Assembly: GCA_963695345.1 (NCBI GenBank) | Contig: OY968769.1 | Location: forward strand, 800,001-864,000 | Reading direction: 5' to 3' | DNA: 64,000 bases | Source of the DNA: an uncultured Methanomassiliicoccales archaeon | GTDB lineage: Archaea; Thermoplasmatota; Thermoplasmata; Methanomassiliicoccales; UBA472 | Shown here: positions 1-64,000 of the stretch, one piece after another | Layout of the letters: each line of letters begins with the position of its first letter | How positions within the stretch are numbered: the stretch's first letter is position 1 | Notes under the pieces: generated by a model | What the model saw: only the letters and a program-made list of their open reading frames with translations | Databases searched by the model: none | Told to the model about the DNA's origin: nothing | Translations under genes and position numbers: made by a program

Positions 1-71
1 CCGAAATAGCTGATATTGATAACTGGAGACCTGCCAATATATATCGAAAGGATGGTTTGAAGCCGTTCTGA

Positions 72-866
72 ATGACCTCAACCGAGATCCATGTCCTTGT
101 CATTGATGATGAGCCGGACCTCTGCACACTTACAAAGCAATTTTTAGACCTCCAGGGCGAGATGGTCGTTGACACTGCCTTTTCCGCGGAGGGCGCCAGA
201 AGTATCCTGGCCTACAAAAGTTATGACGTCATCCTTTCCGATTATCGGATGCCAGGAGAGAATGGCATCCAATTCCTTTCCTCGTTGAGAGCAGCCGGGG
301 ACAGGACCCCGTTCATCCTTTTCACATGCAAAGAGCGGGCGGAGATAGTCATTGAGGCCTTGAACGACGGGGCGAACGGATTCCTGCAGAAGGGCGGGGA
401 CGTGGTGCCTCAGTATAAAGAGCTCGAGAATTTAGTGAGGACAGTGGTCAAGCAGAAGCGGGCCGAGGATGCATTGAAGGAAAGCGAGGCACGCTTCAGG
501 GATATGGTCGAGATGATTCCCGCAACCATCTTCGAGATGGACCTGAGCGGCAGGCTCACGTTCCTGAACCATTTCGGCCTGGAACAGTTCGGCTACGGTC
601 CGGACGATATTGCCGACAACCTCGAGGCGATGGACATGCTGGTTCCGGAAGACCGGGGGCGGGCTTTCGAGACCATGCAGGAGATATTCCAGAACAGAGC
701 TTCCGGCCCTCATGCATATACCGCTCAGAGGAAGGATGGGACGACTTTCTCCATCATCATCACCTCAGCGATCATTCTCCATCAGGGACACCCGGTTGGA
801 CTTAGAGGTGTCGTTCACACCCCTTGTGTTCACCCGGAGAAGGCATCTCCCGCGGACCGCGATTGA
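72..866 (+). CDS. Response regulator receiver + PAS domain protein
   Basis: HVLVIDDEP, DVILSDYRMPGENG (phospho-Asp) and FLQK receiver motifs, followed by ESEARFRDMVE...RKDG PAS motif. Confidence 0.9.
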   Translation: MTSTEIHVLVIDDEPDLCTLTKQFLDLQGEMVVDTAFSAEGARSILAYKSYDVILSDYRMPGENGIQFLSSLRAAGDRTPFILFTCKERAEIVIEALNDGANGFLQKGGDVVPQYKELENLVRTVVKQKRAEDALKESEARFRDMVEMIPATIFEMDLSGRLTFLNHFGLEQFGYGPDDIADNLEAMDMLVPEDRGRAFETMQEIFQNRASGPHAYTAQRKDGTTFSIIITSAIILHQGHPVGLRGVVHTPCVHPEKASPADRD

Positions 867-989
867 TCCACGGGACGCAAAACTATTCTTGGTCGCTCAT
901 GCTGGAATAGAATCGAATGATCGGCATTATCATTCAAGATAGATGGCAGGCCCTAGGACCGGTGGGAAAACCTTCCTAGACAGTGGGAA

Positions 990-1037
990 AAATGTCCATC
1001 CAGTGATGTTCCTAACGGATACGACCACTGGACATTT
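990..1037. terminator. Hairpin between convergent genes, possible bidirectional terminator
   Basis: AAATGTCCA (990-998) / TGGACATTT (1029-1037) inverted repeat; TCCAGTG/CACTGGA is an alternative pairing. Confidence 0.35.
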
Positions 1038-1046
1038 CCATTGCGT

Positions 1047-1175
1047 TTACTTCTTCTTCTTGGATGCCTTTTCTGGAGGCGTAACGATGGATGAAGGCTT
1101 CGACCCCTTTGAATCCGACCGGTTCTTGTTCTCTGGTACCTTGTCTGCGTCCTTTTTCTTTTTCAAATGAGCCAT
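1047..1175 (-). CDS. Small lysine-rich hypothetical protein (42 aa)
   Basis: MAHLKKKKDADKVPENK...KASKKKK; ATG at 1175; no recognisable domain. Confidence 0.4.
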   Translation of the reverse strand: MAHLKKKKDADKVPENKNRSDSKGSKPSSIVTPPEKASKKKK

Positions 1176-1287
1176 GAAAATCTCAATGCAATATGTAGGT
1201 AACTGGATGAAATAGTTAATGTGTCGCCGATGGAAAATGTGATTCATCGACCTAGAGATCACTTACGACAGATCATTGAGCATTGAT

Positions 1288-1322
1288 TAAAAAGAAAAAG
1301 GGTTTTGGGATGGACCATTCCC
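1288..1322 (-). terminator. Hairpin + U-tract terminator of the beta-helix gene
   Basis: Minus strand GGGA..TCCC stem followed by CTTTTTCTTTTT downstream of the 1408 stop. Confidence 0.45.
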
Positions 1323-1407
1323 GGATCCTCACGGGTCCGATCCATACCACTATGTTAGACCTGGGTCCTCGGCTCCAACCTATGCACCTGGACCACCGGG
1401 ATTCTGC

Positions 1408-2574
1408 TCACCTGGCCAGGATCGTGTTGCCAGAGACGGTGCAGCTGGTGCATCCGATGAGCCATATCGGCTTGCTCGATGCCGTCTTGATGACGTTACC
1501 AGTGATCACATTGTTGTGCGAGTTGGTCGAGAATATCACGCAGGTGTAACCCTGGGTCTGCGTGACAACGTTGTTCTTGATCACCGCATAGCTGCTGGGA
1601 GTCAGGATCACGAACTCATTGAAGGCCCCGTAGACATTGCATCCGATCACTGTGATGTAATCGTTCGCCGCGTATCCGGATATCGCATATTCTGTGATAA
1701 CCGGAGTAGCATGTCCATTCCAGGTCGACGCCTCACGGAACACGCAGTTGGTTATGGTAATGTGGTTGGCGGGCTCCAGGTCGATGCAGGACATCGACAC
1801 CTTGGTTATCCGTACATTGTTGATCGTGATATACGAACATGCGACCTTCGTCGTCGAGGCCTCACCGAACGCAATTCCCGATCCGTAGTGCGCGTACGTC
1901 GTATCCCCGATGTTATAGACCTGGCAATTGGTGATGCTGCAGTACTGCGAGTTGGACATGTAGATGCCCTGCCCCGCGATCACGTCGTGCACGTAGACCC
2001 GGAATATCTTGCTGTTCAGGGTGTTGACCATCCCGACCCCTTCCATCGTTCCGCTGGTCCTGACCGCCCGGTTGCCGTCGACCTGCAGGTTGCTGATGGT
2101 TATCCCGTTCGGACGGCTTGACATATAGGAGTAGTCGGTCAGTTTGTAGTAACCATTGGTCACCAGGATCCCGGCACCCCTCACGGTAGACAAGGCCTTG
2201 ATGATGGTGCCGTTACCATCGCCGACGATCGACACTTTGTTCGTGTAGATGGTCTTGGATATGGAATATGTTCCCGACTTGATGTAGACGTAACCGCCTG
2301 ACAGTTTGTCGATCGCCTTCTGGATCACCGTTCGAGAGTCGATGTCCCGGAAATCGATGGCGGAGGTTATCGCGTTCTTGGCGCAGGTATATCCGCTGCT
2401 GTCCTTGTAGATGGTGTACGATACTGACACATACTTGCCGTCCCCGAGGGGCACGACCGGGGCGGTGGCCCCCTGCACGGACGCCGTGCCCAGGAAGGAT
2501 GTTCCGATCATCGCCGCCACGATCATTACCGATAGCAGCGTAATGGATCTGCCGTTGAACAAGTGGAATCTCAT
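1408..2574 (-). CDS. Secreted right-handed parallel beta-helix (pectin-lyase-like) protein
   Basis: Signal peptide; IQKAID..GGYVYIKSGTY motif; repeated ITISNL/ITNC/ITGNVI beta-helix units. Confidence 0.85.
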   Translation of the reverse strand: MRFHLFNGRSITLLSVMIVAAMIGTSFLGTASVQGATAPVVPLGDGKYVSVSYTIYKDSSGYTCAKNAITSAIDFRDIDSRTVIQKAIDKLSGGYVYIKSGTYSISKTIYTNKVSIVGDGNGTIIKALSTVRGAGILVTNGYYKLTDYSYMSSRPNGITISNLQVDGNRAVRTSGTMEGVGMVNTLNSKIFRVYVHDVIAGQGIYMSNSQYCSITNCQVYNIGDTTYAHYGSGIAFGEASTTKVACSYITINNVRITKVSMSCIDLEPANHITITNCVFREASTWNGHATPVITEYAISGYAANDYITVIGCNVYGAFNEFVILTPSSYAVIKNNVVTQTQGYTCVIFSTNSHNNVITGNVIKTASSKPIWLIGCTSCTVSGNTILAR

Positions 2575-2768
2575 TGGAAACAGCCCCTCGATGTGCCGGA
2601 GGCGGCCTCCCCGATGGCGCCCTTTTTCATGGACTGATCGCCGATCTTCCAGGCCTGGTCCCTTGTTTTGTTCGCTACACTATTCAAAATGGACAGATCG
2701 ACCATCGCGGCGGGTTCCGTCGAGAAACCCATCCTGCTCTTGTCCTTCAATGAAGATACCATTCTCAT
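2571..2768 (-). CDS. Small hypothetical ORF translationally coupled to the beta-helix gene
   Basis: AAGGAG SD upstream of ATG; stop overlaps the next start (ATGA). Confidence 0.4.
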   Translation of the reverse strand: MRMVSSLKDKSRMGFSTEPAAMVDLSILNSVANKTRDQAWKIGDQSMKKGAIGEAASGTSRGCFQ

Positions 2769-3320
2769 GCTTATCAGCTCCTTCGTTACGTTTCACTACA
2801 ACAGACTGAACGGAGACAGTATCTGACGATATGACGATCGCCAGCTGATCTGTCTCATGTTTACAGGCGATGGAAGAAATCGCTCAATGGACATACAGCC
2901 TGAACATCCAGGATCGAAAATTGATCCGTCGATGTCGATTGCAGCTGGTCCGGCGGAATTCCTGCTCCGACGGCAGAGAGATCATTGCCCTTTTCAGGGG
3001 CCCTTCCGTTATTTTCTCTCCTTATGGATAGGAATTCTATAATACGATATAAACAAAATTATATAGAAATTTATCATCATAATAACTACTGAATAGCTTG
3101 TTGTTACCAAAAATATGCGTATTATTGATAACAATTTAACATTTGAAAGGGTCGATTTCTTATAGTATCGTTTAGGGCCCGAACGACCTACAATTGAATT
3201 TGTTGGCAAATTGCCGTTATCGATCGATGAGGTCGTACGACAATGATCGATTGGTAAGGCCAGTTTATAATTCGAAGGATGGTTACCTGACAGATCGTCC
3301 GACCCTGCGAATGTCGGCCC

Positions 3321-4988
3321 TCACTTCTTGCGCTTGCCCTTGGGTTTCCTTCCCCGGAAGAACAGGAAGTACACGGCGACTGCCGCCGCGACTGCCACGC
3401 CTGCGATTATCAAGGTGAGGTCCATCGAACCCGATTCGACGGGTGCTGCGGATACCGTGGAATTCAAGACGATATCATCGAGATCGGCGTTCATACTGGA
3501 CACGACCGTCACATTTCGCGTGACGGTTGAATAGCCTTCCTTGGCGATCGTTAGAGTATAGTTGCCGGCGGTGACACCGGTGAACACGAACAGCCCGTAT
3601 TCGCTGGTGGTGATATCCGCGAAGCCGTCGAGACTGACTGTGGCATTCCCCATCGCCGCTCCGCTGGCATCGCATATCGTTCCATCGACCGCCACCCCGA
3701 TGTTGGGCAGCCTTACCACGACGGAGGAGGAGTTCACCAGGTTCCCTTTCGTGTTGGGGACGACGATGGTGAAGTTGTATGAAAGCCCGTTCACCAGGCC
3801 GGCGATTGTGACCGAGTTTCCGGCCGCTCGTTGGATATAGGTGCCGTCCTGATAGACCAGGTAATTGACGCTCGAGATGCCGACGAAACCGCTAGGAACC
3901 GTCCAGGATAGTCTGGCGCTGCTGTCCCCTGCCACGGCGGTGAGATTCTGAGGGGCGTTGGGAGAGGTCAAAACTTCGAGGGCCACTCCGCTCCATGCCG
4001 AGCCGGCGAACCCGGTCGCGCCCTGGTAGTAGTAAGCGGTCAGATTGCCGCCGCATCCATACGCCCATTCGCCACCCATCGTGGGTGCGTTGCCGTAGAA
4101 TCTTATCGAGGCCAGGTCATAGCAGTTGACAAACGCGCTGGCCCCGATGCTGGTTACGCTTCCGGGAATTAACGCGGAGACCAGATTGTAGCAGTTCCCG
4201 AACACAAGGTGGCCCAGGTTCGAAACGTTGTTGGGTATCGTGACCGAGGAAAGGGCATAGCAGTTGTAGAAAGAGTAGTCGCCGATGCTGGTGATGCTAA
4301 TGGGCATGGCCACTGAGGTCAGGGCGTAGCATCCCTGAAAGCACTGATCCTCGATGGTGCTAACGCTCTCCGGTATGCTGACCGTGCGCAGACCGCAGTT
4401 GTAGAAGGCGCCAATGCCGATGTCACTGACGCTGCTGGGGATGGCAACGGTTGTGAGCAGATAGCAATTCCCGAACGAAAAGTCGCCAATGCTGGTGATG
4501 CTTACCGGGATCGTTACCGAGGTCAGGGAATAGCAGTCGAAGAAAAGGTAGTCCTCGATGACAGTCATGCTGTTCGGGATGACCACCGTTCGAAGGCCGA
4601 CATCATAGAAGGCGGCGACACCAATGCTGGTTACGCTGTTAGGAATGGTCAGAGCGGTCAGGGAATAGCAGTTCTGGAATGCCTCGGCCCCGATCTTGAT
4701 TACGCTGTTGGGAATGGTCACGGTCGTCAAGGCGGTGCAATTGGCGAACGCTCCTTCACCGATCGAGGTGACCGGTTTGCCCGCAATGACGCTGGGAATG
4801 GCGGCGCTAGTGAACGTGCTGTTGAACCCGGTGATCTCCACCGCCGTTCCTCCGTTGATGAGCTGGTATTGGAAACCGCCGCTTTCCGCGGCGGACGCCG
4901 GTCCGGCCAACAACCCAAACGTCACCATCAGGAGCGGTGAGAATAGAACGAAGGTTGCCAGCAGGACGGTGATCTTCTTATGGTTCAT
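3321..4988 (-). CDS. BspA-type leucine-rich-repeat surface protein with Fn3 and carboxypeptidase-regulatory-like domains and C-terminal TM anchor
   Basis: Signal peptide; LTSVTIPNSVTSIG..AF..C repeats; PNAPQNLTAVAGD Fn3; GNYTLTIAKEGY; TM helix plus basic tail. Confidence 0.92.
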   Translation of the reverse strand: MNHKKITVLLATFVLFSPLLMVTFGLLAGPASAAESGGFQYQLINGGTAVEITGFNSTFTSAAIPSVIAGKPVTSIGEGAFANCTALTTVTIPNSVIKIGAEAFQNCYSLTALTIPNSVTSIGVAAFYDVGLRTVVIPNSMTVIEDYLFFDCYSLTSVTIPVSITSIGDFSFGNCYLLTTVAIPSSVSDIGIGAFYNCGLRTVSIPESVSTIEDQCFQGCYALTSVAMPISITSIGDYSFYNCYALSSVTIPNNVSNLGHLVFGNCYNLVSALIPGSVTSIGASAFVNCYDLASIRFYGNAPTMGGEWAYGCGGNLTAYYYQGATGFAGSAWSGVALEVLTSPNAPQNLTAVAGDSSARLSWTVPSGFVGISSVNYLVYQDGTYIQRAAGNSVTIAGLVNGLSYNFTIVVPNTKGNLVNSSSVVVRLPNIGVAVDGTICDASGAAMGNATVSLDGFADITTSEYGLFVFTGVTAGNYTLTIAKEGYSTVTRNVTVVSSMNADLDDIVLNSTVSAAPVESGSMDLTLIIAGVAVAAAVAVYFLFFRGRKPKGKRKK

Positions 4989-5264
4989 GGTATACCAGCT
5001 GTTCTAGGGGATGCCCAGGCCAAATTAGGACGGGATACCTAATAATAGAAAACTGCCATCAGAATGTCAGGATTGATAATGAGTTATGCATTGTCATTTT
5101 AAGCATCGATTCACAATTGGATGCGTCATTCATGCTGGCTCTAGCGAGGAAGATGGAATCGGTCCGGATCAGTGGACCGATTCCCTGGTCCACATCCGTC
5201 TCAGGCATGACCTTCAGGACCATCGTTCAATAGTGAATTATCTGTTGCCATCGATATCCCCGCC

Positions 5265-5747
5265 ATGGAATTCCTGGCGGAGCATATCGCGCCTTGCGGT
5301 GCAAATTGCATGATATGTTTGAGCTTCCTCCGAGCGGAGGATGGATGCCCGGGCTGCAGGTTCGATGGTTCTAGCAAACCTGTTAATTGCACAAGGTGCA
5401 GGATCAAGAATTGTCGAAGGATGAGGGACGGATCCCTGAAATTCTGCTATGAATGTGAAAAGTTCCCCTGTCCGAGGATGAGACAGCTGGATGAGAGATA
5501 CAGGAGGAACTACCGATACAGCATGATCGACAGTTTGGTGGAGATCAGGGAAGAGGGAATGGACCAGCATATCCAGAACGATAATGAAAGGTGGTCATGT
5601 GAAACATGCGGCGGGACCATCTGTGTGCACAGGGGGTATTGTACCTCTTGCGGCAAGATCAGATATTGCCATGCGGGCAACCATCGGGCCAGGATAAGGA
5701 CGGATGCTGACAGTTCCAGCACTTTGCGATCCGAGCATTGCAAGTGA
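5265..5747 (+). CDS. Cys-rich DUF3795-like protein
   Basis: IAPCGANC..C, CPGCR, C.IKNC and FCYECEKFPC motifs; C-terminal CxxC pairs. Confidence 0.8.
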   Translation: MEFLAEHIAPCGANCMICLSFLRAEDGCPGCRFDGSSKPVNCTRCRIKNCRRMRDGSLKFCYECEKFPCPRMRQLDERYRRNYRYSMIDSLVEIREEGMDQHIQNDNERWSCETCGGTICVHRGYCTSCGKIRYCHAGNHRARIRTDADSSSTLRSEHCK

Positions 5748-5876
5748 TCGACACAATTGCACCCGTTCCCATGCCCGGACCTGCGTATGGAAAAACCTCT
5801 GACTTATCATCTTCGGGTCCGTTATCCTGCCAGATGGTTCCCGCGTTCGGTGGGGGGCATAAGTTAGGTTTAATAC

Positions 5877-6416
5877 ATGCCCTTTGATTACCGCCCAGTG
5901 GCCAAGGAATTCGAAGTGGACGAGAATGGTCTCACGACCGAGGGCTTCAGGGTGCTCCATCCCAAGATAAAGAACGCCATGCGGGTGAGCATTCTTCTGT
6001 TCCTCATGTTCTCCATGACAACACTGCTCCTATTGGGGCTGTTCATCGGAGAGCTTCTGGGAATTCTCTATTGGCCCCTGGTGCTGCTGTTCATCGTGAT
6101 CAATGCCTTGGCCATTCTGGACCTTATCATCGTTCCGACGATCTTCTACGCCCGCTACAGATACAAGGTGGGTGAAGACCGGATAGATGTCCTGAGAGGC
6201 GTGCTGATCATAAGGCACACGATTGTACCTATCGAACGCATCCATCAGGTCGAGGTGACCCGGGGACCCGTAAAGAACATGTTCGGGCTCGCGGACGTCA
6301 CGATAACCACCGCGGGCGGGACCGCCACCATCGAATACCTGGAAATGCACGAGGCAGAGGGAATCGCTGACAGGCTCAATGAGAATGTCCTAAAGATCCT
6401 CGAGGAAAGGTACTGA
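5877..6416 (+). CDS. YdbS-like membrane protein with bacterial PH domain
   Basis: Two TM helices, then VPIERIHQVEVTRGP..MFGLA.VTITTAGG. Confidence 0.85.
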   Translation: MPFDYRPVAKEFEVDENGLTTEGFRVLHPKIKNAMRVSILLFLMFSMTTLLLLGLFIGELLGILYWPLVLLFIVINALAILDLIIVPTIFYARYRYKVGEDRIDVLRGVLIIRHTIVPIERIHQVEVTRGPVKNMFGLADVTITTAGGTATIEYLEMHEAEGIADRLNENVLKILEERY

Positions 6417-6417
6417 A

Positions 6418-7884
6418 GTGAGCGGAGAAAGGATCAGGAACCATCCATCGGTTATCCTGGAGAACCTGGCACAGGCAGTCGTGGTAGTATTCCTGATTTT
6501 CATCTCGGCCGCCCCCTTTAGGACCCTGGAAGGATATCTGGGCGTGTCGACGATCATCGGTTTTGTGGCTTTCCTGCTCTTTCTACGATGGCGGAAGACG
6601 ACCATCCAATTCAACGAGAACGAGATTGTTGTCGAGAGGGATACCATCTTCAAGATGAAGAAATCCATCCCTTACTCCAAGATAGCCTCAATAAACGTCG
6701 ACCGCGGCATAATAAACAGGATATTCCGCACTTCAAAGCTTAAGGTAAACGTCAACACCAGCAAGAACGCGACCATCCCCGAGGCCACGATGGTTCTCAA
6801 AAAGGTCCTCGCGGAGGAGGTCAGGGGTAGATTTTCTCAGCACATGAACGGAGGCGAACCGGTCGTTGAGGCAGCGGAGGTGTCCGCGATCAGGATCGGA
6901 ACCTGGGACGTGCTGATCCACGGACTGTTCAGCCAGTCCACCATCCAGACGGCGAGCGGCCTCATACTCCTCGCCTACGGCATTTCGGGGCAGTTCGTAT
7001 CCGCAAGAGAGATCTCGAGCGTGGAAGGCCTAATCTCCTTACTGATGTTCTTCTGGGTGACCGTGTTCCCCACCATATTGTCGATGGTCAACTACGCAAA
7101 TTTCAAGGTGTACCGAACAATGGACACCATCTACCTGCAGCACGGGCTGATCAGGACCTTCAGGACGTCATTCAATGTGTCCCGGATCAATGCGGTCCAT
7201 GTGAGGAGCACGATGATCTCGAGACTGCTCGGAAGGTCGTACATCGAGGCCGAGGTCATCGGCCTCGGTTCGGGAAAGGACACCAAGCGCCCCGTGCTGT
7301 GCCTGCTAAAAAAGAACGACGTCATCGATGCCGCCTTGAGGGAGCTGGTGCCTGAGTTCGTCTACGAACGGGATGTGATAAGGCAGCCGAAGGCCGCGAA
7401 GAAAATCATTGCCGTCAAGGCGGCGGTGTCTTCGGTGTTCATCATTCTGTTCTCTGCGTATCTGACATCTGTCATGTACCAAATGTCAAAGGACATGTCT
7501 TTTGGCATCGAGAGGGAGCTGGTCAGCAACCTGTTCATCATCACCGGGGCGATATTGCTGGTGGGGATCGTCCTTTGGTCGTTCAAGGCCTATAGGATAA
7601 GGGAGCTGACCATCGGCGAGGAACTGTTCACTTTTGTGAATGGGGTCATGGACCGCAAGATGACCACGATGAGCTATGACAAGGTGCAGATCGTCAATAT
7701 CTCGAAAGGACCTTTGACCAGGAGATATGGCCTGGCCGTCGGGTCCATCTCGCTGCTCTCCTCGATCGGGGGTGTGAGGGTTTCCTCCGGCTATTTCCCC
7801 GAAGATGAGTTGAACCGGGTGCACGGGATGGTAATGGAACGATTGTCAAACGGCAAGTATGACCACCATGCCAATGATGTGTGA
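6418..7884 (+). CDS. YdbT-like membrane protein with three bacterial PH domains
   Basis: Repeated TM pairs + IPYSKIASI / RINAV / YDKVQIV bPH motifs; operon with the YdbS-like gene. Confidence 0.85.
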   Translation: MSGERIRNHPSVILENLAQAVVVVFLIFISAAPFRTLEGYLGVSTIIGFVAFLLFLRWRKTTIQFNENEIVVERDTIFKMKKSIPYSKIASINVDRGIINRIFRTSKLKVNVNTSKNATIPEATMVLKKVLAEEVRGRFSQHMNGGEPVVEAAEVSAIRIGTWDVLIHGLFSQSTIQTASGLILLAYGISGQFVSAREISSVEGLISLLMFFWVTVFPTILSMVNYANFKVYRTMDTIYLQHGLIRTFRTSFNVSRINAVHVRSTMISRLLGRSYIEAEVIGLGSGKDTKRPVLCLLKKNDVIDAALRELVPEFVYERDVIRQPKAAKKIIAVKAAVSSVFIILFSAYLTSVMYQMSKDMSFGIERELVSNLFIITGAILLVGIVLWSFKAYRIRELTIGEELFTFVNGVMDRKMTTMSYDKVQIVNISKGPLTRRYGLAVGSISLLSSIGGVRVSSGYFPEDELNRVHGMVMERLSNGKYDHHANDV

Positions 7885-8009
7885 GCATCGGAGATACGAA
7901 TGCGAGAACGCTTGTATAGCGTCTGCACCGGTGCCTTTCTAGCGCACTTTCCTTGAAGGACTTGTTCTCCGCCTCAGCTTGACCTCGGGTATCCCAGCTT
8001 AGTGACATT

Positions 8010-8477
8010 TTATTCATCAGCACATGGCCAGTACATTCCCGTTATCCATTTTTCGGGATCCTGCTCTTTTTGTGGATCGCTCAAATACACTTCCCACATG
8101 TGCCCTGCCGGTTTCAAGTGGTTCCTGCCCATCCATTCCTGCATCGCCGTGTATGATTCTGCCAACTTCTCATAGGGGCCAATGTGCATGGCATTGACTG
8201 CCTTCCCCCCGGGAAGTGTGAATGGACCGATCTTACCGTCACTTTCTATCTGTTTCGACACCGGAAAGCCAACGCTCATATGCGTCTTCCGATCGTCCCA
8301 GGAATAGTAGTATGCAAAAGGTGGGCCAACGATCAACAGACTGTTCCTCTGGGAGAAAACGGAAAGTTCCTGGAACAGCTTTCCCATCATCATTGGGATC
8401 TTGTCGTACTCCACCTCCACTTCGATGGCCATACATTTCACCTCTGGCAAATCAATAACTTGGATATCTTTCATCAT
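8010..8477 (-). CDS. GyrI-like small-molecule-binding protein
   Basis: LPGGKAVNAMHIGPYEKL..Y..W and WEVYLSDP motifs; start taken at ATG 8477. Confidence 0.85.
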   Translation of the reverse strand: MMKDIQVIDLPEVKCMAIEVEVEYDKIPMMMGKLFQELSVFSQRNSLLIVGPPFAYYYSWDDRKTHMSVGFPVSKQIESDGKIGPFTLPGGKAVNAMHIGPYEKLAESYTAMQEWMGRNHLKPAGHMWEVYLSDPQKEQDPEKWITGMYWPCADE

Positions 8478-8781
8478 GTTCGTTCGATTCGTCACCGCAG
8501 GTAAATATTTTACGTTGGGGTGACCGAAAATAATCCGTCTGACACCTTCGCAAGATTGACTGGTCGAAGCCCTCCAAATAAATTGAAGGCCCACGATCCA
8601 TGCATTTGCAAATCTCTGTCCGATATCAGATGAAGGAGAGCAATGAGACCGGCCAAGAGAATGACATGCCGATCAAGATTGCATGAGGGATCTGAGCCCA
8701 AGCATGTTCTGTTTTGATGTCATCTCCGAAGTTAGAACATCTCGATCTTTAAGAAATCAAGTGCCGAGTACCATAGTCATT

Positions 8782-9556
8782 CTAAGGGCGCCACGGCCTG
8801 GCCTTGTTCCATTGGTCCTCGAACAGGTCGCCCGCCCATCTCATTGATTCTGGATCGTTGCCGGCGAAGACCTGGTAGTCCATCTTTCCATCCAACTTCG
8901 GTAACGAGATCCCCATGATCTTTTCGGTCATGATCAGGATGGCGCAAACTCGGGGAATACATCTCATCTCCCCTGAATCCGCAGAGATCATTTCTCCCTT
9001 GATGCTCTCAAGCAGGCTCTCTTGAACCAGGGTCCTGACCTTTATGCCATCCTTGACCAAGCGCTGCCTGATTATCTGGCCATGCTGCTCCAAGCTCTGA
9101 TCGGCCATCACGTCGATCCGCTTCTCGGCGTTCTTGAGGACCTCGGTGCCGGTGTTTATGTTGGAGACCATCTCGGTGTGAAGGACGGCCTTCGAGAGCT
9201 CTCCGAACCTGGCGCGGAACTGAGGAGGGATGAGCGATGCGTCATGGTCCAAGAAATACTCCCTGTGCTTGGAAAGAAAGTCCATGGCGGTGGAGGATTC
9301 GAGGATGAGCCTGGAATATGGGGTGGAGCGGTATCTGCCTTCGGAGGTCTTCTCCAGGAAGCCGGCATCCGTCAACCGCTGCAACTGCCTGAACGCCTCG
9401 GTAGGCGGTGATGTCCAGCTTCTTCGCCACTTCGTTCAGCTTGAGATTCTGGGTCTGAAGTTCCTCAATTATCCTGCGCCTGTCCGCGTTTGACAACTGA
9501 AAATGAAGGTCGGAGAGGCGGTCCTCATCGACTTTCGTTTTCTCCACATGTAACAC
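8782..9556 (-). CDS. Winged-helix (ArsR-like) transcriptional regulator with C-terminal sensing domain; one frameshift near 9402
   Basis: N-terminal LSNADRRRIIEEL..LNEVAKKLDIT joins EAFRQLQRLTDAGFLEK in another frame; C-terminal WAGDLFE..W. Confidence 0.8.
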
Positions 9557-9563
9557 CTACACA

Positions 9564-9579
9564 TTGCTGTTAACGGCAA
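9564..9579. promoter_or_regulatory. Candidate operator palindrome between divergent genes
   Basis: TTGCTGTTAACGGCAA, a 16-bp palindrome with one mismatch. Confidence 0.4.
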
Positions 9580-9642
9580 CACATCCGAGTCAAATAATGG
9601 TTATCAGCCCTGGTCCGCACTTATCCGATTCAAGGTTTGAAA

Positions 9643-9940
9643 ATGACCCGAACAAGAAATGGAAAAGATGAACGGATGTTCTCCATCGAGCTCAGATCGA
9701 AGGGGGATGTGAAGAACGTATCCTTGGACGGCGACGAAAAGGTCCTCATCGAAGGCTCCATCGGATCTTTGAAACGAGCCCAATTCCTGGAAGGACCTCG
9801 TTCTGGAAGTGATCGGAAGCAATGGCGAGCTGAGGGTGGATCTCACCGTGAACGACCTGGATCTGCGGCCCCGCGAAGCTGAGGGATCGAGGAGGACCAG
9901 GGGGGCGGACAATGAAGGCCCTTCACATCTTCGGAGGTAG
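9643..9940 (+). CDS. Small hypothetical protein; frameshift near 9792
   Basis: MFSIELRSKGDVKNVSL..VLIEGSIGSL continues as DLVLEVIGSNGELRVDL in a shifted frame, to TAG at 9940. Confidence 0.65.
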
Positions 9941-9972
9941 GTCCGGCCCTGCAAGGGGAAGGGAACGGACAA

Positions 9973-10673
9973 TTGAGCTCGATGAAACAGGACAGCAAGA
10001 ATCGCGGGCTTGTTCTATCTGATCTTCGTCATGCTATTGCCCCTCGCCACATCGATCCGTTCTCAGCTGATCGTGTCCGGGGATGCCGCCGCCACAGCCC
10101 AGAAGATCATGGCGAACGAGCTTCTGTTCCGCCTCAGTTTCATGACCGAGCTGGTTTCGGCCTTGTTCTTTGTCCTGGCGGCGTGGGCCCTATATGCGCT
10201 ATTGAGGTCGGTCAACAAGGACCTTGCTTTGCTCTTCCTGCTGCTGAACCTGTGCGGGGTCGCGATCGAATGCGTCAGCGTGCTCAATCTGTCTACGGCC
10301 CTGTCGCTGTTGAGCGGGGCCGATTACCTGACGGTGTTCCCGGCCGATCAGCTGCAGGCCCAGGCCTTGTTGCATATCGATATGTACGATAGACGGATTC
10401 ATGATCGCCCAGCTCTTCTTCGGCGCCTGGTTGCTCCCGCTCGGTTATCTGGTCTACCGGTCGGGCTTCCTTCCCAGAGTGTTAGGCATCCTGCTGATCA
10501 TCGACTTCTTCGGTGTGCTGATATGGTTCATGCAGTACTTCCTGCTCCCCGAGGCCGATGTCCTATCCTACCCCGGCTTGGCGGCGGGTTTCATCGCCGA
10601 GGTCTCGCTGACATTGTGGCTTCTGGTCAAGGGAGTGAAGGATAACGGACCGTCCCCGACCGAGGGAGGTTGA
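9973..10673 (+). CDS. DUF4386-family membrane protein; frameshifts near 9991 and 10391
   Basis: TARIAGLFYL, LIVSGDAAATAQKIMANELLFR, FFGAWLLPLGYLVYRSGFLPRVLG, AEVSLTLWLLVKG. Confidence 0.8.
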
Positions 10674-10734
10674 TCCCGTATGGAAGCTTCAACAGCAGAA
10701 CTGAGTCGGGCAGAGGACGTCGCATGAGTTCAAC

Positions 10735-11149
10735 ATGAAGCTGTTCAAACTGGCTATCGTGGGAGGGGCAGCATTCTGGGCGACCAACTTCGCGATCTCC
10801 CTGACGCCGATCGCCGCCGAGTACCGGGCGGCCCTTTCAATTTCTTATCTGCCAATGCTCGTCGAATCGTTGATCGGCGGCCTGGTCATCGGATTCTTTG
10901 TCAGCTATGTCTTGCTCCGTTTTTTTGACAAGATACCGACAAAGGAATCCGATTCTAAAATCCGTGATCCTCAGCGTCATCGCCCTGATCGTTGTCACGG
11001 TCCTGCTCGAAGGTCCTGCACGTTTTCTCACGCCAAGCGATGCCTTGCGTTACTTCCTCATCGGCGCATTGTTCAACGTACTGAGGATACTCGCTCTCGG
11101 ATTAGCCATTGGCTATCTGTACAAAAGGCTGGAGAGAAAATATATTTAA
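10735..11149 (+). CDS. Small four-TM membrane protein; frameshift near 10945
   Basis: Hydrophobic ORF 10735 continues as NPILKSVILSVIALIVV in ORF 10898-11149. Confidence 0.65.
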
Positions 11150-11202
11150 TGGATTAATTAAATATCGAACGGAACCGGTCCATCCGGGACCGCACTTCCA
11201 TG

Positions 11203-11647
11203 TCACACGAACTCGAGGACAAAGGTTTCGCAAACGACAAGCATGTTCTCATCAAAGGACAGACCGTGTTCCTCCAGTTCTCTCTTGAAGAAATCCCTGT
11301 GGACCTTTCTCCAATACTCAAGGGAGCGGTCACCCTCACCTTCATTGTAAGCATGTTCTCGGCCTACGTCACAAAACCTGCAGACAATCGACATCAGTGC
11401 ACCTGATGATGCACACTGCCTCGCCATTTGCCTTTAGGATGATGCTTAGGTCTCCGACTGATGGAATTGGGGAGTTTTCAATCTGGTATATTTGATGGGC
11501 AGATGACGTCGCGGACTTGATCCCGCACATGACAAGACCCGCTAATTCATCAGCGGCCTCTCCACCCCCACAAAAACTCCAGGCGGAATAGGATTCTGCT
11601 CGAGGGTTTCTTTGCCTGAATCTTTCCCAGATTTCATATGATGTCAC
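11203..11647 (-). CDS. ASCH-domain protein; frameshift near 11390
   Basis: WSF..ADELA.LV..GIKSATSS and HAYNEGEGDRSLEYWRKVH..FF motifs split over two frames. Confidence 0.85.
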
Positions 11648-11978
11648 TTTTTCATCTCCAAAAGCCTCATGGAAAAGATCATTCGCGACTTCATTCCCAC
11701 TGCCTCAACAAACCATTCAGTCTTTACTGTGATATGAAATTAGGGGTTATTTCTCAAAGAATATGGCCCTACTGGAAGATAAGGAAAAGGACGATGTTAC
11801 ACTTTGGTCCTGATGCCTCTGATGACCTTTCTATTAAATTGGCCTTGCGGTGTTTCCCCGTTCCGGCGGTTGGTCGCCGCCCGCAAAATATGTAATCCTA
11901 CGGTACAATACCGCATGACACGGTATCGCCGACTGGCGGCGGGACTTTTGCGCCATATCCATATTCGGAGGAAGACCT

Positions 11979-12989
11979 GTGATAATATCCATCGCTGAAC
12001 TTAGGGACCTGACCACGAAGGCCATTGCCGGCTTCGGCTATAACGAAGAGGAAACCGCAGCCATCCGCGAAATTCTTCTGTATGCCCAACTGCGCGGCAA
12101 CAATCAGGGGGTGGTGAAACTGATCGGCAAGGGAATTCCCAGGGATCCCGCTGTCGGAGAGATAGTCATCGAAAAGGAAACACCCCTCTCGGCGCGTATC
12201 AATGGCAACCGCAACCATGCCATGGTGGTGGTGCGCAAGGCGCTGGAGATCGTCGCGACGAAGGCGGAGAAGAGCGGATTCGGCATCGCGGGGACCTTCA
12301 ACACCAACACCTCATCTGGCGCCATTGGCTACGTCGCCTCCGAACTGGCCCGGAGAGGGTTCATCGGTTTCGTGTTCAGCAGGTCACCGGAACGGGCGGC
12401 CATGCACGGCTCCTATGAACCGGTCTTCGGCACCAACCCACTGGCGATCGGCATCCCGGCCGGGGAAGACCCGATCGTGCTGGACATGTCCACGGCGGCG
12501 ATCTCCTATTACGGACTGGTGGAGGCGGTGACCGAGGGAAGCGACATCCCCGGAGACATGGCGTACGACGCCGCAGGTCAGCCGACCACGAGCCCGGCGG
12601 AAGCGATCAAGGGGGCCATCCGTTCCTTCGACCGGGGGTACAAAGGCTCGGCCCTGGCCATGGTCGTTGAGATCCTTGCCGGTCCGCTGGTTGGGGCGGC
12701 GTTCTGCGGCCAGGCGGACAGCAAGGGGAACTGGGGGCATCTGATCTTCGCCATCGACCCGGACCTCCTCGGTGATCGCGATGAGTTTCTGGCCAATGTG
12801 GAGAGGGTCATCGGCAGGGTCAAATCGACCAGGCGTCTGCCAGGTGTGGATGATATCCTGGTGCCGGGGGAACGCGGCTCCGGCACCGCGCGGGAATGTC
12901 TGGAGAAAGGGGAGATCGACATCGAGGACAACCTGCTCGCGGAGCTGCGCAAGGTTGCTGGGGCGCCGGCAATCATCACCAAGAAGTAG
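11979..12989 (+). CDS. Ldh_2-family (type 2 malate/L-lactate/sulfolactate) dehydrogenase
   Basis: AQLRGNNQG, FGTNPLAIGIP, IVLDMST, GYKGSALAMVVEILAG, VPGE; GGAGG SD before GTG. Confidence 0.9.
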   Translation: MIISIAELRDLTTKAIAGFGYNEEETAAIREILLYAQLRGNNQGVVKLIGKGIPRDPAVGEIVIEKETPLSARINGNRNHAMVVVRKALEIVATKAEKSGFGIAGTFNTNTSSGAIGYVASELARRGFIGFVFSRSPERAAMHGSYEPVFGTNPLAIGIPAGEDPIVLDMSTAAISYYGLVEAVTEGSDIPGDMAYDAAGQPTTSPAEAIKGAIRSFDRGYKGSALAMVVEILAGPLVGAAFCGQADSKGNWGHLIFAIDPDLLGDRDEFLANVERVIGRVKSTRRLPGVDDILVPGERGSGTARECLEKGEIDIEDNLLAELRKVAGAPAIITKK

Positions 12990-13131
12990 CTCCACTCGGT
13001 AACGATCGAGAAAACGATAGCGGTCAGACAGATCAATTTCGAATGGACCCTACCTACGGAAAATTAACAAGGGATATGATAAAAGGAGAGGCCGAGGAGG
13101 CTTCATTTTGCATTGCGGATACTGGGTCCAG

Positions 13132-16100
13132 TCACTTTTTTCGTCGCATGAGCACCAAGATCGCCAGGATGGCGGCGACCAACACCCCGATGCCCACACC
13201 GGCATAGACCAGGGCATTATCGCCAGTTCCCCCGCTATCGATCGCGGCCGAAGCTGTCTGGGGAGTCGATATCGCTCCCGTTCCGATTTCGTTCACAGCC
13301 TTTACGCAATAGGTATAGCTCGTTCCCGCTGTAACTGATGTATCCACATAGTTCAGGACGTTCCCGTTCACTTGAGCGATCTGGGTTTCCACTCCCCCGC
13401 CAGAGCCGCGATATATCTGGTAGCACAGGATGTCTGACCCTCCATCATCGCTAGGAGACTGCCATGTCAGGGTTACCTGACCCGAACCGTTGATGGCGAT
13501 CAGACTCTGCGGGCAGGAAGGGGCCTCAATGGCGATGGCCAATCCATTGGCCTCGTTGGAGAACGGACCGGCCCCGTGGCTGTTGTTGGCCTTGACCATG
13601 TACACGTAGGTGTTGCCGTTCACCACGGTGGTGTCATTGAAGGTCGATGTTCCAGCCGCCACTTGGCCGATCGGCGTGGTGCTGACCGATCCAGCTGACA
13701 ATCCACGGAAGATTTCGTAACATGTGAACGCGGGATTGCCGACATTGTTCGGAGCTTCCCAGGTCAGAACGACGAAATGGTTGCCACCGACGGCCGCCAA
13801 GACCTGCGGAGCGCTTGGCAATGTCGTTTCAGCTATCGGAGCGGCATTTACGGCCGTGCTGTTCGGCCCGCGGCCGACTGAGTTCATAGCGCTCACTTTG
13901 TAGCAGTAGATCTGCCCATTGGTCAGATCTGCATCGGTGTAGTTGAGCACGTTGCCCAGGGTGATAAGCAGAGTCGCCCCGCCCGCGGTCGTTCCACGGT
14001 AAATATTGTAGCCAGTGATGGCGCAGCCGCCATTGCTGCTAGGTGCAGTCCAATTGAGGGAAGCCTGAGAATTGCCAGAAATGGCGACCAGTCCCGTGGG
14101 AGCCCCAGGTTCCACTGGAATGACATCACCCATCACCAATCCGTTCCAAACCTCTCCAGGTCCAGGGAAATCCGATGCGGCATATGCGTGGCCTCTTAGC
14201 TCCGGAGGGGTACCATATAACCATTTTTCTGGACCACCGATGGATGGTGCCACCAGACCTAAGAAAAATATACTTTTCAGGTTGACGCAGTCACTGAATA
14301 CATATCCCGCCTGGTCCGGGACAAAAAAGAGACCGATGGTCGTTACGCCGCTTCCTATGGTCACGGAGGTCAGGGAGGTGCAGGAGGCGAATGCGCCGAG
14401 CCAGATAGTCGCATTAGGGATCGTCACCGAGGTCAGGGAGGTGCAGGAGGCGAACGCATAGATTCCGATGGACGCGACTCCATCACCGATTGTCACGGAG
14501 GTCAGGGAGGTGCAGAAATAGAACGCATAGTCCCCAATGGACGTTACGCTGTTGGGTATGGTTACGGAGGTCAGGGAAGTGCAAGATTCGAACGTCCAGT
14601 CCCCGATGGTCGTTACACTATTAGGGATGGTCACGGAGGTCAGGGAAGTGCAAGATTCGAACGTCCAGCCCACGATGGTCGTTACACTATTAGGGATGGT
14701 CACGGAGGTCAGGGAAGTGCAAATGCCGAAAGCATAGAATCCGATTGTCGTGACGCTGTCCGGGATGGTCACCGAGGTCAGGGAGGTGCAGTCATGGAAC
14801 GCACCGCTTCCGATGGAGGTAACATTGTCCGGGATGGTCACGGAGGTCAGGGAGGTGATCGATTCAAATGCATCATCCCCAATGGCTACAACGGTATACC
14901 CACCCAATGTAGAGGGGATCATGATCTCTCCCCCAGCGCCAGTATATCCAGTGATTGTTGCACCATTGCCGTTCACTGAATAGGTATAATCGTCCAATAA
15001 TAATGGAATGACATCACCCATCACCAATCCGTTCCAAACCTCTCCAGGTCCAGGGAAATCCGATGCGGCGTACGCGTGGCCTCTTAGCTCTGTGGGAGTA
15101 CCAGATAACCATGTGGGAGTATGAGCTGTGCTGGGCCTGTAATCCAAAAAGACATTGGTCGGTGCAACGAGCCCTAAGAACATCAATGAGGTTAGTGAGC
15201 TGCAGTCAGAGAACGCATTGTCACCGATGGACGTGATGCTACCTGGAATCGCCACGCATGTCAGGGATGTGCAGGAATCGAATATATAGGCGGCGATATT
15301 CGTGACGCCGCTTGGAATGGTCACGGAGGTCAGGGAGGTGCAGTCACAGAACGCCCCGTCCCCGATCGACGTAACTCCGCTACCGATGGTTAAGGATGTC
15401 AGGTAAACGCAGGAATAGAACGCCCAGCCCCCGATGGACGTTACGCTGGAGGGAACGTTAAACGCCCCTGTTCTGCCACTAGGATACTGGATCAAGGTAG
15501 TGAGTGTTTTATTGTAAAGCACTCCATCAATACTAGCATAGTACGGGTTGCATGCATCAACATCGATCGAGGTCAGGCCAGTGCAGGAATCGAACGCATT
15601 TATCCCGATGGACGTTACGCCACAAGGAATGCTGAATGCCCCTGTTCTGCCACTAGGATACTGGATCAAGGTAGTGAGTGTTTTATTGTAAAGCACTCCA
15701 TCAATACTAGCATAGTACGGGTTGCATGCATCAACATCGATGGATTTCAAGGCGAAGCAATTAACGAACGCCCACTCACCAAAGGATCCAATGGACGTGA
15801 CGCCAGTTCCGATGGTCACGGAGGTCAGGGAGGTGCAATCTAAGAACGCCCAGCCCCCGATGGACGTTACGCTGTTGGGTATGGTCACGGAGGTCAGTGC
15901 AGTGATTGATCTAAATGCACCATTCCCAATGGCTACAACTGTATACCCACATATTGTAGAGGGGATCGTAATCGCCCCCCCAGCACCAGTGTATCCTGTG
16001 ATAGTGGCAACAGTCGGGCTGCCTTCAATTGTATAGGTATAGTCTCCATCCGTATTTGCGACAGCTGTATGTGGCGCTAAGATCGATAGCGCGACCAAGA

Positions 16101-16182
16101 ATGTAAATAAGACAATGATCGGGCTCCACGGATGCAAAAATAAGTTCTTTTTCCCTTTCGATATAATGTTGTTCGTTTCCAT
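13132..16182 (-). CDS. Large BspA-type LRR surface protein with three Fn3 domains and C-terminal TM anchor
   Basis: Two LRR blocks (CTSLTSVTIPNSVT.IG), three Fn3 repeats, TM + RRKK tail; ATG 16182 preceded by GGGGGAAG. Confidence 0.93.
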   Translation of the reverse strand: METNNIISKGKKNLFLHPWSPIIVLFTFLVALSILAPHTAVANTDGDYTYTIEGSPTVATITGYTGAGGAITIPSTICGYTVVAIGNGAFRSITALTSVTIPNSVTSIGGWAFLDCTSLTSVTIGTGVTSIGSFGEWAFVNCFALKSIDVDACNPYYASIDGVLYNKTLTTLIQYPSGRTGAFSIPCGVTSIGINAFDSCTGLTSIDVDACNPYYASIDGVLYNKTLTTLIQYPSGRTGAFNVPSSVTSIGGWAFYSCVYLTSLTIGSGVTSIGDGAFCDCTSLTSVTIPSGVTNIAAYIFDSCTSLTCVAIPGSITSIGDNAFSDCSSLTSLMFLGLVAPTNVFLDYRPSTAHTPTWLSGTPTELRGHAYAASDFPGPGEVWNGLVMGDVIPLLLDDYTYSVNGNGATITGYTGAGGEIMIPSTLGGYTVVAIGDDAFESITSLTSVTIPDNVTSIGSGAFHDCTSLTSVTIPDSVTTIGFYAFGICTSLTSVTIPNSVTTIVGWTFESCTSLTSVTIPNSVTTIGDWTFESCTSLTSVTIPNSVTSIGDYAFYFCTSLTSVTIGDGVASIGIYAFASCTSLTSVTIPNATIWLGAFASCTSLTSVTIGSGVTTIGLFFVPDQAGYVFSDCVNLKSIFFLGLVAPSIGGPEKWLYGTPPELRGHAYAASDFPGPGEVWNGLVMGDVIPVEPGAPTGLVAISGNSQASLNWTAPSSNGGCAITGYNIYRGTTAGGATLLITLGNVLNYTDADLTNGQIYCYKVSAMNSVGRGPNSTAVNAAPIAETTLPSAPQVLAAVGGNHFVVLTWEAPNNVGNPAFTCYEIFRGLSAGSVSTTPIGQVAAGTSTFNDTTVVNGNTYVYMVKANNSHGAGPFSNEANGLAIAIEAPSCPQSLIAINGSGQVTLTWQSPSDDGGSDILCYQIYRGSGGGVETQIAQVNGNVLNYVDTSVTAGTSYTYCVKAVNEIGTGAISTPQTASAAIDSGGTGDNALVYAGVGIGVLVAAILAILVLMRRKK
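14116..15090. repeat. ~87-bp near-identical intragenic repeat (14116-14202 and 15004-15090)
   Basis: TGGAATGACATCACCC...CCTCTTAGCTC occurs twice, offset 888 bp; encodes ELRGHAYAASDFPGPGEVWNGLVMGDVIP. Confidence 0.85.
15464..15741. repeat. 104-bp identical intragenic repeat (15464-15567 and 15638-15741)
   Basis: GCCCCTGTTCTGCC...CAACATCGAT occurs twice, offset 174 bp. Confidence 0.9.
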
Positions 16183-16400
16183 CAACTTCCCCCCATTTTG
16201 AGGCGGGATGAAATCCAACCTGCCTCCCGATTATCACTAGCCCCCTCAGACCTAGCAAAAAGTGATCATCAAGAAGAGTCCTATGATATTGTTGTCCTTG
16301 TTGTATATAAATAAATTAATGATTACGTTAACATTTTTACTACTACTCAATTAATCACTGTTCTTGTGCAATTATCATGGAAAATTTTTCATTCCTTGTG

Positions 16401-16720
16401 TTAAAACATATCCGCTCTTATGACGATGCCAACTATCTTTCCCAGTTCGTCCTTCACCAAGGTCGAGAGCAGTTGCTCTATCGATTTCACCGCAACCTCA
16501 TGGAACATCGCCTCGGGTATGAGGGCTCTCCATCACTATTTCGAAAAGGAGCGTCTGAAAAGGTTTCTAAACTCCATTAGATGGATCTATGTCATCTGGC
16601 CTGCTCTGCACTCCCCAATATTCATCTGATCGTTCTGACTCCGCCGGTCTTAGATCTTTGTTTCGTAAACACGCTGGCTATCGCGTCTGTTCTGCTGATG
16701 GTTACCGAGGCCACTCATTC
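16401..16720 (-). pseudogene. Decayed CBS-domain gene remnant
   Basis: Minus-strand translation gives VKDELGKIVGIVIRADMF* (CBS motif), with EIVMESP and VASVTISRTDAIA fragments broken by stops and shifts. Confidence 0.45.
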
Positions 16721-16789
16721 TGGGCGGTCATCGTACCTACGGACGACGCACCAGTGGTTACCCTCGGATTCGGATCCTCTTCGATGAGA

Positions 16790-17044
16790 CTATGCAGTGG
16801 GTTTAGTAGAAAAAAGAGAAGGTTTTCCTCCTAGTTCGGGAAGGAATTTGAAGAATATGCATGTAATACCAAAAAGCTCATTCCTTCCATCTACTGATTC
16901 GATGGCCGCCAAGTTGTCCGTTGGGGCACTTCCCATTCCCACCATTGTATATGTCGGTCCAAGACCCTTGCCATATGGTCGAGGATGTAGTATCAATGAT
17001 TTCATACATCCTTCTTCAATCAGACTAAATGAACCTAGAGCCAT
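16790..17044 (-). pseudogene. Possible GNAT acetyltransferase remnant
   Basis: LILHPRPYGKGLG resembles GNAT motif A and TDNLAAI resembles motif B; the rest is degenerate. Confidence 0.3.
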
Positions 17045-17151
17045 TCAGGTTCGTGGCAGCAATCTATTGTCCTTGAGACAGCAGAATAGTTATGTCAGGC
17101 AGCTCATTGTATTCTTAATGCTAAGGATGGGAAGACGGGGGAGAGCTGAAA

Positions 17152-17937
17152 ATGGCATACGCGAACAATGATGGCGTCAAAATTTACTATGAAGTCGTTG
17201 GAACAGGCCACCCCCTATTATTGTATCATCCCTTTGGTTACGATCAAACGTATTGGTCAAACCCTGATGAGAATTGGGTGGAAGCGCTCCAAAACGATTT
17301 TTCCTTGATCCTGATGGATGCCAGGGGACATGGAGCTAGCGATAAACCTCATGATCCCAATGAGTACCAATTATCGAAGCAGGTCTCCGATGTCGTCGCA
17401 GTCCTTGATGATATTGAACTTGAAAGAACACATTTCTTGGGATATTCCATGGGCGGGGTCGTTGGCTTCGGATTTGCATGCTATGCGCCGCAGCGCTCCT
17501 ATTCCGTTGTCATCGGTGGGGCAAGTGCCGCCGATGACCTGACTGAAGAACCGCACCCTTGCATCCCGATCTATCGCCAGGGGGCACAGGCGGTCATTCG
17601 CATGACAGAAGAAAGGGGCAATAAACCAGTGTCACCGAGCCTGAGGAAGATTCTACTATCGAATGATTATGAAGCATTGACGGCCATGCTCGAATTGAAA
17701 GAACGGCTTGGATTGGAGGCGATCTTACCTTCTGTCACCAAACACGCCTTGATCTATGCGGGGGATAAGGATCGGAGTTATGCGGAAGCGAAGCGGGCAA
17801 GCGAACTCATGCCGAATGCGACCTTTCTATCATTGCACGGAGATCATCTGACTTCGTATCTGCCGAGCGTATTGCCACACATCAAGAGATTCGTGCATCG
17901 GTACCGTAGGCGGTCATGTCAGATCCATTATTCTTGA
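17152..17937 (+). CDS. Alpha/beta-fold hydrolase
   Basis: DARGHGASDKP, nucleophile GYSMGG, GDKD acid, C-terminal His. Confidence 0.9.
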   Translation: MAYANNDGVKIYYEVVGTGHPLLLYHPFGYDQTYWSNPDENWVEALQNDFSLILMDARGHGASDKPHDPNEYQLSKQVSDVVAVLDDIELERTHFLGYSMGGVVGFGFACYAPQRSYSVVIGGASAADDLTEEPHPCIPIYRQGAQAVIRMTEERGNKPVSPSLRKILLSNDYEALTAMLELKERLGLEAILPSVTKHALIYAGDKDRSYAEAKRASELMPNATFLSLHGDHLTSYLPSVLPHIKRFVHRYRRRSCQIHYS

Positions 17938-18119
17938 ATGAATCTTGAGCATAGTGGTGGAAATGGAAATTGATAGTGCTAATTCTTACCTGAACGAATC
18001 ACGTGTCGATAAAAGTACAAATCGATTTAGAAATCAACCGCTAGGGACATGATTCCAGTCAAGATGACCATTCATGACCCATTATGGCACCCCATTGCTT
18101 ATTTTTCTGATGGGTTCAT

Positions 18120-18605
18120 CTACTTTACTGGAGCACCGCAACTGTCACATTTCATTTTTATAATCTCATTCAAATTACCACAATATGGACACGGGATTTT
18201 CACGATCTCTCGAATGATCATTGTTCGTTCCACATGCTGTGATTTTTTTTTACTTGCCGCATAGAACGTCAATTCATCTTGGATCGCATTGTACAATTCA
18301 ACGTTCTCCGTGGTCTTGAACTCATGACGGGGATCTCCTGGAGCGTTCGCAGGATCGACCAGAATCACAACTTTTCTGCTATTGGGATGGTTTCTTGCGA
18401 AACCCGGATTCCCCAGGGTGATCGTGAGGTCGAACTCTTCCTTATGATACTCTACTAATTTGACGTCTAACATCGACCCCACCGGAATGGAGATCTTGTC
18501 TCCGTTCCTCATCTCATCTCCCCCATCGATGGAAGGCCTACTTGATGGTACCAATCCTATTGGAGTAGACCAAGTCACACTTTCATCCTTTGTGAACGTC
18601 ACCAT
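18120..18605 (-). CDS. Hypothetical protein with C-terminal zinc ribbon
   Basis: IIREIVKIPCPYCG...CDSCGAP; ATG 18605 with GGGGGAG SD. Confidence 0.7.
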   Translation of the reverse strand: MVTFTKDESVTWSTPIGLVPSSRPSIDGGDEMRNGDKISIPVGSMLDVKLVEYHKEEFDLTITLGNPGFARNHPNSRKVVILVDPANAPGDPRHEFKTTENVELYNAIQDELTFYAASKKKSQHVERTMIIREIVKIPCPYCGNLNEIIKMKCDSCGAPVK

Positions 18606-18828
18606 CTCTCCCCCCACCTCGATTATTCCGTCGATCTCACGGTATCGGCCAATACACGAAAACATTGAATGAATACTGCCTTGAACTGTATTTAGAGACT
18701 ATCGAAAGTATCGATGATCTTGAATTACTGACCGATAAATTGAGAGACTAAGATCTGTACCTGAGAGTATCGATTTTAGACACGAATGGAGTCATTTCAA
18801 AAAGAGGTATACCACCCCAGCTTACAAG

Positions 18829-18912
18829 TGCGGGGGGTGGGATTCGAACCCGCGAACCGCTAGGGACAGAATCTTAAGTCCTGCGCCGTTGGCCGAGCTT
18901 GGCTACCCCCGC
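18829..18912 (-). tRNA. tRNA-Leu(TAA), no intron, CCA not encoded
   Basis: GCGGGGG acceptor stem, CAGGA-CTTAAGA-TTCTG anticodon arm, long variable arm, GGTTCGAATCC T-loop, discriminator A. Confidence 0.97.
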
Positions 18913-19122
18913 AAGCATCCAGTCGATGCGGTAAACACTATTTCAGTCTTTTTAGGTGGCGTCGCATATGGTGTCCTAGCAGTCATCCAGCTCACGATTT
19001 CCTTCTTTGTTTTCTTAGACAGTCGAACACTGGGAAGGTCATTCCGCTTGGATTTGAATACTTCCAGTTCAACATCGATCAGGTCTGGAAATATTGATGC
19101 CCAAGCGATGCCATGCGATTCC

Positions 19123-19383
19123 ATGAACCTGACCAACGAGACCTATCTCGTCAAGATAAGGAGCAAGAACTCCACCGAGTTCTATTACAGGGACAAGGAC
19201 GGTTGGAGCAAGGTCAGCACGAAAGGAAGGAAATTCAAAGCGACCGCGGAGCAGGTCCTGAACCACGTACTTCCGGCCATGGCCGGAGTCAAGCCGGGCG
19301 TGACCATCGAGGTGGAGCATTATGACGATCCAGAGGACCGGCCCCTCCCGGACATCGTCGGACGATGTTGGCCAACTCTCTGA
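19123..19383 (+). CDS. Small hypothetical protein
   Basis: MNLTNETYLVKIRSK...TAEQVLNHVLPA; host-like GC3-rich codons from ATG 19123. Confidence 0.6.
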   Translation: MNLTNETYLVKIRSKNSTEFYYRDKDGWSKVSTKGRKFKATAEQVLNHVLPAMAGVKPGVTIEVEHYDDPEDRPLPDIVGRCWPTL

Positions 19384-19428
19384 GAGGTGGCACACGTCCT
19401 CATCCGCTTGGACCTAGGACCGGACCTC

Positions 19429-20785
19429 TTACAGGATCTTGCACATGTCGTCGCACTTCTCCAGCAGCGGCCCCAGGCTCTGCTCGATATACTCCTCCAG
19501 GGTCGGATGCCCGATCTCGCACAGTTCGTAGTGAACGCGGACGATCGGCTTGTTCACCTTGATCACCCGGCTAAGGTCGATCGGTGTTCCGGCCACGACC
19601 ACGTCGCAATCGGTGTTGTTGATCGTCTCCTGGAGCTCTAGAACCTGCTTCTCCCCGTAGCCCATGGCCGGCAGTATCGGCCCCAGGTTGGTGTACTTCC
19701 GGAACGTCTCGGCTATCGAACCGACGGCGTATCTCCGCGGGTCCACCAGTTCCTTTGCCCCGTTGTCCTCGGCGGCGATGGTACCGGCACCATAGGCCAT
19801 GCCCCCGTGGGTGACGGTCGGACCGTCCTCCACCACCAGCACGCGCTTGCCGCGTATCATCGACGGGTCATCGACCTTGATCGGCGAACCCGCCTCGATG
19901 ATCGTCGCATCGGGGTTCAATGACCTGACGTTCTCCTTCACCGTCAGTATGTCCTTGCGGTCGGCGGTGTTCACCTTGTTGATGACCACCACATCCGCCA
20001 TGCGCACGTTCGTCTCTCCCGGGTGGTAGGTCAGCTCATGGCCGGGCCGGTGCGGGTCGGCGATCACGATGTGCAGGTTCGGTCGGTAGAACGGTGTGTC
20101 GTTGTTCCCGCCATCCCAGACGATCACGTCCGACTCCTTCTCCGCCCTCCTCAGTATCTTCTCGTAGTCGACCCCGGCGTAGACCACGATGCCGTTGTCG
20201 ATCAGCGGTTCGTACTCCTCGCGTTCCTCGATGGTGCAATCGTTCTTGTCCAGGTCCTCGTAGGTGGCGAAACGCTGCACCGCCTGCTTGACCAGGTCGC
20301 CGTAGGGCATCGGATGCCGGACCGCGGTCACCCTCAGGTCCTTCTTCTTCAGGAAACGGCATATCTTGCGGGTCGTTTGGCTCTTTCCCGCGCCGGTGCG
20401 AACGGCGCACACGCTGATCACCGGTTTCGACGACTGGAGGGTGATCGCCTGGTTGCCCATCAGACGGAGGTCGGCGCCGTTCGCCAGCACCAGCGACGCC
20501 TTGTGCATCAGTTCGATGTGCGAGATGTCGGAATAGGCGAACACCACCTGTTCGACCTTCTCTCTGCGGATGAGCGAGACCAGGTCCGATTCCGGATGGA
20601 TCGGGATCCCGTTCGGGATACAGTCTACCGGCCAGCTCGGCTGGATACTTACGGTCGGCGATGTTCGGTATCTGGGCGGCGGTAAAGCATACCACCTCGT
20701 ACGATTCGTTGTCGCGGAAGTAGGTGTTGAAGTTGTGGAAATCCCTCCCTGCCGCCCCCATGATGATGACCCTTGCCTTTGACAT
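19429..20785 (-). CDS. COG2403-type P-loop protein (cDPG-synthetase-like / arginine synthetase ArcE-like); frameshift near 20618
   Basis: VIIMGAAGRDFHNFN, AVRTGAGKSQT, RHPMPYG, TIEEREEYEP, WDGGNND, VEDGPT.THGGM. Confidence 0.85.
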
Positions 20786-20986
20786 GATATCCAGGAATCA
20801 AAGGATGCCTTGGATATTTCAGTTTTCAGTTAGGAAGCACCCGCAGCCAGAAGGTTCCGCCCCGCTCACGATGGAATCGGTCATCTTGCAACCATCATAT
20901 AGGGAAAGCGTGTTCGTGGGCCTGGCGATACCGTAAGCTCCGACGAGGTCCCCAAAGCAAAGAACAAACGCACCAGCGAAAGCTGG

Positions 20987-21865
20987 GTGTTCTGGATACT
21001 CGCCGGGCTGGTCCTCACCAACATCTTCTGGGGCGCCTCCGGGGTCGCGGTCAAGGTGGCGCTGACCCAGCTGGACATCTTCGAGATCGTGGCCTACCGG
21101 TTCATCGTGGCGGCGATCATCCTATTCCTGATCACCATGCTGTGGAAGGGACGGAAGGCGCTCGCCGTGAAGACCAGGGACCTCCCCCTCCTCGCCCTGC
21201 TGGCGTTCCTGGGCATACCGCTGGAGTTCCTGCTGCAGGTGCTATCGCTGGAGAACACCAGTGTGACGAACTTCACGCTCATCTTCTGTCTGGCGCCGTT
21301 CTTCATCATCTTCGGCTCGTCCCTCATGACCAAGGAGAAGGTCACCCGGAACAAGATAATGGGCACTCTGCTGGCGTTCGCCGGTGTCGCCTTCGTCGTC
21401 ATGTCCAGCGGGTTCGCCCTGTCGGCCAACCTTCTGGGTGACGGCGTCGCCCTGCTCAGCTGCGTCGTCTGGGCGATCTACACCGTCATGGGCAAGCCCA
21501 TCAACCAGAGGTACACCACCCTTACCGTCCTGAACTATGTCTTCATATTCGGGGCGCTGGAGATGCTGCCGTTCCTGCTGTTCTCCCCGCTGACGCCGCC
21601 GACGTCGTTCATCGGCGACACCTGGATCGCGATGGCCTTCCTGACCGTCTTCTGTTCCCTGGCGGCATTCTTCATGTACAACAACGGCGTGGAGAAGCTG
21701 CCCGCCTCCACCGTCGGCATGTTCATCTACCTCAACCCGCTGGCCGGGGTCCTCCTGGCCGCCGTCGTGCTCGGCGAATCGGTGACCGTCTACACCTTCG
21801 CCGGCATGGCATTGATAATCCTCGGGATCTTTGTCTCGGAACGTCTGGTCATGAGGGAAAGATGA
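20987..21865 (+). CDS. EamA/DMT-family transporter
   Basis: Ten TM helices in two EamA repeats (FWG.S, LAPFF, GD..AL, YLNPL); exact start uncertain. Confidence 0.9.
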   Translation: MFWILAGLVLTNIFWGASGVAVKVALTQLDIFEIVAYRFIVAAIILFLITMLWKGRKALAVKTRDLPLLALLAFLGIPLEFLLQVLSLENTSVTNFTLIFCLAPFFIIFGSSLMTKEKVTRNKIMGTLLAFAGVAFVVMSSGFALSANLLGDGVALLSCVVWAIYTVMGKPINQRYTTLTVLNYVFIFGALEMLPFLLFSPLTPPTSFIGDTWIAMAFLTVFCSLAAFFMYNNGVEKLPASTVGMFIYLNPLAGVLLAAVVLGESVTVYTFAGMALIILGIFVSERLVMRER

Positions 21866-21973
21866 ACGTCAGCCAGGTAGATTTCTGGCCTTACTGATGC
21901 AGGGAAAGGTATCGCCGCCCCGCCGCCGTTCCATCGGAAAAATATGTGTACTTATAGATTATTGTCTGCCTGA

Positions 21974-22429
21974 ATGAGCTACCGCATACCGCCGGCAAAG
22001 ATCCTAGTGGAGGCGATATCCGAGGTCATCAGGGAGAAGCAGACGGTCGACTCCCAGAGAATGCTCACCGAACTGGTGCAGAAGGCGCTGAAGAAGAGGG
22101 ATTCGGATTATACGGCGAGCGAGATCCGCATCCGCAAGGCGGCGGTCCTGAGGACGCCGGTGAAGCTGCACATCCACTACCGGGAGACGACCGAGACCTC
22201 AACCAAGGGAAAATGCCCGGTGTGCGGTTCGGAGACGGCGCAGATCAAGAACAAGACCCTTTTCGACGAGAAGGTGGACATCGGGTTCCGCTGCACCAAG
22301 TGTCCCTATTGGACCGGCCAGCTGAAACGGGTCCCGGTGCGGTACATCTTCAATGCCCTGATCGAGGAACTGCCGAGGCCGCCGCGCCGGAAGACCGATG
22401 GGAAATACTCCCAATGGAAGTTCGCCTAG
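21974..22429 (+). CDS. Basic hypothetical protein with zinc ribbon
   Basis: CPVCG and CTKCPYWTG pairs. Confidence 0.7.
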   Translation: MSYRIPPAKILVEAISEVIREKQTVDSQRMLTELVQKALKKRDSDYTASEIRIRKAAVLRTPVKLHIHYRETTETSTKGKCPVCGSETAQIKNKTLFDEKVDIGFRCTKCPYWTGQLKRVPVRYIFNALIEELPRPPRRKTDGKYSQWKFA

Positions 22430-22625
22430 GCCGAGCATTATCGTTTTACAAACGCAAGGCAAGCTATCAAATACCTCCGATTTCGTAATTTTATCACTGT
22501 GGCGTCCTGAGTGATTTTGAGCTAATGGTTCCCCACCTATGCACAAAACGGATGCCACACCTCCATTTCATCCCGGTGGGGACGAAATCCTACCATTTAA
22601 GTATCGTCCCAGCAATGGCATAATC

Positions 22626-22817
22626 ATGTGCGAGTCGACGGTCTTCATCGATGAGAACGGGGCGGTCAAGGAAGTCATGCGGGATGTCTCTAGGATCGTC
22701 ATCAATGGCGAGGAGACGGTCCTCACGGACATCTTGGGTCAGCGTATGGTCCTGGACGGGGTCACGCTCAAGGAAGCCAACCTCATGAGCCACGGGATCG
22801 TTTTCATGAGGAAGTAG
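22626..22817 (+). CDS. cooT: CooT-family nickel-binding protein
   Basis: MCESTVF...VMRDV...DILG...NLMSHGI: N-terminal Cys2 and C-terminal His; directly upstream of cooC. Confidence 0.85.
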   Translation: MCESTVFIDENGAVKEVMRDVSRIVINGEETVLTDILGQRMVLDGVTLKEANLMSHGIVFMRK

Positions 22818-22821
22818 GAAA

Positions 22822-23604
22822 ATGAAGATCGCTGTCGCCGGGAAGGGCGGGGTCGGCAAGACCACCGTTGCCGCCATGCTCGCCCGGTTGTATGCCCGCC
22901 AAGGCAGCAAGGTCATCGCCATCGACGCCGACCCGGCCACCAGCCTGGCATCGGCCTTGGGGGTGCCGAAGAAGGACCGGGAGTCGATCACGCCGCTGTC
23001 GGGAATGTTGGACCTGATCGAGGAACGGACCGGGGCAAGACCGGGAGCCAGCTACGGCGGCATGTTCAAACTGAACCCCAAGGTGGACGACATCGTCGAC
23101 CGATACGGTGTCCGCGCCCCGGACGGCGTCACCTTGATGGTCCTGGGAACCATCGACACGCCGGGAAGCGGATGCTTCTGCCCCGAGTCGTCGCTGCTCA
23201 AGGCGCTCATGTCCCACGTCCTTTCCGGCGAGGAGGTCGTCATCATGGACATGGAGGCGGGCCTGGAGCACCTGGGCCGGTCGACCGCGAGGAACGTCGA
23301 TGTCATGCTGATAGTGGTCGAACCGGGAATGCGCTCGGTGGATACCGCGGTCAACATCGCCCGGATGGCCAAGGAGATCGGCGTCGGCGAGATCCTGGTC
23401 GTCCTGAACAAGTGCGCGACGGAGAACGAGGAGGCGCTGGTGGCCAAGGAGCTGAAGAAGCAGCAGCTGGTGCTGATCGCGACCCTGCCGAACTCCAACG
23501 TGGTCAGGGGCGCGGACCTGTTGGGCGTTTCTCCGATGGACATGCCCGGCATCGAGACGCTGTTGCCGATATTCCAATTCATCAAGGACCGGATCGACGC
23601 ATGA
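22822..23604 (+). CDS. cooC: CO dehydrogenase nickel-insertion ATPase
   Basis: GKGGVGKT, IDADP, GCFCPE (CxC), DMEAGLEHLGR. Confidence 0.93.
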   Translation: MKIAVAGKGGVGKTTVAAMLARLYARQGSKVIAIDADPATSLASALGVPKKDRESITPLSGMLDLIEERTGARPGASYGGMFKLNPKVDDIVDRYGVRAPDGVTLMVLGTIDTPGSGCFCPESSLLKALMSHVLSGEEVVIMDMEAGLEHLGRSTARNVDVMLIVVEPGMRSVDTAVNIARMAKEIGVGEILVVLNKCATENEEALVAKELKKQQLVLIATLPNSNVVRGADLLGVSPMDMPGIETLLPIFQFIKDRIDA

Positions 23605-23901
23605 GGTCAGCCGAACCTGGGTAATGAAACCGATGTTTGCTGCATCTCGACGCATCGATTTGAAATTTATTTACTAGGTCAAAGTCGCGATCGTTGTTCT
23701 GCTGGAATTCAATGTGAAGAACTTCACTTCTATGTGATTTTTATCTGCTGTTGTGGACGAGATCGTCCGCATCCTGCATCGCCACCAATTCGATATCTGA
23801 TTCGACTTAACATGCAGGAGATACTGGACACCCTGGTTTAAAGATGGATGTCGTTCAGGAACGTTGGTTTATGAAATACAGGGCTTTCGCCCCTAAATCG
23901 T

Positions 23902-24702
23902 TTACTTCTCCTTCAGAGCGCGCATCGCCACGAAAATGCCGAGGACGATGAAGACCAGTGAGAACACCATCAGTCCGAGGATGTCCACTTCCAGCGGATA
24001 TATCCCGGTCGAACCGGAGAACATCAGCTGTCTCATCCCGTCCACCGCCAGCGTCAGCGGGTTCACCTTCGCCACCGCCTGCAGCCAGTCCGGCATGCTG
24101 CTCACCGGGAACAGCGCTGCCGAAGCGAACATCAGCGGCAGGTTGACCAGGTTGATCACCGCGAACAGCGTCTCCTGCTGCTTGATGGTCAGCGCTATCG
24201 CCACGAAGATGGAGGCGAACGCGGTTGACAGCAGCCCCAGGATCAGGATTATGCCAAGGAACTCGATCACGCCGAAGTTCCCGGTGATGGTCAGGCCCTT
24301 CAGCCCTGGGATGTGAGCGAACAACAACGCGATGACGAGCACCAGCATCGCCGCTACGACCGCCCTGACCACCGTGGCCAACACCCTTGATATGGGGATC
24401 GAGGCGCGCGGGATCGGAGAGGCGCGGAGCTTGTTCAGGAATCCGAACCGCCGGTCCCATACCAGCGACATGCCGACGAACATGCAGGTGAACAGCGAGA
24501 TGATGGCAAGCTGACCGACGGACATATAGGACATGTAGTCCGGTGCACCGTTCAACAGCCTCGGGTCCAATGGGAAGGCGAAGGCCTGCCCGAAAAGACC
24601 CAGCCAAACGATCGGTTGCACCAGCATCATGAATATCTGGATCTTGGCCCGGTACCAGTGCTTGAGCTCCCTGACCGTCAGAGCCCATGTCTCTCGTATC
24701 AT
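23902..24702 (-). CDS. ABC-2 type exporter permease (DrrB-like)
   Basis: LVWDRRFGFL, PLMFASAALFP..MPDWLQ..AKVNPLT. Confidence 0.9.
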   Translation of the reverse strand: MIRETWALTVRELKHWYRAKIQIFMMLVQPIVWLGLFGQAFAFPLDPRLLNGAPDYMSYMSVGQLAIISLFTCMFVGMSLVWDRRFGFLNKLRASPIPRASIPISRVLATVVRAVVAAMLVLVIALLFAHIPGLKGLTITGNFGVIEFLGIILILGLLSTAFASIFVAIALTIKQQETLFAVINLVNLPLMFASAALFPVSSMPDWLQAVAKVNPLTLAVDGMRQLMFSGSTGIYPLEVDILGLMVFSLVFIVLGIFVAMRALKEK

Positions 24703-25701
24703 TTAGCTCGACCTCCTCATCTGGCGGGCGTTCGCCATCTTGTCAAAGCTTCCCGCCTGTTCCGCATCGCGCAATGACCGGCCGGTATACTCCAGAAACA
24801 CTTGGTCCATGTTCGGCCTTTCCAAAGTGACATATGTTACCTTGCCCCCGCTCTTCGATATCTCCTGCAACAGCGGCGCGGTAACTGTCTCACCGTTCAG
24901 CACCTTGACCCGGTAGGAATCTCCTTCCCGCTTCACGCTGAAAACTCCCTCGACAGATTGGATCGCTGCGGTATAGTCGACATCTCCACCGATCTTGACC
25001 GAGATGACGTCCCCACCCAGCGATTCCTTCAACTTGTGCGGAGTGTCCAGTGCCATGATCTTACCCTTGTCGATGATGCCGATGCGATCGCACAGGTTAT
25101 CTGCCTCCTCGAGGTAATGAGTGGTCATGAACACGGTCATGTTCGAGCTCTTCTTCAGCTCCCGGATGTGATCCCACATGGTCGTCCGTGTCTGGATGTC
25201 CAGTCCCAAGGTCGGCTCGTCCAGGAACAAAACCCGGGGCCGGTGTATGAGACCTTCAGCCAGTTCCAGGCGCTTCCTCATTCCTCCGGAGTAGGTCTTG
25301 ACCAATCGTCCAGCCGCCTCTTCCAGGTTGACCAGCTTCAATAGCTCGTCTATCCTTTCCTTGGCTATCTTCGGATCGACGCCGTATAGCGCCCCCTGCA
25401 ATTCCATGTTCTCTCGGCCGGTCAGGTCGTCATCCACCGTCAGTTCCTGAGGCACCAGTCCGATCGACTGGCGTACCTGGGTCGGATTCTTGACCGCATC
25501 AAAACCGCACACCTTGCACTCACCGCTGGTGGGCAGCAAGAGCGTGGTCAGCATCTTGATGGTCGTGGTCTTTCCCGCGCCGTTGGGACCGAGGAATCCG
25601 AACACCTCGCCCTCGGCCACCTCGAACGATATCCCATCCACCGCCCGGATGGAACCATTGTAGACCTTGACCAGGTCCTTCACTTCGATTATTGCTACCA
25701 T
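24703..25701 (-). CDS. ABC exporter ATP-binding subunit (DrrA-like)
   Basis: GPNGAGKTT, YSGGMRKRL, LFLDEPT, TTHYLEEA; ATG 25701. Confidence 0.95.
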   Translation of the reverse strand: MVAIIEVKDLVKVYNGSIRAVDGISFEVAEGEVFGFLGPNGAGKTTTIKMLTTLLLPTSGECKVCGFDAVKNPTQVRQSIGLVPQELTVDDDLTGRENMELQGALYGVDPKIAKERIDELLKLVNLEEAAGRLVKTYSGGMRKRLELAEGLIHRPRVLFLDEPTLGLDIQTRTTMWDHIRELKKSSNMTVFMTTHYLEEADNLCDRIGIIDKGKIMALDTPHKLKESLGGDVISVKIGGDVDYTAAIQSVEGVFSVKREGDSYRVKVLNGETVTAPLLQEISKSGGKVTYVTLERPNMDQVFLEYTGRSLRDAEQAGSFDKMANARQMRRSS

Positions 25702-25705
25702 GTCC

Positions 25706-26317
25706 TCACACCTGTTTTTCCTTATCATCGAGGACCATCGCGATCCTCTCTTTGATCTTCGGTTTGATGGGGTCGGAGTCGTCCATCTGCTCGTATTTGC
25801 TGATGGCCTTCTCGATCCCTTTTAAATGCCTGCACATCATCGTCCTCGCCTGCATCAGCATCTCCAGGCGTTCCTTTGGCGACAGGTCGTCCCTGAGCAG
25901 GCAGGCGAGATGGAGAGGCAACTGCATGACCACGTCGATGTGTTCCTGGGTCTCGACGCTCTGGTCCTCGACGGTCTCGGCCGCCGCTCTTCCCAGGAAG
26001 CTGAAGTAGCGTCCCATGAACTGCGCCTCCTGGGAGATCGATTTCAGGTTCTCGATCATCCAGTCCTTTCCTTCCCTGGTCAGGGAATAGTATTCCTTCC
26101 CATCCTTGACCTCGGAAAGTATGAGCTTCTGCTCCTCCAGTCTCTTGAGGGCCGGATAGATGGCCCCGGTCTGAGGTTCCCAGAATCCGTGGAACTCCTC
26201 CCTTAGGACCTTGAGCACCTCGTAACCGTACATCGGGCTCTTCCTCAGAATGACCAACATCAGGAATTGAGGGGGGCTGATGCGGTTTCCTTTATACACG
26301 TAATGACGACCTATCAT
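25706..26317 (-). CDS. PadR-family transcriptional regulator
   Basis: PMYGYEV, GAIYPALKRLEE, YYSLTREG. Confidence 0.9.
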   Translation of the reverse strand: MIGRHYVYKGNRISPPQFLMLVILRKSPMYGYEVLKVLREEFHGFWEPQTGAIYPALKRLEEQKLILSEVKDGKEYYSLTREGKDWMIENLKSISQEAQFMGRYFSFLGRAAAETVEDQSVETQEHIDVVMQLPLHLACLLRDDLSPKERLEMLMQARTMMCRHLKGIEKAISKYEQMDDSDPIKPKIKERIAMVLDDKEKQV

Positions 26318-26351
26318 TTTTCACCTGCATGTACATCATTAGGTTGGGACC

Positions 26352-26386
26352 TACTAAGTTTGTGTCTACTTAGTATATGTCTACTA
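26352..26386. promoter_or_regulatory. Overlapping inverted repeats upstream of padR (candidate operator)
   Basis: TACTAAGT-N8-ACTTAGTA (26352-26375) and TAGTA-N6-TACTA (26371-26386). Confidence 0.5.
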
Positions 26387-26440
26387 TATGAACAATATGC
26401 CTTTCTGATGTGGAAAAAAAGAATTCTAAAATGTTTTAGC

Positions 26441-27271
26441 CTACTCGACAGGCACTTGGACCTCGGTGAGCAGATCGTTCTCGTTTACCGTGGCCGGATC
26501 GTTCAGATAAAGCTCGCGCCCAGGTCCGCTCGGTCTCAATCCATTCTCTTGGATGAACTTGAAGACCTTGCCCCAGGCCTCCCCGACCTTGTGGTAGGCA
26601 CCCAAATGGATGACGCTCACCGCTCTTCCACCCGCCATGATCCTTACCTCGAAACCTGACGCGCCGACGTTCACCCTCCCGCTTACAGGCATGGCGACCT
26701 CCAGGTCCGCCTCGTTCTCCTTGTACTCCTTATCCCGGTATATCGCCATCGGCGGCCCTACCGCGTGAGCTTGCTGTTCCTGGTACCCCAGCAGGGCACA
26801 CATCTCGCCGATCAAACGTGGAATTCCTTCCTGGTACGTTCCCATCTCCCTCTTCGATATGACCCGCTGCGCGGGCAGTTCCTTGATGCAGGGTGTTCCA
26901 TTCTTCATGTCTGTCACTTCCTCGAAGCTCTTGTTCTCCAGCTCCCCTCTGACCGCCTCGAGCTGGCGCACCTGGGATCCAACCTCCCGGATGCGCCTGA
27001 CGATTATGTGGTCCAAGGCGGCGGCGTCCCCGCCTCCGTTCAGTACATCGACCGCCGACCTCATGTCCTGGATTCCGAACCCGAGTTCGGCCAGTCGCCT
27101 AAGCATCAGACCCAATCTGATCTGAGAATGGGCATAGTACCGGTATCCGGTGATCTCTCTCCTGGCTGGGATGAGCAGCCCTTTCTCTTCGTATAGCCGC
27201 AGAGCTTTCGGACTTAGCCTGGTGATGAGAGAATAGGTCCCGATGTTGAGGTATCCGCTCACGTCGTTCAT
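26441..27271 (-). CDS. MerR-family regulator with GyrI-like effector domain
   Basis: IG..S...LSPKALRLYEEKGLL.P...TGYRYY; HLGAY; RELYLNDP. Confidence 0.92.
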   Translation of the reverse strand: MNDVSGYLNIGTYSLITRLSPKALRLYEEKGLLIPARREITGYRYYAHSQIRLGLMLRRLAELGFGIQDMRSAVDVLNGGGDAAALDHIIVRRIREVGSQVRQLEAVRGELENKSFEEVTDMKNGTPCIKELPAQRVISKREMGTYQEGIPRLIGEMCALLGYQEQQAHAVGPPMAIYRDKEYKENEADLEVAMPVSGRVNVGASGFEVRIMAGGRAVSVIHLGAYHKVGEAWGKVFKFIQENGLRPSGPGRELYLNDPATVNENDLLTEVQVPVE

Positions 27272-27396
27272 AGGAGCGTAGAGCCGATTCTAACCGATAT
27301 AGATTAACGACCGCATTCCGCCCCGGGGCAAGGTCGGGCGATGGAACGCCGGGACGGTGTCCCGACCCTCGGTTCTTTCTCGGGCAATTGCTTTAA

Positions 27397-28068
27397 ATGG
27401 GTCTGACATTCGCCTTTTCAATGGACGTTGTCAACATTCCGGACGACCTGTGGGACGACTGGTCGTGGTTTATCACGCCGCATGATCTGCGCTGCACAGT
27501 GATCGAGGACGAAAAGGTCATCGAGGAGGCCAAGGTGGCAGTGACGGCGGTCTACACATTGAACCTGCCGAAAATGGTCATGAGCGATCTGGCCCTCGCC
27601 TCCAGACTGGAGAGAACGAACGTCGGCATAGTCGACACCGGGATCGTCTGCCGGGACGTCCACATCACCCCCGAAACCCTGACCCATACCATGACCCAGT
27701 TGCTTCTCCATTGTCCGTTGGTGGTAAGGCCGGCCGAAGGAGAGAGGGAGACCCCGTTCTCAGACGTGTCCGATGGCCTGGAGATCTGCTTCTTTAACCC
27801 GCTGATGATGGAGGACGACCAGGGGAGCAAGGAGCTCTACTGCATGGAATCGCCCACCAGGTGCATCGAGGAGCTTTCCATGGAAGCCGAGGAGGGTAAG
27901 CTGGCCACCGCGGTTCTGACAGCGGTCGAGGAACTGGCCTCCCGCGCCTTGATTGACGTCGAGGATGGGATCATCATCAGGGTCACCGAGAAGGGCAAGC
28001 GACTGATGGAGACCGAACCGCTCAACGACAGGGTCGTCTGCGCCTACCAATTGCGACCGCTGGAGTAG
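27397..28068 (+). CDS. Acidic hypothetical protein, possible C-terminal winged-helix wing
   Basis: 223-aa ORF with host-like codons; IRVTEKGKRL at the C-terminus. Confidence 0.65.
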   Translation: MGLTFAFSMDVVNIPDDLWDDWSWFITPHDLRCTVIEDEKVIEEAKVAVTAVYTLNLPKMVMSDLALASRLERTNVGIVDTGIVCRDVHITPETLTHTMTQLLLHCPLVVRPAEGERETPFSDVSDGLEICFFNPLMMEDDQGSKELYCMESPTRCIEELSMEAEEGKLATAVLTAVEELASRALIDVEDGIIIRVTEKGKRLMETEPLNDRVVCAYQLRPLE

Positions 28069-28093
28069 GCGTACCCAGAAGAGGGACGGGGTA

Positions 28094-28738
28094 TCACTGT
28101 TCCAGTCCGGGGGATCTCCGGACCAGGTCGTCCCAATCACCGGCCACCGCCTTTCTGATCAAGAGTTTGTACTTTTCAAAGACCTCTGGTGGCATCAGGA
28201 CCTTCCATACCCCGGTCATTACCGCTCGCTCTTCGAGATCCAGTAAGGGAAACAACCAATCCACGAGCGAGGGTGCCTTCTCCGGAGGCACAGATCTGGA
28301 CATGTGCCCGATCATGGATGCCTGTTCGGGACCGGAGAGGTTTTGGCGCAGGAGAGGATATAGGAAAGTGTCCTCTTTGTCGAGGTGGAGCCTGAGATGC
28401 TGGTTCATGGCCGCCGTCTCTCGGGCGGCGATAAGGTCATCGGGATCGTTGCGCAGCAGCTCGATACCGCTGACCAATCTATCCAGTTCTCGATGGTCCA
28501 TGACATAGGTGTTCGTGATCAGAGGTGCGATCCCGTTCACTGCGGGAAAAACGGCCGCCTCTTCCCCTCTCGCATGGTAGTCCAGGAATTCTCCCAAGAC
28601 TTGGAATCGATCCAGAATATGGGATAGGTCCCCTTCTCCACGAGCCAGCTCGTACGCCGCACCATCGATCTGAAGCATGTCACGTCGAAATGCATTGTGA
28701 AAGCATAGTACCCCGTCGATTGGTCCAGACATAGCCAT
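28094..28738 (-). CDS. Hemerythrin/HHE-domain protein
   Basis: FHNAFRRD, HARGEE..VFP, DH, HLDKED.FLYP. Confidence 0.85.
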   Translation of the reverse strand: MAMSGPIDGVLCFHNAFRRDMLQIDGAAYELARGEGDLSHILDRFQVLGEFLDYHARGEEAAVFPAVNGIAPLITNTYVMDHRELDRLVSGIELLRNDPDDLIAARETAAMNQHLRLHLDKEDTFLYPLLRQNLSGPEQASMIGHMSRSVPPEKAPSLVDWLFPLLDLEERAVMTGVWKVLMPPEVFEKYKLLIRKAVAGDWDDLVRRSPGLEQ

Positions 28739-29012
28739 TCCGCCGATATGGGAACAACTCTGACCCAAGCTTATTTAACCATTATGAACGAGATCCGATC
28801 CATCACTGTCTGCCAACGGAAGGACCGGACCGATCGCCCGAACCATCGATGAGCGCACAGTTGGTTCGTCCAAAGAAGCTATTTCACAGCATGACATGAT
28901 CCAGGCCACCCGCGAGGCCGGCCTTTTCGGATATGCCAGCATGTCCCACCGTATTTGAACGGCATTGACAAGGTTTATCAAGCGAAATGTCATTGGCGTG
29001 CCGGGTCCGAAA

Positions 29013-29946
29013 ATGAGGCTTTGGGAATTCGGAAGGATGAACAATTCGAGGGTCAAGATCGGCGAGAAATTAGGTGGTCCTTTGGGTCTCGTCGACGGAT
29101 GCCAGGTCTACACCACGATGTTCCGCTACGATTTCAACGGCAATACCGGATACGAGATCGTGCTCTCCACCTTTGGACCGGAGAACTATCGTCAGATCTG
29201 TGAGGCCACGTTCTATATGCTGGATGTTCCTGGATCGTGCGCTCAGGTCTCCAAGTTCCTCTCCGAGAGGAACATCGACATACTCAATTCTGTGTCGATC
29301 AGCATGATCTCCAACGTCACCATGGTGTGGAAGATGCTCGTCGACCTCAGCTACTACGGTGAACTGCCGCAGCTGCAGGAGGACTTCGACATGCTGAGGA
29401 AGCAGAAGTCCTCATCGATCTCCAACATCGATGCCATGGAGATCAAGGAGTCGCACATCAGCGACCGTTACACCAAAGGCACCTCCGGACAGGGCCAGAT
29501 GGTCAAGGCGAAGGCACTGAAGAAGGCAACCAAGGCTCCATCGATGATCATGAACGGCGAGATCGAGCTTCCCGCGGACTACCTGAAGATGCTCGAGGGC
29601 GTCAAGGACGACAGACCCGGTCATGATGGTCGGGGACACAGACGCCTGGGTGCTTTCGATCACGTTCATGAAGCCGACCGTCAAGCTGGCGCAGATCGAA
29701 ATCGAGATACCGGACAAACCGGGCTCGGTCTTCGAGGTCACCAACCAGCTGGCCAGTTTCGACATCAATCTCCTGGCGCTGCACACCAAGGTCCTGGTCT
29801 ACTATGAGAAGATGAGCATGGAACTGGTCGCCGACGTGAGCAAATATCCCGGAGGGATCGAGGCGCTCAAGGAAGGACTGAAGACCATGTTGTCCGGCCT
29901 GAAGGGCAACTACAGGCTCTCCGCCCTGAAGGAGATCAGGGTCTGA
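29013..29946 (+). CDS. Tandem ACT-domain protein; frameshift near 29617
   Basis: LDVPGSCAQVSKFLSERNIDIL and PDKPGSVFEVTNQLASFDINL ACT motifs. Confidence 0.75.
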
Positions 29947-29960
29947 GAAGTGGGCTCCCA

Positions 29961-30701
29961 ATGATCATCGGAAAAAAGATCATCGTCAAGGACGAGGTCC
30001 CATCGACCAATGACCTGGCGAAATCGCTGGCGAATGAAGGGGAAGAGGAAGGCCTGGTCGTCACGGCAAGGACCCAGGTTGCTGGCAGGGGCCGCATGGG
30101 ACGCACCTGGTCCTCGCCGGAGGGCGGTCTGTACATATCCGTCCTTCTCCGTCCGAAGGTCCCGGCTCACGACATGCTCAGGATGACCGTTCTGGCCTGC
30201 GTCCCGGTGGCGCAGACGATCGAGGAGGCTTCCGGTTGCAAGGCGACCGTCAAGTGGCCCAACGACGTCGAGATCGATGGAAAAAAGGTCGCCGGCCTGC
30301 TGGTAGAATCTGCCTCCAAGGGAGGGGAGATCGCCTACCTCGTTCTGGGCATCGGAATCAATCTGAACCTGCAGCCGGAATCGCTGGGCGTTCCGGAGGC
30401 CACATCGGTGAGCGCCTGCGCCGGAAGACCGATCGACCGGGAGGCGTTCCTGAACATCCTCCTCTATCGGCTCGACTCATTCTACGCCTCGTTCCTTAAG
30501 GGAACGTTCGAGATGGCCGATTACATCAAACGATCTTCCACGGTCGGTTCTGATATCGAGGTTGAGGTGAATGGCAGTAAGGTCATCGGAAGGGCGACCG
30601 GAGTGGACATCACCGGCGCTCTCGTTGTGATGACGCCCGAGGGCAGCGAACACCGGCTGTCATCGGTGCATGATACCACGATAAGGAAGACCAATCGGTA
30701 A
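29961..30701 (+). CDS. birA: Biotin-protein ligase (no HTH)
   Basis: STNDLA, QVAGRGRMGRTW.SP, KWPND, KKVAGLLVE, GIGIN. Confidence 0.95.
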   Translation: MIIGKKIIVKDEVPSTNDLAKSLANEGEEEGLVVTARTQVAGRGRMGRTWSSPEGGLYISVLLRPKVPAHDMLRMTVLACVPVAQTIEEASGCKATVKWPNDVEIDGKKVAGLLVESASKGGEIAYLVLGIGINLNLQPESLGVPEATSVSACAGRPIDREAFLNILLYRLDSFYASFLKGTFEMADYIKRSSTVGSDIEVEVNGSKVIGRATGVDITGALVVMTPEGSEHRLSSVHDTTIRKTNR

Positions 30702-30773
30702 GATTGGAATAATTTAGGCAAAAGGTGTTAACTGTGGGGCATCAATTCAAAGCATCGGACTGGAGGGTAAAAG

Positions 30774-32326
30774 ATGGGCGTCGAGGAAGCTAACAGGGAA
30801 TTGCGCGAGATGAAACGGAGGTCCCGCGCCGGAGGCGGCGCGGACAAGCAGGACAAGCATCACAAGCAGGGCAAGATGACCGCCAGGGAGCGGATAGATG
30901 CCCTGCTGGACCCCGGCTCGTTCGTCGAGTTCGATGCCTTCGTGACGCACCAGTCCTGTCACTTCGGCATGGACAAGCACAAGGTCCCGGGCGACGGCGT
31001 CGTCACCGGCCATGGCACCATCGACGGACGCCAGGTGTACGTCTTTGCCCAGGACTTCACCGTGTTCGCCGGTTCCGTCGGCAAGATGCACGCCCAGAAG
31101 ATCTGCAAGATGTACGATTTCGCGGTCAAGACCGGCGCCCCCATCATCGGCATCTACGATTCCGGCGGAGCGCGCATCCAGGAAGGGGCCGACTCGCTCT
31201 CCGGGTTCGGCGAGATATTCTTCCGGAACGCCCTGGCGTCCGGCGTGATACCGCAGATAGCCATGGTCATGGGGCCGTGCGCCGGGGGCGCCTCGTTCTC
31301 CCCCGCCATGAACGATTTCGTGTTCATGGTCAAGGGCAAATCGCACATGTTCGTGGTGGGGCCGGACGTCATCAAGGCGGTACAGAAGGAGGATGTCACG
31401 TTCGAGGAGCTGGGCGGGGCCATGACCCATGCCACCAAGAGCGGCACCGCCCACTTCGTGGCCGAGGACGACATGGACTGCATCAAGAAGGTCAAGAAGC
31501 TGGTCTCCTTCCTGCCATCCAACAACCTGGACACCGCCCCGCACGGCGTGGGGAAGGACGACCCGGAACGTCGGGAGGACTCCCTCGACACCATCGTGCC
31601 GGAGGACCCGACCAAAGGGCTACGACATGCGTGAGGTCATCAAGAAGGTGGCCGACGACGCCGAGTTCCTCGAGGTGCAGGAGCACTGGGCCAGGAACAT
31701 CGTGGTCGGCTTCGCCCACATGGACGGGATCAGCATCGGCATCGTCGCCAACGAACCCTCGGTCTACGCCGGCACGCTGGACAACAACTCGTCGATCAAA
31801 GCGGCCCGTTTCGTTCGGTTCTGCGATTCCTTCAACATCCCCATCGTCACCTTCGTGGACGTCCCTGGCTATCTGCCGTCGGCGGAGCAGGAATATGAAG
31901 GGCTGGTGCGCAACGCGGCCAAGCTGTTGTACGCCTACTGCGACGCCACCACGCCCGAAGGTGACGGTCATCACGCGCAAGGCCATCGGCGGGGCCTACT
32001 GCGTGATGTCGTCCAAGCACATCCGCACCGACATCAACCTGGCATGGCCTTCCGCCGAGATAGCCATCGTCGGACCGGAAGGAGCCATCAACATAGTCTA
32101 TAAACAGGAGCTCATAATGGCAGACGACCCACAGGTGAAGCGGGACGAGCTCATCTCCGAGTACCGTAAGGCCTACGCGTCACCGTATGTGGCCGCGGAA
32201 CGGGGATACCTCGACGACATCATCGAACCGAAGGAGACCCGGTCCAGATTGATCAGCGCCCTGCATATGTTGGAGAAGAAGAGAGAGTCGAGACCGACCA
32301 AGAAGCACGGCAACATTCCGCTATGA
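30774..32326 (+). CDS. Acyl-CoA carboxyltransferase (PccB/MmdA/transcarboxylase 12S-like); frameshifts near 31617 and 31955
   Basis: [52 protein letters not shown]. Confidence 0.92.
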
Positions 32327-32336
32327 GGCTGTCCAG

Positions 32337-33828
32337 ATGAAGATAAAGATAATGGACACGGTATTGCGGGACGCCCACCAGTCGCTATTGGCGACCAGGA
32401 TGCGGACCGAGGACATGCTGCCCATAGCCCCGCTCATGGACGAGATCGGTTACTGGTCCGTGGAGATGTGGGGAGGCGCCACCTTCGACTCCTGCCTCCG
32501 CTACCTGAAGGAGGACCCCTGGGAGCGCATCACCAAGCTCAAGAAGGCGATGCCGAACACCCGGTTCCAGATGCTTCTCCGCGGACAGAACATCGTCGGA
32601 TACCGTCATTATTCGGACGACATCGTGGAGAAGTTCGTGCAGAAGGCGCACGCAGCGCGGGATCGACGTCTTCCGCATCTTCGACGCGCTCAACGACGTC
32701 AGGAACATGCAGTCGGCCATGAGGGCGGTCGAAACGCTCCGGGGCGATCGTGGAGGCGGCCATTGCCTACACCACCTCGCCGGTCCACAGCATCGACACC
32801 TTCGTCCAGATGGCCAACCGGCTGAAGGAGCTGGGTGCGGATACCTTGTGCATCAAGGACATGGCCGGACTCCTGAAGCCGTATGTGGCCTATGACCTGG
32901 TCAAGCAGCTGAGGGAGGAGACCGCCCTGCCCGGTGCACATGCACTGCCACGCCACCTCCGGAATGTCCGAATCATCCTACGTAAAGGGGATCGAGGCCG
33001 GCGCCGAGATCATCGACACCGCCATCTCGTCCATGTCCCAGGGGACCGCCCAGCCGCCCACCGAATCGATGGTGGCCATGCTCCGCGGGACGGAGTACGA
33101 CACCGGACTGGACCTGAAGAAGCTGCAGGAGATATCCGATTACTTCGAAAAGGTGCGGGAAAAGTACTCCGATTTCGAGAGCGGACACACCGGTGTCGAT
33201 ACCAACGCCCTCATCTACCAGATACCGGGGGGGATGATCTCCAATCTGGCCTCTCAGCTGAAGGAGGCAAAGCAGGAGCACAAGATCCAGGAGATCTATG
33301 AGGAGGTGCCCCGGGTCAGGGCCGACCTCGGCTATCCCGCCGCTGGTGACGCCGACCTCGCAGATCGTCGGTACCCAGGCGACCCTCAACGTCATTTCCG
33401 GTGAGCGGTACAAGATGGTCACCAACGAGACCAAGAACCTGGTGCGCGGGCTGTACGGACGCACGCCGGCGGAGATCGACCCCGCCGTCCGCAGGAAGAT
33501 CATCGGGGACGAGAAACCCATCACCGTCCGCCCTGCCGACCTGCTCGAGCCCGAGTATGACCGGTTGGCGCTGGAGATCGGCTCCTTGGCCAGGAACGAG
33601 GAGGACGTCCTCTCCTACGCGCTCTTCCCCCGGGAGGCCATTGAGTACTTCAAGGACCGGGAGATGAACGAGAAGGGCGTGAACCTGAAGGACATCGCCG
33701 CCGTCGCCGTTCTGTACATGCGCTCCACCGAGAAGAAGCCCGCCAAGGACATCTGCAAGGGGAAGGAAGACCAGTGGAAGAACGTGGCCCGCCGCGAACA
33801 GATGAGGCAAGGGGGGTGGCTGATCTGA
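32337..33828 (+). CDS. Pyruvate/oxaloacetate carboxyltransferase (transcarboxylase 5S/OadA-like, no biotinyl domain); about 4 frameshifts
   Basis: [23 protein letters not shown] (carbamylated Lys), [22 protein letters not shown]. Confidence 0.9.
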
Positions 33829-34329
33829 AGCTCAAGATTACCGCCAACGGACATCCGCATGAGGTCAACGTGGAGAAGAACGGCGGCGACTACCGCGTCA
33901 CCATCGGCAATGAGAACTATCGGGTGGCCATCAAGGACAGCGGGGTATCCATCAACGGAGAGCTACTTCCAGATAAACGTGGAGGGGGCGCTCAACGAGG
34001 GCGCCACCGTGACCACCAGCTCGCGCCAGATGAAGGTGCTTGTGGAACCGGTCCGCGAGATGGCCATGGTCTCGGTGGAGGCCGAGGTGTCGCATGGCGG
34101 CAAGGGCTCCGATTCGAAGGGCTCGATCATGGCGCCGATGCCGGGCAAGATCATCTCCATCAAGGTGAAACCGGGAGACACCGTGGCCCAGAACCAGATC
34201 GTGGCCGTCCTGGAGGCGATGAAGATGGAGAACGAGATCCAGTCCGACGTCGCCGGCACCGTTCTCAGCGTTTCCGTCCGGCCGGGGGAGACGGTCGAGG
34301 GCGGCCAGGTCCTGCTGGTTGTCCAGTGA
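33825..34329 (+). CDS. Biotin carboxyl carrier protein; frameshift near 33962
   Basis: APMPGKI..VKPGD.V...LEAMKMENEI; N-terminus (M)KLKITANG begins at CTG 33825 (alternative GTG 33816). Confidence 0.88.
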
Positions 34330-35607
34330 TCAGAAGTCCGTTCCCTGGGCGAAGGCCGCGGTAGCCTCGGCCACCTTCTTGTCTCCGTAGATCGCCGCGG
34401 TCATGCTCTTGCGCACCAGCAACTGCTGGGCCAGCCGCATCACCTCGTCCTCGGTGACCTTTTCGTACTTCCTCACCTCATCGTCGATAATCGGCACATC
34501 GCCGGTGATCATGTAGTGGTAGGCGAACATGCGCATGTCGTCGCGCGGCTGGCCTATGTTCCTCAGGATGCTGCCCTTGAGGACATGCTTGGCGCGTTCC
34601 AGCTCGCCCGGTGCCAGCCCTTCGTTCTTGAGCCGCTTGAGCTCCTCCCCGAAGATGTGGATCACCCTCTGGACCCGGTCGGCGGAGGTGGAGAAGTACG
34701 ACTCTACGGTACCGGAGTCGGAGTAGGAGGACGGCGCCATGTAGATCGAGTAGACCAGGCCTTCCTCCTCCCTCACCTTCCGGTTGAGGCGTGAGCTCGC
34801 CCCGCCGCCGATGATCGCCGCCAGTACATCCTGTGCGTAGCTCGACGGGTCCTTTGCCGTCAGTCCCGGGAACGCCAATCCCACGTACATGTGGTCCCCC
34901 TTCCTGGGATACGCATCTATGGAGGCGTGGAACTTGGGTTTCTGCCTTTTCACCGGTCTGCCCTTCTCCAGACCGTCGAGCGAGTCGGTGGCCCATCGAA
35001 GGACCTGTTCCGGGTCTATGTTGCCGCAGGCCACCACCGCCATCCGGGGCGGGCGGTACTTGGTGGAATGGAATTCCAGCAGATCCTCGGAGGAGAACGA
35101 GTCCACGCTCTTGTCCGTGCCGAGCACCGGCCGGGACAGAGGTCCGCCCTTGAACAGGGAGCGCAGCAGAAGGTTCTTGATGTAGCGTTCCGGATCGTTC
35201 AGCCGGTTGTTGATCTCCTGTTTGACGACCCCTTTCTCCAGCTCCATGTAGTCCTTGTCCATCAGCGGGTTGCAGAAGATGTCCTGGACCAGGCCCTGGG
35301 CGGTTTCGACCGTCTCATCGATGGAGAAGGAGAAGAAAGAGGTCATCTCCTGGGTGGTGAAGGCGTTGAGATACCCGCCCGCCTCCTCGATCGTCTCATT
35401 GACCTGATTGAACGTGCGGTTCCTGGTGCCCTTGAACAGCATATGCTCGAGGAAGTGGGCCATTCCATGCTGCTTCGGCCCTTCGTCGCGGGAGCCGATG
35501 CCGACGCTGATCGAGACGGCGGCGGATCGAGTCTGGGGAAGACGTTCCGTGATGACCGGTATTCCGGCGGGCGTCTTGGTCACCGTTAGCAGCTGTTCGG
35601 TCCTCAT
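34330..35607 (-). CDS. M16-family zinc peptidase
   Basis: HFLEHMLFKGT (HxxEH), LNAFT, SSRL...REEEGLVY. Confidence 0.93.
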   Translation of the reverse strand: MRTEQLLTVTKTPAGIPVITERLPQTRSAAVSISVGIGSRDEGPKQHGMAHFLEHMLFKGTRNRTFNQVNETIEEAGGYLNAFTTQEMTSFFSFSIDETVETAQGLVQDIFCNPLMDKDYMELEKGVVKQEINNRLNDPERYIKNLLLRSLFKGGPLSRPVLGTDKSVDSFSSEDLLEFHSTKYRPPRMAVVACGNIDPEQVLRWATDSLDGLEKGRPVKRQKPKFHASIDAYPRKGDHMYVGLAFPGLTAKDPSSYAQDVLAAIIGGGASSRLNRKVREEEGLVYSIYMAPSSYSDSGTVESYFSTSADRVQRVIHIFGEELKRLKNEGLAPGELERAKHVLKGSILRNIGQPRDDMRMFAYHYMITGDVPIIDDEVRKYEKVTEDEVMRLAQQLLVRKSMTAAIYGDKKVAEATAAFAQGTDF

Positions 35608-35853
35608 GTGCCATAGATGGCCTGACCGGATTAAAAAGGATGCCGTTTCGGATCGGGAATCCGACGTCCCAAACCGCAGGCCACGTGGGGTCTGACATTA
35701 ACCCGCTCGATCGGTGTTCGACGGATGTTGCCAGTACAAATAATATATTGTTTTATTAATATTATTAGTGAATATCTTAAGGATGCTTATTAAACCCAAT
35801 AAGCGGGTCAATCATTGATTGCGGTCGAGGCCACGGCCTTAGGGGGCATTGAA

Positions 35854-37335
35854 TTGAACGTGCTGAAGAACCTCAGTGTCGCCATCGTTGCGACGATGAT
35901 GATCCTTGTTTGTATATTGACAGTGTTACCTGACCAGGCACAGGCCGTGCCAGTGTCTGGCTGGAGCCCGGCCATACCGTTGAACGGTAATCGGTCCAGT
36001 GCCGCATCGGTCCAGGTGGGCGACACGGTATACATAATGGGCGGATTTAACACCACCTCGGTGGATATGACCAACTATGTTTTCACCTATGACCTTATGA
36101 CTGGGGCGAGTGTCCGGAAAGCGAATCTCCCGTACAAGACGGCCATCGCGGCCGCCGCTACCGATGGTAAAGAGATCTTTGTTGTCGGGAGCCTCAACAT
36201 CTCGGTCTCCCACTATATGGATACCCTTCAGATCTATAACATCAGCACGAACGTATGGACCGTCGGGCCACACATTCCAGTGGGGAGCGCCGGGGCTTGC
36301 GCGGCCGTCATTGGCAATAATCTCTATGTCGTGGGCGGATTCAACGCCACCGCTCCCTACGGTCTGAACGCCACCCAGATCTTTAACATTCATGATCGGA
36401 CCTGGAGCAATGGTTCATCTTTGCCGTTCGGCAGGTTCTGCGGCAGCTTGGTGGCCTACCATGGGTCCCTCTATCATATGGGGGGCATGGATGGTGCATC
36501 TGCCCGGACCAACTGCTACAAATGGGACCTGACCGGGTCCTGGTACTCGATCGCATCGATGCCGGAGGCGAGGGGCTTCAATAGCCTGGTGATAGGAACT
36601 GACGGATTGTTCTATACCGCAGGCGGATCGAGCCTCAATTCATTCGGCAGTGCCTGGAACAACTCATTCATCTATGACCCGACCGACAATGTCTGGAGCA
36701 GAGGTCCGAACCTGACCCAGGCTTGTACGTTGTCGGCCATGGGGGCATCGAGCAACGGTAATATCTTCCTCCTGGGAGGACGGAACTCAGCCGTCACCAA
36801 CTCGCGCGTCAGCTACATTGCCACGATGCCTTCCGCCCAATCGCAGGTGGATTCGCTGAATTCCCAGATATTGGCATTGCAGGGGAAACTGCAGGACATT
36901 GGCGCGAACATCTCGGACATCCAGGACAAGATGGACGATCAGGGGACTCAGATCGGGACGGCCCAAACGGCTCTCGGCAGCCTTCAGGTGCAGCTATCCG
37001 GTCTAAGGGCTCAGCTGAACGCAACCCAGGGCTCGATCACTGAACTCTCCACCGGCTACGAACAGCAGATGGGAGGATTGAGCTCCGAGCAGACCGCATC
37101 TGCCACACAACTGACCCAAATGCAGACCCAGATAGCGACCCTCATGGATGACCTCAACTCGACCCAGTCGCGGTTGACCCAGACCAGCAACGAAGTGGCC
37201 GGGGTCCAGAGCAGCGTGGATGGGCGGGCGGACGGGACCATGGGCCTCATAATCATGGTGCTTGCCATTGTGATGATGGTAATGGCAGCGTTCCTTATCG
37301 TTCTTGTAGCCAGGAAGAAAAAGGGGGTCCAGTAG
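35854..37335 (+). CDS. Surface protein: signal peptide, Kelch beta-propeller, coiled-coil stalk, C-terminal TM anchor
   Basis: YIMGG/YVVGG/YHMGG/YTAGG..W Kelch repeats; Q/S/T-rich heptads; TM + RKKK; start uncertain (35815-35860). Confidence 0.85.
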   Translation: MNVLKNLSVAIVATMMILVCILTVLPDQAQAVPVSGWSPAIPLNGNRSSAASVQVGDTVYIMGGFNTTSVDMTNYVFTYDLMTGASVRKANLPYKTAIAAAATDGKEIFVVGSLNISVSHYMDTLQIYNISTNVWTVGPHIPVGSAGACAAVIGNNLYVVGGFNATAPYGLNATQIFNIHDRTWSNGSSLPFGRFCGSLVAYHGSLYHMGGMDGASARTNCYKWDLTGSWYSIASMPEARGFNSLVIGTDGLFYTAGGSSLNSFGSAWNNSFIYDPTDNVWSRGPNLTQACTLSAMGASSNGNIFLLGGRNSAVTNSRVSYIATMPSAQSQVDSLNSQILALQGKLQDIGANISDIQDKMDDQGTQIGTAQTALGSLQVQLSGLRAQLNATQGSITELSTGYEQQMGGLSSEQTASATQLTQMQTQIATLMDDLNSTQSRLTQTSNEVAGVQSSVDGRADGTMGLIIMVLAIVMMVMAAFLIVLVARKKKGVQ

Positions 37336-37336
37336 G

Positions 37337-39118
37337 ATGATGCGAATGAAGAGGAAGGACAGCATCACGGCGATCATGATCGTGATGATGTTGACAATGG
37401 GCGCTTTGGTCATTGTTCCCGATACCGTGTCCGCGGTCAGCGGACCCGCTTGGACAACGATGCCTGCACTGCCAGTGAACCGTACCGAGTCGGCCTATGC
37501 CCAGGTGGGCAACACACTGTACATCATGGGCGGAGGGGTCAGCCCGCTGAGCAAGGATAACTTAGCTTACAGCTACAACATGACGAACGGTCTGACGACC
37601 GCACTGGCCACGATGCCGGTCGCGGATAGGGGATCCGCTGCCGCCGCCACCAATGACGGAAGGATATTCGTCTTCGGAGGAACTGTCGGCAGCGCAAAGA
37701 CCCAGATATACTACATATCGAACAACACTTGGATCATGGGGCCGGATATGCCGCATGGGGTCTGGCAGGGAAAAGCGGCCTACATGGTCAGTGACAACAG
37801 GATATACGTGGCCGGGGGAGAAGTGGCCGATCCAGCAAACTACCTGCAGATCCTCAACCTGGCCACAATGGTCTGGTCCGCCGGGACCCCATTACCAGTC
37901 GGTGTCGGGCAGGGCAATCTGGTCTCGTTCAACACCCAACTGCTGTACTTCGGTGGATATAACCAGACCAGTCATGCGACCAATGAGACCCTGTCCTATT
38001 CTGGAGGGACTTGGACAAAAGTGAAGCCGATGCCGGCCCCGCTGACCTACGCCGCCGCGGTTCGCGCGATCGATGATCAGATATATGTCATCGGAGGAAG
38101 TGACCAGTACATGCTGGCACAGAATTCCCTAGCTGGCGTATATGCCTATGAGCCGAGGTCCAAGACCTGGACCACCGTGGCAAGTCTGCCGGTACCGAGG
38201 GAGAACCCGGTCGCTGGCATCACATCGTACGGGACCATCGTCTGTGCCGGCGGATCGAACCTCAGCCAATCGATGAATACCGTGCTGTCTCTCCGCATCG
38301 CATCGATGTCAGTGACGACGGTGCTGTCATCCACTGTCAAGACCGGCGGACCGATTTCGGTCACGTTCACGGCAAGCATGACCTACCGCCCCCTGGCGTT
38401 TGTGGAGGGCGAGGTCTATCTGAAGGATGTTATGGGCGTATCATTCGATCTCGGATCGGCGTCCGCATCCTCCGGCCAGCAGATGACGACCTTCGACGTG
38501 CCTCAGTACGCCGCTCTGGGTTCGGCCAGGCTGAACGTGCCGGGGCTGACCGCGCACGACGCCAGGGGATACACCTGGACCTTGCCATCATTGACCTCGG
38601 CCGCTTTCACCATCGCCCCTGGACAACCGACACAGGACCAGATAGACATTCTGGCCACGAGGGTCATCGAACTCCAAGCGCAGTTGCTGGAACAGAACGC
38701 TTCACTGGCCGTCATGTCGGCGAACTCCACCTCTCAGGCATCCCAGGTGTATGTCCTGCAAGGTTCGATAGAGGCTGCCCAGGAGAACGTGGACCTCTTG
38801 AACGCCCAGCTGCTGACCGCACAGGCGCAGCTGGCATCGCTGCAGGCCCAGACCAATTCCTCGATCGGATCCGCCTCGGACTGGCAAAATCAGAGCCAAT
38901 CACAGTTGACCGCCCTGCAGGCGCAGATCGACCTGCTGAACGCCCAGGTGAATGAGAGCCAACAGCAACTGGGTCAGATCAGGACCGACGCCGGATCGGT
39001 GCAGGCCTCTGCCGACCGGAAGATGGACTCGACCACCGGCATGCTGGCGGTGGTCCTGATGATAGCGGCGATCGCCGGATTGGCACTGGCCATGGTCCTG
39101 GTGATGCGCAGGAAGTGA
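37337..39118 (+). CDS. Second surface Kelch protein with a beta-rich spacer, coiled-coil stalk and C-terminal TM anchor
   Basis: Six GG..W Kelch repeats; LQAQ heptads; TM + RRK. Confidence 0.87.
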   Translation: MMRMKRKDSITAIMIVMMLTMGALVIVPDTVSAVSGPAWTTMPALPVNRTESAYAQVGNTLYIMGGGVSPLSKDNLAYSYNMTNGLTTALATMPVADRGSAAAATNDGRIFVFGGTVGSAKTQIYYISNNTWIMGPDMPHGVWQGKAAYMVSDNRIYVAGGEVADPANYLQILNLATMVWSAGTPLPVGVGQGNLVSFNTQLLYFGGYNQTSHATNETLSYSGGTWTKVKPMPAPLTYAAAVRAIDDQIYVIGGSDQYMLAQNSLAGVYAYEPRSKTWTTVASLPVPRENPVAGITSYGTIVCAGGSNLSQSMNTVLSLRIASMSVTTVLSSTVKTGGPISVTFTASMTYRPLAFVEGEVYLKDVMGVSFDLGSASASSGQQMTTFDVPQYAALGSARLNVPGLTAHDARGYTWTLPSLTSAAFTIAPGQPTQDQIDILATRVIELQAQLLEQNASLAVMSANSTSQASQVYVLQGSIEAAQENVDLLNAQLLTAQAQLASLQAQTNSSIGSASDWQNQSQSQLTALQAQIDLLNAQVNESQQQLGQIRTDAGSVQASADRKMDSTTGMLAVVLMIAAIAGLALAMVLVMRRK

Positions 39119-39120
39119 CC

Positions 39121-39165
39121 AGGGAAACCGTTTACAAACCAATTCCCTTTCTCTTTTCTTTTTCT
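39121..39165 (+). terminator. Hairpin + U-tract terminator
   Basis: AGGGAA...TTCCCT followed by TTCTCTTTTCTTTTT. Confidence 0.6.
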
Positions 39166-39396
39166 AGGATGCCCAGCTGCATGGCTACAAGAATGGTGCC
39201 GGCCCCGGCAAGGAGGGAGAATGACATGGACCCACTGGTCCGCGGATCCTCCTCGGATTGTGAGAGCGATACTGGAACATCGTTTTCAAACGCATCTCAC
39301 GGGGGCTAGAATCGAAAAGCAGATATGTAGTCACAACATGGCACGAGCGTCCGTCCGATCACGGGATCGATTTGGACCGACATAAGGAGATCATCC

Positions 39397-41373
39397 ATGG
39401 CGACCAAGGGCAAAGGCAATCCGGAACGTACCTGCGACGCCGGGGCAAAGGACTGCATAGAGACAGCGGCCGCCAAGAAGATCGAGACCGCCTGGGACCG
39501 GTTCGAGCTGATGCAGCCGCAATGCGGCTTCGGAGAGCTCGGGGTGTGCTGCAACATTTGCCTTCAGGGCCCCTGCCGGATCAATCCATACGGGGGAAAG
39601 CCGGAGAAGGGCATCTGCGGCGCCCGGGACTATACGATCGTGGCCAGGAACCTCATCCGCCATATCGCGGGCGGCACCGCCTCACATTCGGGCCATGGCC
39701 GCCACATCGCCGACACGCTGCGGAAGGTGGTGGACGGGAACGCGCCGGCATATTCCATCAAGGACGAGAAGAAACTGAGGCGGGTCTCGGAACGGCTGGG
39801 GATCGATTGCCAGGGAAGGTCCAAGGAGGAACTGGCGAGGGCCGTCCTGATCAAGGTCTTCGACGACTATGGACGGAGCGAGAGTCTGCCCCTGAATTTC
39901 ACCACGGCCACTATCACCAAGCACCGCGCCGATCTTCTGGAATCGCTCGGGGTCATGCCTGACTCGATCGACCGTTCCATCGCCGACGTCATGCACCGCA
40001 CCTCGCTGGGCTGCGATGCCGATCCATTGCCCTTGCTCTTTGGCGGCATCCGGTGCGCCATCGCCGATTACAACGGAATGCAGATATCCACCGACCTGTC
40101 GGACATACTGTTCGGCACGCCCAGACTGGTCCGTACCTATGCCAACCTGGGTGCCCTCAAGGAGGATGCGGTCAACATCGCCATCCATGGTCACAACCCG
40201 GTGCTCAGCGAGGTCATCGTGGACGTCGCCCGGAAGATGGACGAGGAGGCCCGGCAGGCGGGCGCTTCGGGCATCAACATCGTCGGCATCTGCTGCACCG
40301 GGACCGAGGCGCTGATGCGGAAGGGGGTCTCCCTGGCCTCGAACTTCGCATCCCAGGAACTGGCGCTCGCCACCGGGGCGGTCGACCTGCTGGTGGCGGA
40401 TTACCAGTGCATAATGCCTTCGCTCTCGGAGATCTGCTCCTGCATGCACACCGAGATGGTGACCACGATGAGCAATGTCCGGATCCCCTATGACACCCAC
40501 GTCCAGTTCCGGGAGGAGGACGCCGAGGAGTCAGCGCGGTCGATCATCCGGATGGCCATCAAGTCCTTCCAACGGCGGGAACCGGCCAAGGTCAAGATCC
40601 CGAACGTCAGCTACGACGTGGTGGCCGGGTTCAGCACCGAGCAGATCGAGGAGCTGTGCGCACCGTTCGTACCGGAGGACCCGCTGATCCACATCGTCGA
40701 GGCCATCAGGTCCGGGCAGATACGGGGGATCGCGCTGCTGGCAGGCTGCAACAACCAGAAGGCGGTGCAGGACAGGAACCATCTGACCATCGCCAAGGAA
40801 ATGATCAAGCATGACGTCCTGGTGCTGACCACCGGATGTTCCGCCGGGGCCTGCGCCAAGAACGACCTTCTTTCCGCCGAGGCCACGGAGAGGTTCGCCG
40901 GACCCGGACTGAAGACGTTCATCCGGTCCCTCGAAGAGCGGAACGGGGTCAAGCTCCCGCCGATATGGCACATGGGTTCCTGCGTCGACAACTCCCGGGC
41001 CGCGAACCTGGCCAAGGAGATCGCGGTCCGACTGGGAACGGACGTCTCGGAGATACCGTTCGTCGTCTCGGCGCCCGAGGCGAATCACGAGAAGGCCGTG
41101 TCCATCGGCACCTGGTGCGTCGCCCTGGGCATGCCGGTCCACGTGGGCACCATCAGCTATGTTCACGGTTCGTCACTGGTCACCGAGGTGCTGGAGCACT
41201 CCGCCAGGGATGTCTTCGGCGGACATTTCATATTCGAGGCGGACCCGCACAAGGCATCGCACCGGCTGCTCAACACCATCGAACGCCGGCGCTGGATGCT
41301 GTCGTTCGAGAACCATTACGTGGTCGAGGACTCGAAGAAGCTCTCCAATCCAGGCTGTTCCGCATGGCCATAG
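39397..41373 (+). CDS. cooS: Bacterial-type [NiFe] CO dehydrogenase catalytic domain (probably fused to AcsB)
   Basis: D/B-cluster QCGFG..GVCCNIC.QGPC and GICG; C-cluster HGHNP, ICCTG, QCIMP, AGCNN, TGCSA, GSCVDNSR, EKA. Confidence 0.95.
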   Translation: MATKGKGNPERTCDAGAKDCIETAAAKKIETAWDRFELMQPQCGFGELGVCCNICLQGPCRINPYGGKPEKGICGARDYTIVARNLIRHIAGGTASHSGHGRHIADTLRKVVDGNAPAYSIKDEKKLRRVSERLGIDCQGRSKEELARAVLIKVFDDYGRSESLPLNFTTATITKHRADLLESLGVMPDSIDRSIADVMHRTSLGCDADPLPLLFGGIRCAIADYNGMQISTDLSDILFGTPRLVRTYANLGALKEDAVNIAIHGHNPVLSEVIVDVARKMDEEARQAGASGINIVGICCTGTEALMRKGVSLASNFASQELALATGAVDLLVADYQCIMPSLSEICSCMHTEMVTTMSNVRIPYDTHVQFREEDAEESARSIIRMAIKSFQRREPAKVKIPNVSYDVVAGFSTEQIEELCAPFVPEDPLIHIVEAIRSGQIRGIALLAGCNNQKAVQDRNHLTIAKEMIKHDVLVLTTGCSAGACAKNDLLSAEATERFAGPGLKTFIRSLEERNGVKLPPIWHMGSCVDNSRAANLAKEIAVRLGTDVSEIPFVVSAPEANHEKAVSIGTWCVALGMPVHVGTISYVHGSSLVTEVLEHSARDVFGGHFIFEADPHKASHRLLNTIERRRWMLSFENHYVVEDSKKLSNPGCSAWP

Positions 41374-43470
41374 ACGGCGCGCTCATCGCCACCGGCTTCG
41401 CCGACCAGCTGTTGGGGGTGGCGATCGAGAAGCATGGCTACGACAAGAAGATCGAGTACCCGGAGACCGCCTACGAACTGCCGTCCATATACGCCTGGGA
41501 CGGTTCCGAGGCGAAGAAACTGGGAGACCTGCCCGGCATCCTGGGCAAGGCGCGCGGCAAGATCCGGGAGACCTCGGACCTGGAGAGCGCCCTGGTCGCC
41601 GGCGAGGCCACCATGATCGCGGCCGAGATCATCGAGTCCCTGAAGTACCTGGACGATGCCAAGCCCTACGAGGGCACCATGTACACCGGTTTCGTCCCGG
41701 ACCGCATACTGCGGCAGCTGGGACTGGCCCTCGTCGACGACACCATCCCGGGAGCGGCGGTGCTGGTCGGCACGGCCAAGGACCCGAAGCAGCTGGTCAA
41801 GACCGTCAGGGCGTGCCAGAGCAAGGGCATGCTGATCTTCGCCTCCTATGATACCGTCAGACAGCTCAGGGACAACGGCATCCACATGGGATTGGACATG
41901 ATGCTCTACCCGGTCGGGGAGTTCACCCAGGTCATTCATGCCCTCAACTTCGCGATCCGCGCCGCCCTCTCCTTCGGCGGGGTGCAGAGAGGCGACCGGG
42001 AACGACTGGCCGGCTACATGAAGAAGCGGCCCAAGGTGTTCGTCCTGCAGTTCGGTCCGCTGGACGCGATCAAGGCCTCGGCCGAGTTCGCGGTGCTGCT
42101 GAACGGTTCCCCGGTGGTGGCCGACCAGATCCTGGAAGGCATACCGGACCGTTTCGTTACCCAAGCCCCGGAAAGCATGCTGCAGACGGCCATCGAACTG
42201 AGGGAAATCAAGGTGAAGGCGGCGGCCGGTGGACGTGCCGGTCGCCTACGGCGCGGCGTTCGAGGGCGAGACGGTCCGCCGACCGGACACCTACGTGGAG
42301 GCGGGCGGCGCCTCGAAGACACCCACCTTCGAGCTGCTCAGGATGAGGGAAGAAGCGGACGTCGAGGACGGCAAGATCACGGTCATCGGGAAGGACGTGG
42401 ACCAGATGGCCGACGGATCGTCGACCCCGCTGGCGATCGTCATCGACGTGTACGGCAAGAAGATGCAGGAGGACTTCGAATCGGTGATGGAACGGCGTAT
42501 CCACCTGTTCCTTAACTTCGCCGAGGGCGTCTGGCACACCGGGCAGAGGAATCTGAACTGGCTCCGCCTGAGCAAGAACGCCGTGGCCGCGGGCTTCCGC
42601 TTCAAGCATTTCGGCGACATACTCATCACCAAGATGAAGGAGGAGTTCGGCAACATCATCAGCCGGGTCCAGGTGACCATAATCACCGATGAGGAGGAGA
42701 TCAAGCGCCAGCTGCCGTCGGCCATGGAGGTGTACGCCAAGCGGGATGCCCGGATGGCCGGCCTGACCGATGAGGCGGTGGACACGTTCTATTCGTGCCT
42801 CATGTGCCAGTCGTTCGCCCCGGACCATATCTGCATCGTCACCCCGGAAAGACTGGGCCTGTGCGGGGCGATCAACTATCTGGACGCGAAGACGGGGAAG
42901 GAGATATCCCCCACCGGCCCGAACCAGCCGATATCCAAGGGCGAGACGGTGGACGCCGTCAAAGGCCAGTGGACGGGCGTCAACCAGGCGGTGTACGATC
43001 TCACGCACCATAAGCTGGAAAGGTTCAACGCCTACACCCTGATGGAGGACCCGATGACCTCGTGCGGCTGCTTCGAGTGCATCGTGGCCATGACGGCGGA
43101 CGTCCAAGCGGTCATCGTGGTCAACCGGGAGTTCCCGGGCATGACCCCGGTGGGGATGAAGTTCTCCACTCTGGCCGGTTCCATCGGCGGGGGCAAGCAG
43201 ACCCCGGGTTTCATCGGGGTGGGCAGGAAATACCTTATCAGCAAGAAATTCATCCCAGCGGACGGCGGTTTCCTCCGCATCGCGTGGATGCCCAAGGATC
43301 TGAAGGAGGCGATGCGCGGATCGCTGGAGAAGAGGGCGGCGGAACTGGGCGAACCGGGTTTCGTGGACAAGATCGCCGACGAGACGGTCACCACGGAAGC
43401 GGACGGACTGACGGAGTGGATGGCCAAGGTGGACCACCCGGCCCTGAGGATGCCGCCGCTGCTGCAATAA
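41349..43470 (+). CDS. acsB: Bacterial-type acetyl-CoA synthase with N-terminal domain; frameshift near 42225
   Basis: SRLFR..DGALIAT, YPETAYELP, DTIPG, YSCLMCQSFAP.HIC..PERLGLCGA, PMTSCGCFE (all A-cluster Cys present). Confidence 0.93.
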
Positions 43471-43490
43471 TGTTTCAGGAAGGTCATGAC

Positions 43491-44451
43491 ATGGTCGAGG
43501 TTCCAATCCCCAAGGAGAAGTGGACGGGCAAGATCGGCGTACTTGAGCTTGGCGCTTCGGCGGAGAAGGGCGGCTCCCGGGGGAAAAAGGTCCTGGTCGG
43601 GCGGCGAGCACCGGCATGCCCTTCCTTTCGTACGAAGGCACTTCGCCGAACCGGCAGATCATCGCCGGGGAGGTCATGGACACCACTCGACGAACTGCCC
43701 TCGGCGGTGGCGGAGTTCTTCGGGGACGCCGTCAAGGACCCGGCGCAGTGGGCGAAGGCCTGGGTGGAGAAGTACCACGCCGACGTCATCTGCCTGAAGC
43801 TGCTGTCGACCAACCCGGAAGAGGCGAACGTATCCCCCGAGGCGGCCGCCGAGACGGTGATGAAGGTACTGGCCGCGGTCGATGTCCCGCTGATCGTCTA
43901 TGGCTGCGGACAGGAAGAGAAGGACGCCAAGACCTTGGAAGCGGTCAGCAACATCGCGCCGAAGGAAAGGCTGCTGCTCGGCTACGCCGAGGAGGGGCAC
44001 TACAAGTCCATCTCCGCGGCGTCGATGGCCAACGACCACCCGCTCATCGCGTTCTCCAACCTGGACATCAACCTGGCAAAGCAGATCACCATCCTGCTCA
44101 CCGATTTCGGGGTGAAGAAGGACAACATCGCCATGGACCCGCTGATGGCCGGCCTGGGCATGGGGCTTGACTATTCCTATTCGGTCAACGAGCGCATCCG
44201 GCTGGCCGCCCTCATGGGAGACGGCATGCTGCAGCAGCCGATGCTGTGCGACTCCACCGCTTCGTGGAAGTCGGCCGAGGCGACCGACGAGATCGTAGGG
44301 TACGGCGACGCCGAAGGAGAGGGGTGTCTGGTGGGAGGCGACCACCGCCATAGCCGCCCTGGTCTCCGGAGCGGACATACTGGTCATGCGGCATCCAGGA
44401 GCGGCCGAGCTCGTGCGGGAAGCGCTGGACGATCTCAGGGGAGGGAACTGA
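43491..44451 (+). CDS. acsD: Corrinoid Fe-S protein small subunit; about 3 frameshifts
   Basis: PKEKWTGKI, PFLSYEG, LDINLAKQ, MDP..LG.GLDYSYSV.ERIRLAAL.GD.MLQ.P, GADILVMRHP. Confidence 0.9.
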
Positions 44452-45786
44452 ATGCCGACCGCCATCGAGATCTTCAAGCATCTGCCGAAGAAGAACTGCG
44501 GGGAGTGCAAGCACCCCACCTGCCTGGCGTTCGCCATGCAGCTCGCCAACCAGAAGGCCAAGCTGGAGGATTGCCCCTATGTCTCGGACGCCGGCAAGCA
44601 GTCGCTGGCGGCCTCCTCGGCCCCGCCGATCAGGTTGGTCAAGGTCGGGCACCGGCAAGGCCGACCCTGGAGATGGGCGACGAGACCGAGCTGTACCGCC
44701 ATGACAAGAAGTTCTTCCATCCGGTGCGCTACGCGATGACGGTCTCGGACACACTGACCGAGGCCGAGGCGATATCCAAGGTCCAGAAGGCCAATGCCAT
44801 GCGGTTCGAGCGGGTCGGACAGATCATGGCCCTGGACATGGTATGCGTCAGGAACGATTCCAAGGACGCGGGCAAGTTCGTGGCGATGGTCGACAAGGTG
44901 ATGTCGTCCACGGAACTGCCCACTGATCCTCTCCAGCGATGATCCGGTGGCGATCAGGGCGGCGGCTGCTGAGGATCTCGGCCAAGGTCCCGCTGCTCTC
45001 CGCGGCGACCACGGACGAACTTCGCCGAGATGGCCGCACTGGCCAAGGAGTTCAAGTGCCCTCTGGTGGTCAGGGAATCGAACCTCAACGACCTGGCCGA
45101 CCTGGTGGCAAAGGTCAAGCTGGCAGGCGTCGAGGACATCGTTCTGGACTTCGCTGCCGGGCAACCTCAAGGACCTGATCGAGAAGAGCACCATCATCCG
45201 CAAGCTCTCGGTCAAGAAGACGTTCCGCGGGCTCGGATATCCCTATGCTGGTGAACGCCCCGGACGGCAACCGCGGCATCACCATGGGACTGGTCTCCAC
45301 CATGAAGTACGGGTCGATCGTGGTGTTCGAGGACCTGCCGCCAGCAGATGGCCATACCTCTGTTCGTGCTCCGGCAGAACATCTATACCGACCCGCAGGT
45401 GCCGATCCAGGTCAAGCCCGGATCTGTACCCGATCGGCAATCCGACGGAGAACTCGCCGATCCTGTTCACGACCAACTTCTCGCTCACCTACTTCACCGT
45501 GCTGGGAGACATCGACAAGAGCAAGGTCCCGGTGTGGCTGCAGGTCGTCGACTGCGAGGGGCTCAGCGTGCTCACCGCGTTCGCCGCCGGGAAGCTGACC
45601 TCTGAAGGAGTCGTCCATGATCTGGACAAGTCCGGGGCTAGGACCAAGTCGAAGAAGAACGTCCTGATCATACCGGGCATGGTGGCTCGGATGGCGCCGA
45701 AGCTCGCCGAGCTCACCGGCATGAAGATCGTGGTCGGACCGAAGGAATCGTCCGGCCTGCCGAAGATGCTCAAGTCGCTCGAGTGA
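44452..45786 (+). CDS. acsC: Corrinoid Fe-S protein large subunit; multiple frameshifts
   Basis: LPKKNCGECKHPTCLAFA..CPY [4Fe-4S] motif, ETELYRH.K.F, RQNIYTDPQ.P, TTNFSLTYF, GLSVLTAFAAGK, VGPKESS. Confidence 0.9.
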
Positions 45787-45938
45787 CACTCCAACCATCT
45801 ATCGATGCCTATGCATTATTGGCGGCGGTCCAACCTAGGTGATGCTTACACTAGCTGTGCCGATCAAGAAACGGTGAGTTGGCCCAACATATTAGCATAT
45901 CGATAGCGCCTTCTGCTCCAGGCCTGCGTTGACGGCCA

Positions 45939-46286
45939 TTATGTGATTACGCTCAGGACGGCGAAGATGGCGTACAGGGCGGCGACGGTGATCAGGGTCG
46001 CCACCAGGTCGGTGAAGATGCAATAGAGCCAGGCCCATCGTCGGTCGTCGTAGTAATGGAACTGCCGGAGCGAACTGATGAACGCCCCCCATGAGAATGC
46101 CAGGGCCAGAAATAGAAGAAAGAAGAAGGTTATCAGGCGCCCCTGGTTCTGCCGCGCAATGACGTCGAAGCCCTCAAAACCGAGGAATGAAACGGCAAAG
46201 AAGAAAGCGACAAGAGAGACTATCAGCAAGATCGGGGCCCACTGTATATTGGAAGAGTAAGCCATCTCCGGCGAACACCTTACCAC
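45939..46286 (-). CDS. Small three-TM hypothetical membrane protein
   Basis: Hydrophobic 115-aa ORF. Confidence 0.55.
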   Translation of the reverse strand: MVRCSPEMAYSSNIQWAPILLIVSLVAFFFAVSFLGFEGFDVIARQNQGRLITFFFLLFLALAFSWGAFISSLRQFHYYDDRRWAWLYCIFTDLVATLITVAALYAIFAVLSVIT

Positions 46287-46319
46287 ATCAGTTCATTTCA
46301 GGCTGATAATACCGTCGTT

Positions 46320-46730
46320 TTAATTTCTCTTCCGTTTCAGAAATCCAACGATACCCTTGAACTTCCCGGTATACTCTGCGTAGATCGACACCAGATTGAT
46401 CTCGATGGCGACCAGGGACAGCAATACCAGCACACGACCGAGCGCGTCGGAGAAGATGTACTCTCCGAGCAGTATTATCCCCATGAAGACCACGTTCAAT
46501 GACCTTACCAGATATCTCATCCTGAATCCGGGCTGCGCGAGCAGTTCGACGAATCGGAGCAAGCCGTACGTCGCCGTGGCCACCGCCGTCAATGCCACCA
46601 CCAGGTACTTGTCGCCCTGGTCGGACCCGGTCCAGATCTCGATCACACTGCGTGTGGCGACGAAGACCATGAGCAGCGCGAACCATGTGCTTGTGCGCGA
46701 CCGGTCGAAAAGACTAGCTAGTTTTCCCAT
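46320..46730 (-). CDS. Small four-TM hypothetical membrane protein
   Basis: Hydrophobic ORF from ATG 46730 with a basic tail. Confidence 0.55.
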   Translation of the reverse strand: MGKLASLFDRSRTSTWFALLMVFVATRSVIEIWTGSDQGDKYLVVALTAVATATYGLLRFVELLAQPGFRMRYLVRSLNVVFMGIILLGEYIFSDALGRVLVLLSLVAIEINLVSIYAEYTGKFKGIVGFLKRKRN

Positions 46731-46809
46731 CCCTATGCATTCCAGACACACGAAACGCACTATTCAATCTTTTGATGTCAACATAGGATCGTCAAAAGGA
46801 CTGGCTGCA

Positions 46810-47562
46810 TCATTTCAACGTACCCGCCAGCCCGACGACCGCCCGATAGAATTGACTGAGCGGGTCAAGCTGGACCAGTGGAGAGCCGGACACGGCCAAT
46901 TCCTCCACCTTCCGGTCGTAGGGCAGGTATGACACCGAACCGAAACCGGCCCCGTCTATCTCCCTCTGTACGACCTCTCCCACCGTTCCCTGGACCCGGT
47001 TGACCACCAGGACGCTCCGGCCCACCTCGATCTCCATCCCCCTTGCCAGTGCCAGCAGCCGCTTTCCCGTTTCTACCCCGAGCACCGTGGCGTCGGAAAC
47101 GACCAGCAGCACGTCCATCCTCTTCGTGGTACGTCTGGAAAGATGTTCCATGCCGGCCTCGTTATCTATGACGACATAGTCATAGGAGTCCATCGCCTCA
47201 TCGATGAACGTCCTCAGGATGTTATTGATGTAGCAGTAGCAGCCCCGACCCTCTGGCCGCCCCATGGTGAGCAGGTCGAAACCGCTTCCCTCCACCTTGG
47301 CCATTTCCATCTGGTAACGGACCAACTCGTGCTTGCTCAAGCCCGCTCCGAGCTCGTCCGCCCTCCTCAGCAGGTCCTCCCTCAGCTCACCGATGGTGTG
47401 CTCCACCTTCATGCCCAGCTTGTCGCCCAGATTGGAGTTGGGATCGGCATCGACGGCCATGACCACCGATCGCGTGCGTTCCGCGATGGCCTTGATAAGC
47501 AACGCTGACAGGGTGGACTTGCCCACCCCTCCCTTGCCCGCCACGGCCACTATGAAGGTCAA
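46810..47562 (-). CDS. cooC: CooC2/AcsF-type nickel-insertion ATPase
   Basis: GKGGVGKS, DADPNSNL, GRPEGRGCYCYIN, DNEAGMEHLSRRTT. Confidence 0.92.
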   Translation of the reverse strand: MTFIVAVAGKGGVGKSTLSALLIKAIAERTRSVVMAVDADPNSNLGDKLGMKVEHTIGELREDLLRRADELGAGLSKHELVRYQMEMAKVEGSGFDLLTMGRPEGRGCYCYINNILRTFIDEAMDSYDYVVIDNEAGMEHLSRRTTKRMDVLLVVSDATVLGVETGKRLLALARGMEIEVGRSVLVVNRVQGTVGEVVQREIDGAGFGSVSYLPYDRKVEELAVSGSPLVQLDPLSQFYRAVVGLAGTLK

Positions 47563-47565
47563 GGA

Positions 47566-48615
47566 TCAATCCTCCAAGCCGTACTTCGACCGTATCGCCT
47601 CGGATACCTCGACCAGAAGGTCCAGAACATGCAGGCACTCCGACTCGCTGAGCCCTCCGAGCCCGCATTCCGGGGTTATCATGGACTGCTCGAGCAGCAC
47701 GTCCCGGTTCAGACCCTTGGAGACCAGCTCCCCGACCGCGGAATCGAATCTGGCCAGTAGCGTGTCCGCTGTCTGGTCCTCAAACCGGTGGCTCATGTTC
47801 GGGATCAATCCCCAGGAAAGTATGCCGCCCCGGGCCAAGAATGCCTTCAGCTGTTCCGGGTAAAGGGAGACCGAGAACGCGTAGTTGTAAGCGTCGAAGG
47901 ACAGCAGGTCTATGCTGGTGGACAGCACCATCGGCCAATCGGTGTTACCGCAGCAATGGACCCCGCGGATGGCCTTGACCCCTTCGAAAACCTCATCGAT
48001 CCAGGAGATCACGTTGTCGCCTGAGACGGAGGCGAACGGAGTTCCGACGAGGGACAACGAAGGCTCATCCAGGAAGATGATGACCTTGTCGGACAGTTTG
48101 GAAAGCTGACGCTCCTGCCACCGGACGCACATGTTGAGATTCCGGCGGATGATCTCACCGTAGGCCTCATCGTATATCGCCGGGCGCCCGTTCTGGTCCA
48201 CGATCTGCAGGCCGGCGCTCACTGGCCCGATCACCTGCCCCTTCACCGCCACGGCCCTTTTCGGCAATTTCCGCCGCATCAGCTCATAGAACCCGGAGAA
48301 GCTGTCCTCGGGATAGGCAAAGCTGTCCACATCGTCATTGATGATCCGGTTGTAGAACTCCTCCGGATCGTAGTTGGTCAGGTCAACGGTCACCCGCTTG
48401 TTCTCCCGGTCTATGACCACTCCCGGAAGGTTCGTGGCGTACTGCGCGTACATGTTCTCCTGGAATCCACGGGCGGGCAGCTGGGGCCAGTAGGGGATCT
48501 CGTGAAGACGGTGCTCTATCTCGTCAAGTGCCTTGATAGGGTCTTTGAAGGGCATTGATCCGATGCAGGTCGGTGCGCAGTTCCAGGCCATGGCCCACTC
48601 TATTTTATCGGCCAT
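47566..48615 (-). CDS. Core (single-barrel) methionine synthase, MesB-like, methylcorrinoid-dependent
   Basis: IGSMP, PYWPQLP...ENM, KGQVIGP, FLDEP, Zn ligands GVHCCG and TPECGLG; no N-terminal folate barrel. Confidence 0.82.
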   Translation of the reverse strand: MADKIEWAMAWNCAPTCIGSMPFKDPIKALDEIEHRLHEIPYWPQLPARGFQENMYAQYATNLPGVVIDRENKRVTVDLTNYDPEEFYNRIINDDVDSFAYPEDSFSGFYELMRRKLPKRAVAVKGQVIGPVSAGLQIVDQNGRPAIYDEAYGEIIRRNLNMCVRWQERQLSKLSDKVIIFLDEPSLSLVGTPFASVSGDNVISWIDEVFEGVKAIRGVHCCGNTDWPMVLSTSIDLLSFDAYNYAFSVSLYPEQLKAFLARGGILSWGLIPNMSHRFEDQTADTLLARFDSAVGELVSKGLNRDVLLEQSMITPECGLGGLSESECLHVLDLLVEVSEAIRSKYGLED

Positions 48616-48680
48616 ACAAAAAGGTTCCTTGCCGGAGATGCTGGACCGGAAAGAGTGAAGATAAAGGATTGGCCTTGAGG

Positions 48681-48707
48681 AAAAGGATGGGGCCGGTTCC
48701 CCCGGCC
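48681..48707 (-). terminator. Hairpin + U-tract after the split-barrel gene
   Basis: Minus strand GGCCGG-GGGAA-CCGGCC followed by CCATCCTTTT. Confidence 0.55.
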
Positions 48708-48720
48708 GGGGTTCGCTGTT

Positions 48721-49134
48721 TTATGCGATCTTCTTGCCGGAGTTGTAGTTGGCGCTCTCGTCCCATACACCGGTCGGCTCGAAGGTCCAGACGGCCCTTG
48801 CCGACAGTCCCAGGGGCTTCAGAGCGGCGTTGGTGCCATCGAAGAGCGGTCCGGAGGTCAGGTTGTCCTTGACGGTGGCGGTGATCAGATAGGCGCTCAT
48901 TTCCGAGTTGACCAGGATGCAGATCTGCTTGTTGGCCTTCTTGGTGGCCTCGAGGTTGGCGTTCGAGGTCTTCATGAGAACGGCACCGACCGATATCAGG
49001 TTGGGTGCCGGGGCGCCCATGCTCCCTACCCGGATGGAGTGGGGCGTTCCGTCGGCTGCCACGGTGGTCAGGACCTTGACGGACTTGGGATCGTTCAACA
49101 ATGCGGAGACCTCTTCTGGGAGCTTGACAGACAT
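48721..49134 (-). CDS. Pyridoxamine 5'-phosphate oxidase-like FMN-binding split-barrel protein
   Basis: KVLTTVAADGTPH, KTSNANL motifs; ATG 49134. Confidence 0.8.
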   Translation of the reverse strand: MSVKLPEEVSALLNDPKSVKVLTTVAADGTPHSIRVGSMGAPAPNLISVGAVLMKTSNANLEATKKANKQICILVNSEMSAYLITATVKDNLTSGPLFDGTNAALKPLGLSARAVWTFEPTGVWDESANYNSGKKIA

Positions 49135-49210
49135 TATTTGCACCTAGACGTACAATGAGGATGCTAATAAATAAGTATTATTATTTAATAGAAACCTATT
49201 ACACCTTGAA

Positions 49211-49942
49211 ATGAACCAAGAAGAGATCGTCCAGCGTCTCGAGAGACTGAGGGCGGAGATGGAAAGCCTGGGCCAGGAACTGAAAAGGTCGAACCTGGAA
49301 AAGTTGTGCCTGGGCATGGACGGAGCCATCAAGGAAGCCCTGTCCAAGAACGGAAAGGAATTGCTGGACAGAGATCTGGACAAGATGAGGGACGAGTCGA
49401 CCTGCGAGAACAGGGACCGATGTCTCGATACCGTCGGCAGTATCGCATCCGAGGCCATGGCCACCTACCTGGCGGGAGATACCGAGGGAGCCTTGCATCT
49501 AATCTCTTCCCTGGAGGAGAACATCCGCGGAATCGCGTCCCCCTGCGGCGACGAGGGATGCTCCGCTGATTGCCTCAGGCTCATGGATGACGTCAGGGAA
49601 AGGATAGCCTTTTCAGAAAAGCTCAGGATGGCCGCCGAAAAGGGAAGACCGGTATCCTCCGGACCACCAGTGACCGCAGATGATGTCTTCCATTCCCTCG
49701 ACCCGCTCTCCCACCCGGCCCGGGTGAGCGTTCTCATGCTGCTCTCCCAGGGCGATCTCAGCTTCACCGAGGTGAGCAGGAAACTGAATCTCAGGACTGG
49801 CCACCTCCAGTACCACCTGAAATCGTTGCTGGACGCCGGCTATGTGAACCGCAAGGTCAATCGCGGCCCGTTCTCACTGACGAAACAGGGCTCGATCGTC
49901 CTGGAATCGGCGATGGACATGACCAGGCGTCTCAAGGTCTGA
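49211..49942 (+). CDS. ArsR-like winged-helix regulator with Cys-rich N-terminal domain
   Basis: PLSHPARVSVL...SFTEVS..LNLRTGHLQYHLKSL..AGY; six Cys in the N-terminal half. Confidence 0.85.
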   Translation: MNQEEIVQRLERLRAEMESLGQELKRSNLEKLCLGMDGAIKEALSKNGKELLDRDLDKMRDESTCENRDRCLDTVGSIASEAMATYLAGDTEGALHLISSLEENIRGIASPCGDEGCSADCLRLMDDVRERIAFSEKLRMAAEKGRPVSSGPPVTADDVFHSLDPLSHPARVSVLMLLSQGDLSFTEVSRKLNLRTGHLQYHLKSLLDAGYVNRKVNRGPFSLTKQGSIVLESAMDMTRRLKV

Positions 49943-50085
49943 TCTGGACCATATCGCCCCAAGAAGTCCCCGGACAGCCGCTGAACTTTGATGGCTTCAG
50001 CGTTCCCATTGCCTTCTGATGGATCCCGCCGAATTGAATCGATCAAGCGCCCGATCGGACATCGTGGGGGCCGTTGATCGTCCCA

Positions 50086-52025
50086 TCATCCCTTATGCGG
50101 ACGGATCTCCAACGAGGGGAACTGCGACTGGTCGGTGTGGGGGAGGAACGAGGCGGAAGTGAACCGGTCGAAGAACGAAGCGTTGGTGGTCAGTTCCAGG
50201 TAGGTCATGGACCGATGCACCTCCAGCGCCTCATCCCTCTTCCGCTGCGACATCAGGGCCAGCCTGGCACCTCCCAGCGAAGCGTTGCCGATGAAGCTGA
50301 ACTTCTCCCTCGGGATGTCCGGAAGCAGGCCTATGGTGATGGCGTTGTTCACATCGATGTAGTTCCCGAACCCGCCGGCCACGTAGACCCGGTCCAGGTC
50401 GGCGAAGGTCATGTCCACGCTCTTCAGGAGCACCTCGCCGGCCGCATAGACCGCAGCCTTGGTCCTGATTATGTTGGCCAGATCGTCGTCGGTGATCGTG
50501 ATGTCCTTCTTTGGCGGCGCCTTTGCCATCAGGCCGTTCATGGAGGGAGGTATCTTCAGCTTCGGCTGTCCGGTCTCGTTCGCCCAGGCGATTACGTACT
50601 CGCGGCCGTTGTCGGTCTTCCTGACCCTGTCCGTCCCAACATCCTGGATCCTTCCCTTCTTGTCCACGATCCCGGTCCGGAACATGCCTGCGATCAGGTC
50701 GATCAGACCGGAACCGCAGACGCCCAACGGTTTCTGGCCGCCGATGGTCGTGTAGGTCAGTCCCAAGGAACCGTCGATGGAGACCCTTTCGATCGCCCCA
50801 GGCATGGCCCTCATGCCGCTGGCGACCTCTCCTCCCTCGAACGCCGGCCCGGCGGAACATGAGCAGGAAGCCATCCAATCCTTGCCCCCCAGGACGATCT
50901 CGCCATTGGTGCCCACGTCGATCAGCAGCGAGACCCCGTCCAGGTCCCTCATCCCGCTGGAGATGACGTCGGCCACGATGTCCCCGCCCACATAGCTGGC
51001 CCGGCCGGGTACGCAATAGATCGGTGCTTCCGGATGGATCTCGATGCCCAGCTCCTTCGCCTTGACCGAGGGCGGGATGTTGGTCACCGAGATGTATGGG
51101 TCGTAGCGTATGGTCTTGGGGTGCAGACCCAGGAAAAGGTGGACCATCGTGGTGTTGCCGCCCACGGCCATGGCGGTGATCTCCTCCTTGCACACCCGGG
51201 TATTGGTGGCCTTGCACTTGTCCGAGTTGTTGCTCACCTGGGTGAGGAGTTGGTTGATGGTATCGATGACCAGCCTTTGAAGGCGGTCGAGCCCTCCGTC
51301 CTCGGCGAACGCGATGCGCGCCAAGATATCCTCCCCGCACATGATCTGTTTGTTATAGGCCGATGCCTGGGTGACCACGTTCCCGGTGGAAAGATTGATC
51401 AGGGAGAGGACGACCGTGGTCGTTCCAATGTCCAGGGCGATCCCGAAATTGCGGGACGTGGTGTCCCATTCGTTGACTTCGATCACCGATGGGTTGGCGG
51501 TGGATCGGTCCAACACCGCGGTGACCCTCCAGGCGGAACGTCTGAGGGTGCCGGTAAGCCCTTTCAGGACCTCCAATGGAAAAGACAGTCGGCCCAGTTC
51601 CATTTTCAATGCGCACTCGATGCGTTCCCGATCGCCGACGCTGTTGTCCAGGGTCGGGGGCTGCAGTTCCAGGTAGACCGCTGACGAAAGGGGCGATATC
51701 TCTTGGATCTTGGAGCCGAAATAGGTCTCCAGTATCTGCATCTCGTTGAGCCTGGTCTCCTCCGGGACATAGGCGATGGTATCGCCCAGCACCTTCGTCA
51801 TGCAGGCCAGGCGATAGCCCATGTTCCAGTCCTCGGGCAAAATGAGGTCCGTCTGTTTGGAATCGAACTTGCCGCTCACGATCATCCGGCAGCGGCCACA
51901 GGTCCCTTTCCCCCGCAGGCGCTGTTGACCTCGACGCCTGCCAGGAAGGCGGCCTCTAGAAGGGTCGATCCCGGTTCGACATCGACGCTGGTGCCCTTGG
52001 GATAGAATCTGACGGAAACGCTCAT
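50086..52025 (-). CDS. acsV: Reductive activator of corrinoid proteins (RACo/AcsV; 2Fe-2S + ASKHA ATPase); frameshift near 51912
   Basis: N-terminal C..G.GTCGRC and RLAC; DIGTTT, YVGGD, IDVGTNGE, CSAGPAFEG, GVCGSG, AGGFG, GNASL. Confidence 0.9.
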
Positions 52026-52072
52026 CGTGGTTCGAATTGATTACCTGTTATATAACCCAGGCGAATTGATTC

Positions 52073-52700
52073 TCAGCCTTCTGGGTCCTGGCATTGTCCG
52101 ACCGTGGGAGAGCATTCCCTCATGCGTTTGTGGCGGAACTCGCTGCCGGCGCGGTACGCCTCTCCAAGGTTCATCCCCATCGCATAATAGGAATGGTCCG
52201 AAGGCGAGTACCAGAAAGGCAGTATCTTGGCCACGTCTGGAATCCCTTCCTCATCCAGGCAGTCCTCGTCCACTTTGACGTCCTTGATCTCCCCCACGAA
52301 TTGGGTATGGGCCCCCAGGTCGGTGACATGGGTCACCCGGCACTCGAGGACCAGCGGGAACTCGCTGACATAGGGGGCATCCACTATCTTGCTGGCGACC
52401 GCTTTGAGGCCGGCGCTGCTCGAACTTGTCCTCGGCCTTGCCCGAGACCATGCCGAAATAGTCTGATTCCTTGACATGCTTCTCCGAGGGTATGCTGATG
52501 GTGAATGCCTTCCGCCCCATCAGATTCTCGTAGGTGTATCGGACCTTCCTCACCGATATCGCCACGCTCGGAGGCTCCGACGAGCATATCCCGCCCCATG
52601 CACATGCCATCGCGTTAGGGCTATCGTCCCGGTCGTAGGTCCCGACGATGAAGACCGGGGTCGGATAGACCAGTGTTGTCGCCCCAATTGACCTCTTCAT
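52073..52700 (-). CDS. Flavoredoxin / flavin reductase-family protein; frameshift near 52415
   Basis: PTPVFIVGTY..PNAM..AWGG, DYFG.VSG, APYVSEFPL.LEC, HTQFVGEI. Confidence 0.88.
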
Positions 52701-52900
52701 TAACAAATCACCTTCAAGAATAACTGAACTGCTAGCCTAACTACTTTATTGTGGTCCCCCAGCTCCATATTGGACCGGTCATATGAATGTCAAGGGCGAA
52801 CCGGGGCGCGATGAGGATGGTCCGATCCCTGCGGACAGAGTACGTCGTCATTTTCGTTCGGGTATGGGGACTATGAAATAGAAGGAATTCTCATTTCGGA

Positions 52901-53908
52901 ATGATGGTTGAGGAGGAGGGACGCGGGGACCATGACCACGAGGAGGGTCATGAACACGGCCACGATCACGTCCACGCCCGCTTCGAGCCGGGGAAGAATC
53001 TGTCGAAGCCTCTCCTAATCGTGCTTGTCATTACTTCCTCATTCGCGGTGATTGAGCTTCTGGGTGGCCTTCTGTCCGGTTCACTGGCGCTGCTCTCCGA
53101 CGCGGGCCACATGTTCACCGACATCCTGGCATTGTCTTTGAGCCTGGCGGCGGCCATCATCTCCCAGCGGGAGGCCACGGCAAAGCAGACGTTCGGATAC
53201 CTCCGGGTGGAGATCCTGGTGGCCTTGGTAAATGGCGTGGCCCTGATCTTGGTCTCGATATACATCATGTATGAGGCGATAGGTAGATTCACCAACCCCA
53301 CCGGGATCGACTCCGAGCTCATGCTGGTAGTGGCCATCGCCGGACTGGTGGCGAATGTGGTCGGCATCCTCATTCTGCGGGAGCGGTCTAAGGACAACCT
53401 CAATGTGCGGGGGGCGTTCCTGCACATGGTCGGCGACCTGCTCTCCTCGGTCGGTGTCATCATAGCGGCATTGCTCATTTTCCTGTTCAACTGGACCATC
53501 GCCGACCCGGTCATCAGCATCGCCATATCACTGATAATCCTCTATGGCGCGGGGAGGCTGAGCCTGCAGTCCGCCTACATCCTGTTGGAGTTCACGCCGG
53601 CACACCTCGAACTGTCCGAAGTGCGGACCTCCCTCATGAAGATCCCCGGTGTCGAGGACGTGCACGACATACATGCCTGGACCCTCTCATCTGGGGTCCA
53701 TGCTCTCAGCGCGCACGTGAGGGTGAACGACCAGCCGGTCTCCGCCTGCTCCTGCATAGTAAAGGCTTGCGAACATCTTTTGGAGACCAAATATCAGATA
53801 AAGCACTCCACCTTGCAGCTGGAATACGAGCAATGTGACCTGGGAGTATGCTACTTCAAGGGGTTCCCGAAGGACAATGGCTCGGATGAGAAGGGCAAGG
53901 CCGACTGA
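52901..53908 (+). CDS. czcD: Cation diffusion facilitator (CzcD/ZitB-like) with His-rich N-terminus
   Basis: SLALLSDAGHMFTD, GAFLHMVGD, HDIHAW, HSTLQ; HDHEEGHEHGHDHVH. Confidence 0.92.
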   Translation: MMVEEEGRGDHDHEEGHEHGHDHVHARFEPGKNLSKPLLIVLVITSSFAVIELLGGLLSGSLALLSDAGHMFTDILALSLSLAAAIISQREATAKQTFGYLRVEILVALVNGVALILVSIYIMYEAIGRFTNPTGIDSELMLVVAIAGLVANVVGILILRERSKDNLNVRGAFLHMVGDLLSSVGVIIAALLIFLFNWTIADPVISIAISLIILYGAGRLSLQSAYILLEFTPAHLELSEVRTSLMKIPGVEDVHDIHAWTLSSGVHALSAHVRVNDQPVSACSCIVKACEHLLETKYQIKHSTLQLEYEQCDLGVCYFKGFPKDNGSDEKGKAD

Positions 53909-53939
53909 ACGAACGGCTGCGATGATCAAGCCGGATAAG

Positions 53940-54174
53940 CCTGAAGGACAACCCTATCATTCTCCTAAGGGGTGTGGGTCAGAGATTTGGGGAAGTTCGC
54001 CTGATGACCTCAACAAGTGTGTCGCACCCCTGACCCACGGAGATCTTAGGGGCCAAGGCATTATACCTGAAGGGCAAGGAGAGCATTGCGCGACCAATAC
54101 CCTGCATGTCGGGGGGACACGCATCCCTCTAGCAGAGGCCTGCCCCTTAGTCTCACGAAAGCATTGAAGGGGCA
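53940..54174. ncRNA. Putative structured non-coding RNA or non-autonomous element of unknown class
   Basis: Five or more contiguous stem-loops in the czcD-purH convergent spacer; see findings. Confidence 0.45.
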
Positions 54175-54276
54175 TCGATATGTACATAACTGAACGTGAA
54201 CAACCTCATTCCACGATGTATCCGCTGGATAAGCGTTTTGCAGGGCGCAGGCGATCCTGCCGGGATGACTGGACCT

Positions 54277-55830
54277 TCAGTGCCGGAACACCCTTACTCC
54301 CGTGAAGACCATGGCCATGCCATGCTCGTCCGCCGCCTTGATGACCTCTTCGTCCCTGATCGATCCGCCGGGCTGGATTATGGCCGTGACCCCGTTGTTC
54401 GCGGCTTCATCGATCCCGTCCCGGAAGGGGAAGAACGCATCTGAGGCCATGACCGATCCTTTGGCCTTGTCCCCGGCCTTGTGGCAGGCGATCATGGAGC
54501 TGTCGACCCGGGACATCTGTCCGGCGCCAATCCCCACGACCTGCTCCCCCTTCGCCAGTATGATCGCGTTGGACCAGACGTGCTTGACGACCTTCCAGGC
54601 AAAGAGCATTGAGCCGATCTCCGCTTCCGTAGGTGCCCTCTTGGTCACGGTCTTCAGGGTGTCCCGGCCTACGTGGATGAAGTCGTTGGTCTGTACCAGG
54701 ATGCCGCCCTTGACCCGCTTCATCTTGTTCTCCGGTTTGGCATCGTGGACCATCGGCCCGTTGGTCTTGAGAAGGCGTATGTTCTTCTTCTTCTGGATCA
54801 GTTCCAGCGCCGCCTGGTCATATCCAGGGGCGATGACGCAATCGACGAAATGCGACGCGATCATCTCCGCCGTCCTGAGGTCCACGTTCCGGTTCAGCCC
54901 TATGACGCAGCCGAAGGCCGCCAGCGGGTCGACGTTGTAGGCGATCTCGAACGCGTCCGGAATATTGTCAGAGGATGCTATGCCGCAGGGGTTGGTGTGC
55001 TTGATGACGACCACCGTTGGGCGGTCGAACTCACGCAGCAGCTCGAGCGCCGATTCGAGGTCCAGGATGTTGTTGTAGGAGAGCTCCTTGCCATGCAGCT
55101 TCTCGCTGCTGGGTACGGACACCCCGATGCTGAATGGATCCACGTAGAACGCCGCGGTCTGCTCCGGGTTCTCCCCGTATCGGAGGTCCATGGATTTTTC
55201 GAAACCGACGTTGAGCGTGGAGGGGAACTTTTCCGAAGGGAACACGCCCCCCAGGTACTGGGATATCATGGAATCATAGGTGGCGGTGGTCCGGAACGCC
55301 TCCAGCATCAGGGCCTTCAATGTGTCCTCACGGAGCTGGTTATTGTTAGCCTCCATCTCGGCCAGGATGCTACCGTAACGGGATGGGTTCGTGACCACGG
55401 CGACGGACTCATAGTTCTTGGCCGCTGCCCTGATCATGCTCGGTCCGCCAATGTCGATGTTCTCGATGATCTCTTCCAGAGACGCTCCCTTCTTGAGGAC
55501 GGTCTGCTTGAAAGGATAGAGGTTGACGACCACCATATCGATCTTGTCTATCCCCATCTTCTGGATCTGTTCCATGTGTTCCGGCAGGTCCCGGCGGGCC
55601 AGAAGACCGGCGAAGACCTTGGGGTGCAGGGTCTTCACCCGACCGTCAAGCATCTCGGGGAACCCGGTGACGTCGGCCACCGAACGGGTGCTTATTCCGT
55701 TCTTTTCCAGCAGAGAGGCGGTGCCTCCGGTACTGACGATCTCCACCCCTCTCTCGACCAGTTCCCTGGAGAAATCAACTATTCCCTCTTTGTCTGAAAC
55801 ACTGATGATGGCGCGTTCAATCTTGACCAT
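54277..55830 (-). CDS. purH: Bifunctional AICAR transformylase / IMP cyclohydrolase (bacterial-type)
   Basis: ISVSDK, STGGT, GRVKTLHP, IDIGGP, LRYGENP, KHTNPCG, GAGQMSRVDS, ASDAFFPF, FRH end. Confidence 0.97.
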   Translation of the reverse strand: MVKIERAIISVSDKEGIVDFSRELVERGVEIVSTGGTASLLEKNGISTRSVADVTGFPEMLDGRVKTLHPKVFAGLLARRDLPEHMEQIQKMGIDKIDMVVVNLYPFKQTVLKKGASLEEIIENIDIGGPSMIRAAAKNYESVAVVTNPSRYGSILAEMEANNNQLREDTLKALMLEAFRTTATYDSMISQYLGGVFPSEKFPSTLNVGFEKSMDLRYGENPEQTAAFYVDPFSIGVSVPSSEKLHGKELSYNNILDLESALELLREFDRPTVVVIKHTNPCGIASSDNIPDAFEIAYNVDPLAAFGCVIGLNRNVDLRTAEMIASHFVDCVIAPGYDQAALELIQKKKNIRLLKTNGPMVHDAKPENKMKRVKGGILVQTNDFIHVGRDTLKTVTKRAPTEAEIGSMLFAWKVVKHVWSNAIILAKGEQVVGIGAGQMSRVDSSMIACHKAGDKAKGSVMASDAFFPFRDGIDEAANNGVTAIIQPGGSIRDEEVIKAADEHGMAMVFTGVRVFRH

Positions 55831-55978
55831 TTAACAGACCTCGATGATACGAGGCATACTCAAGAATCAGGGTATGCCACCTCTATATTGAATCCGCCCT
55901 GATAAACCTAACTGGTTAGGTATCAGATGGAGAAATGTGACGCCATGTAAGTTTTTATGACCTGGAAAAACATTATTC

Positions 55979-56560
55979 ATGAGTAACATCATTGGAAGCG
56001 ATGCCATGAACACCGGCATATTGGTCTATGACACCTGCGCGCAGTTCGAGGTGGTATTCGCGGCGCTGATCCTCAAGGACAAAGGTGATGTGACCACCTA
56101 CGGGGTGGAAATGAGGGAATTCGAGACCATGGAAGGGTTCAAGATCAAACCCCACAAACTGCTAAAGGACCTGTCGACCGATGACACCGACCTGTTCATC
56201 ATACCAGGTGGACAGCCGGGCGTGATCGCCGGTAACGCCCTCCTGGGCCGGAAGATCAGAGAAATGGATTCTCAGGGTAAATTGCTTGCAGCGATCTGCG
56301 GCGGTCCGGTGCATCTGGGGAATTCAGGGGTTCTCCGAGGAAGGAGATTCACCACCTCAGTCTTTGAAGAATGGAAGGATGCCTTCGAGGGCGGGACCTA
56401 TGTCGATGAGGACCTGGTAGAGGACGGTAATATCATCACCGCCTGGCCAAACGCCTATGCGGACTTCGCATTGACCTTGGGTCGGAGGATGGGGGCGTTC
56501 AGGGACGAGGCCGAGGATGCGTCAATGGTGCGTATGGTGCGCGAGTTCCAACGTGAATAG
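55979..56560 (+). CDS. DJ-1/PfpI-family protein
   Basis: IPGG, AAICGGP nucleophile elbow, VEDGNIITA. Confidence 0.88.
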   Translation: MSNIIGSDAMNTGILVYDTCAQFEVVFAALILKDKGDVTTYGVEMREFETMEGFKIKPHKLLKDLSTDDTDLFIIPGGQPGVIAGNALLGRKIREMDSQGKLLAAICGGPVHLGNSGVLRGRRFTTSVFEEWKDAFEGGTYVDEDLVEDGNIITAWPNAYADFALTLGRRMGAFRDEAEDASMVRMVREFQRE

Positions 56561-56640
56561 GCATACTCGACAGGTCCGAACATTCAATTCATTGAGGGCA
56601 ATCCTTTTACCGCCGCCCGATATTCATCAGCCGGTTGCAT

Positions 56641-57417
56641 ATGATAGTCATCAGCGAGCGCATCAACGGGCTTTTCACTTCCGTGGGCAGAGCGATCGAC
56701 AACCGCGACGCCAAGTTCATCCAGGAGCACGCATTGAAACAGATCGCCTGCGGGGCGAACATTCTGGACGTCAACGTCGGACCAGGCCGTGAGGATGGAC
56801 CGGCGGCGATGGACTGGCTTGTCAGGACGGTTCAGGAAGTCACCGACGTCCCGCTATGCCTGGACACGCCCGGCGCAAAGACCATGACCGCAGGATTGAA
56901 GGCGTGCCAGAACAAAGTGGTCATGAACTCCACCACGGCAGAGAAGAAACGCATGGACGTCTTCTTTCCCCTGGCCCGGGAATACAACGCGGATGTCATC
57001 TGTCTAACCATGGACGAGAGGGGCATCCCGAACGATGCCGAATCCAGGACCGAGATGGCCATGCTGATGATGACCACGGCGATGGAGAACGAGATCATGC
57101 CGGAACGCCTATTCCTCGATCCGCTCATCCTGCCGACGAAGGCGGCCCAGGACCAGGGGGCCAAGGTCATCAAGGCCATTGAGATGTTCCAACAGCTGAA
57201 CGACCCTTCACCCAGGACGGTGGTCGGATTGAGCAATGTCTCCAACGGCGCTAAGGACAGGCCGCTGGTGAACCGGACGTTCCTGGCCATGCTCATGGGG
57301 GCAGGCCTCAGCGCGGCCATCCTGGACCCGGAGGACGTTCAGCTTATGGAGACGCTCAAGACGGCCCAGATACTCCGGAATGAGAAACTGTATTGCGACG
57401 ATTACCTGAGGGCATGA
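56641..57417 (+). CDS. acsE: Methyltetrahydrofolate:corrinoid Fe-S protein methyltransferase
   Basis: ISERING, LDVN, LCLDT, NST, LDP, GLSNVS, SAI.DP pterin-binding barrel. Confidence 0.92.
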   Translation: MIVISERINGLFTSVGRAIDNRDAKFIQEHALKQIACGANILDVNVGPGREDGPAAMDWLVRTVQEVTDVPLCLDTPGAKTMTAGLKACQNKVVMNSTTAEKKRMDVFFPLAREYNADVICLTMDERGIPNDAESRTEMAMLMMTTAMENEIMPERLFLDPLILPTKAAQDQGAKVIKAIEMFQQLNDPSPRTVVGLSNVSNGAKDRPLVNRTFLAMLMGAGLSAAILDPEDVQLMETLKTAQILRNEKLYCDDYLRA

Positions 57418-58194
57418 GCTCCTACGAGTTCGATCCGAAGAAGTATCTCCAGGCATCCAGTCACCAGAAGGACTGGGGCAATCGCCTGATCGATGAGCTC
57501 CAGCTAAGTGGGGACGAGATCATTCTGGACCTGGGATGCGGCGAGGGAACGCTGACCGCCAGGCTCGCGGCCTTGGTGCCGCGCGGGGGCGTGGTGGGAA
57601 TGGACTCATCGCCTCAGATGATCGAGGCGGCAAGAGAGTCTGGAGACCCCGAACCTGAAGTTCCTGTGCAGGGACATCGATGAGCTGGATTTCCATGAGG
57701 GATTCGATGTCGTCTTCTCCAACGCCGCCCTGCATTGGGTAACGGACCACGACAAACTGCTGCGGAACGTCCATGAGGCCTTGAGGCCGGATGGAATGGC
57801 CCGATTCAATTTCGCCGGGGATGGCAACTGTTCCAATTTCTTCGCGGTGGTCAGGCAGCTGATGTCCTCGCCCCGGTATGCCCGGTATTTTGAGCACTTC
57901 CTTTGGCCGTGGTACATGCCCACCGTCGAGGACTACCAGGAAAAGGTAGGTTCCACCGGGCTTTTCGATTTCCAGGTCTGGCGAGATGTGGCGGACCGTT
58001 CCTTCTCAGCGGCGGAAATGATCGGGTGGATCGAGCAGCCGTCCATCGTGCCTCTGCTGGAACAGATCGCCAGCGACGACAAGGAGGCGTTCCGCGACGA
58101 CGTGGTGGCAATGATGCTGGAGAGAACGAGGAAGGAAGACGGAGCCTTCTTCGAGACGTTCCGCCGGATCAACCTCCTGGGGCGAAAGAGATAG
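57414..58194 (+). CDS. Class I SAM-dependent methyltransferase (Tam-like); frameshift near 57635
   Basis: ILDLGCGEG, DSSPQMI, FDVVFSNAALHWV, LRPDG. Confidence 0.85.
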
Positions 58195-58250
58195 TGGCAC
58201 CTGGCCGGCAATCATTATATGTTCAACATCGGATAGCATCGCCGAAGATC

Positions 58251-58853
58251 ATGCAGAAATACCGGATAGAGGGGCTGTCGGATCTGGTCTTCGGACTGGC
58301 CCTCTCCATCGGATCGCTGGCCATGATAACTCAGCCCGTCACCGATACCAACGACATCAGGGACGGGGTGATCCAGTTCGTTTTCAGTTTCCTCATCATC
58401 GTCACCGTTTGGGTCTCCTACACGAACATCATCTCGGAGATCAAGGTGGAGACCAAGACCGACTTCCAGCTCAACCTGGCCTTACTGATGCTGGTGGCCA
58501 TCGAACCTTATCTTCTCTACCTTCTGGGCCACAATAACCAGGAGATCCTGAACTGGTCCTCCACTGCATACGCGATTGACATAGGCATGATAATGCTGAT
58601 CCTGGCCGGCCTGTACCACAAAAGGAGAGGTCCGGATGCTTCCATCGAGACCGCGGAGCATTACTCAAGGGTACGGAATCGCTACCTGGTGGTGGCGATG
58701 GTCTTCCTGGTGTCCGCCCTTCCGGTATTCTGGCAACAGAACTTCGTCATGAGCATCAACCTGCGGTTCATCATTTGGATGATGGCCATCGTGCCGGGGG
58801 TCGTCATCCGGCTGAATCTGCATCGCTCAAAGGGGATCGAAAAGGACAATTGA
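58251..58853 (+). CDS. TMEM175/DUF1211-family putative K+ channel
   Basis: RIEGLSDLVFGLALS matches the RxxxFSD motif; FVFSFLII..W; six TM helices. Confidence 0.8.
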   Translation: MQKYRIEGLSDLVFGLALSIGSLAMITQPVTDTNDIRDGVIQFVFSFLIIVTVWVSYTNIISEIKVETKTDFQLNLALLMLVAIEPYLLYLLGHNNQEILNWSSTAYAIDIGMIMLILAGLYHKRRGPDASIETAEHYSRVRNRYLVVAMVFLVSALPVFWQQNFVMSINLRFIIWMMAIVPGVVIRLNLHRSKGIEKDN

Positions 58854-58937
58854 CAGGCCATAAGCAAGTGTGCCCGAGGATAGTTTCATAATGATGCAGC
58901 TCCGAACAATAGTCCGACCTTCGGGCAGGTGTTCCAG

Positions 58938-59348
58938 ATGACATTGTATGAGGATAGGTTGAAGGAGCTCACATCTTTCGTGAACGAGCAAAGCGAAAGC
59001 GCCAACCAGACCGAGGATGGTTTCTTTCAGACCGTGCTGAACCATTCGCTGGGATATGTGGAGCAGGGCAAGGACCTGAAGGACAATTACACCAGGCTCC
59101 TGACCGTCGCCCTCTATACGGTCGACACGCTGAACACGATGATCAGCAAGTGCCAGAGCGAGGGAGCGGTGGAGGAGTTCCATAACTATCGGCAACTGGT
59201 CAAATCATTCGACTATGGGACCGAGGACGTCATGAGGTCGTACGAACGGCTAAGGGACATCTACGAGAAACTGCTCTTCGCCTCGACCTACTTCGGGTTC
59301 TGCGATTATCTCGTGGACGCCGGACCGGTGAAGGTCAGCCAGAAGTGA
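58938..59348 (+). CDS. Helical hypothetical protein
   Basis: 136-aa ORF with host-like codons; no motif recognised. Confidence 0.6.
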   Translation: MTLYEDRLKELTSFVNEQSESANQTEDGFFQTVLNHSLGYVEQGKDLKDNYTRLLTVALYTVDTLNTMISKCQSEGAVEEFHNYRQLVKSFDYGTEDVMRSYERLRDIYEKLLFASTYFGFCDYLVDAGPVKVSQK

Positions 59349-59549
59349 GCGGGATATCGAACCTCTGCTGCAAGGAGATTGCGATGCAAATGGGCGGATG
59401 GTTCTAATCCAGCTGAGACCGGCTAATGATTCGCTGAGGCTCCGTAAGATCCAGGTACGGTAGACCCGGGTATCGAAAATTGAGGTGCGGATCGGAACCG
59501 CAAGCTCCCGGTCAGGGTTTGGGGCCCCCATCCTGCATCTTCAAGACCG

Positions 59550-59699
59550 CTATTTCTTGATCTTCTGCTTGATCTTGGAGCCGGCTCCGGAAATATCCTT
59601 CTTTATCTCCCCTCCAGTCTCCTTTATCTCCTGTCCAACCTTTTTGGCCCCTTCCTTCAGCTTGTCATCGAACTCGAACTTGCCTTTCTTCTCTGCCAT
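59550..59699 (-). CDS. Small amphipathic-repeat protein (49 aa), absent from the ORF track
   Basis: MAEKKGKFEFDDKLKEGAKKVGQEIKETGGEIKKDISGAGSKIKQKIKK; AGGT SD; AT-rich upstream region. Confidence 0.65.
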   Translation of the reverse strand: MAEKKGKFEFDDKLKEGAKKVGQEIKETGGEIKKDISGAGSKIKQKIKK

Positions 59700-59900
59700 A
59701 TGTTATACCTTTGTGATAATTTGAACCGGGGCATATTTTACTTTTTTCATGAAATGGACCGTCGTTTATTACATTTACAAAATATTTGATTTCAAGATTA
59801 ATCATTTCATATGCAAGATGAAGCTAGGACCACGTACCCTACGGAGGGGGAAATGCCCTGGGAATCCTTGAACATCAGTACGCCCGGGAATATGCACGGC

Positions 59901-60938
59901 TCATCCGATAGCCAGAAGAACTCCCAGAATGACTGTGACGATCATCAGGCCAAGCGCTGTCAGATTGGATACCCAGTGAACATAGCGGTAGCGTTTCGGG
60001 TCTTTTCTCATGCCGGCCCCCGTGATTATCCCAACCACCGCGAATATGACCGTCAGAAGCGCTATCCGCCCATGCAGGGAATAGAACACCGCCCCCCTGA
60101 GCTGTTCGGTCACGGCTATCCAGTAAAGGAATGTAAGCAGCATGATCAGGTAGAATAGGATGCTCACATAGCGGTGATACCTCTGCCCGAACAGGTCAGG
60201 GATGCGGTCCGCCACCTTCCTGTCCGAGGAGTTCCTGAGGCCGGAGAGGACGGAGAATGAGCCCAGGGCCAGGGCCATCGTCATCAGCAGGGCATGAACG
60301 AACCAATCCGAGATCGGGTTGATGCTGGCGTCGTCAGCCCATCCCCTTCCCTCCCAATATCCTTTGTAGTCGTAACCGACCACCTCGATGGCGTAGACCC
60401 ATTTGGCCCATTTGTATCCCCATTCGCCTGGGACGACCGTTCTAAGCGGATATCCCTGGTCCAGGGGCAAAGTCTCGTTGTTCATCCCATAGGCCAATAT
60501 GACGTCGCCCCGCATGGCGTCCGCCATTCTGAGGCTGGTCGAATAGCCGTCCATGCCATAGAACACGACCTCCTGGGCCTCGGAGGAGGTCCCGGCCATG
60601 TCCAGTATCGCACCGAGCCGCACTCCGACCCATTCGGCGGTCCCGGAGGGGCCGGTCACGCAGCGTATCGTCTCCTTCTCTGAGGAATTGTCCATGGAAA
60701 GGACCTGTTGGTATGACAGGTTGAGCGAGCGGTCGACAAGGCCGAACACGGTGAGGGTATAGCCAGTGATGTTCACTTCCGGAACGCCGTTGTAGGAAAC
60801 GCTGAAGAAACGGTCGTTGGGGGTTATCGGAGGACCTGAGGGAGGGGCCGGCGAGGGTATCAAGAGCAGTATCAATGCTATGGAGACGAGTATGGCCAAT
60901 ACACCGACGGCCCTTTTCCACAGCATGCACTGTTTCAA
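59901..60938 (-). CDS. Sulfite-oxidase-family molybdopterin oxidoreductase with C-terminal four-TM His-containing domain
   Basis: IRCV Mo-Cys, W.GV.L, DGYSTS, GYPLR.VVPG..GYKWAKWV, GYWE.RGW; N-terminal TM; four His in the C-terminal helices. Confidence 0.88.
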   Translation of the reverse strand: MKQCMLWKRAVGVLAILVSIALILLLIPSPAPPSGPPITPNDRFFSVSYNGVPEVNITGYTLTVFGLVDRSLNLSYQQVLSMDNSSEKETIRCVTGPSGTAEWVGVRLGAILDMAGTSSEAQEVVFYGMDGYSTSLRMADAMRGDVILAYGMNNETLPLDQGYPLRTVVPGEWGYKWAKWVYAIEVVGYDYKGYWEGRGWADDASINPISDWFVHALLMTMALALGSFSVLSGLRNSSDRKVADRIPDLFGQRYHRYVSILFYLIMLLTFLYWIAVTEQLRGAVFYSLHGRIALLTVIFAVVGIITGAGMRKDPKRYRYVHWVSNLTALGLMIVTVILGVLLAIG

Positions 60939-61048
60939 TTACATCCGGGAGGGCATAATCCTTCGCCTTGGATCTTGAGATTGTCAACGTTCCATGGAAC
61001 AAGAAGGCGACCCGTCGGCAGGGCATTGTGCACGGTTCTGTTCGGCGG

Positions 61049-62530
61049 TCACTCTTGGCCTGTCTTCCTCTTGCACATCAGCAGTAGCCTACCCTCAGGA
61101 GTCGATGGGAGGGTCTCAAGAACCTCAAAGTGCCTTTCGATCGACCTCTTGAAGTTCTCAAGGCTATACCATTCGAACCCTTTCCTGAACCATTCGCCCA
61201 CCACTTCGTCGTTCTTTGGGACGTATTCGATGATCAGGTTGGACCTACAGAACGGTTCGAAGGCATCGATTATGTTGTCGAAGGACAACCACTGCCACTT
61301 GACCAGATGATGGATGATCGCCAAAGCCAGGACGGTGTCGCAGCGCAGCCTCTCGGTCGCCGGCCGCAATTGATTGTAGCCGATGCCGTATCCTGGGGAC
61401 GGATCGATCGTGTTCATCAGTATCGGTAGAATATGGGAAGAATCGGAACTCGATTCGACCAGCAGTTGGTCCAACGACTGACTGTTGTTGTCCAGCGCCA
61501 ACACCCTATGCCCTTGGATCGAAGCCTGCTTCGCATACCAGCCCTTATTGCTGCCGATGTCCAGCACTGTTCCCGGTTCCAGACCTTCCAGCAGCTGAAC
61601 GAAGGATTTGTTCTTTGAGGGCCACTCTGATGTATCTGTGTGAGAGTGATACTTTGCCCACGATGTATTGTAGTAGTTCGAGAAAGCATCACGCTCGATG
61701 GGCAGCCTCTTTCCTTCGATCGTTCCCTTGACCTTGGCCAATGATGCCTTCCTTCGTTCCGGTGAAGTGTTCATTATTTGATGTAAGTTGCTCATTTGGT
61801 TCTTGAGGGGTTCCTTTATCGCGGCCGGCAATTTTGAGGACGCGGCACCCAGTCCAACGACCCAGTTCCTCTGGTCGGCCTTGTCCCCGTGAAAAGTTGA
61901 TAGACCTTTGTCTTTCAACACCATCCGGGCGACCTCACCCTTCTTTTCCAGATACAGGTTTAGAGGCCTTATGCAGGATCCGAGGATGTCACCATACGCG
62001 GGAAATGTTGGCCCTTGTTTATTATATGGAACGATTGAATTAATATTAATGTGGACGGGTTTGGGTCCGTCATAAAGAACATTGAATAGACTCGCATCCT
62101 TCAAGCTCAGGTCATACTCGGTAAGCACCATCTCGATATCTAATTCCAGTAGGCCCGCCCTTTTGATCATCTCGAATGACCATTCATACGGATAGGAAAC
62201 GAATTCGATCCTCTTTTGTTCTAGCACAATCTCGAATTCATCGGTCGAGAAGTCCGAGACCTTGGTGTCGACCAACATTCCTCGCCGGACCAGTTCCTCG
62301 ATCGCACCGGAATCGAAGACCCCACTGATCTTCTTCCATCCAGCTTCGTTGTATCCCCTGAATACGCGGCCGTTCCAAAAAAAAACCCTGCTCTTTCGGT
62401 CACGACCGGCCGTGCTCGAATACTCAACTTCGCTTATCGGTATCTTTGACATGGTTGCAACAGATGATCCGGACATTCCGGCGTATAGATGGCGTTCCCG
62501 GTCCCTATATTCCAAACCTGATGCTTGCAC
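61049..62530 (-). CDS. NoeA-like class I SAM methyltransferase
   Basis: SYPYEWSF, LKDAS.FNV, VLDIGSNKG, LALAIIHHL, IIEYVPK.D; start may be ATG 62452. Confidence 0.82.
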   Translation of the reverse strand: MQASGLEYRDRERHLYAGMSGSSVATMSKIPISEVEYSSTAGRDRKSRVFFWNGRVFRGYNEAGWKKISGVFDSGAIEELVRRGMLVDTKVSDFSTDEFEIVLEQKRIEFVSYPYEWSFEMIKRAGLLELDIEMVLTEYDLSLKDASLFNVLYDGPKPVHININSIVPYNKQGPTFPAYGDILGSCIRPLNLYLEKKGEVARMVLKDKGLSTFHGDKADQRNWVVGLGAASSKLPAAIKEPLKNQMSNLHQIMNTSPERRKASLAKVKGTIEGKRLPIERDAFSNYYNTSWAKYHSHTDTSEWPSKNKSFVQLLEGLEPGTVLDIGSNKGWYAKQASIQGHRVLALDNNSQSLDQLLVESSSDSSHILPILMNTIDPSPGYGIGYNQLRPATERLRCDTVLALAIIHHLVKWQWLSFDNIIDAFEPFCRSNLIIEYVPKNDEVVGEWFRKGFEWYSLENFKRSIERHFEVLETLPSTPEGRLLLMCKRKTGQE

Positions 62531-62899
62531 TAGGAACTTTTTTTCTATTTCAATTCTCAGCCTACGATTGCCTAATAGGATATCTGATGGCGAGAGAAAT
62601 AATCTTCCTTCAAAATATCAAGTCATCACCCCATGTCGCCGTATCATCAATTTCGGGGAATGGAACCTGTTAAAGGACGACGGCTGACGATAGCGATTGG
62701 CGACATAGCATCCGTTTGAATTGGCTTCAGGCTGCTGCGTAGCGCACGATCGACATCGTGGATAATAATCTAATGAAGACCTCATCATCGCAATGCTCAA
62801 ATCGCGGAGAAGATGGAAAGACCATTCTTAGAAAACGAATAATAAAAAATGAATCGGTTAACCGACCAAAGATCGTATCGGAAAGATTTTGGAACAGGT

Positions 62900-63091
62900 C
62901 TAGAACCTGTTCCTGGGTGTTGCGGGCTTGTGCTTCTGGTAGCAATCCCTGCAATATACCGGCCTGCCCTCGGTCGGCTTGAATGGAACCTGGGTCTCCG
63001 CTCCGCAGTCGGAACACTTCACGTTATGCATTTCTTTCGGGCCGTCGTCTCTGCGGCCGCCAAATCCACTGGATCTCGGTTTTCCGTACAT
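62900..63091 (-). CDS. CxxC-x17-CxxC zinc-binding protein
   Basis: EMH.VKCSDCGAETQVPFKPTEGRPVYCRDCY. Confidence 0.92.
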   Translation of the reverse strand: MYGKPRSSGFGGRRDDGPKEMHNVKCSDCGAETQVPFKPTEGRPVYCRDCYQKHKPATPRNRF

Positions 63092-63231
63092 TATTATTAC
63101 CTTTCGGTTTTTCCCGTCCCGCCACCTTCGAGGCGCTAGGGATGATTCGAATCAACCCCCTAGTATAAAAAAATAGATGGTCGGACGGTCAAACATAACA
63201 ATGACTGGCATGACACGAAAGAGCACGGTGC

Positions 63232-64000
63232 CTAGGAGGGATCCTGCTCCGTCCCGACCGTCACCGGACGGGGATATAGGCCGGCCTCGCGCACTATCTC
63301 CGGAACCTTCTCCTCCCAGGCCACCGCCATGATGTGAATGCCATGGACGCCCTTCATCTGTTTCAGGTGCTCGATGGTCTCGATACAGAGCTTGATGCCT
63401 TCCGCCTTCGGATCGGCCGCGGTCTTCATGCGGTCGATGATAGCGTCCGGGACGCTCATGCCGGAGACCTTGTTCTTCATGTAGAGAGCGACCTTTGCCG
63501 ATTTCAGCGGCAGCACCCCGGCCAGAATGTGGACCTTTCGGTCGAGGCCCCGGTCCCGAACCCCATCCATGAACGTTTCGAACCTGTCCATATCATAGAT
63601 GGACTGGGTCTGTATGAAGTCAGCCCCGGCGGCCACTTTCTTGGCCAAACGGGCGACCCGGAACTCGAACGGGTCCCCGAACGGGTTCTCCACCGCTCCC
63701 AGGTACAGCTGGGGGGCGGCCTCGAGGAGGTCCCCTCCCCAGGCCTTTCCCTCGTCGCGCATGGAGCGCAGGACCATGAGCTCCTGGATGGAGTCCAGGT
63801 CGTATACGTTCTTGGCCTCCTTCTGGTTGCCGAATATCTGATGGTCCCCGGTCAGGCACAGGACGTTCCGTACCCCGAGCGCGCTGGCTCCCAGGACGTC
63901 GGATTGGATGGCGATGCGGTTCCGGTCCCGGCAGGCCATCTGCATGACCGGCTCGACGCCTTCCTGTATGCACACCAGCGAAGCGGCCCAACTGGACAAC
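63232..64000 (-). CDS. metF: Methylenetetrahydrofolate reductase (5' end outside the window)
   Basis: QMACRDRNRIAIQSD, NVLCLTGD, KKVAAGADFIQTQ, GIHIMA. Confidence 0.92.
   Translation of the reverse strand, partial: LSSWAASLVCIQEGVEPVMQMACRDRNRIAIQSDVLGASALGVRNVLCLTGDHQIFGNQKEAKNVYDLDSIQELMVLRSMRDEGKAWGGDLLEAAPQLYLGAVENPFGDPFEFRVARLAKKVAAGADFIQTQSIYDMDRFETFMDGVRDRGLDRKVHILAGVLPLKSAKVALYMKNKVSGMSVPDAIIDRMKTAADPKAEGIKLCIETIEHLKQMKGVHGIHIMAVAWEEKVPEIVREAGLYPRPVTVGTEQDPS

Follow-up and report, generated by a model that had tools for sequence, protein, structure and literature searches.

An operon in the genome of an uncultured Methanomassiliicoccales archaeon, located within the 64,000-nucleotide stretch of DNA analysed here (the window), raises the question of how its biotin carrier acquires a carboxyl group. 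It encodes two carboxyltransferases (CTs) and a carrier, and neither an ATP-grasp gene nor an OAD_beta gene is present in the operon itself. A sequence-only reading had proposed that the encoded proteins shuttle carboxyl groups between (methyl)malonyl-CoA and pyruvate/oxaloacetate independently of ATP. The answer depends on whether the genes are intact, on which classes their products belong to, and on what else the genome encodes.

Gene order and reading frames

The operon runs in the order ACT protein, BirA, acyl-CoA CT, PycB/5S-type pyruvate CT and biotin carrier, with intergenic gaps of 14, 72, 10 and 0 or fewer bases (Table 1). Pfam matches and coordinates confirm the five co-directional, tightly spaced genes and the convergent peptidase that had been described earlier, and the motifs named at that time (RDAHQS, IKDMAG, HMHCH and EAMKME) are present in the translations. 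The composition had likewise been read correctly as a 12S-like protein, a 5S-like protein and a small biotin carrier with no Na+-pump beta subunit. The M16 peptidase gene keeps its position in every related locus that extends that far. The CODH/ACS genes that had been noted nearby are indeed there; in five other genomes of the same genus, cdhA starts within a few hundred bases of the M16 gene.

Table 1. Features of the operon and its surroundings, with positions in the window
Feature	Position	Strand	Evidence and remarks
ACT-domain protein, operon gene 1	29013..29946	+	Pfam ACT on both pieces; one frame break
BirA, biotin-protein ligase	29961..30701	+	246 aa, intact; PF03099 2.2e-24
Acyl-CoA carboxyltransferase (PccB/MmdA/12S type)	30774..32326	+	Carboxyl_trans
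Pyruvate/oxaloacetate carboxyltransferase (PycB CT domain, 5S, OadA type)	32337..33828	+	HMGL-like, PYC_OADA
Biotin carboxyl carrier	33774..34329	+	Biotin_lipoyl 6e-20
M16 peptidase	34330..35607	-	425 aa, intact; Peptidase_M16, M16_C; convergent, closes operon
CODH/ACS genes CdhA, CdhC, CdhD (context, outside operon)	39397..45786	+	Prismane, CODH_A_N, CdhC, ACS_CODH_B_C, CdhD

Four of the five operon genes are split over several frames, and birA alone forms one open frame. Compared with an intact genome of the same genus, there are eight uncompensated single-base insertions: one in the ACT gene (A at 29613), two in the acyl-CoA CT (A at 31614, G at 31957), four in the pyruvate CT (G at 32655, 32731 and 32933, C at 33336) and one in the carrier (A at 33973). 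The Pfam matches of the resulting pieces abut exactly; for example, Carboxyl_trans positions 1-256, 254-369 and 368-493 are matched in three frames. Skipping all eight bases yields full-length frames that are free of stops and deletions and show no excess of amino-acid changes. Read in this way, the ACT protein has 310 aa with 282/319 identities to its intact 319-aa orthologue in genome G007, the acyl-CoA CT has 516 aa (498/516 identical) and the pyruvate CT has 495 aa (459/495 identical), each with 0 stops; at the DNA level, the alignment with G007 (28957-35602) shows about 85% identity. The indels that distinguish birA from its G007 counterpart are all compensated.

The same +1 pattern occurs throughout the genome, where 48 of 201 sampled genes carry breaks and 61 of the 70 breaks in sampled genes are +1, as are all eight in the operon. 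Moreover, near-identical (95-99%) metagenome contigs of run X1 do not contain six of these eight insertions, as they lack one base at 29612, 31614, 31957, 32652, 33334 and 33966; positions 32731 and 32933 have no indel row in this comparison. Judged from these sequences, the eight breaks look like insertion errors of the assembly and not like gene decay. It is very improbable that the frameshifts are real and the genes pseudogenes in this strain. The eight breaks do fall inside 4.4 kb (29613-33973), a density towards the upper end of what the sampled regions show, but the similar breakage of other genes, the clean frames, the X1 contigs and the 85% completeness of a genome on one contig all speak against decay. 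False +1 frameshifts thus occur about once in every 3 kb of coding sequence in this genome, and its broken genes should not be read as pseudogenes.

Classes of the encoded proteins

The acyl-CoA CT spans the whole Carboxyl_trans profile (PF01039; positions 1-493 over three pieces) and can be aligned over its full length with the beta chains of solved propionyl-CoA carboxylases. Its best match in the PDB is 1vrg (673 bits), the 12S protein 1on3 scoring 605 bits, and its G007 orthologue reaches 788.7 bits with TIGR01117, under the cut-off of 998.8. It is 56-61% identical to the CT of BirA-CT-BC-BCCP operons in three other families of the class. At the position that is probably equivalent to ScPccB D422, the protein carries Cys in place of the Asp that favours propionyl-CoA. 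The role of this position comes from mutants of other enzymes, as described in PMC7835884. The Cys, together with the lack of a methylmalonyl-CoA mutase, makes acetyl-CoA the probable substrate. Among the consumer families searched, potential users of the product were represented only by weak HMG-CoA-synthase-like and thiolase-like matches common to all families, and no family-specific consumer of malonyl- or methylmalonyl-CoA was found.

The pyruvate CT passes NF006761, "pyruvate carboxylase subunit B", with 775.6 bits against a cut-off of 402, covering model positions 3-450 of 591. It stays under the cut-off of the transcarboxylase 5S model NF008984 (616.6 versus 827 bits) and of the OadA model TIGR01108 (736 versus 756.5 bits). 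The closest solved structure is 5ks8_C, the beta chain of a two-subunit pyruvate carboxylase (576 bits), followed by 2nx9 (534) and 1rqb (514), and the protein is 60% identical to the product of a Methanolobus gene that adjoins a biotin carboxylase (BC) gene and birA.

The carrier occupies a separate frame, which may start at GTG 33774 or further downstream; in G007 the CT has 495 aa, and the carrier does not exceed 184 aa. It matches the C-terminal part of NF006761 (positions 463-590) and also NF004173, and its EAMKME motif is preceded by an N-terminal domain of eight beta strands. A structure model (pLDDT 80.5) resembles the BT+BCCP portion of PCC/MCC alpha; at the top of the Foldseek matches stand fragments of PCC alpha with BT and BCCP, such as 6ybq_K (171 columns, E 3.9e-12). 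Carriers of the BirA-CT-BC-BCCP operons mentioned above are 28-33% identical to it, N-terminal domain included. In genome profile searches, the Carboxyl_trans and PYC_OADA matches of the operon are each the sole ones, and its carrier is the sole biotin carrier, the other two Biotin_lipoyl matches being an E2 lipoyl protein and GcvH. BirA is the biotin-protein ligase of the operon, its G007 counterpart scoring 177.8 bits with TIGR00121 (cut-off 83.1). A role of the ACT protein as a regulatory subunit is possible, although this is a guess.

A distant biotin carboxylase and its distribution

The earlier statement that a BC is missing is correct within the operon, but the genome as a whole does encode one. 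A stand-alone, intact BC gene lies at G000:C1:306089-307477, 494 kb from the operon; its 462-aa open frame gives the one PF02785 match in the genome and matches AccC/PycA-type models over their full length. Beyond the BC domain, where PycA has a C-terminal helix or extension that docks on PycB, is a tail of about 20 aa that is conserved across genera and corresponds neither to the Ala-rich helix nor to the ~500-aa archaeal form described in PMC5059739. This BC is unlinked to the operon and no closer to PycA-type than to AccC-type relatives (42-46% identity to both), so that its partner can be named only by exclusion. As far as the genome sequence indicates, its only possible carrier is the operon BCCP.

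We compared 31 related genomes, 19 of family f1 and 12 of other families. Of the 31, the 19 f1 genomes have the CT, and precisely these also have the BC, which none of the other 12 contains; as the genomes are kin, this phyletic pattern amounts to one evolutionary event. Archaeal-type PEP carboxylase has the opposite distribution, occurring in none of the 19 f1 genomes versus 10 of the 12 from sister families, and bacterial PEPcase was absent from the five f1 genomes searched for it. With no PEP carboxylase making oxaloacetate, net carboxylation would have to come from the BC. The proposed link to methylmalonyl-CoA and propionate gained no support, as MM_CoA_mutase is absent from all 31 genomes and the best match to methylmalonyl-CoA epimerase scores 44 bits, well under its cut-off (114.95). 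A search for oadB/mmdB agreed with the original suggestion, in that OAD_beta occurs in none of the 31 genomes even though control genomes do match; within the class, it is present in families f17 and f19.

Homologous CT-5S-BCCP operons (52-62% identity) are present in families f14 and f28 of the class. These families possess methylmalonyl-CoA mutase, and BC is found in only one of 22 f14 genomes and neither of two f28 genomes, with OAD_beta in 0/22 and 0/2, respectively. The occurrence of this gene order in genomes without a BC means that the module can work without one.

Proposed function and alternatives

The operon is best explained as a biotin-enzyme toolkit comprising the ligase BirA, one carrier and two CTs of different classes. 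We consider it somewhat probable that these form an ATP-dependent pyruvate carboxylase and an acyl-CoA carboxylase that share one BC and one carrier. The BC would carboxylate biotin on the operon carrier with ATP and bicarbonate. The PycB-type CT would then hand the carboxyl group to pyruvate, supplying the anaplerotic oxaloacetate of the cell. This would amount to a pyruvate carboxylase with a relocated PycA and with the CT and carrier parts of PycB on separate genes. Likewise, the PccB-type CT would hand the group to a short acyl-CoA, forming an archaeal three-subunit acyl-CoA carboxylase. ATP-free transcarboxylation may occur as a side activity.

Both halves of this proposed arrangement have known counterparts. 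Two-subunit pyruvate carboxylases (archaeal PycA/PycB; Methylobacillus flagellatus, 5ks8) share with this genome a PycB-type CT and a BC subunit; according to PMC11237513, a separate BC subunit need not be encoded next to PycB, and pyc genes often have birA as a neighbour. However, the carrier here is not fused to the CT but is a separate gene product with a full eight-strand beta domain, the BC has 462 aa instead of the ~500 aa of archaeal PycA (PMC5059739), and an acyl-CoA CT lies within the operon. Similarly, all components of multi-subunit acyl-CoA carboxylases (BirA-CT-BC-BCCP operons; propionyl-CoA carboxylase 1vrg, 3n6r, 6ybp) are in this genome, namely a PccB/AccD-type CT, a BC and a BCCP. 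In this case the BC is unlinked and a second, pyruvate-class CT is proposed to use the same carrier; in addition, unlike propionyl-CoA carboxylase, the CT has Cys for Asp and the family has no methylmalonyl-CoA mutase.

A true ATP-independent transcarboxylase, in which a complex of 12S-like, 5S-like and carrier subunits interconverts (methyl)malonyl-CoA and pyruvate/oxaloacetate and the distant BC is irrelevant or serves priming only, seems distinctly unlikely. The Propionibacterium methylmalonyl-CoA:pyruvate transcarboxylase (12S 1on3, 5S 1rqb, 1.3S 1dcz) consists of the three types of protein that this operon brings together, a single carrier for both CTs makes exchange chemically possible, and the f14 and f28 operons occur almost entirely without BC or OAD_beta. 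However, this genome has an intact BC that is conserved in each family genome searched (19/19 with the CT) and has no other carrier, so that the idea of ATP-independent shuttling fails here on the genome search proposed with it. Furthermore, there is no mutase or epimerase to supply or remove methylmalonyl-CoA, unlike in f14 and f28, and no PEP carboxylase as an independent source of oxaloacetate; neither 12S nor 5S is the top-scoring relative of its counterpart, and the 5S model falls short of its cut-off. A Na+-translocating oxaloacetate or methylmalonyl-CoA decarboxylase is extremely improbable. The alpha-type subunits do resemble OadA and MmdA, and OadABG and MmdABCD have an alpha-type CT and a biotin carrier in common with the operon, but the beta subunit is missing from all 31 related genomes.

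Alternatively, the system might be a pyruvate carboxylase only, with the acyl-CoA CT either acting on another substrate or, in the manner of the 12S hexamer, forming the structural core of the complex or regulating it, and with no metabolic malonyl- or methylmalonyl-CoA. The missing mutase and family-specific malonyl-CoA consumer fit this idea, and complementarity with PEP carboxylase accounts for the pyruvate branch alone. We nevertheless regard it as unlikely, given that the CT is full-length on its profile and on propionyl-CoA carboxylase beta chains and is strongly conserved (498/516 identical) in a region with ~85% DNA identity. Also rather unlikely, though to a lesser degree, is a hybrid in which a transcarboxylase-type module (12S-like core, 5S-like CT and one BT-BCCP carrier) recruited the free-standing BC in this family. 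A single swinging carrier would visit three active sites, so that one pool of carboxybiotin, charged with ATP, would feed the synthesis of both oxaloacetate and malonyl-CoA; CO2 could in addition pass from one product to the other with no ATP spent. A change of use from the BC-less form kept in f14 and f28 would then be marked by the Asp-to-Cys change in the acyl-CoA pocket and by the loss of both PEP carboxylase and the methylmalonyl pathway. Such a machine would be encoded beside acetyl-CoA synthase genes.

On a literature search short of a full survey, no characterised enzyme is known in which one BC and one carrier serve two CT classes. If the ATP-dependent shared-carrier reading is true, one BC and one carrier serve CTs of different classes in this archaeon. 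Families f14 and f28 are places to seek a real archaeal transcarboxylase. The shared-carrier reading would also raise the matter of what an acyl-CoA carboxylase is for in an archaeon that lacks both fatty-acid synthase and methylmalonyl-CoA mutase, and it would explain how oxaloacetate is made without PEP carboxylase in this methanogen-related family.

Operon content and assembly frame breaks

The gene order first read from the sequence alone is borne out by the ORF listing and Pfam scans (see table), and the motifs RDAHQS, IKDMAG, HMHCH and EAMKME are all present in the translations. The window is G000:C1:800001-864000, part of a genome (G000) assembled as one contig of 2.56 Mb. Although the sequence-only reading had the gene content right, it overlooked that birA is the only operon gene lying in one open frame. 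Carboxyl_trans profile positions 1-256, 254-369 and 368-493 each fall in a different frame, and the genes other than birA are broken up in the same manner.

Features of the operon and its surroundings, in window positions
Feature	Position	Strand or placement	Basis
ACT-domain protein	29013-29946	+	ORF listing and Pfam
BirA	29961-30701	+	ORF listing and Pfam
Carboxyl_trans protein	30774-32326	+	ORF listing and Pfam
HMGL-like/PYC_OADA protein	32337-33828	+	ORF listing and Pfam
Biotin_lipoyl protein	end at 34329	+	ORF listing and Pfam
M16 peptidase	34330-35607	convergent to operon	
CODH/ACS genes	39397-45786	downstream of two Kelch-repeat genes	

The eight frame breaks are insertion errors of the assembly. 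In the same-genus genome G007 (closed, 99% complete) the five genes are intact, at 319, 246, 516, 495 and up to 184 aa. Alignment to it by blastn (85.5% identity, 6,671 columns) places eight insertions of one base, none of them compensated, at window positions 29613, 31614, 31957, 32655, 32731, 32933, 33336 and 33973; the other indels in coding sequence all cancel out within a few bases. Once these eight bases are skipped, the frames run to 310, 516, 495 and 167 aa free of internal stops and match G007 at 282/319, 498/516, 459/495 and 146/167 residues. Contigs from a sediment metagenome (X1), 95-99% alike over the aligned pieces, have one base fewer at 29612, 31614, 31957, 32652, 33334 and 33966 and so cover six of the eight sites; no indel was seen in them at 32731 or 32933. 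This run is not fully independent, since it could come from the source sample itself or from a sister strain. Three further runs (X2-X4), covering small shares only, showed no indels.

Breaks of this kind occur throughout the assembly. We sampled G007 at regular intervals of 125 kb (20 stretches) and added the operon region as a 21st; of the 315 non-overlapping ORFs chosen there, each of at least 150 aa, 201 had a best tblastn match in G000 with 70% identity or more and were kept, and 114 were dropped. At least one frame change was present in 48 of the 201 sampled genes, with 70 changes over 212,319 aligned bases, 61 being +1 and 9 being -1, and all eight in the operon being +1. This amounts to about one +1 break per 3 kb of sampled coding sequence. 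The breaks are clustered, with eight in 9,858 aligned bases of the operon stretch and six in 5,958, nine in 13,281 and six in 9,771 in others; completeness of G000 is only 85% despite the single contig. A programmed frameshift was rejected because no motif is common to the eight sites and the same breaks are found genome-wide. Given that the breaks are insertion errors, intact G007 orthologues served as stand-ins in family and structure searches. Split genes also appear in further assemblies (loci L031, L032, L037 and L050). The CODH/ACS genes of the window likewise run over overlapping frames (39397-41373 with 40836-42515; 43062-44942, then 44947-45786) and are probably broken in the same way.

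The order ACT protein, BirA, acyl-CoA carboxyltransferase (CT) and 5S-like CT recurs in 19 of 22 loci from Methanomassiliicoccales-type records, the other three ending at contig edges, and the carrier followed by a convergent M16 gene is kept in nearly all of the 22 that extend that far. A literature search found no publication on this operon. The ACT protein, the conserved first gene in those 19 loci, is about 310 aa long and possibly has a second weak ACT domain; our search for a characterized relative found none, and it is possible that this protein serves the carboxylase as a metabolite-sensing subunit. The M16 peptidase is separated from the cdh genes by two Kelch-repeat genes (506 and 593 aa; window 35815-39118), and G007 likewise has such genes past its M16 gene; five more genomes of the genus have cdhA directly after the M16 gene. 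With cdhA starting a few hundred bases past the M16 gene in those five, proximity to CODH/ACS is a conserved feature of the genus and is consistent with a link of the operon to acetyl-CoA use.

A distant biotin carboxylase and the reading of the operon

The operon had been proposed to encode an ATP-independent methylmalonyl-CoA:pyruvate transcarboxylase, on the premise that a biotin carboxylase (BC) was absent. This premise fails at the level of the genome, in which Biotin_carb_C has exactly one match (307091-307411) in a profile search, belonging to an intact 462-aa frame (306089-307477) that aligns end to end with AccC/PycA-type models. The gene lies 494 kb from the operon, and its flanking genes are unrelated and on the opposite strand. 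No Na+-pump beta subunit was found, OAD_beta being without a match in the profile search of G000 and in all 31 related genomes searched. Carboxyl_trans and PYC_OADA have no matches in the genome other than those of the operon, and Biotin_lipoyl has three, namely the operon carrier, the E2 lipoyl domain of a 2-oxoacid dehydrogenase, and GcvH. Since the latter two are E2 and GcvH, the operon carrier is the only possible substrate protein of the BC. The 2-oxoacid dehydrogenase locus L024 (G000:C1:57837-61055), in a host from a methanogen order, encodes an E2 with lipoyl, E3-binding and catalytic domains, as well as an E1 whose alpha and beta parts share a single frame.

With 775.6 bits the 5S-like protein passes the cut-off (402) of NF006761, the model for 'pyruvate carboxylase subunit B', matching its positions 3-450 of 591; the carrier matches positions 463-590. 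As the two cover this model in sequence, they look like a split PycB. Equivalog models for OadA and transcarboxylase 5S stay below their cut-offs on the 5S-like protein. Among solved structures it matches a two-subunit pyruvate carboxylase best, at the beta chain (5ks8_C, 576 bits, versus 534 for OadA and 514 for 5S). It is also 60% identical to a Methanolobus gene that is followed by BC and birA. The acyl-CoA CT, in turn, scores highest against beta chains of propionyl-CoA carboxylase (1vrg, 673 bits; 12S, 605 bits). In the carrier model (pLDDT 80.5), an N-terminal beta domain of eight strands is joined to the biotinyl domain by a disordered linker. For this model Foldseek ranks the BT+BCCP regions of alpha chains from propionyl-CoA carboxylase highest (6ybq_K at E 3.9e-12 over 171 columns) and places methylcrotonyl-CoA and pyruvate carboxylases lower; phmmer of the carrier against the PDB finds the biotinyl domain only, the N-domain being recognized by fold alone.

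Identity is uninformative as to whether the BC is of the PycA or AccC kind, because it is 42-46% identical to linked relatives of both. Its 20-residue tail is conserved across genera (HPP.ELLKQESF..FEG; L014-L018, where L014 is G000:C1:306089-307477), and an Ala-rich segment, LAAVAVLYM, is conserved at the end of the 5S-like protein (L011:12775-12984). In bacterial two-subunit pyruvate carboxylase, beta sheets of the CT-BCCP linker are reported to wrap a helix at the BC end (PMC5059739). Either the BC tail or the Ala-rich segment could be the helix that fills the beta domain of the carrier. A complex prediction for BC and the carrier N-domain, run without controls, scored 0.00 and speaks neither for nor against binding.

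On balance we favor two enzymes, a pyruvate carboxylase and an acyl-CoA carboxylase, that would draw on a single common BC and a single common carrier. An ATP-free transcarboxylase finds no support in this genome, which encodes an intact BC with the operon carrier as its only possible partner. The proposed link to methylmalonyl-CoA fares no better: methylmalonyl-CoA mutase (MM_CoA_mutase) has no match in the 31 genomes, the best epimerase match in G000, at 44 bits, falls short of the cut-off of 114.95, and nothing was found that would supply methylmalonyl-CoA. A transcarboxylase alone makes no net oxaloacetate without a carboxyl donor; with a donor needed and no methylmalonyl-CoA source found, net carboxylation must come from an ATP-dependent carboxylase. 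Transcarboxylation may still be a side or second activity of the operon enzymes.

Related operons in the class and a possible route to oxaloacetate in the family

The wider class was surveyed in 151 genomes (G000 and 150 others, 148 of the latter with completeness of 90% or more and contamination of 5% or less). PYC_OADA is matched in 59 of them and BC in 45. Carboxyl_trans matches (E up to 1e-20) occur in 69 genomes, OAD_beta matches in 23, and 93 have the mutase.

Genomes with a match in four families of the class (f1, family of the window; f14 includes the unpublished genome G105)
Family	CT	5S-type	BC	OAD_beta	Mutase
f1	4/4	4/4	4/4	0/4	0/4
f14	22/22	21/22	1/22	0/22	22/22
f28	2/2	2/2	0/2	0/2	2/2
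f17	3/3	3/3	0/3	3/3	2/3

The order CT, 5S, BCCP is also present in f14 (L103 and L105, with birA upstream) and f28 (L104), where the CT and 5S-like proteins are 49-62% identical to their f1 counterparts. The composition that the sequence-only reading had imagined thus does occur in the class together with the mutase, but in other families. Judged from gene content and from the Asp in their CTs described below, the f14 and f28 operons are better candidates than that of the window for a true archaeal methylmalonyl-CoA:pyruvate transcarboxylase. Three further families have BirA-CT-BC-BCCP operons; relative to f1, identity is 56-61% for the CT and 28-33% for the carrier, counting its N-domain.

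The acyl-CoA pocket differs among these families. An Asp (ScPccB D422, TfAcCCB D427) favors propionyl-CoA, according to PMC7835884. By our own count from the alignment, its equivalent in 6ybp is Asp407. The CTs of f14 and f28 have Asp at the propionyl-specific position (GGAYDVM), whereas Cys is found there in 25/25 f1-type loci matching a strict pattern; a looser pattern picks up GGGYCVM in L040, also of f1, and neither pattern matches L036 or L038. We presume the aligned position to be equivalent to ScPccB D422, TfAcCCB D427 and 6ybp Asp407. The exchange of Asp for Cys fits a substrate change in the mutase-lacking f1, as a correlation only. Searches for malonyl-CoA consumers, as possible users of the acyl-CoA branch, through PF08541 and PF00109 found nothing specific to f1, with weak matches in nearly all families at the gene size of HMG-CoA synthase or thiolase.

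Within the order, the 31 genomes comprised G000, 18 others of f1 and 12 from six other families. CT and BC each occur in the same 19, all f1, and in none of the other 12. Archaeal-type PEP carboxylase is found in 0/19 f1 genomes versus 10/12 of the others, and the bacterial type in none of five f1 genomes searched. Because the genomes are kin, this pattern counts as one evolutionary event rather than a statistic. It fits an exchange in f1 in which a biotin-dependent path to oxaloacetate took the place of PEP carboxylase.

Follow-up and report, generated by a model that had tools for sequence, protein, structure and literature searches.

Reading frames at a cooS-acsB locus

The window (the whole 64,000-nucleotide stretch of DNA analyzed here) belongs to an archaeon of the order Methanomassiliicoccales, whose genome also encodes McrA (mcrA) and formate-tetrahydrofolate ligase (FTHFS). 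On its forward strand lies a cooS open reading frame (39397..41373, 658 aa) for a Ni,Fe-CO dehydrogenase (CODH), followed by acsB sequence and then by genes for the two subunits of a corrinoid Fe-S protein (CFeSP); further on, in the opposite direction, a P-loop ATPase is encoded that is likely to be a Ni-insertion factor (Table 1). The cooS frame matches the Pfam Prismane profile (PF03063) over profile positions 1-512 of 513, scoring 538 bits where the cut-off is 27 (3e-161). It runs on past the usual end of CooS to finish in ...LLNTIERRRWMLSFENHYVVEDSKKLSNPGCSAWP*, and both this extension and the text at 41340-41366 are as the first-pass annotation had described them.

The frame next to cooS translates as ...SRLFRMAIDGALIATGF..., which is AcsB (PF18537, CODH_A_N). 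This translation degenerates after ...IKVKAAA, near 42228; the first frame takes over again at 42229 and carries the rest of AcsB (PF03598 and PF19436) up to the stop codon at 43468-43470. Ungapped tblastn with the intact orthologue from a complete genome of the same genus (G007) divided the region in the same way: 39397-41349 matched in frame 1 with 88% identity, 41352-42227 in frame 3 with 91% identity, and 42229-43467 again in frame 1 with 96% identity. One base added and one removed gave an open reading frame of 4074 nt, or 1357 aa, the length that had been proposed for it.

Table 1. Features of the fused gene and its neighborhood (positions within the window)
Feature	Position	Strand	Evidence and remarks
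CooS (Ni,Fe-CO dehydrogenase) module, residues 1-633	39397..41295	+	Prismane; ends at the conserved ...ERRRW helix
Connecting segment MLSFENHYVVEDSKKLSN..	41296..41351	+	holds the very probable assembly deletion, one A behind 41350
AcsB N-terminal (A1) domain, frame 3	41352..42227	+	PF18537 2.4e-27; 91% identical to G007 residues 664-955
Extra G, very probably spurious (assembly insertion)	42228..42228	+	absent from X1 contig; one base fewer in 7/7 congeners
AcsB A2-A3 domains, A-cluster motifs, stop codon	42229..43470	+	PF03598 CdhC 1e-65; PF19436 9.8e-117
acsD-like corrinoid Fe-S protein small subunit (CdhD family)	43451..44448	+	Pfam on G007 orthologue; overlaps the end of the fused gene; 4 frame switches
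acsC-like corrinoid Fe-S protein large subunit (FeS + CdhD domains)	44443..45786	+	Pfam on G007 orthologue; 8 frame switches
CooC/AcsF-like P-loop ATPase	46813..47562	-	AAA_31, CbiA, ArsA_ATPase on G007 orthologue; 84% identical in the window

Origin of the two frameshifts

The suspicion that the window carries many indels was well founded. Because nucleotide BLAST to G007 was too diverged (72-86%), we counted indels by protein frame walks against that genome, which revealed 27 frame switches in 12 of the window's 33 genes; 14 of them fall within the cooS-acsB/acsD/acsC operon. Since the pieces nevertheless keep 78-98% protein identity to G007, the pattern is that of sequencing error. Many genes will go under-called when this genome is annotated, in keeping with its completeness of 85% (as a single contig) versus 99% for G007.

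Short-read evidence on the two sites in the fused gene came from Logan contigs of four runs (X1-X4), which in X2-X4 cover the stretch only partially. The contigs may stem from the very sample behind the assembly, or from sister strains, so that they are only partly independent. None of the 22 runs listed was an RNA run. Contigs from X1 (631 nt, 3 mismatches), X3 (256 nt, 0 mismatches) and X4 (293 nt, 0 mismatches) all have an extra A behind 41350, and the corrected text reads AAT CAC AGG (N-H-R). The contigs thus put the missing base a few nucleotides downstream of the AA at 41347-41348, where the first-pass annotation, quoting the text from 41341, had placed it. The compensating surplus base that had been expected near 42225 turned out to be 42228, a G within a GG pair; it is absent from an 844-nt contig of X1 (16 mismatches, ~98% identical), the sole contig to correct this second indel. 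Over 4.07 kb, exactly two 1-nt indels set the window apart from seven congeners, all seven being one base longer at the first site and one base shorter at the second. We are highly confident that the locus encodes one 1357-residue CooS-AcsB polypeptide, and that the breaks seen in this gene in the window are two assembly indels, which stem from errors in an indel-rich assembly and not from biology.

If the frameshifts were instead real in the window's strain, the gene would be a pseudogene, or would have been re-split into a CooS ending at 41373 plus AcsB fragments. The assembled sequence itself does show both shifts, one congener (G001) has a frameshift of its own in the fused gene, at a C run, and the CooS module has truly been lost or degraded in some related lineages. 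Such a reading is nonetheless improbable given that near-identical contigs lack the first shift in three runs and the second in one, that frame switches recur in so many genes whose pieces remain similar to those of G007, and that the catalytic ligands are all intact. Programmed ribosomal frameshifting (+1/-1) could also join the frames in translation, and the presence of two compensating shifts inside one gene might be taken to point that way; the first-pass annotation had already considered a -1 shift less likely than an error. We rejected this explanation, to which we give almost no credence, because the shifts are absent both from congeners and from the short-read contigs: six intact congeners and many distant relatives encode the protein in one uninterrupted frame, and a search for a conserved shift found an indel at neither site in any of the seven congeners, so programmed frameshifting is not needed. 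In addition, 25 further frame switches lie outside the fused gene, in other genes of the same assembly.

It could also be that the long frame is real but that AcsB is additionally, or mainly, made as a separate chain from the internal ATG at 41364, leaving a two-chain enzyme as in bacteria. In this genus an in-frame Met does open the first AcsB helix (RMAIDGA). That Met, however, sits inside the conserved helix, and it is replaced by Lys in several fused homologues (..LYSKAIDGA), so it is no conserved start. The AcsB of split relatives begins 8-20 residues earlier (MTKVTQTELFGMAISGA..), and homology to solved AcsB likewise begins upstream of this ATG, as had been argued, with query residues 643-645 aligning to AcsB residues 11-14. 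On these grounds we rejected a separate start at 41364, which we regard as very unlikely. We return below to the single 1357-residue chain.

The fused protein and its relatives

Against the PDB, CODH chains matched residues 10-638 of the orthologue (1e-190 to 1e-206) and AcsB chains matched residues 643-1356 (E ~1e-240), with the alignment to 1oao_C covering its residues 14-729. PF18537, PF03598 and PF19436 all scored above their cut-offs, indicating a complete AcsB with A1, CdhC and C-terminal domains. In the window's translation we found Cys43, Cys51, Cys52, Cys55, Cys60, Cys74, His266, Cys300, Cys338, Cys451, Cys481 and Cys529, none lost, which we take, by CODH-II numbering, to be the D- and B-cluster cysteines and the histidine and five cysteines of the C-cluster, an assignment that fits the alignment offsets. 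The A-cluster motifs Cys-x2-Cys-x8-Cys-x9-Cys and Cys-Gly-Cys are both present in the translation of 42229-43467. All of the B-, C-, D- and A-cluster ligands are thus in place, as the first-pass annotation had read them, and they are invariant or nearly so among 75 fused homologues. Judged by its sequence, the protein is predicted to join a complete CooS-type CODH to a complete bacterial-type, three-domain AcsB.

The last CooS helix is covalently joined to the first AcsB helix by about 16-20 residues. The motif KKLSN-x-RL(F/Y)RMAIDGA is conserved across the join, and differences among congeners are mostly synonymous; the congeners, in which the connecting segment is conserved, have junctions that align with the one in the window. 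Both flanking motifs were located in 95 of 120 database homologues, and in these the junction, measured from the ..RRW helix to the ..AI(D/E)G.. helix, is 24-35 residues long. An AlphaFold2 monomer model built from the first 960 residues of the G007 protein (rather than of the window's own) had a pTM of 0.90 and showed the linker as an ordered coil with pLDDT values of 90-94, which suggests that the joint between the modules is ordered. A Foldseek comparison of this 960-residue model with the PDB returned only single-module chains; in the list of the 50 best matches, the highest TM-score on the query was 0.65 and the longest alignment had 657 columns.

Proteins of this size with both domains are found in related genomes. 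In six of the seven other genomes of the genus the gene is one unbroken frame of 1368-1390 codons, and many genomes of the same order have an uninterrupted frame of about 1360-1390 codons. We searched 41 genomes; 37 gave a match, and in 17 of those 37, among them the six congeners, a frame of at least 1300 codons surrounds the AcsB N-terminus. Both modules are present in 119 of the 120 best database relatives, and single-chain CooS-AcsB proteins account for hundreds of public database entries. The natural covalent fusion proposed in the first-pass annotation is borne out by the unbroken frame in congeners and by the short-read contigs that remove both frameshifts; the implication that it is unusual is not, the fusion being the usual arrangement throughout a large clade of archaea and common in related archaea. 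As it is so common in public data, its value lies in being uncharacterized rather than in its discovery: this is a real but uncharacterized CODH/ACS variant, masked here by assembly artefacts.

In an AcsB tree rooted on Bacillota, split pairs from Thermoplasmata and Bacillota branch outside or beside the fused clade. The tree is consistent with a path from a bacterial-type cooS-acsB pair to overlapping genes in Thermoplasmata and on to the fusion, with the CODH half subsequently lost or decayed in some lineages.

Proposed mechanism and comparison with known systems

The solved two-chain complexes, together with the monomer model of the congener's 960-residue construct, suggest how the fused protein might dimerize, dock in cis and channel its intermediate. 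The chain would dimerize through its CooS module to form the equivalent of the bacterial alpha2beta2 CODH/ACS, and it may adopt a domain-swapped arrangement. The C-cluster would reduce CO2 to CO, which would reach the A-cluster by way of an internal tunnel leading through the tethered A1 domain; there it would be joined with CoA and a methyl group, supplied by the CFeSP encoded directly downstream (acsD, acsC), to give acetyl-CoA, or the reverse reaction would take place. With both enzymes on one chain, their stoichiometry would be held at 1:1 and CODH would stay in contact with ACS at all times.

A bolder proposal, which we hold to be rather unlikely, is that the ordered tether does more than set the stoichiometry: it would lock A1 onto CooS, giving a CODH-ACS that channels obligately and cannot dissociate, in which the dimer might be domain-swapped or the gas tunnel rerouted. 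Methanogenic members of the Methanomassiliicoccales that have a folate C1 pathway would then use the enzyme for cleavage, and aceticlastic or methyl-disproportionating methanogenesis would, if that were true, have a route that is single-chain and bacterial in type. A natural single-chain CODH/ACS would also provide a simple construct of fixed stoichiometry for expression, structural and gas-channel studies, and the fusion shows which chain termini can be joined.

The main paper on CODH/ACS phylogeny is reportedly that of Adam et al., which appeared in PNAS in 2018. Full-text literature searches turned up no account of a CooS-AcsB fusion within the text accessible to them. According to the main text of Inoue et al. 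(2019), fused Ni-CODHs are in Supplementary Table 1 of that paper.

The archaeal ACDS complex (CdhA-E) carries out the same overall chemistry, but the fused protein differs from it in having a bacterial A1 domain and a CODH of the CooS rather than the Cdh type. Bacterial CODH/ACS (AcsA/AcsB, alpha2beta2), as solved from Moorella thermoacetica (1MJG, 1OAO), Carboxydothermus hydrogenoformans (7ZKJ) and Clostridium autoethanogenum (6YTT), is strongly similar over the full length of both modules; the cluster ligands are all kept in the fused protein, and the CFeSP genes are adjacent to its gene. The solved enzymes, however, consist of two separate chains, whereas the fused protein is a single chain from an archaeal host. 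In agreement with the first-pass annotation on this point, our sequence search of the PDB returned no chain that spans both modules, and every CODH/ACS that it matched was multi-chain.

The closest relatives outside the fused clade are split cooS-acsB pairs from related Thermoplasmata metagenome-assembled genomes (MAGs) and from Bacillota (Natroniella, Heliobacteriaceae), which are 41-60% identical over the junction query and have the same gene order, but as two open reading frames. In the Thermoplasmata pairs, the cooS stop and the acsB start share a few bases, CooS carries a tail of ~36 residues, and AcsB is initiated from a start of its own. The single-chain CooS-AcsB proteins in databases, from Methanomassiliicoccales, Thermoplasmata, Methanobacteriota and MAGs labeled Bathyarchaeia, have the same four Pfam domains in 1300-1400 aa and show no difference in kind from the one encoded in the window.

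The cooS-acsB frame as assembled

The source genome is a single contig of 2.56 Mb with an estimated completeness of 85%. In the window, the CooS ORF lacks a stop after the conserved ...IERRRW helix and extends via MLSFENHYVVEDSKKLSN, followed by unrelated residues up to its stop. In another frame, ...SRLFRMAIDGALIATGF... marks the start of a bacterial-type AcsB N-terminal (A1) domain (PF18537), whose frame breaks down past ...IKVKAAA. When a congener's intact orthologue was walked along the window without gaps, the gene came out as three pieces in frames 1, 3 and 1. Because the ORF, the Pfam matches and these pieces agree, the description of the gene in the first-pass annotation, and its arithmetic (4074 nt, 1357 aa), are correct.

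Coordinates of the fused gene, its neighbors and related genes (window positions unless prefixed G000:C1, the source contig)
Feature	Position	Strand	Basis or remark
CooS-type CO dehydrogenase ORF, 658 aa	39397..41373	+	Pfam Prismane, 538 bits
Remaining AcsB (PF03598 + PF19436)	42229 to stop at 43468-43470	+	first frame again; Pfam
Gene piece 1	39397-41349		frame 1; 88% identity to intact congener orthologue (frame walk)
Gene piece 2	41352-42227		frame 3; 91% identity, likewise
Gene piece 3	42229-43467		frame 1; 96% identity, likewise
acsD-like and acsC-like genes	43451-45786		directly downstream
Two carboxylase genes	30774-33825		upstream
Tandem paralogues, 506 and 593 aa	35815-39118		593-aa gene at 37337-39118
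CooC-like P-loop ATPase	46813-47562	-	adjoins CODH/ACS operon
CooC/MinD-like P-loop ATPase	22810-23601	+	paralogue of the ATPase above
mcrA	G000:C1:2370480-2370860		McrA
Formate-tetrahydrofolate ligase	G000:C1:869809-871470
Further Prismane-family genes	G000:C1:925341-926996; G000:C1:1532988-1534188

Neither frameshift is likely to be real: relatives, reads and assembly quality all argue against them. The AcsB N-terminus has a match in 37 of 41 same-order genomes searched, and the long fused frames that the first-pass annotation suggested seeking among relatives do occur, with 17 of the 37, among them 6 of the 7 other genomes of the genus, keeping 1300 or more codons open around this N-terminus. 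In the seventh congener, G001, the gene is interrupted by a separate 1-nt insertion at a C run, unrelated to the window's indels. When the whole gene was aligned at the nucleotide level with all seven, only two gaps fell on the window side: one base short near 41350 and one surplus near 42224-42228. Logan contigs of public sequencing runs, aligned to window positions 40900-42700, carry an extra A behind 41350 in runs X1 (631 nt, 3 mismatches), X3 (256 nt, 0) and X4 (293 nt, 0), giving AAT CAC AGG CTG (N-H-R-L), with residues identical to those of G001; another X1 contig (844 nt, 16 mismatches) lacks base 42228. We regard these contigs as supportive and not fully independent, because their origin may be sister strains or the source sample itself. 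The proposed loss of one base near 41350 is supported, with the same effect on the frame, but the reads place that base three bases downstream of the AA at 41347-41348 originally singled out. The uninterrupted frames in congeners and the contigs with corrected bases support the reading of a natural CooS-AcsB fusion masked by indels.

Walking uninterrupted ORFs of G007, a congener with a complete genome, along the window revealed 27 frame switches in 12 of the 33 genes compared, the protein pieces of which are still 78-98% identical to G007. This pattern is characteristic of an unpolished assembly rich in indels and not of a decaying gene. Compared with their intact G007 orthologues, the acsD-like and acsC-like genes contain 4 and 8 switches, and the 6.4-kb operon that they form with the fused gene contains 14; upstream, a carboxyltransferase (PF01039) has 2 and a PYC_OADA/HMGL-like carboxylase 4, with pieces 73-98% identical to G007 in a gapped walk. 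Between ~29.1/30.7 and 45.8 kb lies a GC-rich stretch (60-64% GC) holding 20-21 of the 27 switches.

Ligands, junction and predicted structure

In P0003, the intact 1357-aa fused protein of G007, residues 10-638 match solved CODH chains and residues 643/645-1356 match solved AcsB chains; a PDB sequence search with this protein returned no chain spanning both modules. As originally claimed, the B/C/D- and A-cluster ligands are intact: the window's own translation includes the D-, B- and C-cluster ligands (C43, C51, C52, C55, C60, C74, H266, C300, C338, C451, C481 and C529, named by what we take to be the CODH-II numbering, which is consistent with the offsets of the P0003 alignment to solved chains) as well as the A-cluster motifs. 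Across 75 aligned fused homologues, the cluster ligands are fully or almost fully invariant.

Within the genus, the junction reads ..RRRW(T/M)LS(L/F)D.(H/Y)Y.VEEGKKLSN.RL(Y/F)RMAIDGA.., and differences among congeners are mainly synonymous. Both ..RRW and ..AI(D/E)G.. could be located in 95 of 120 database homologues, and in these the two motifs lie 24-35 residues apart. The Met at 41364 is not a conserved initiation codon, because it lies inside the first AcsB helix, is replaced by Lys in some fused homologues, and is preceded by the AcsB start of split relatives by 8-20 residues.

The linker was also modeled, as the first-pass annotation had proposed, using an AlphaFold2 monomer of G007 residues 1-960 (CooS, junction and A1) with a 75-sequence alignment (pTM 0.90, mean pLDDT 88). 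Junction residues 635-650 are predicted to form an ordered coil (pLDDT 90-94), flanked by the final helix of CooS (617-634) on one side and the opening helix of AcsB (651-680) on the other. The model, a monomer of the G007 construct, fits docking of A1 in cis, onto CooS of the same chain; domain swapping within the dimer is a possible alternative.

Distribution and origin of the fusion

When 5.8 billion proteins were searched by word index, the junction region retrieved 246 relatives, 746-2375 aa in length. Among the best 120 of these, 119 contain both a Prismane domain and the N-terminal domain of AcsB, and 104 have a length of 1250 aa or more; where a source is named, it is a Methanomassiliicoccales, Thermoplasmata, Methanobacteriota, Bathyarchaeia or Halobacteriota MAG. 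A search of GTDB species genomes returned 80 loci, of which we examined 38. A fused frame of 1365 codons or more runs without interruption in 16, and in 5 others the fusion is broken by a contig end, frameshift or intein. Nine loci from Thermoplasmata have two ORFs with overlapping stop and start, and 5 from Bacillota have two ORFs 10-130 nt apart. One locus (L069) has a 1003-codon frame; of the last two, L073 is masked, and in L074 no full AcsB adjoins CooS. Fused homologues of 1894-1896 aa (L030:1224-6911 (-), P0030 and P0032) harbor a LAGLIDADG-domain intein in the ACS C-terminal region, at residues ~1145-1675.

A 40-row AcsB tree, which we chose to root on Bacillota, requires only three state changes, consistent with a single fusion followed by two losses of the CODH half. 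AcsB-only genes (721-755 aa; L031 from G014 and L032 from G029, also G009, G023, G033, G037 and G038) sit on long branches nested in the fused clade, a position suggesting that they lost the CODH module secondarily; the upstream region of L031 contains no cooS. At L069:1871-4879 (+), in a related lineage, AcsB is preceded by ~300 in-frame residues that retain a ..ERRRWSLGLDD CooS tail, with no CooS cysteine ligands and no Pfam Prismane match, and this stretch looks like the decayed CODH half of a former fusion. Open frames of ~1000 codons also occur in G008, G010, G015, G021 and G027, L069 being the one inspected in detail. In the Thermoplasmata MAG loci L060-L068, cooS and acsB are two ORFs with a stop-start overlap of a few bases, and one portion of the CooS tail (..GYTKEDVFAE..) is similar to the beginning of the AcsB helix (..TQTELFGMA..); this similarity may be relevant to the origin of the fusion or the split.

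Operon context and relation to known CODH/ACS

The 3′ end of the fused gene overlaps the start of the acsD-like gene (CdhD family), which is followed by the acsC-like gene with FeS and CdhD domains; these two encode the subunits of the corrinoid iron-sulfur protein (CFeSP). The two CooC/MinD-like ATPases listed in the table are paralogues, ~30-34% identical to each other. Directly 5′ of the fused gene, the tandem paralogues show 25-35% identity to two G007 genes at the equivalent position, and the translation of the longer one shows a signal-like segment at its N-terminus and a hydrophobic anchor at its C-terminus. Of the two further Prismane-family genes, one keeps an intact frame of 657 codons, for either a second CooS or a hybrid-cluster protein; the other is divided between two frames and has an internal TGA.

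The nearest named relatives are Methanomassiliicoccales MAGs. Since its genome encodes McrA and formate-tetrahydrofolate ligase, the host is a Methanomassiliicoccales member of the methanogen type that has a folate C1 branch beside its bacterial-type CODH/ACS. By analogy with solved two-chain enzymes, the fused protein would form a homodimer equivalent to alpha2beta2 CODH/ACS, in which CO from the C-cluster would be channeled to the A-cluster and the methyl group would come from the neighboring CFeSP; in vivo it could run toward either acetyl-CoA synthesis or cleavage. Speth and Orphan (2018; PMC6147122) proposed acetate cleavage or folate-linked methyl metabolism as possible roles of ACS/CODH in such a genome; the accessible text of their paper does not mention the fusion.

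Our full-text literature search, with supplementary tables outside its reach, found no description of a CooS-AcsB fusion; a 2026 preprint, in its accessible part, notes AcsB from archaea including Methanomassiliicoccales but discusses only prismane-CdhC fusions. The main text of Inoue et al. (2019) refers readers to Supplementary Table 1 for fused Ni-CODHs. The fusion is genuine, conserved and biochemically uncharacterized, and only the assembly errors hiding it are specific to the window. Compared with the well-known CODH/ACS enzyme, the fused CooS-AcsB is a variant.
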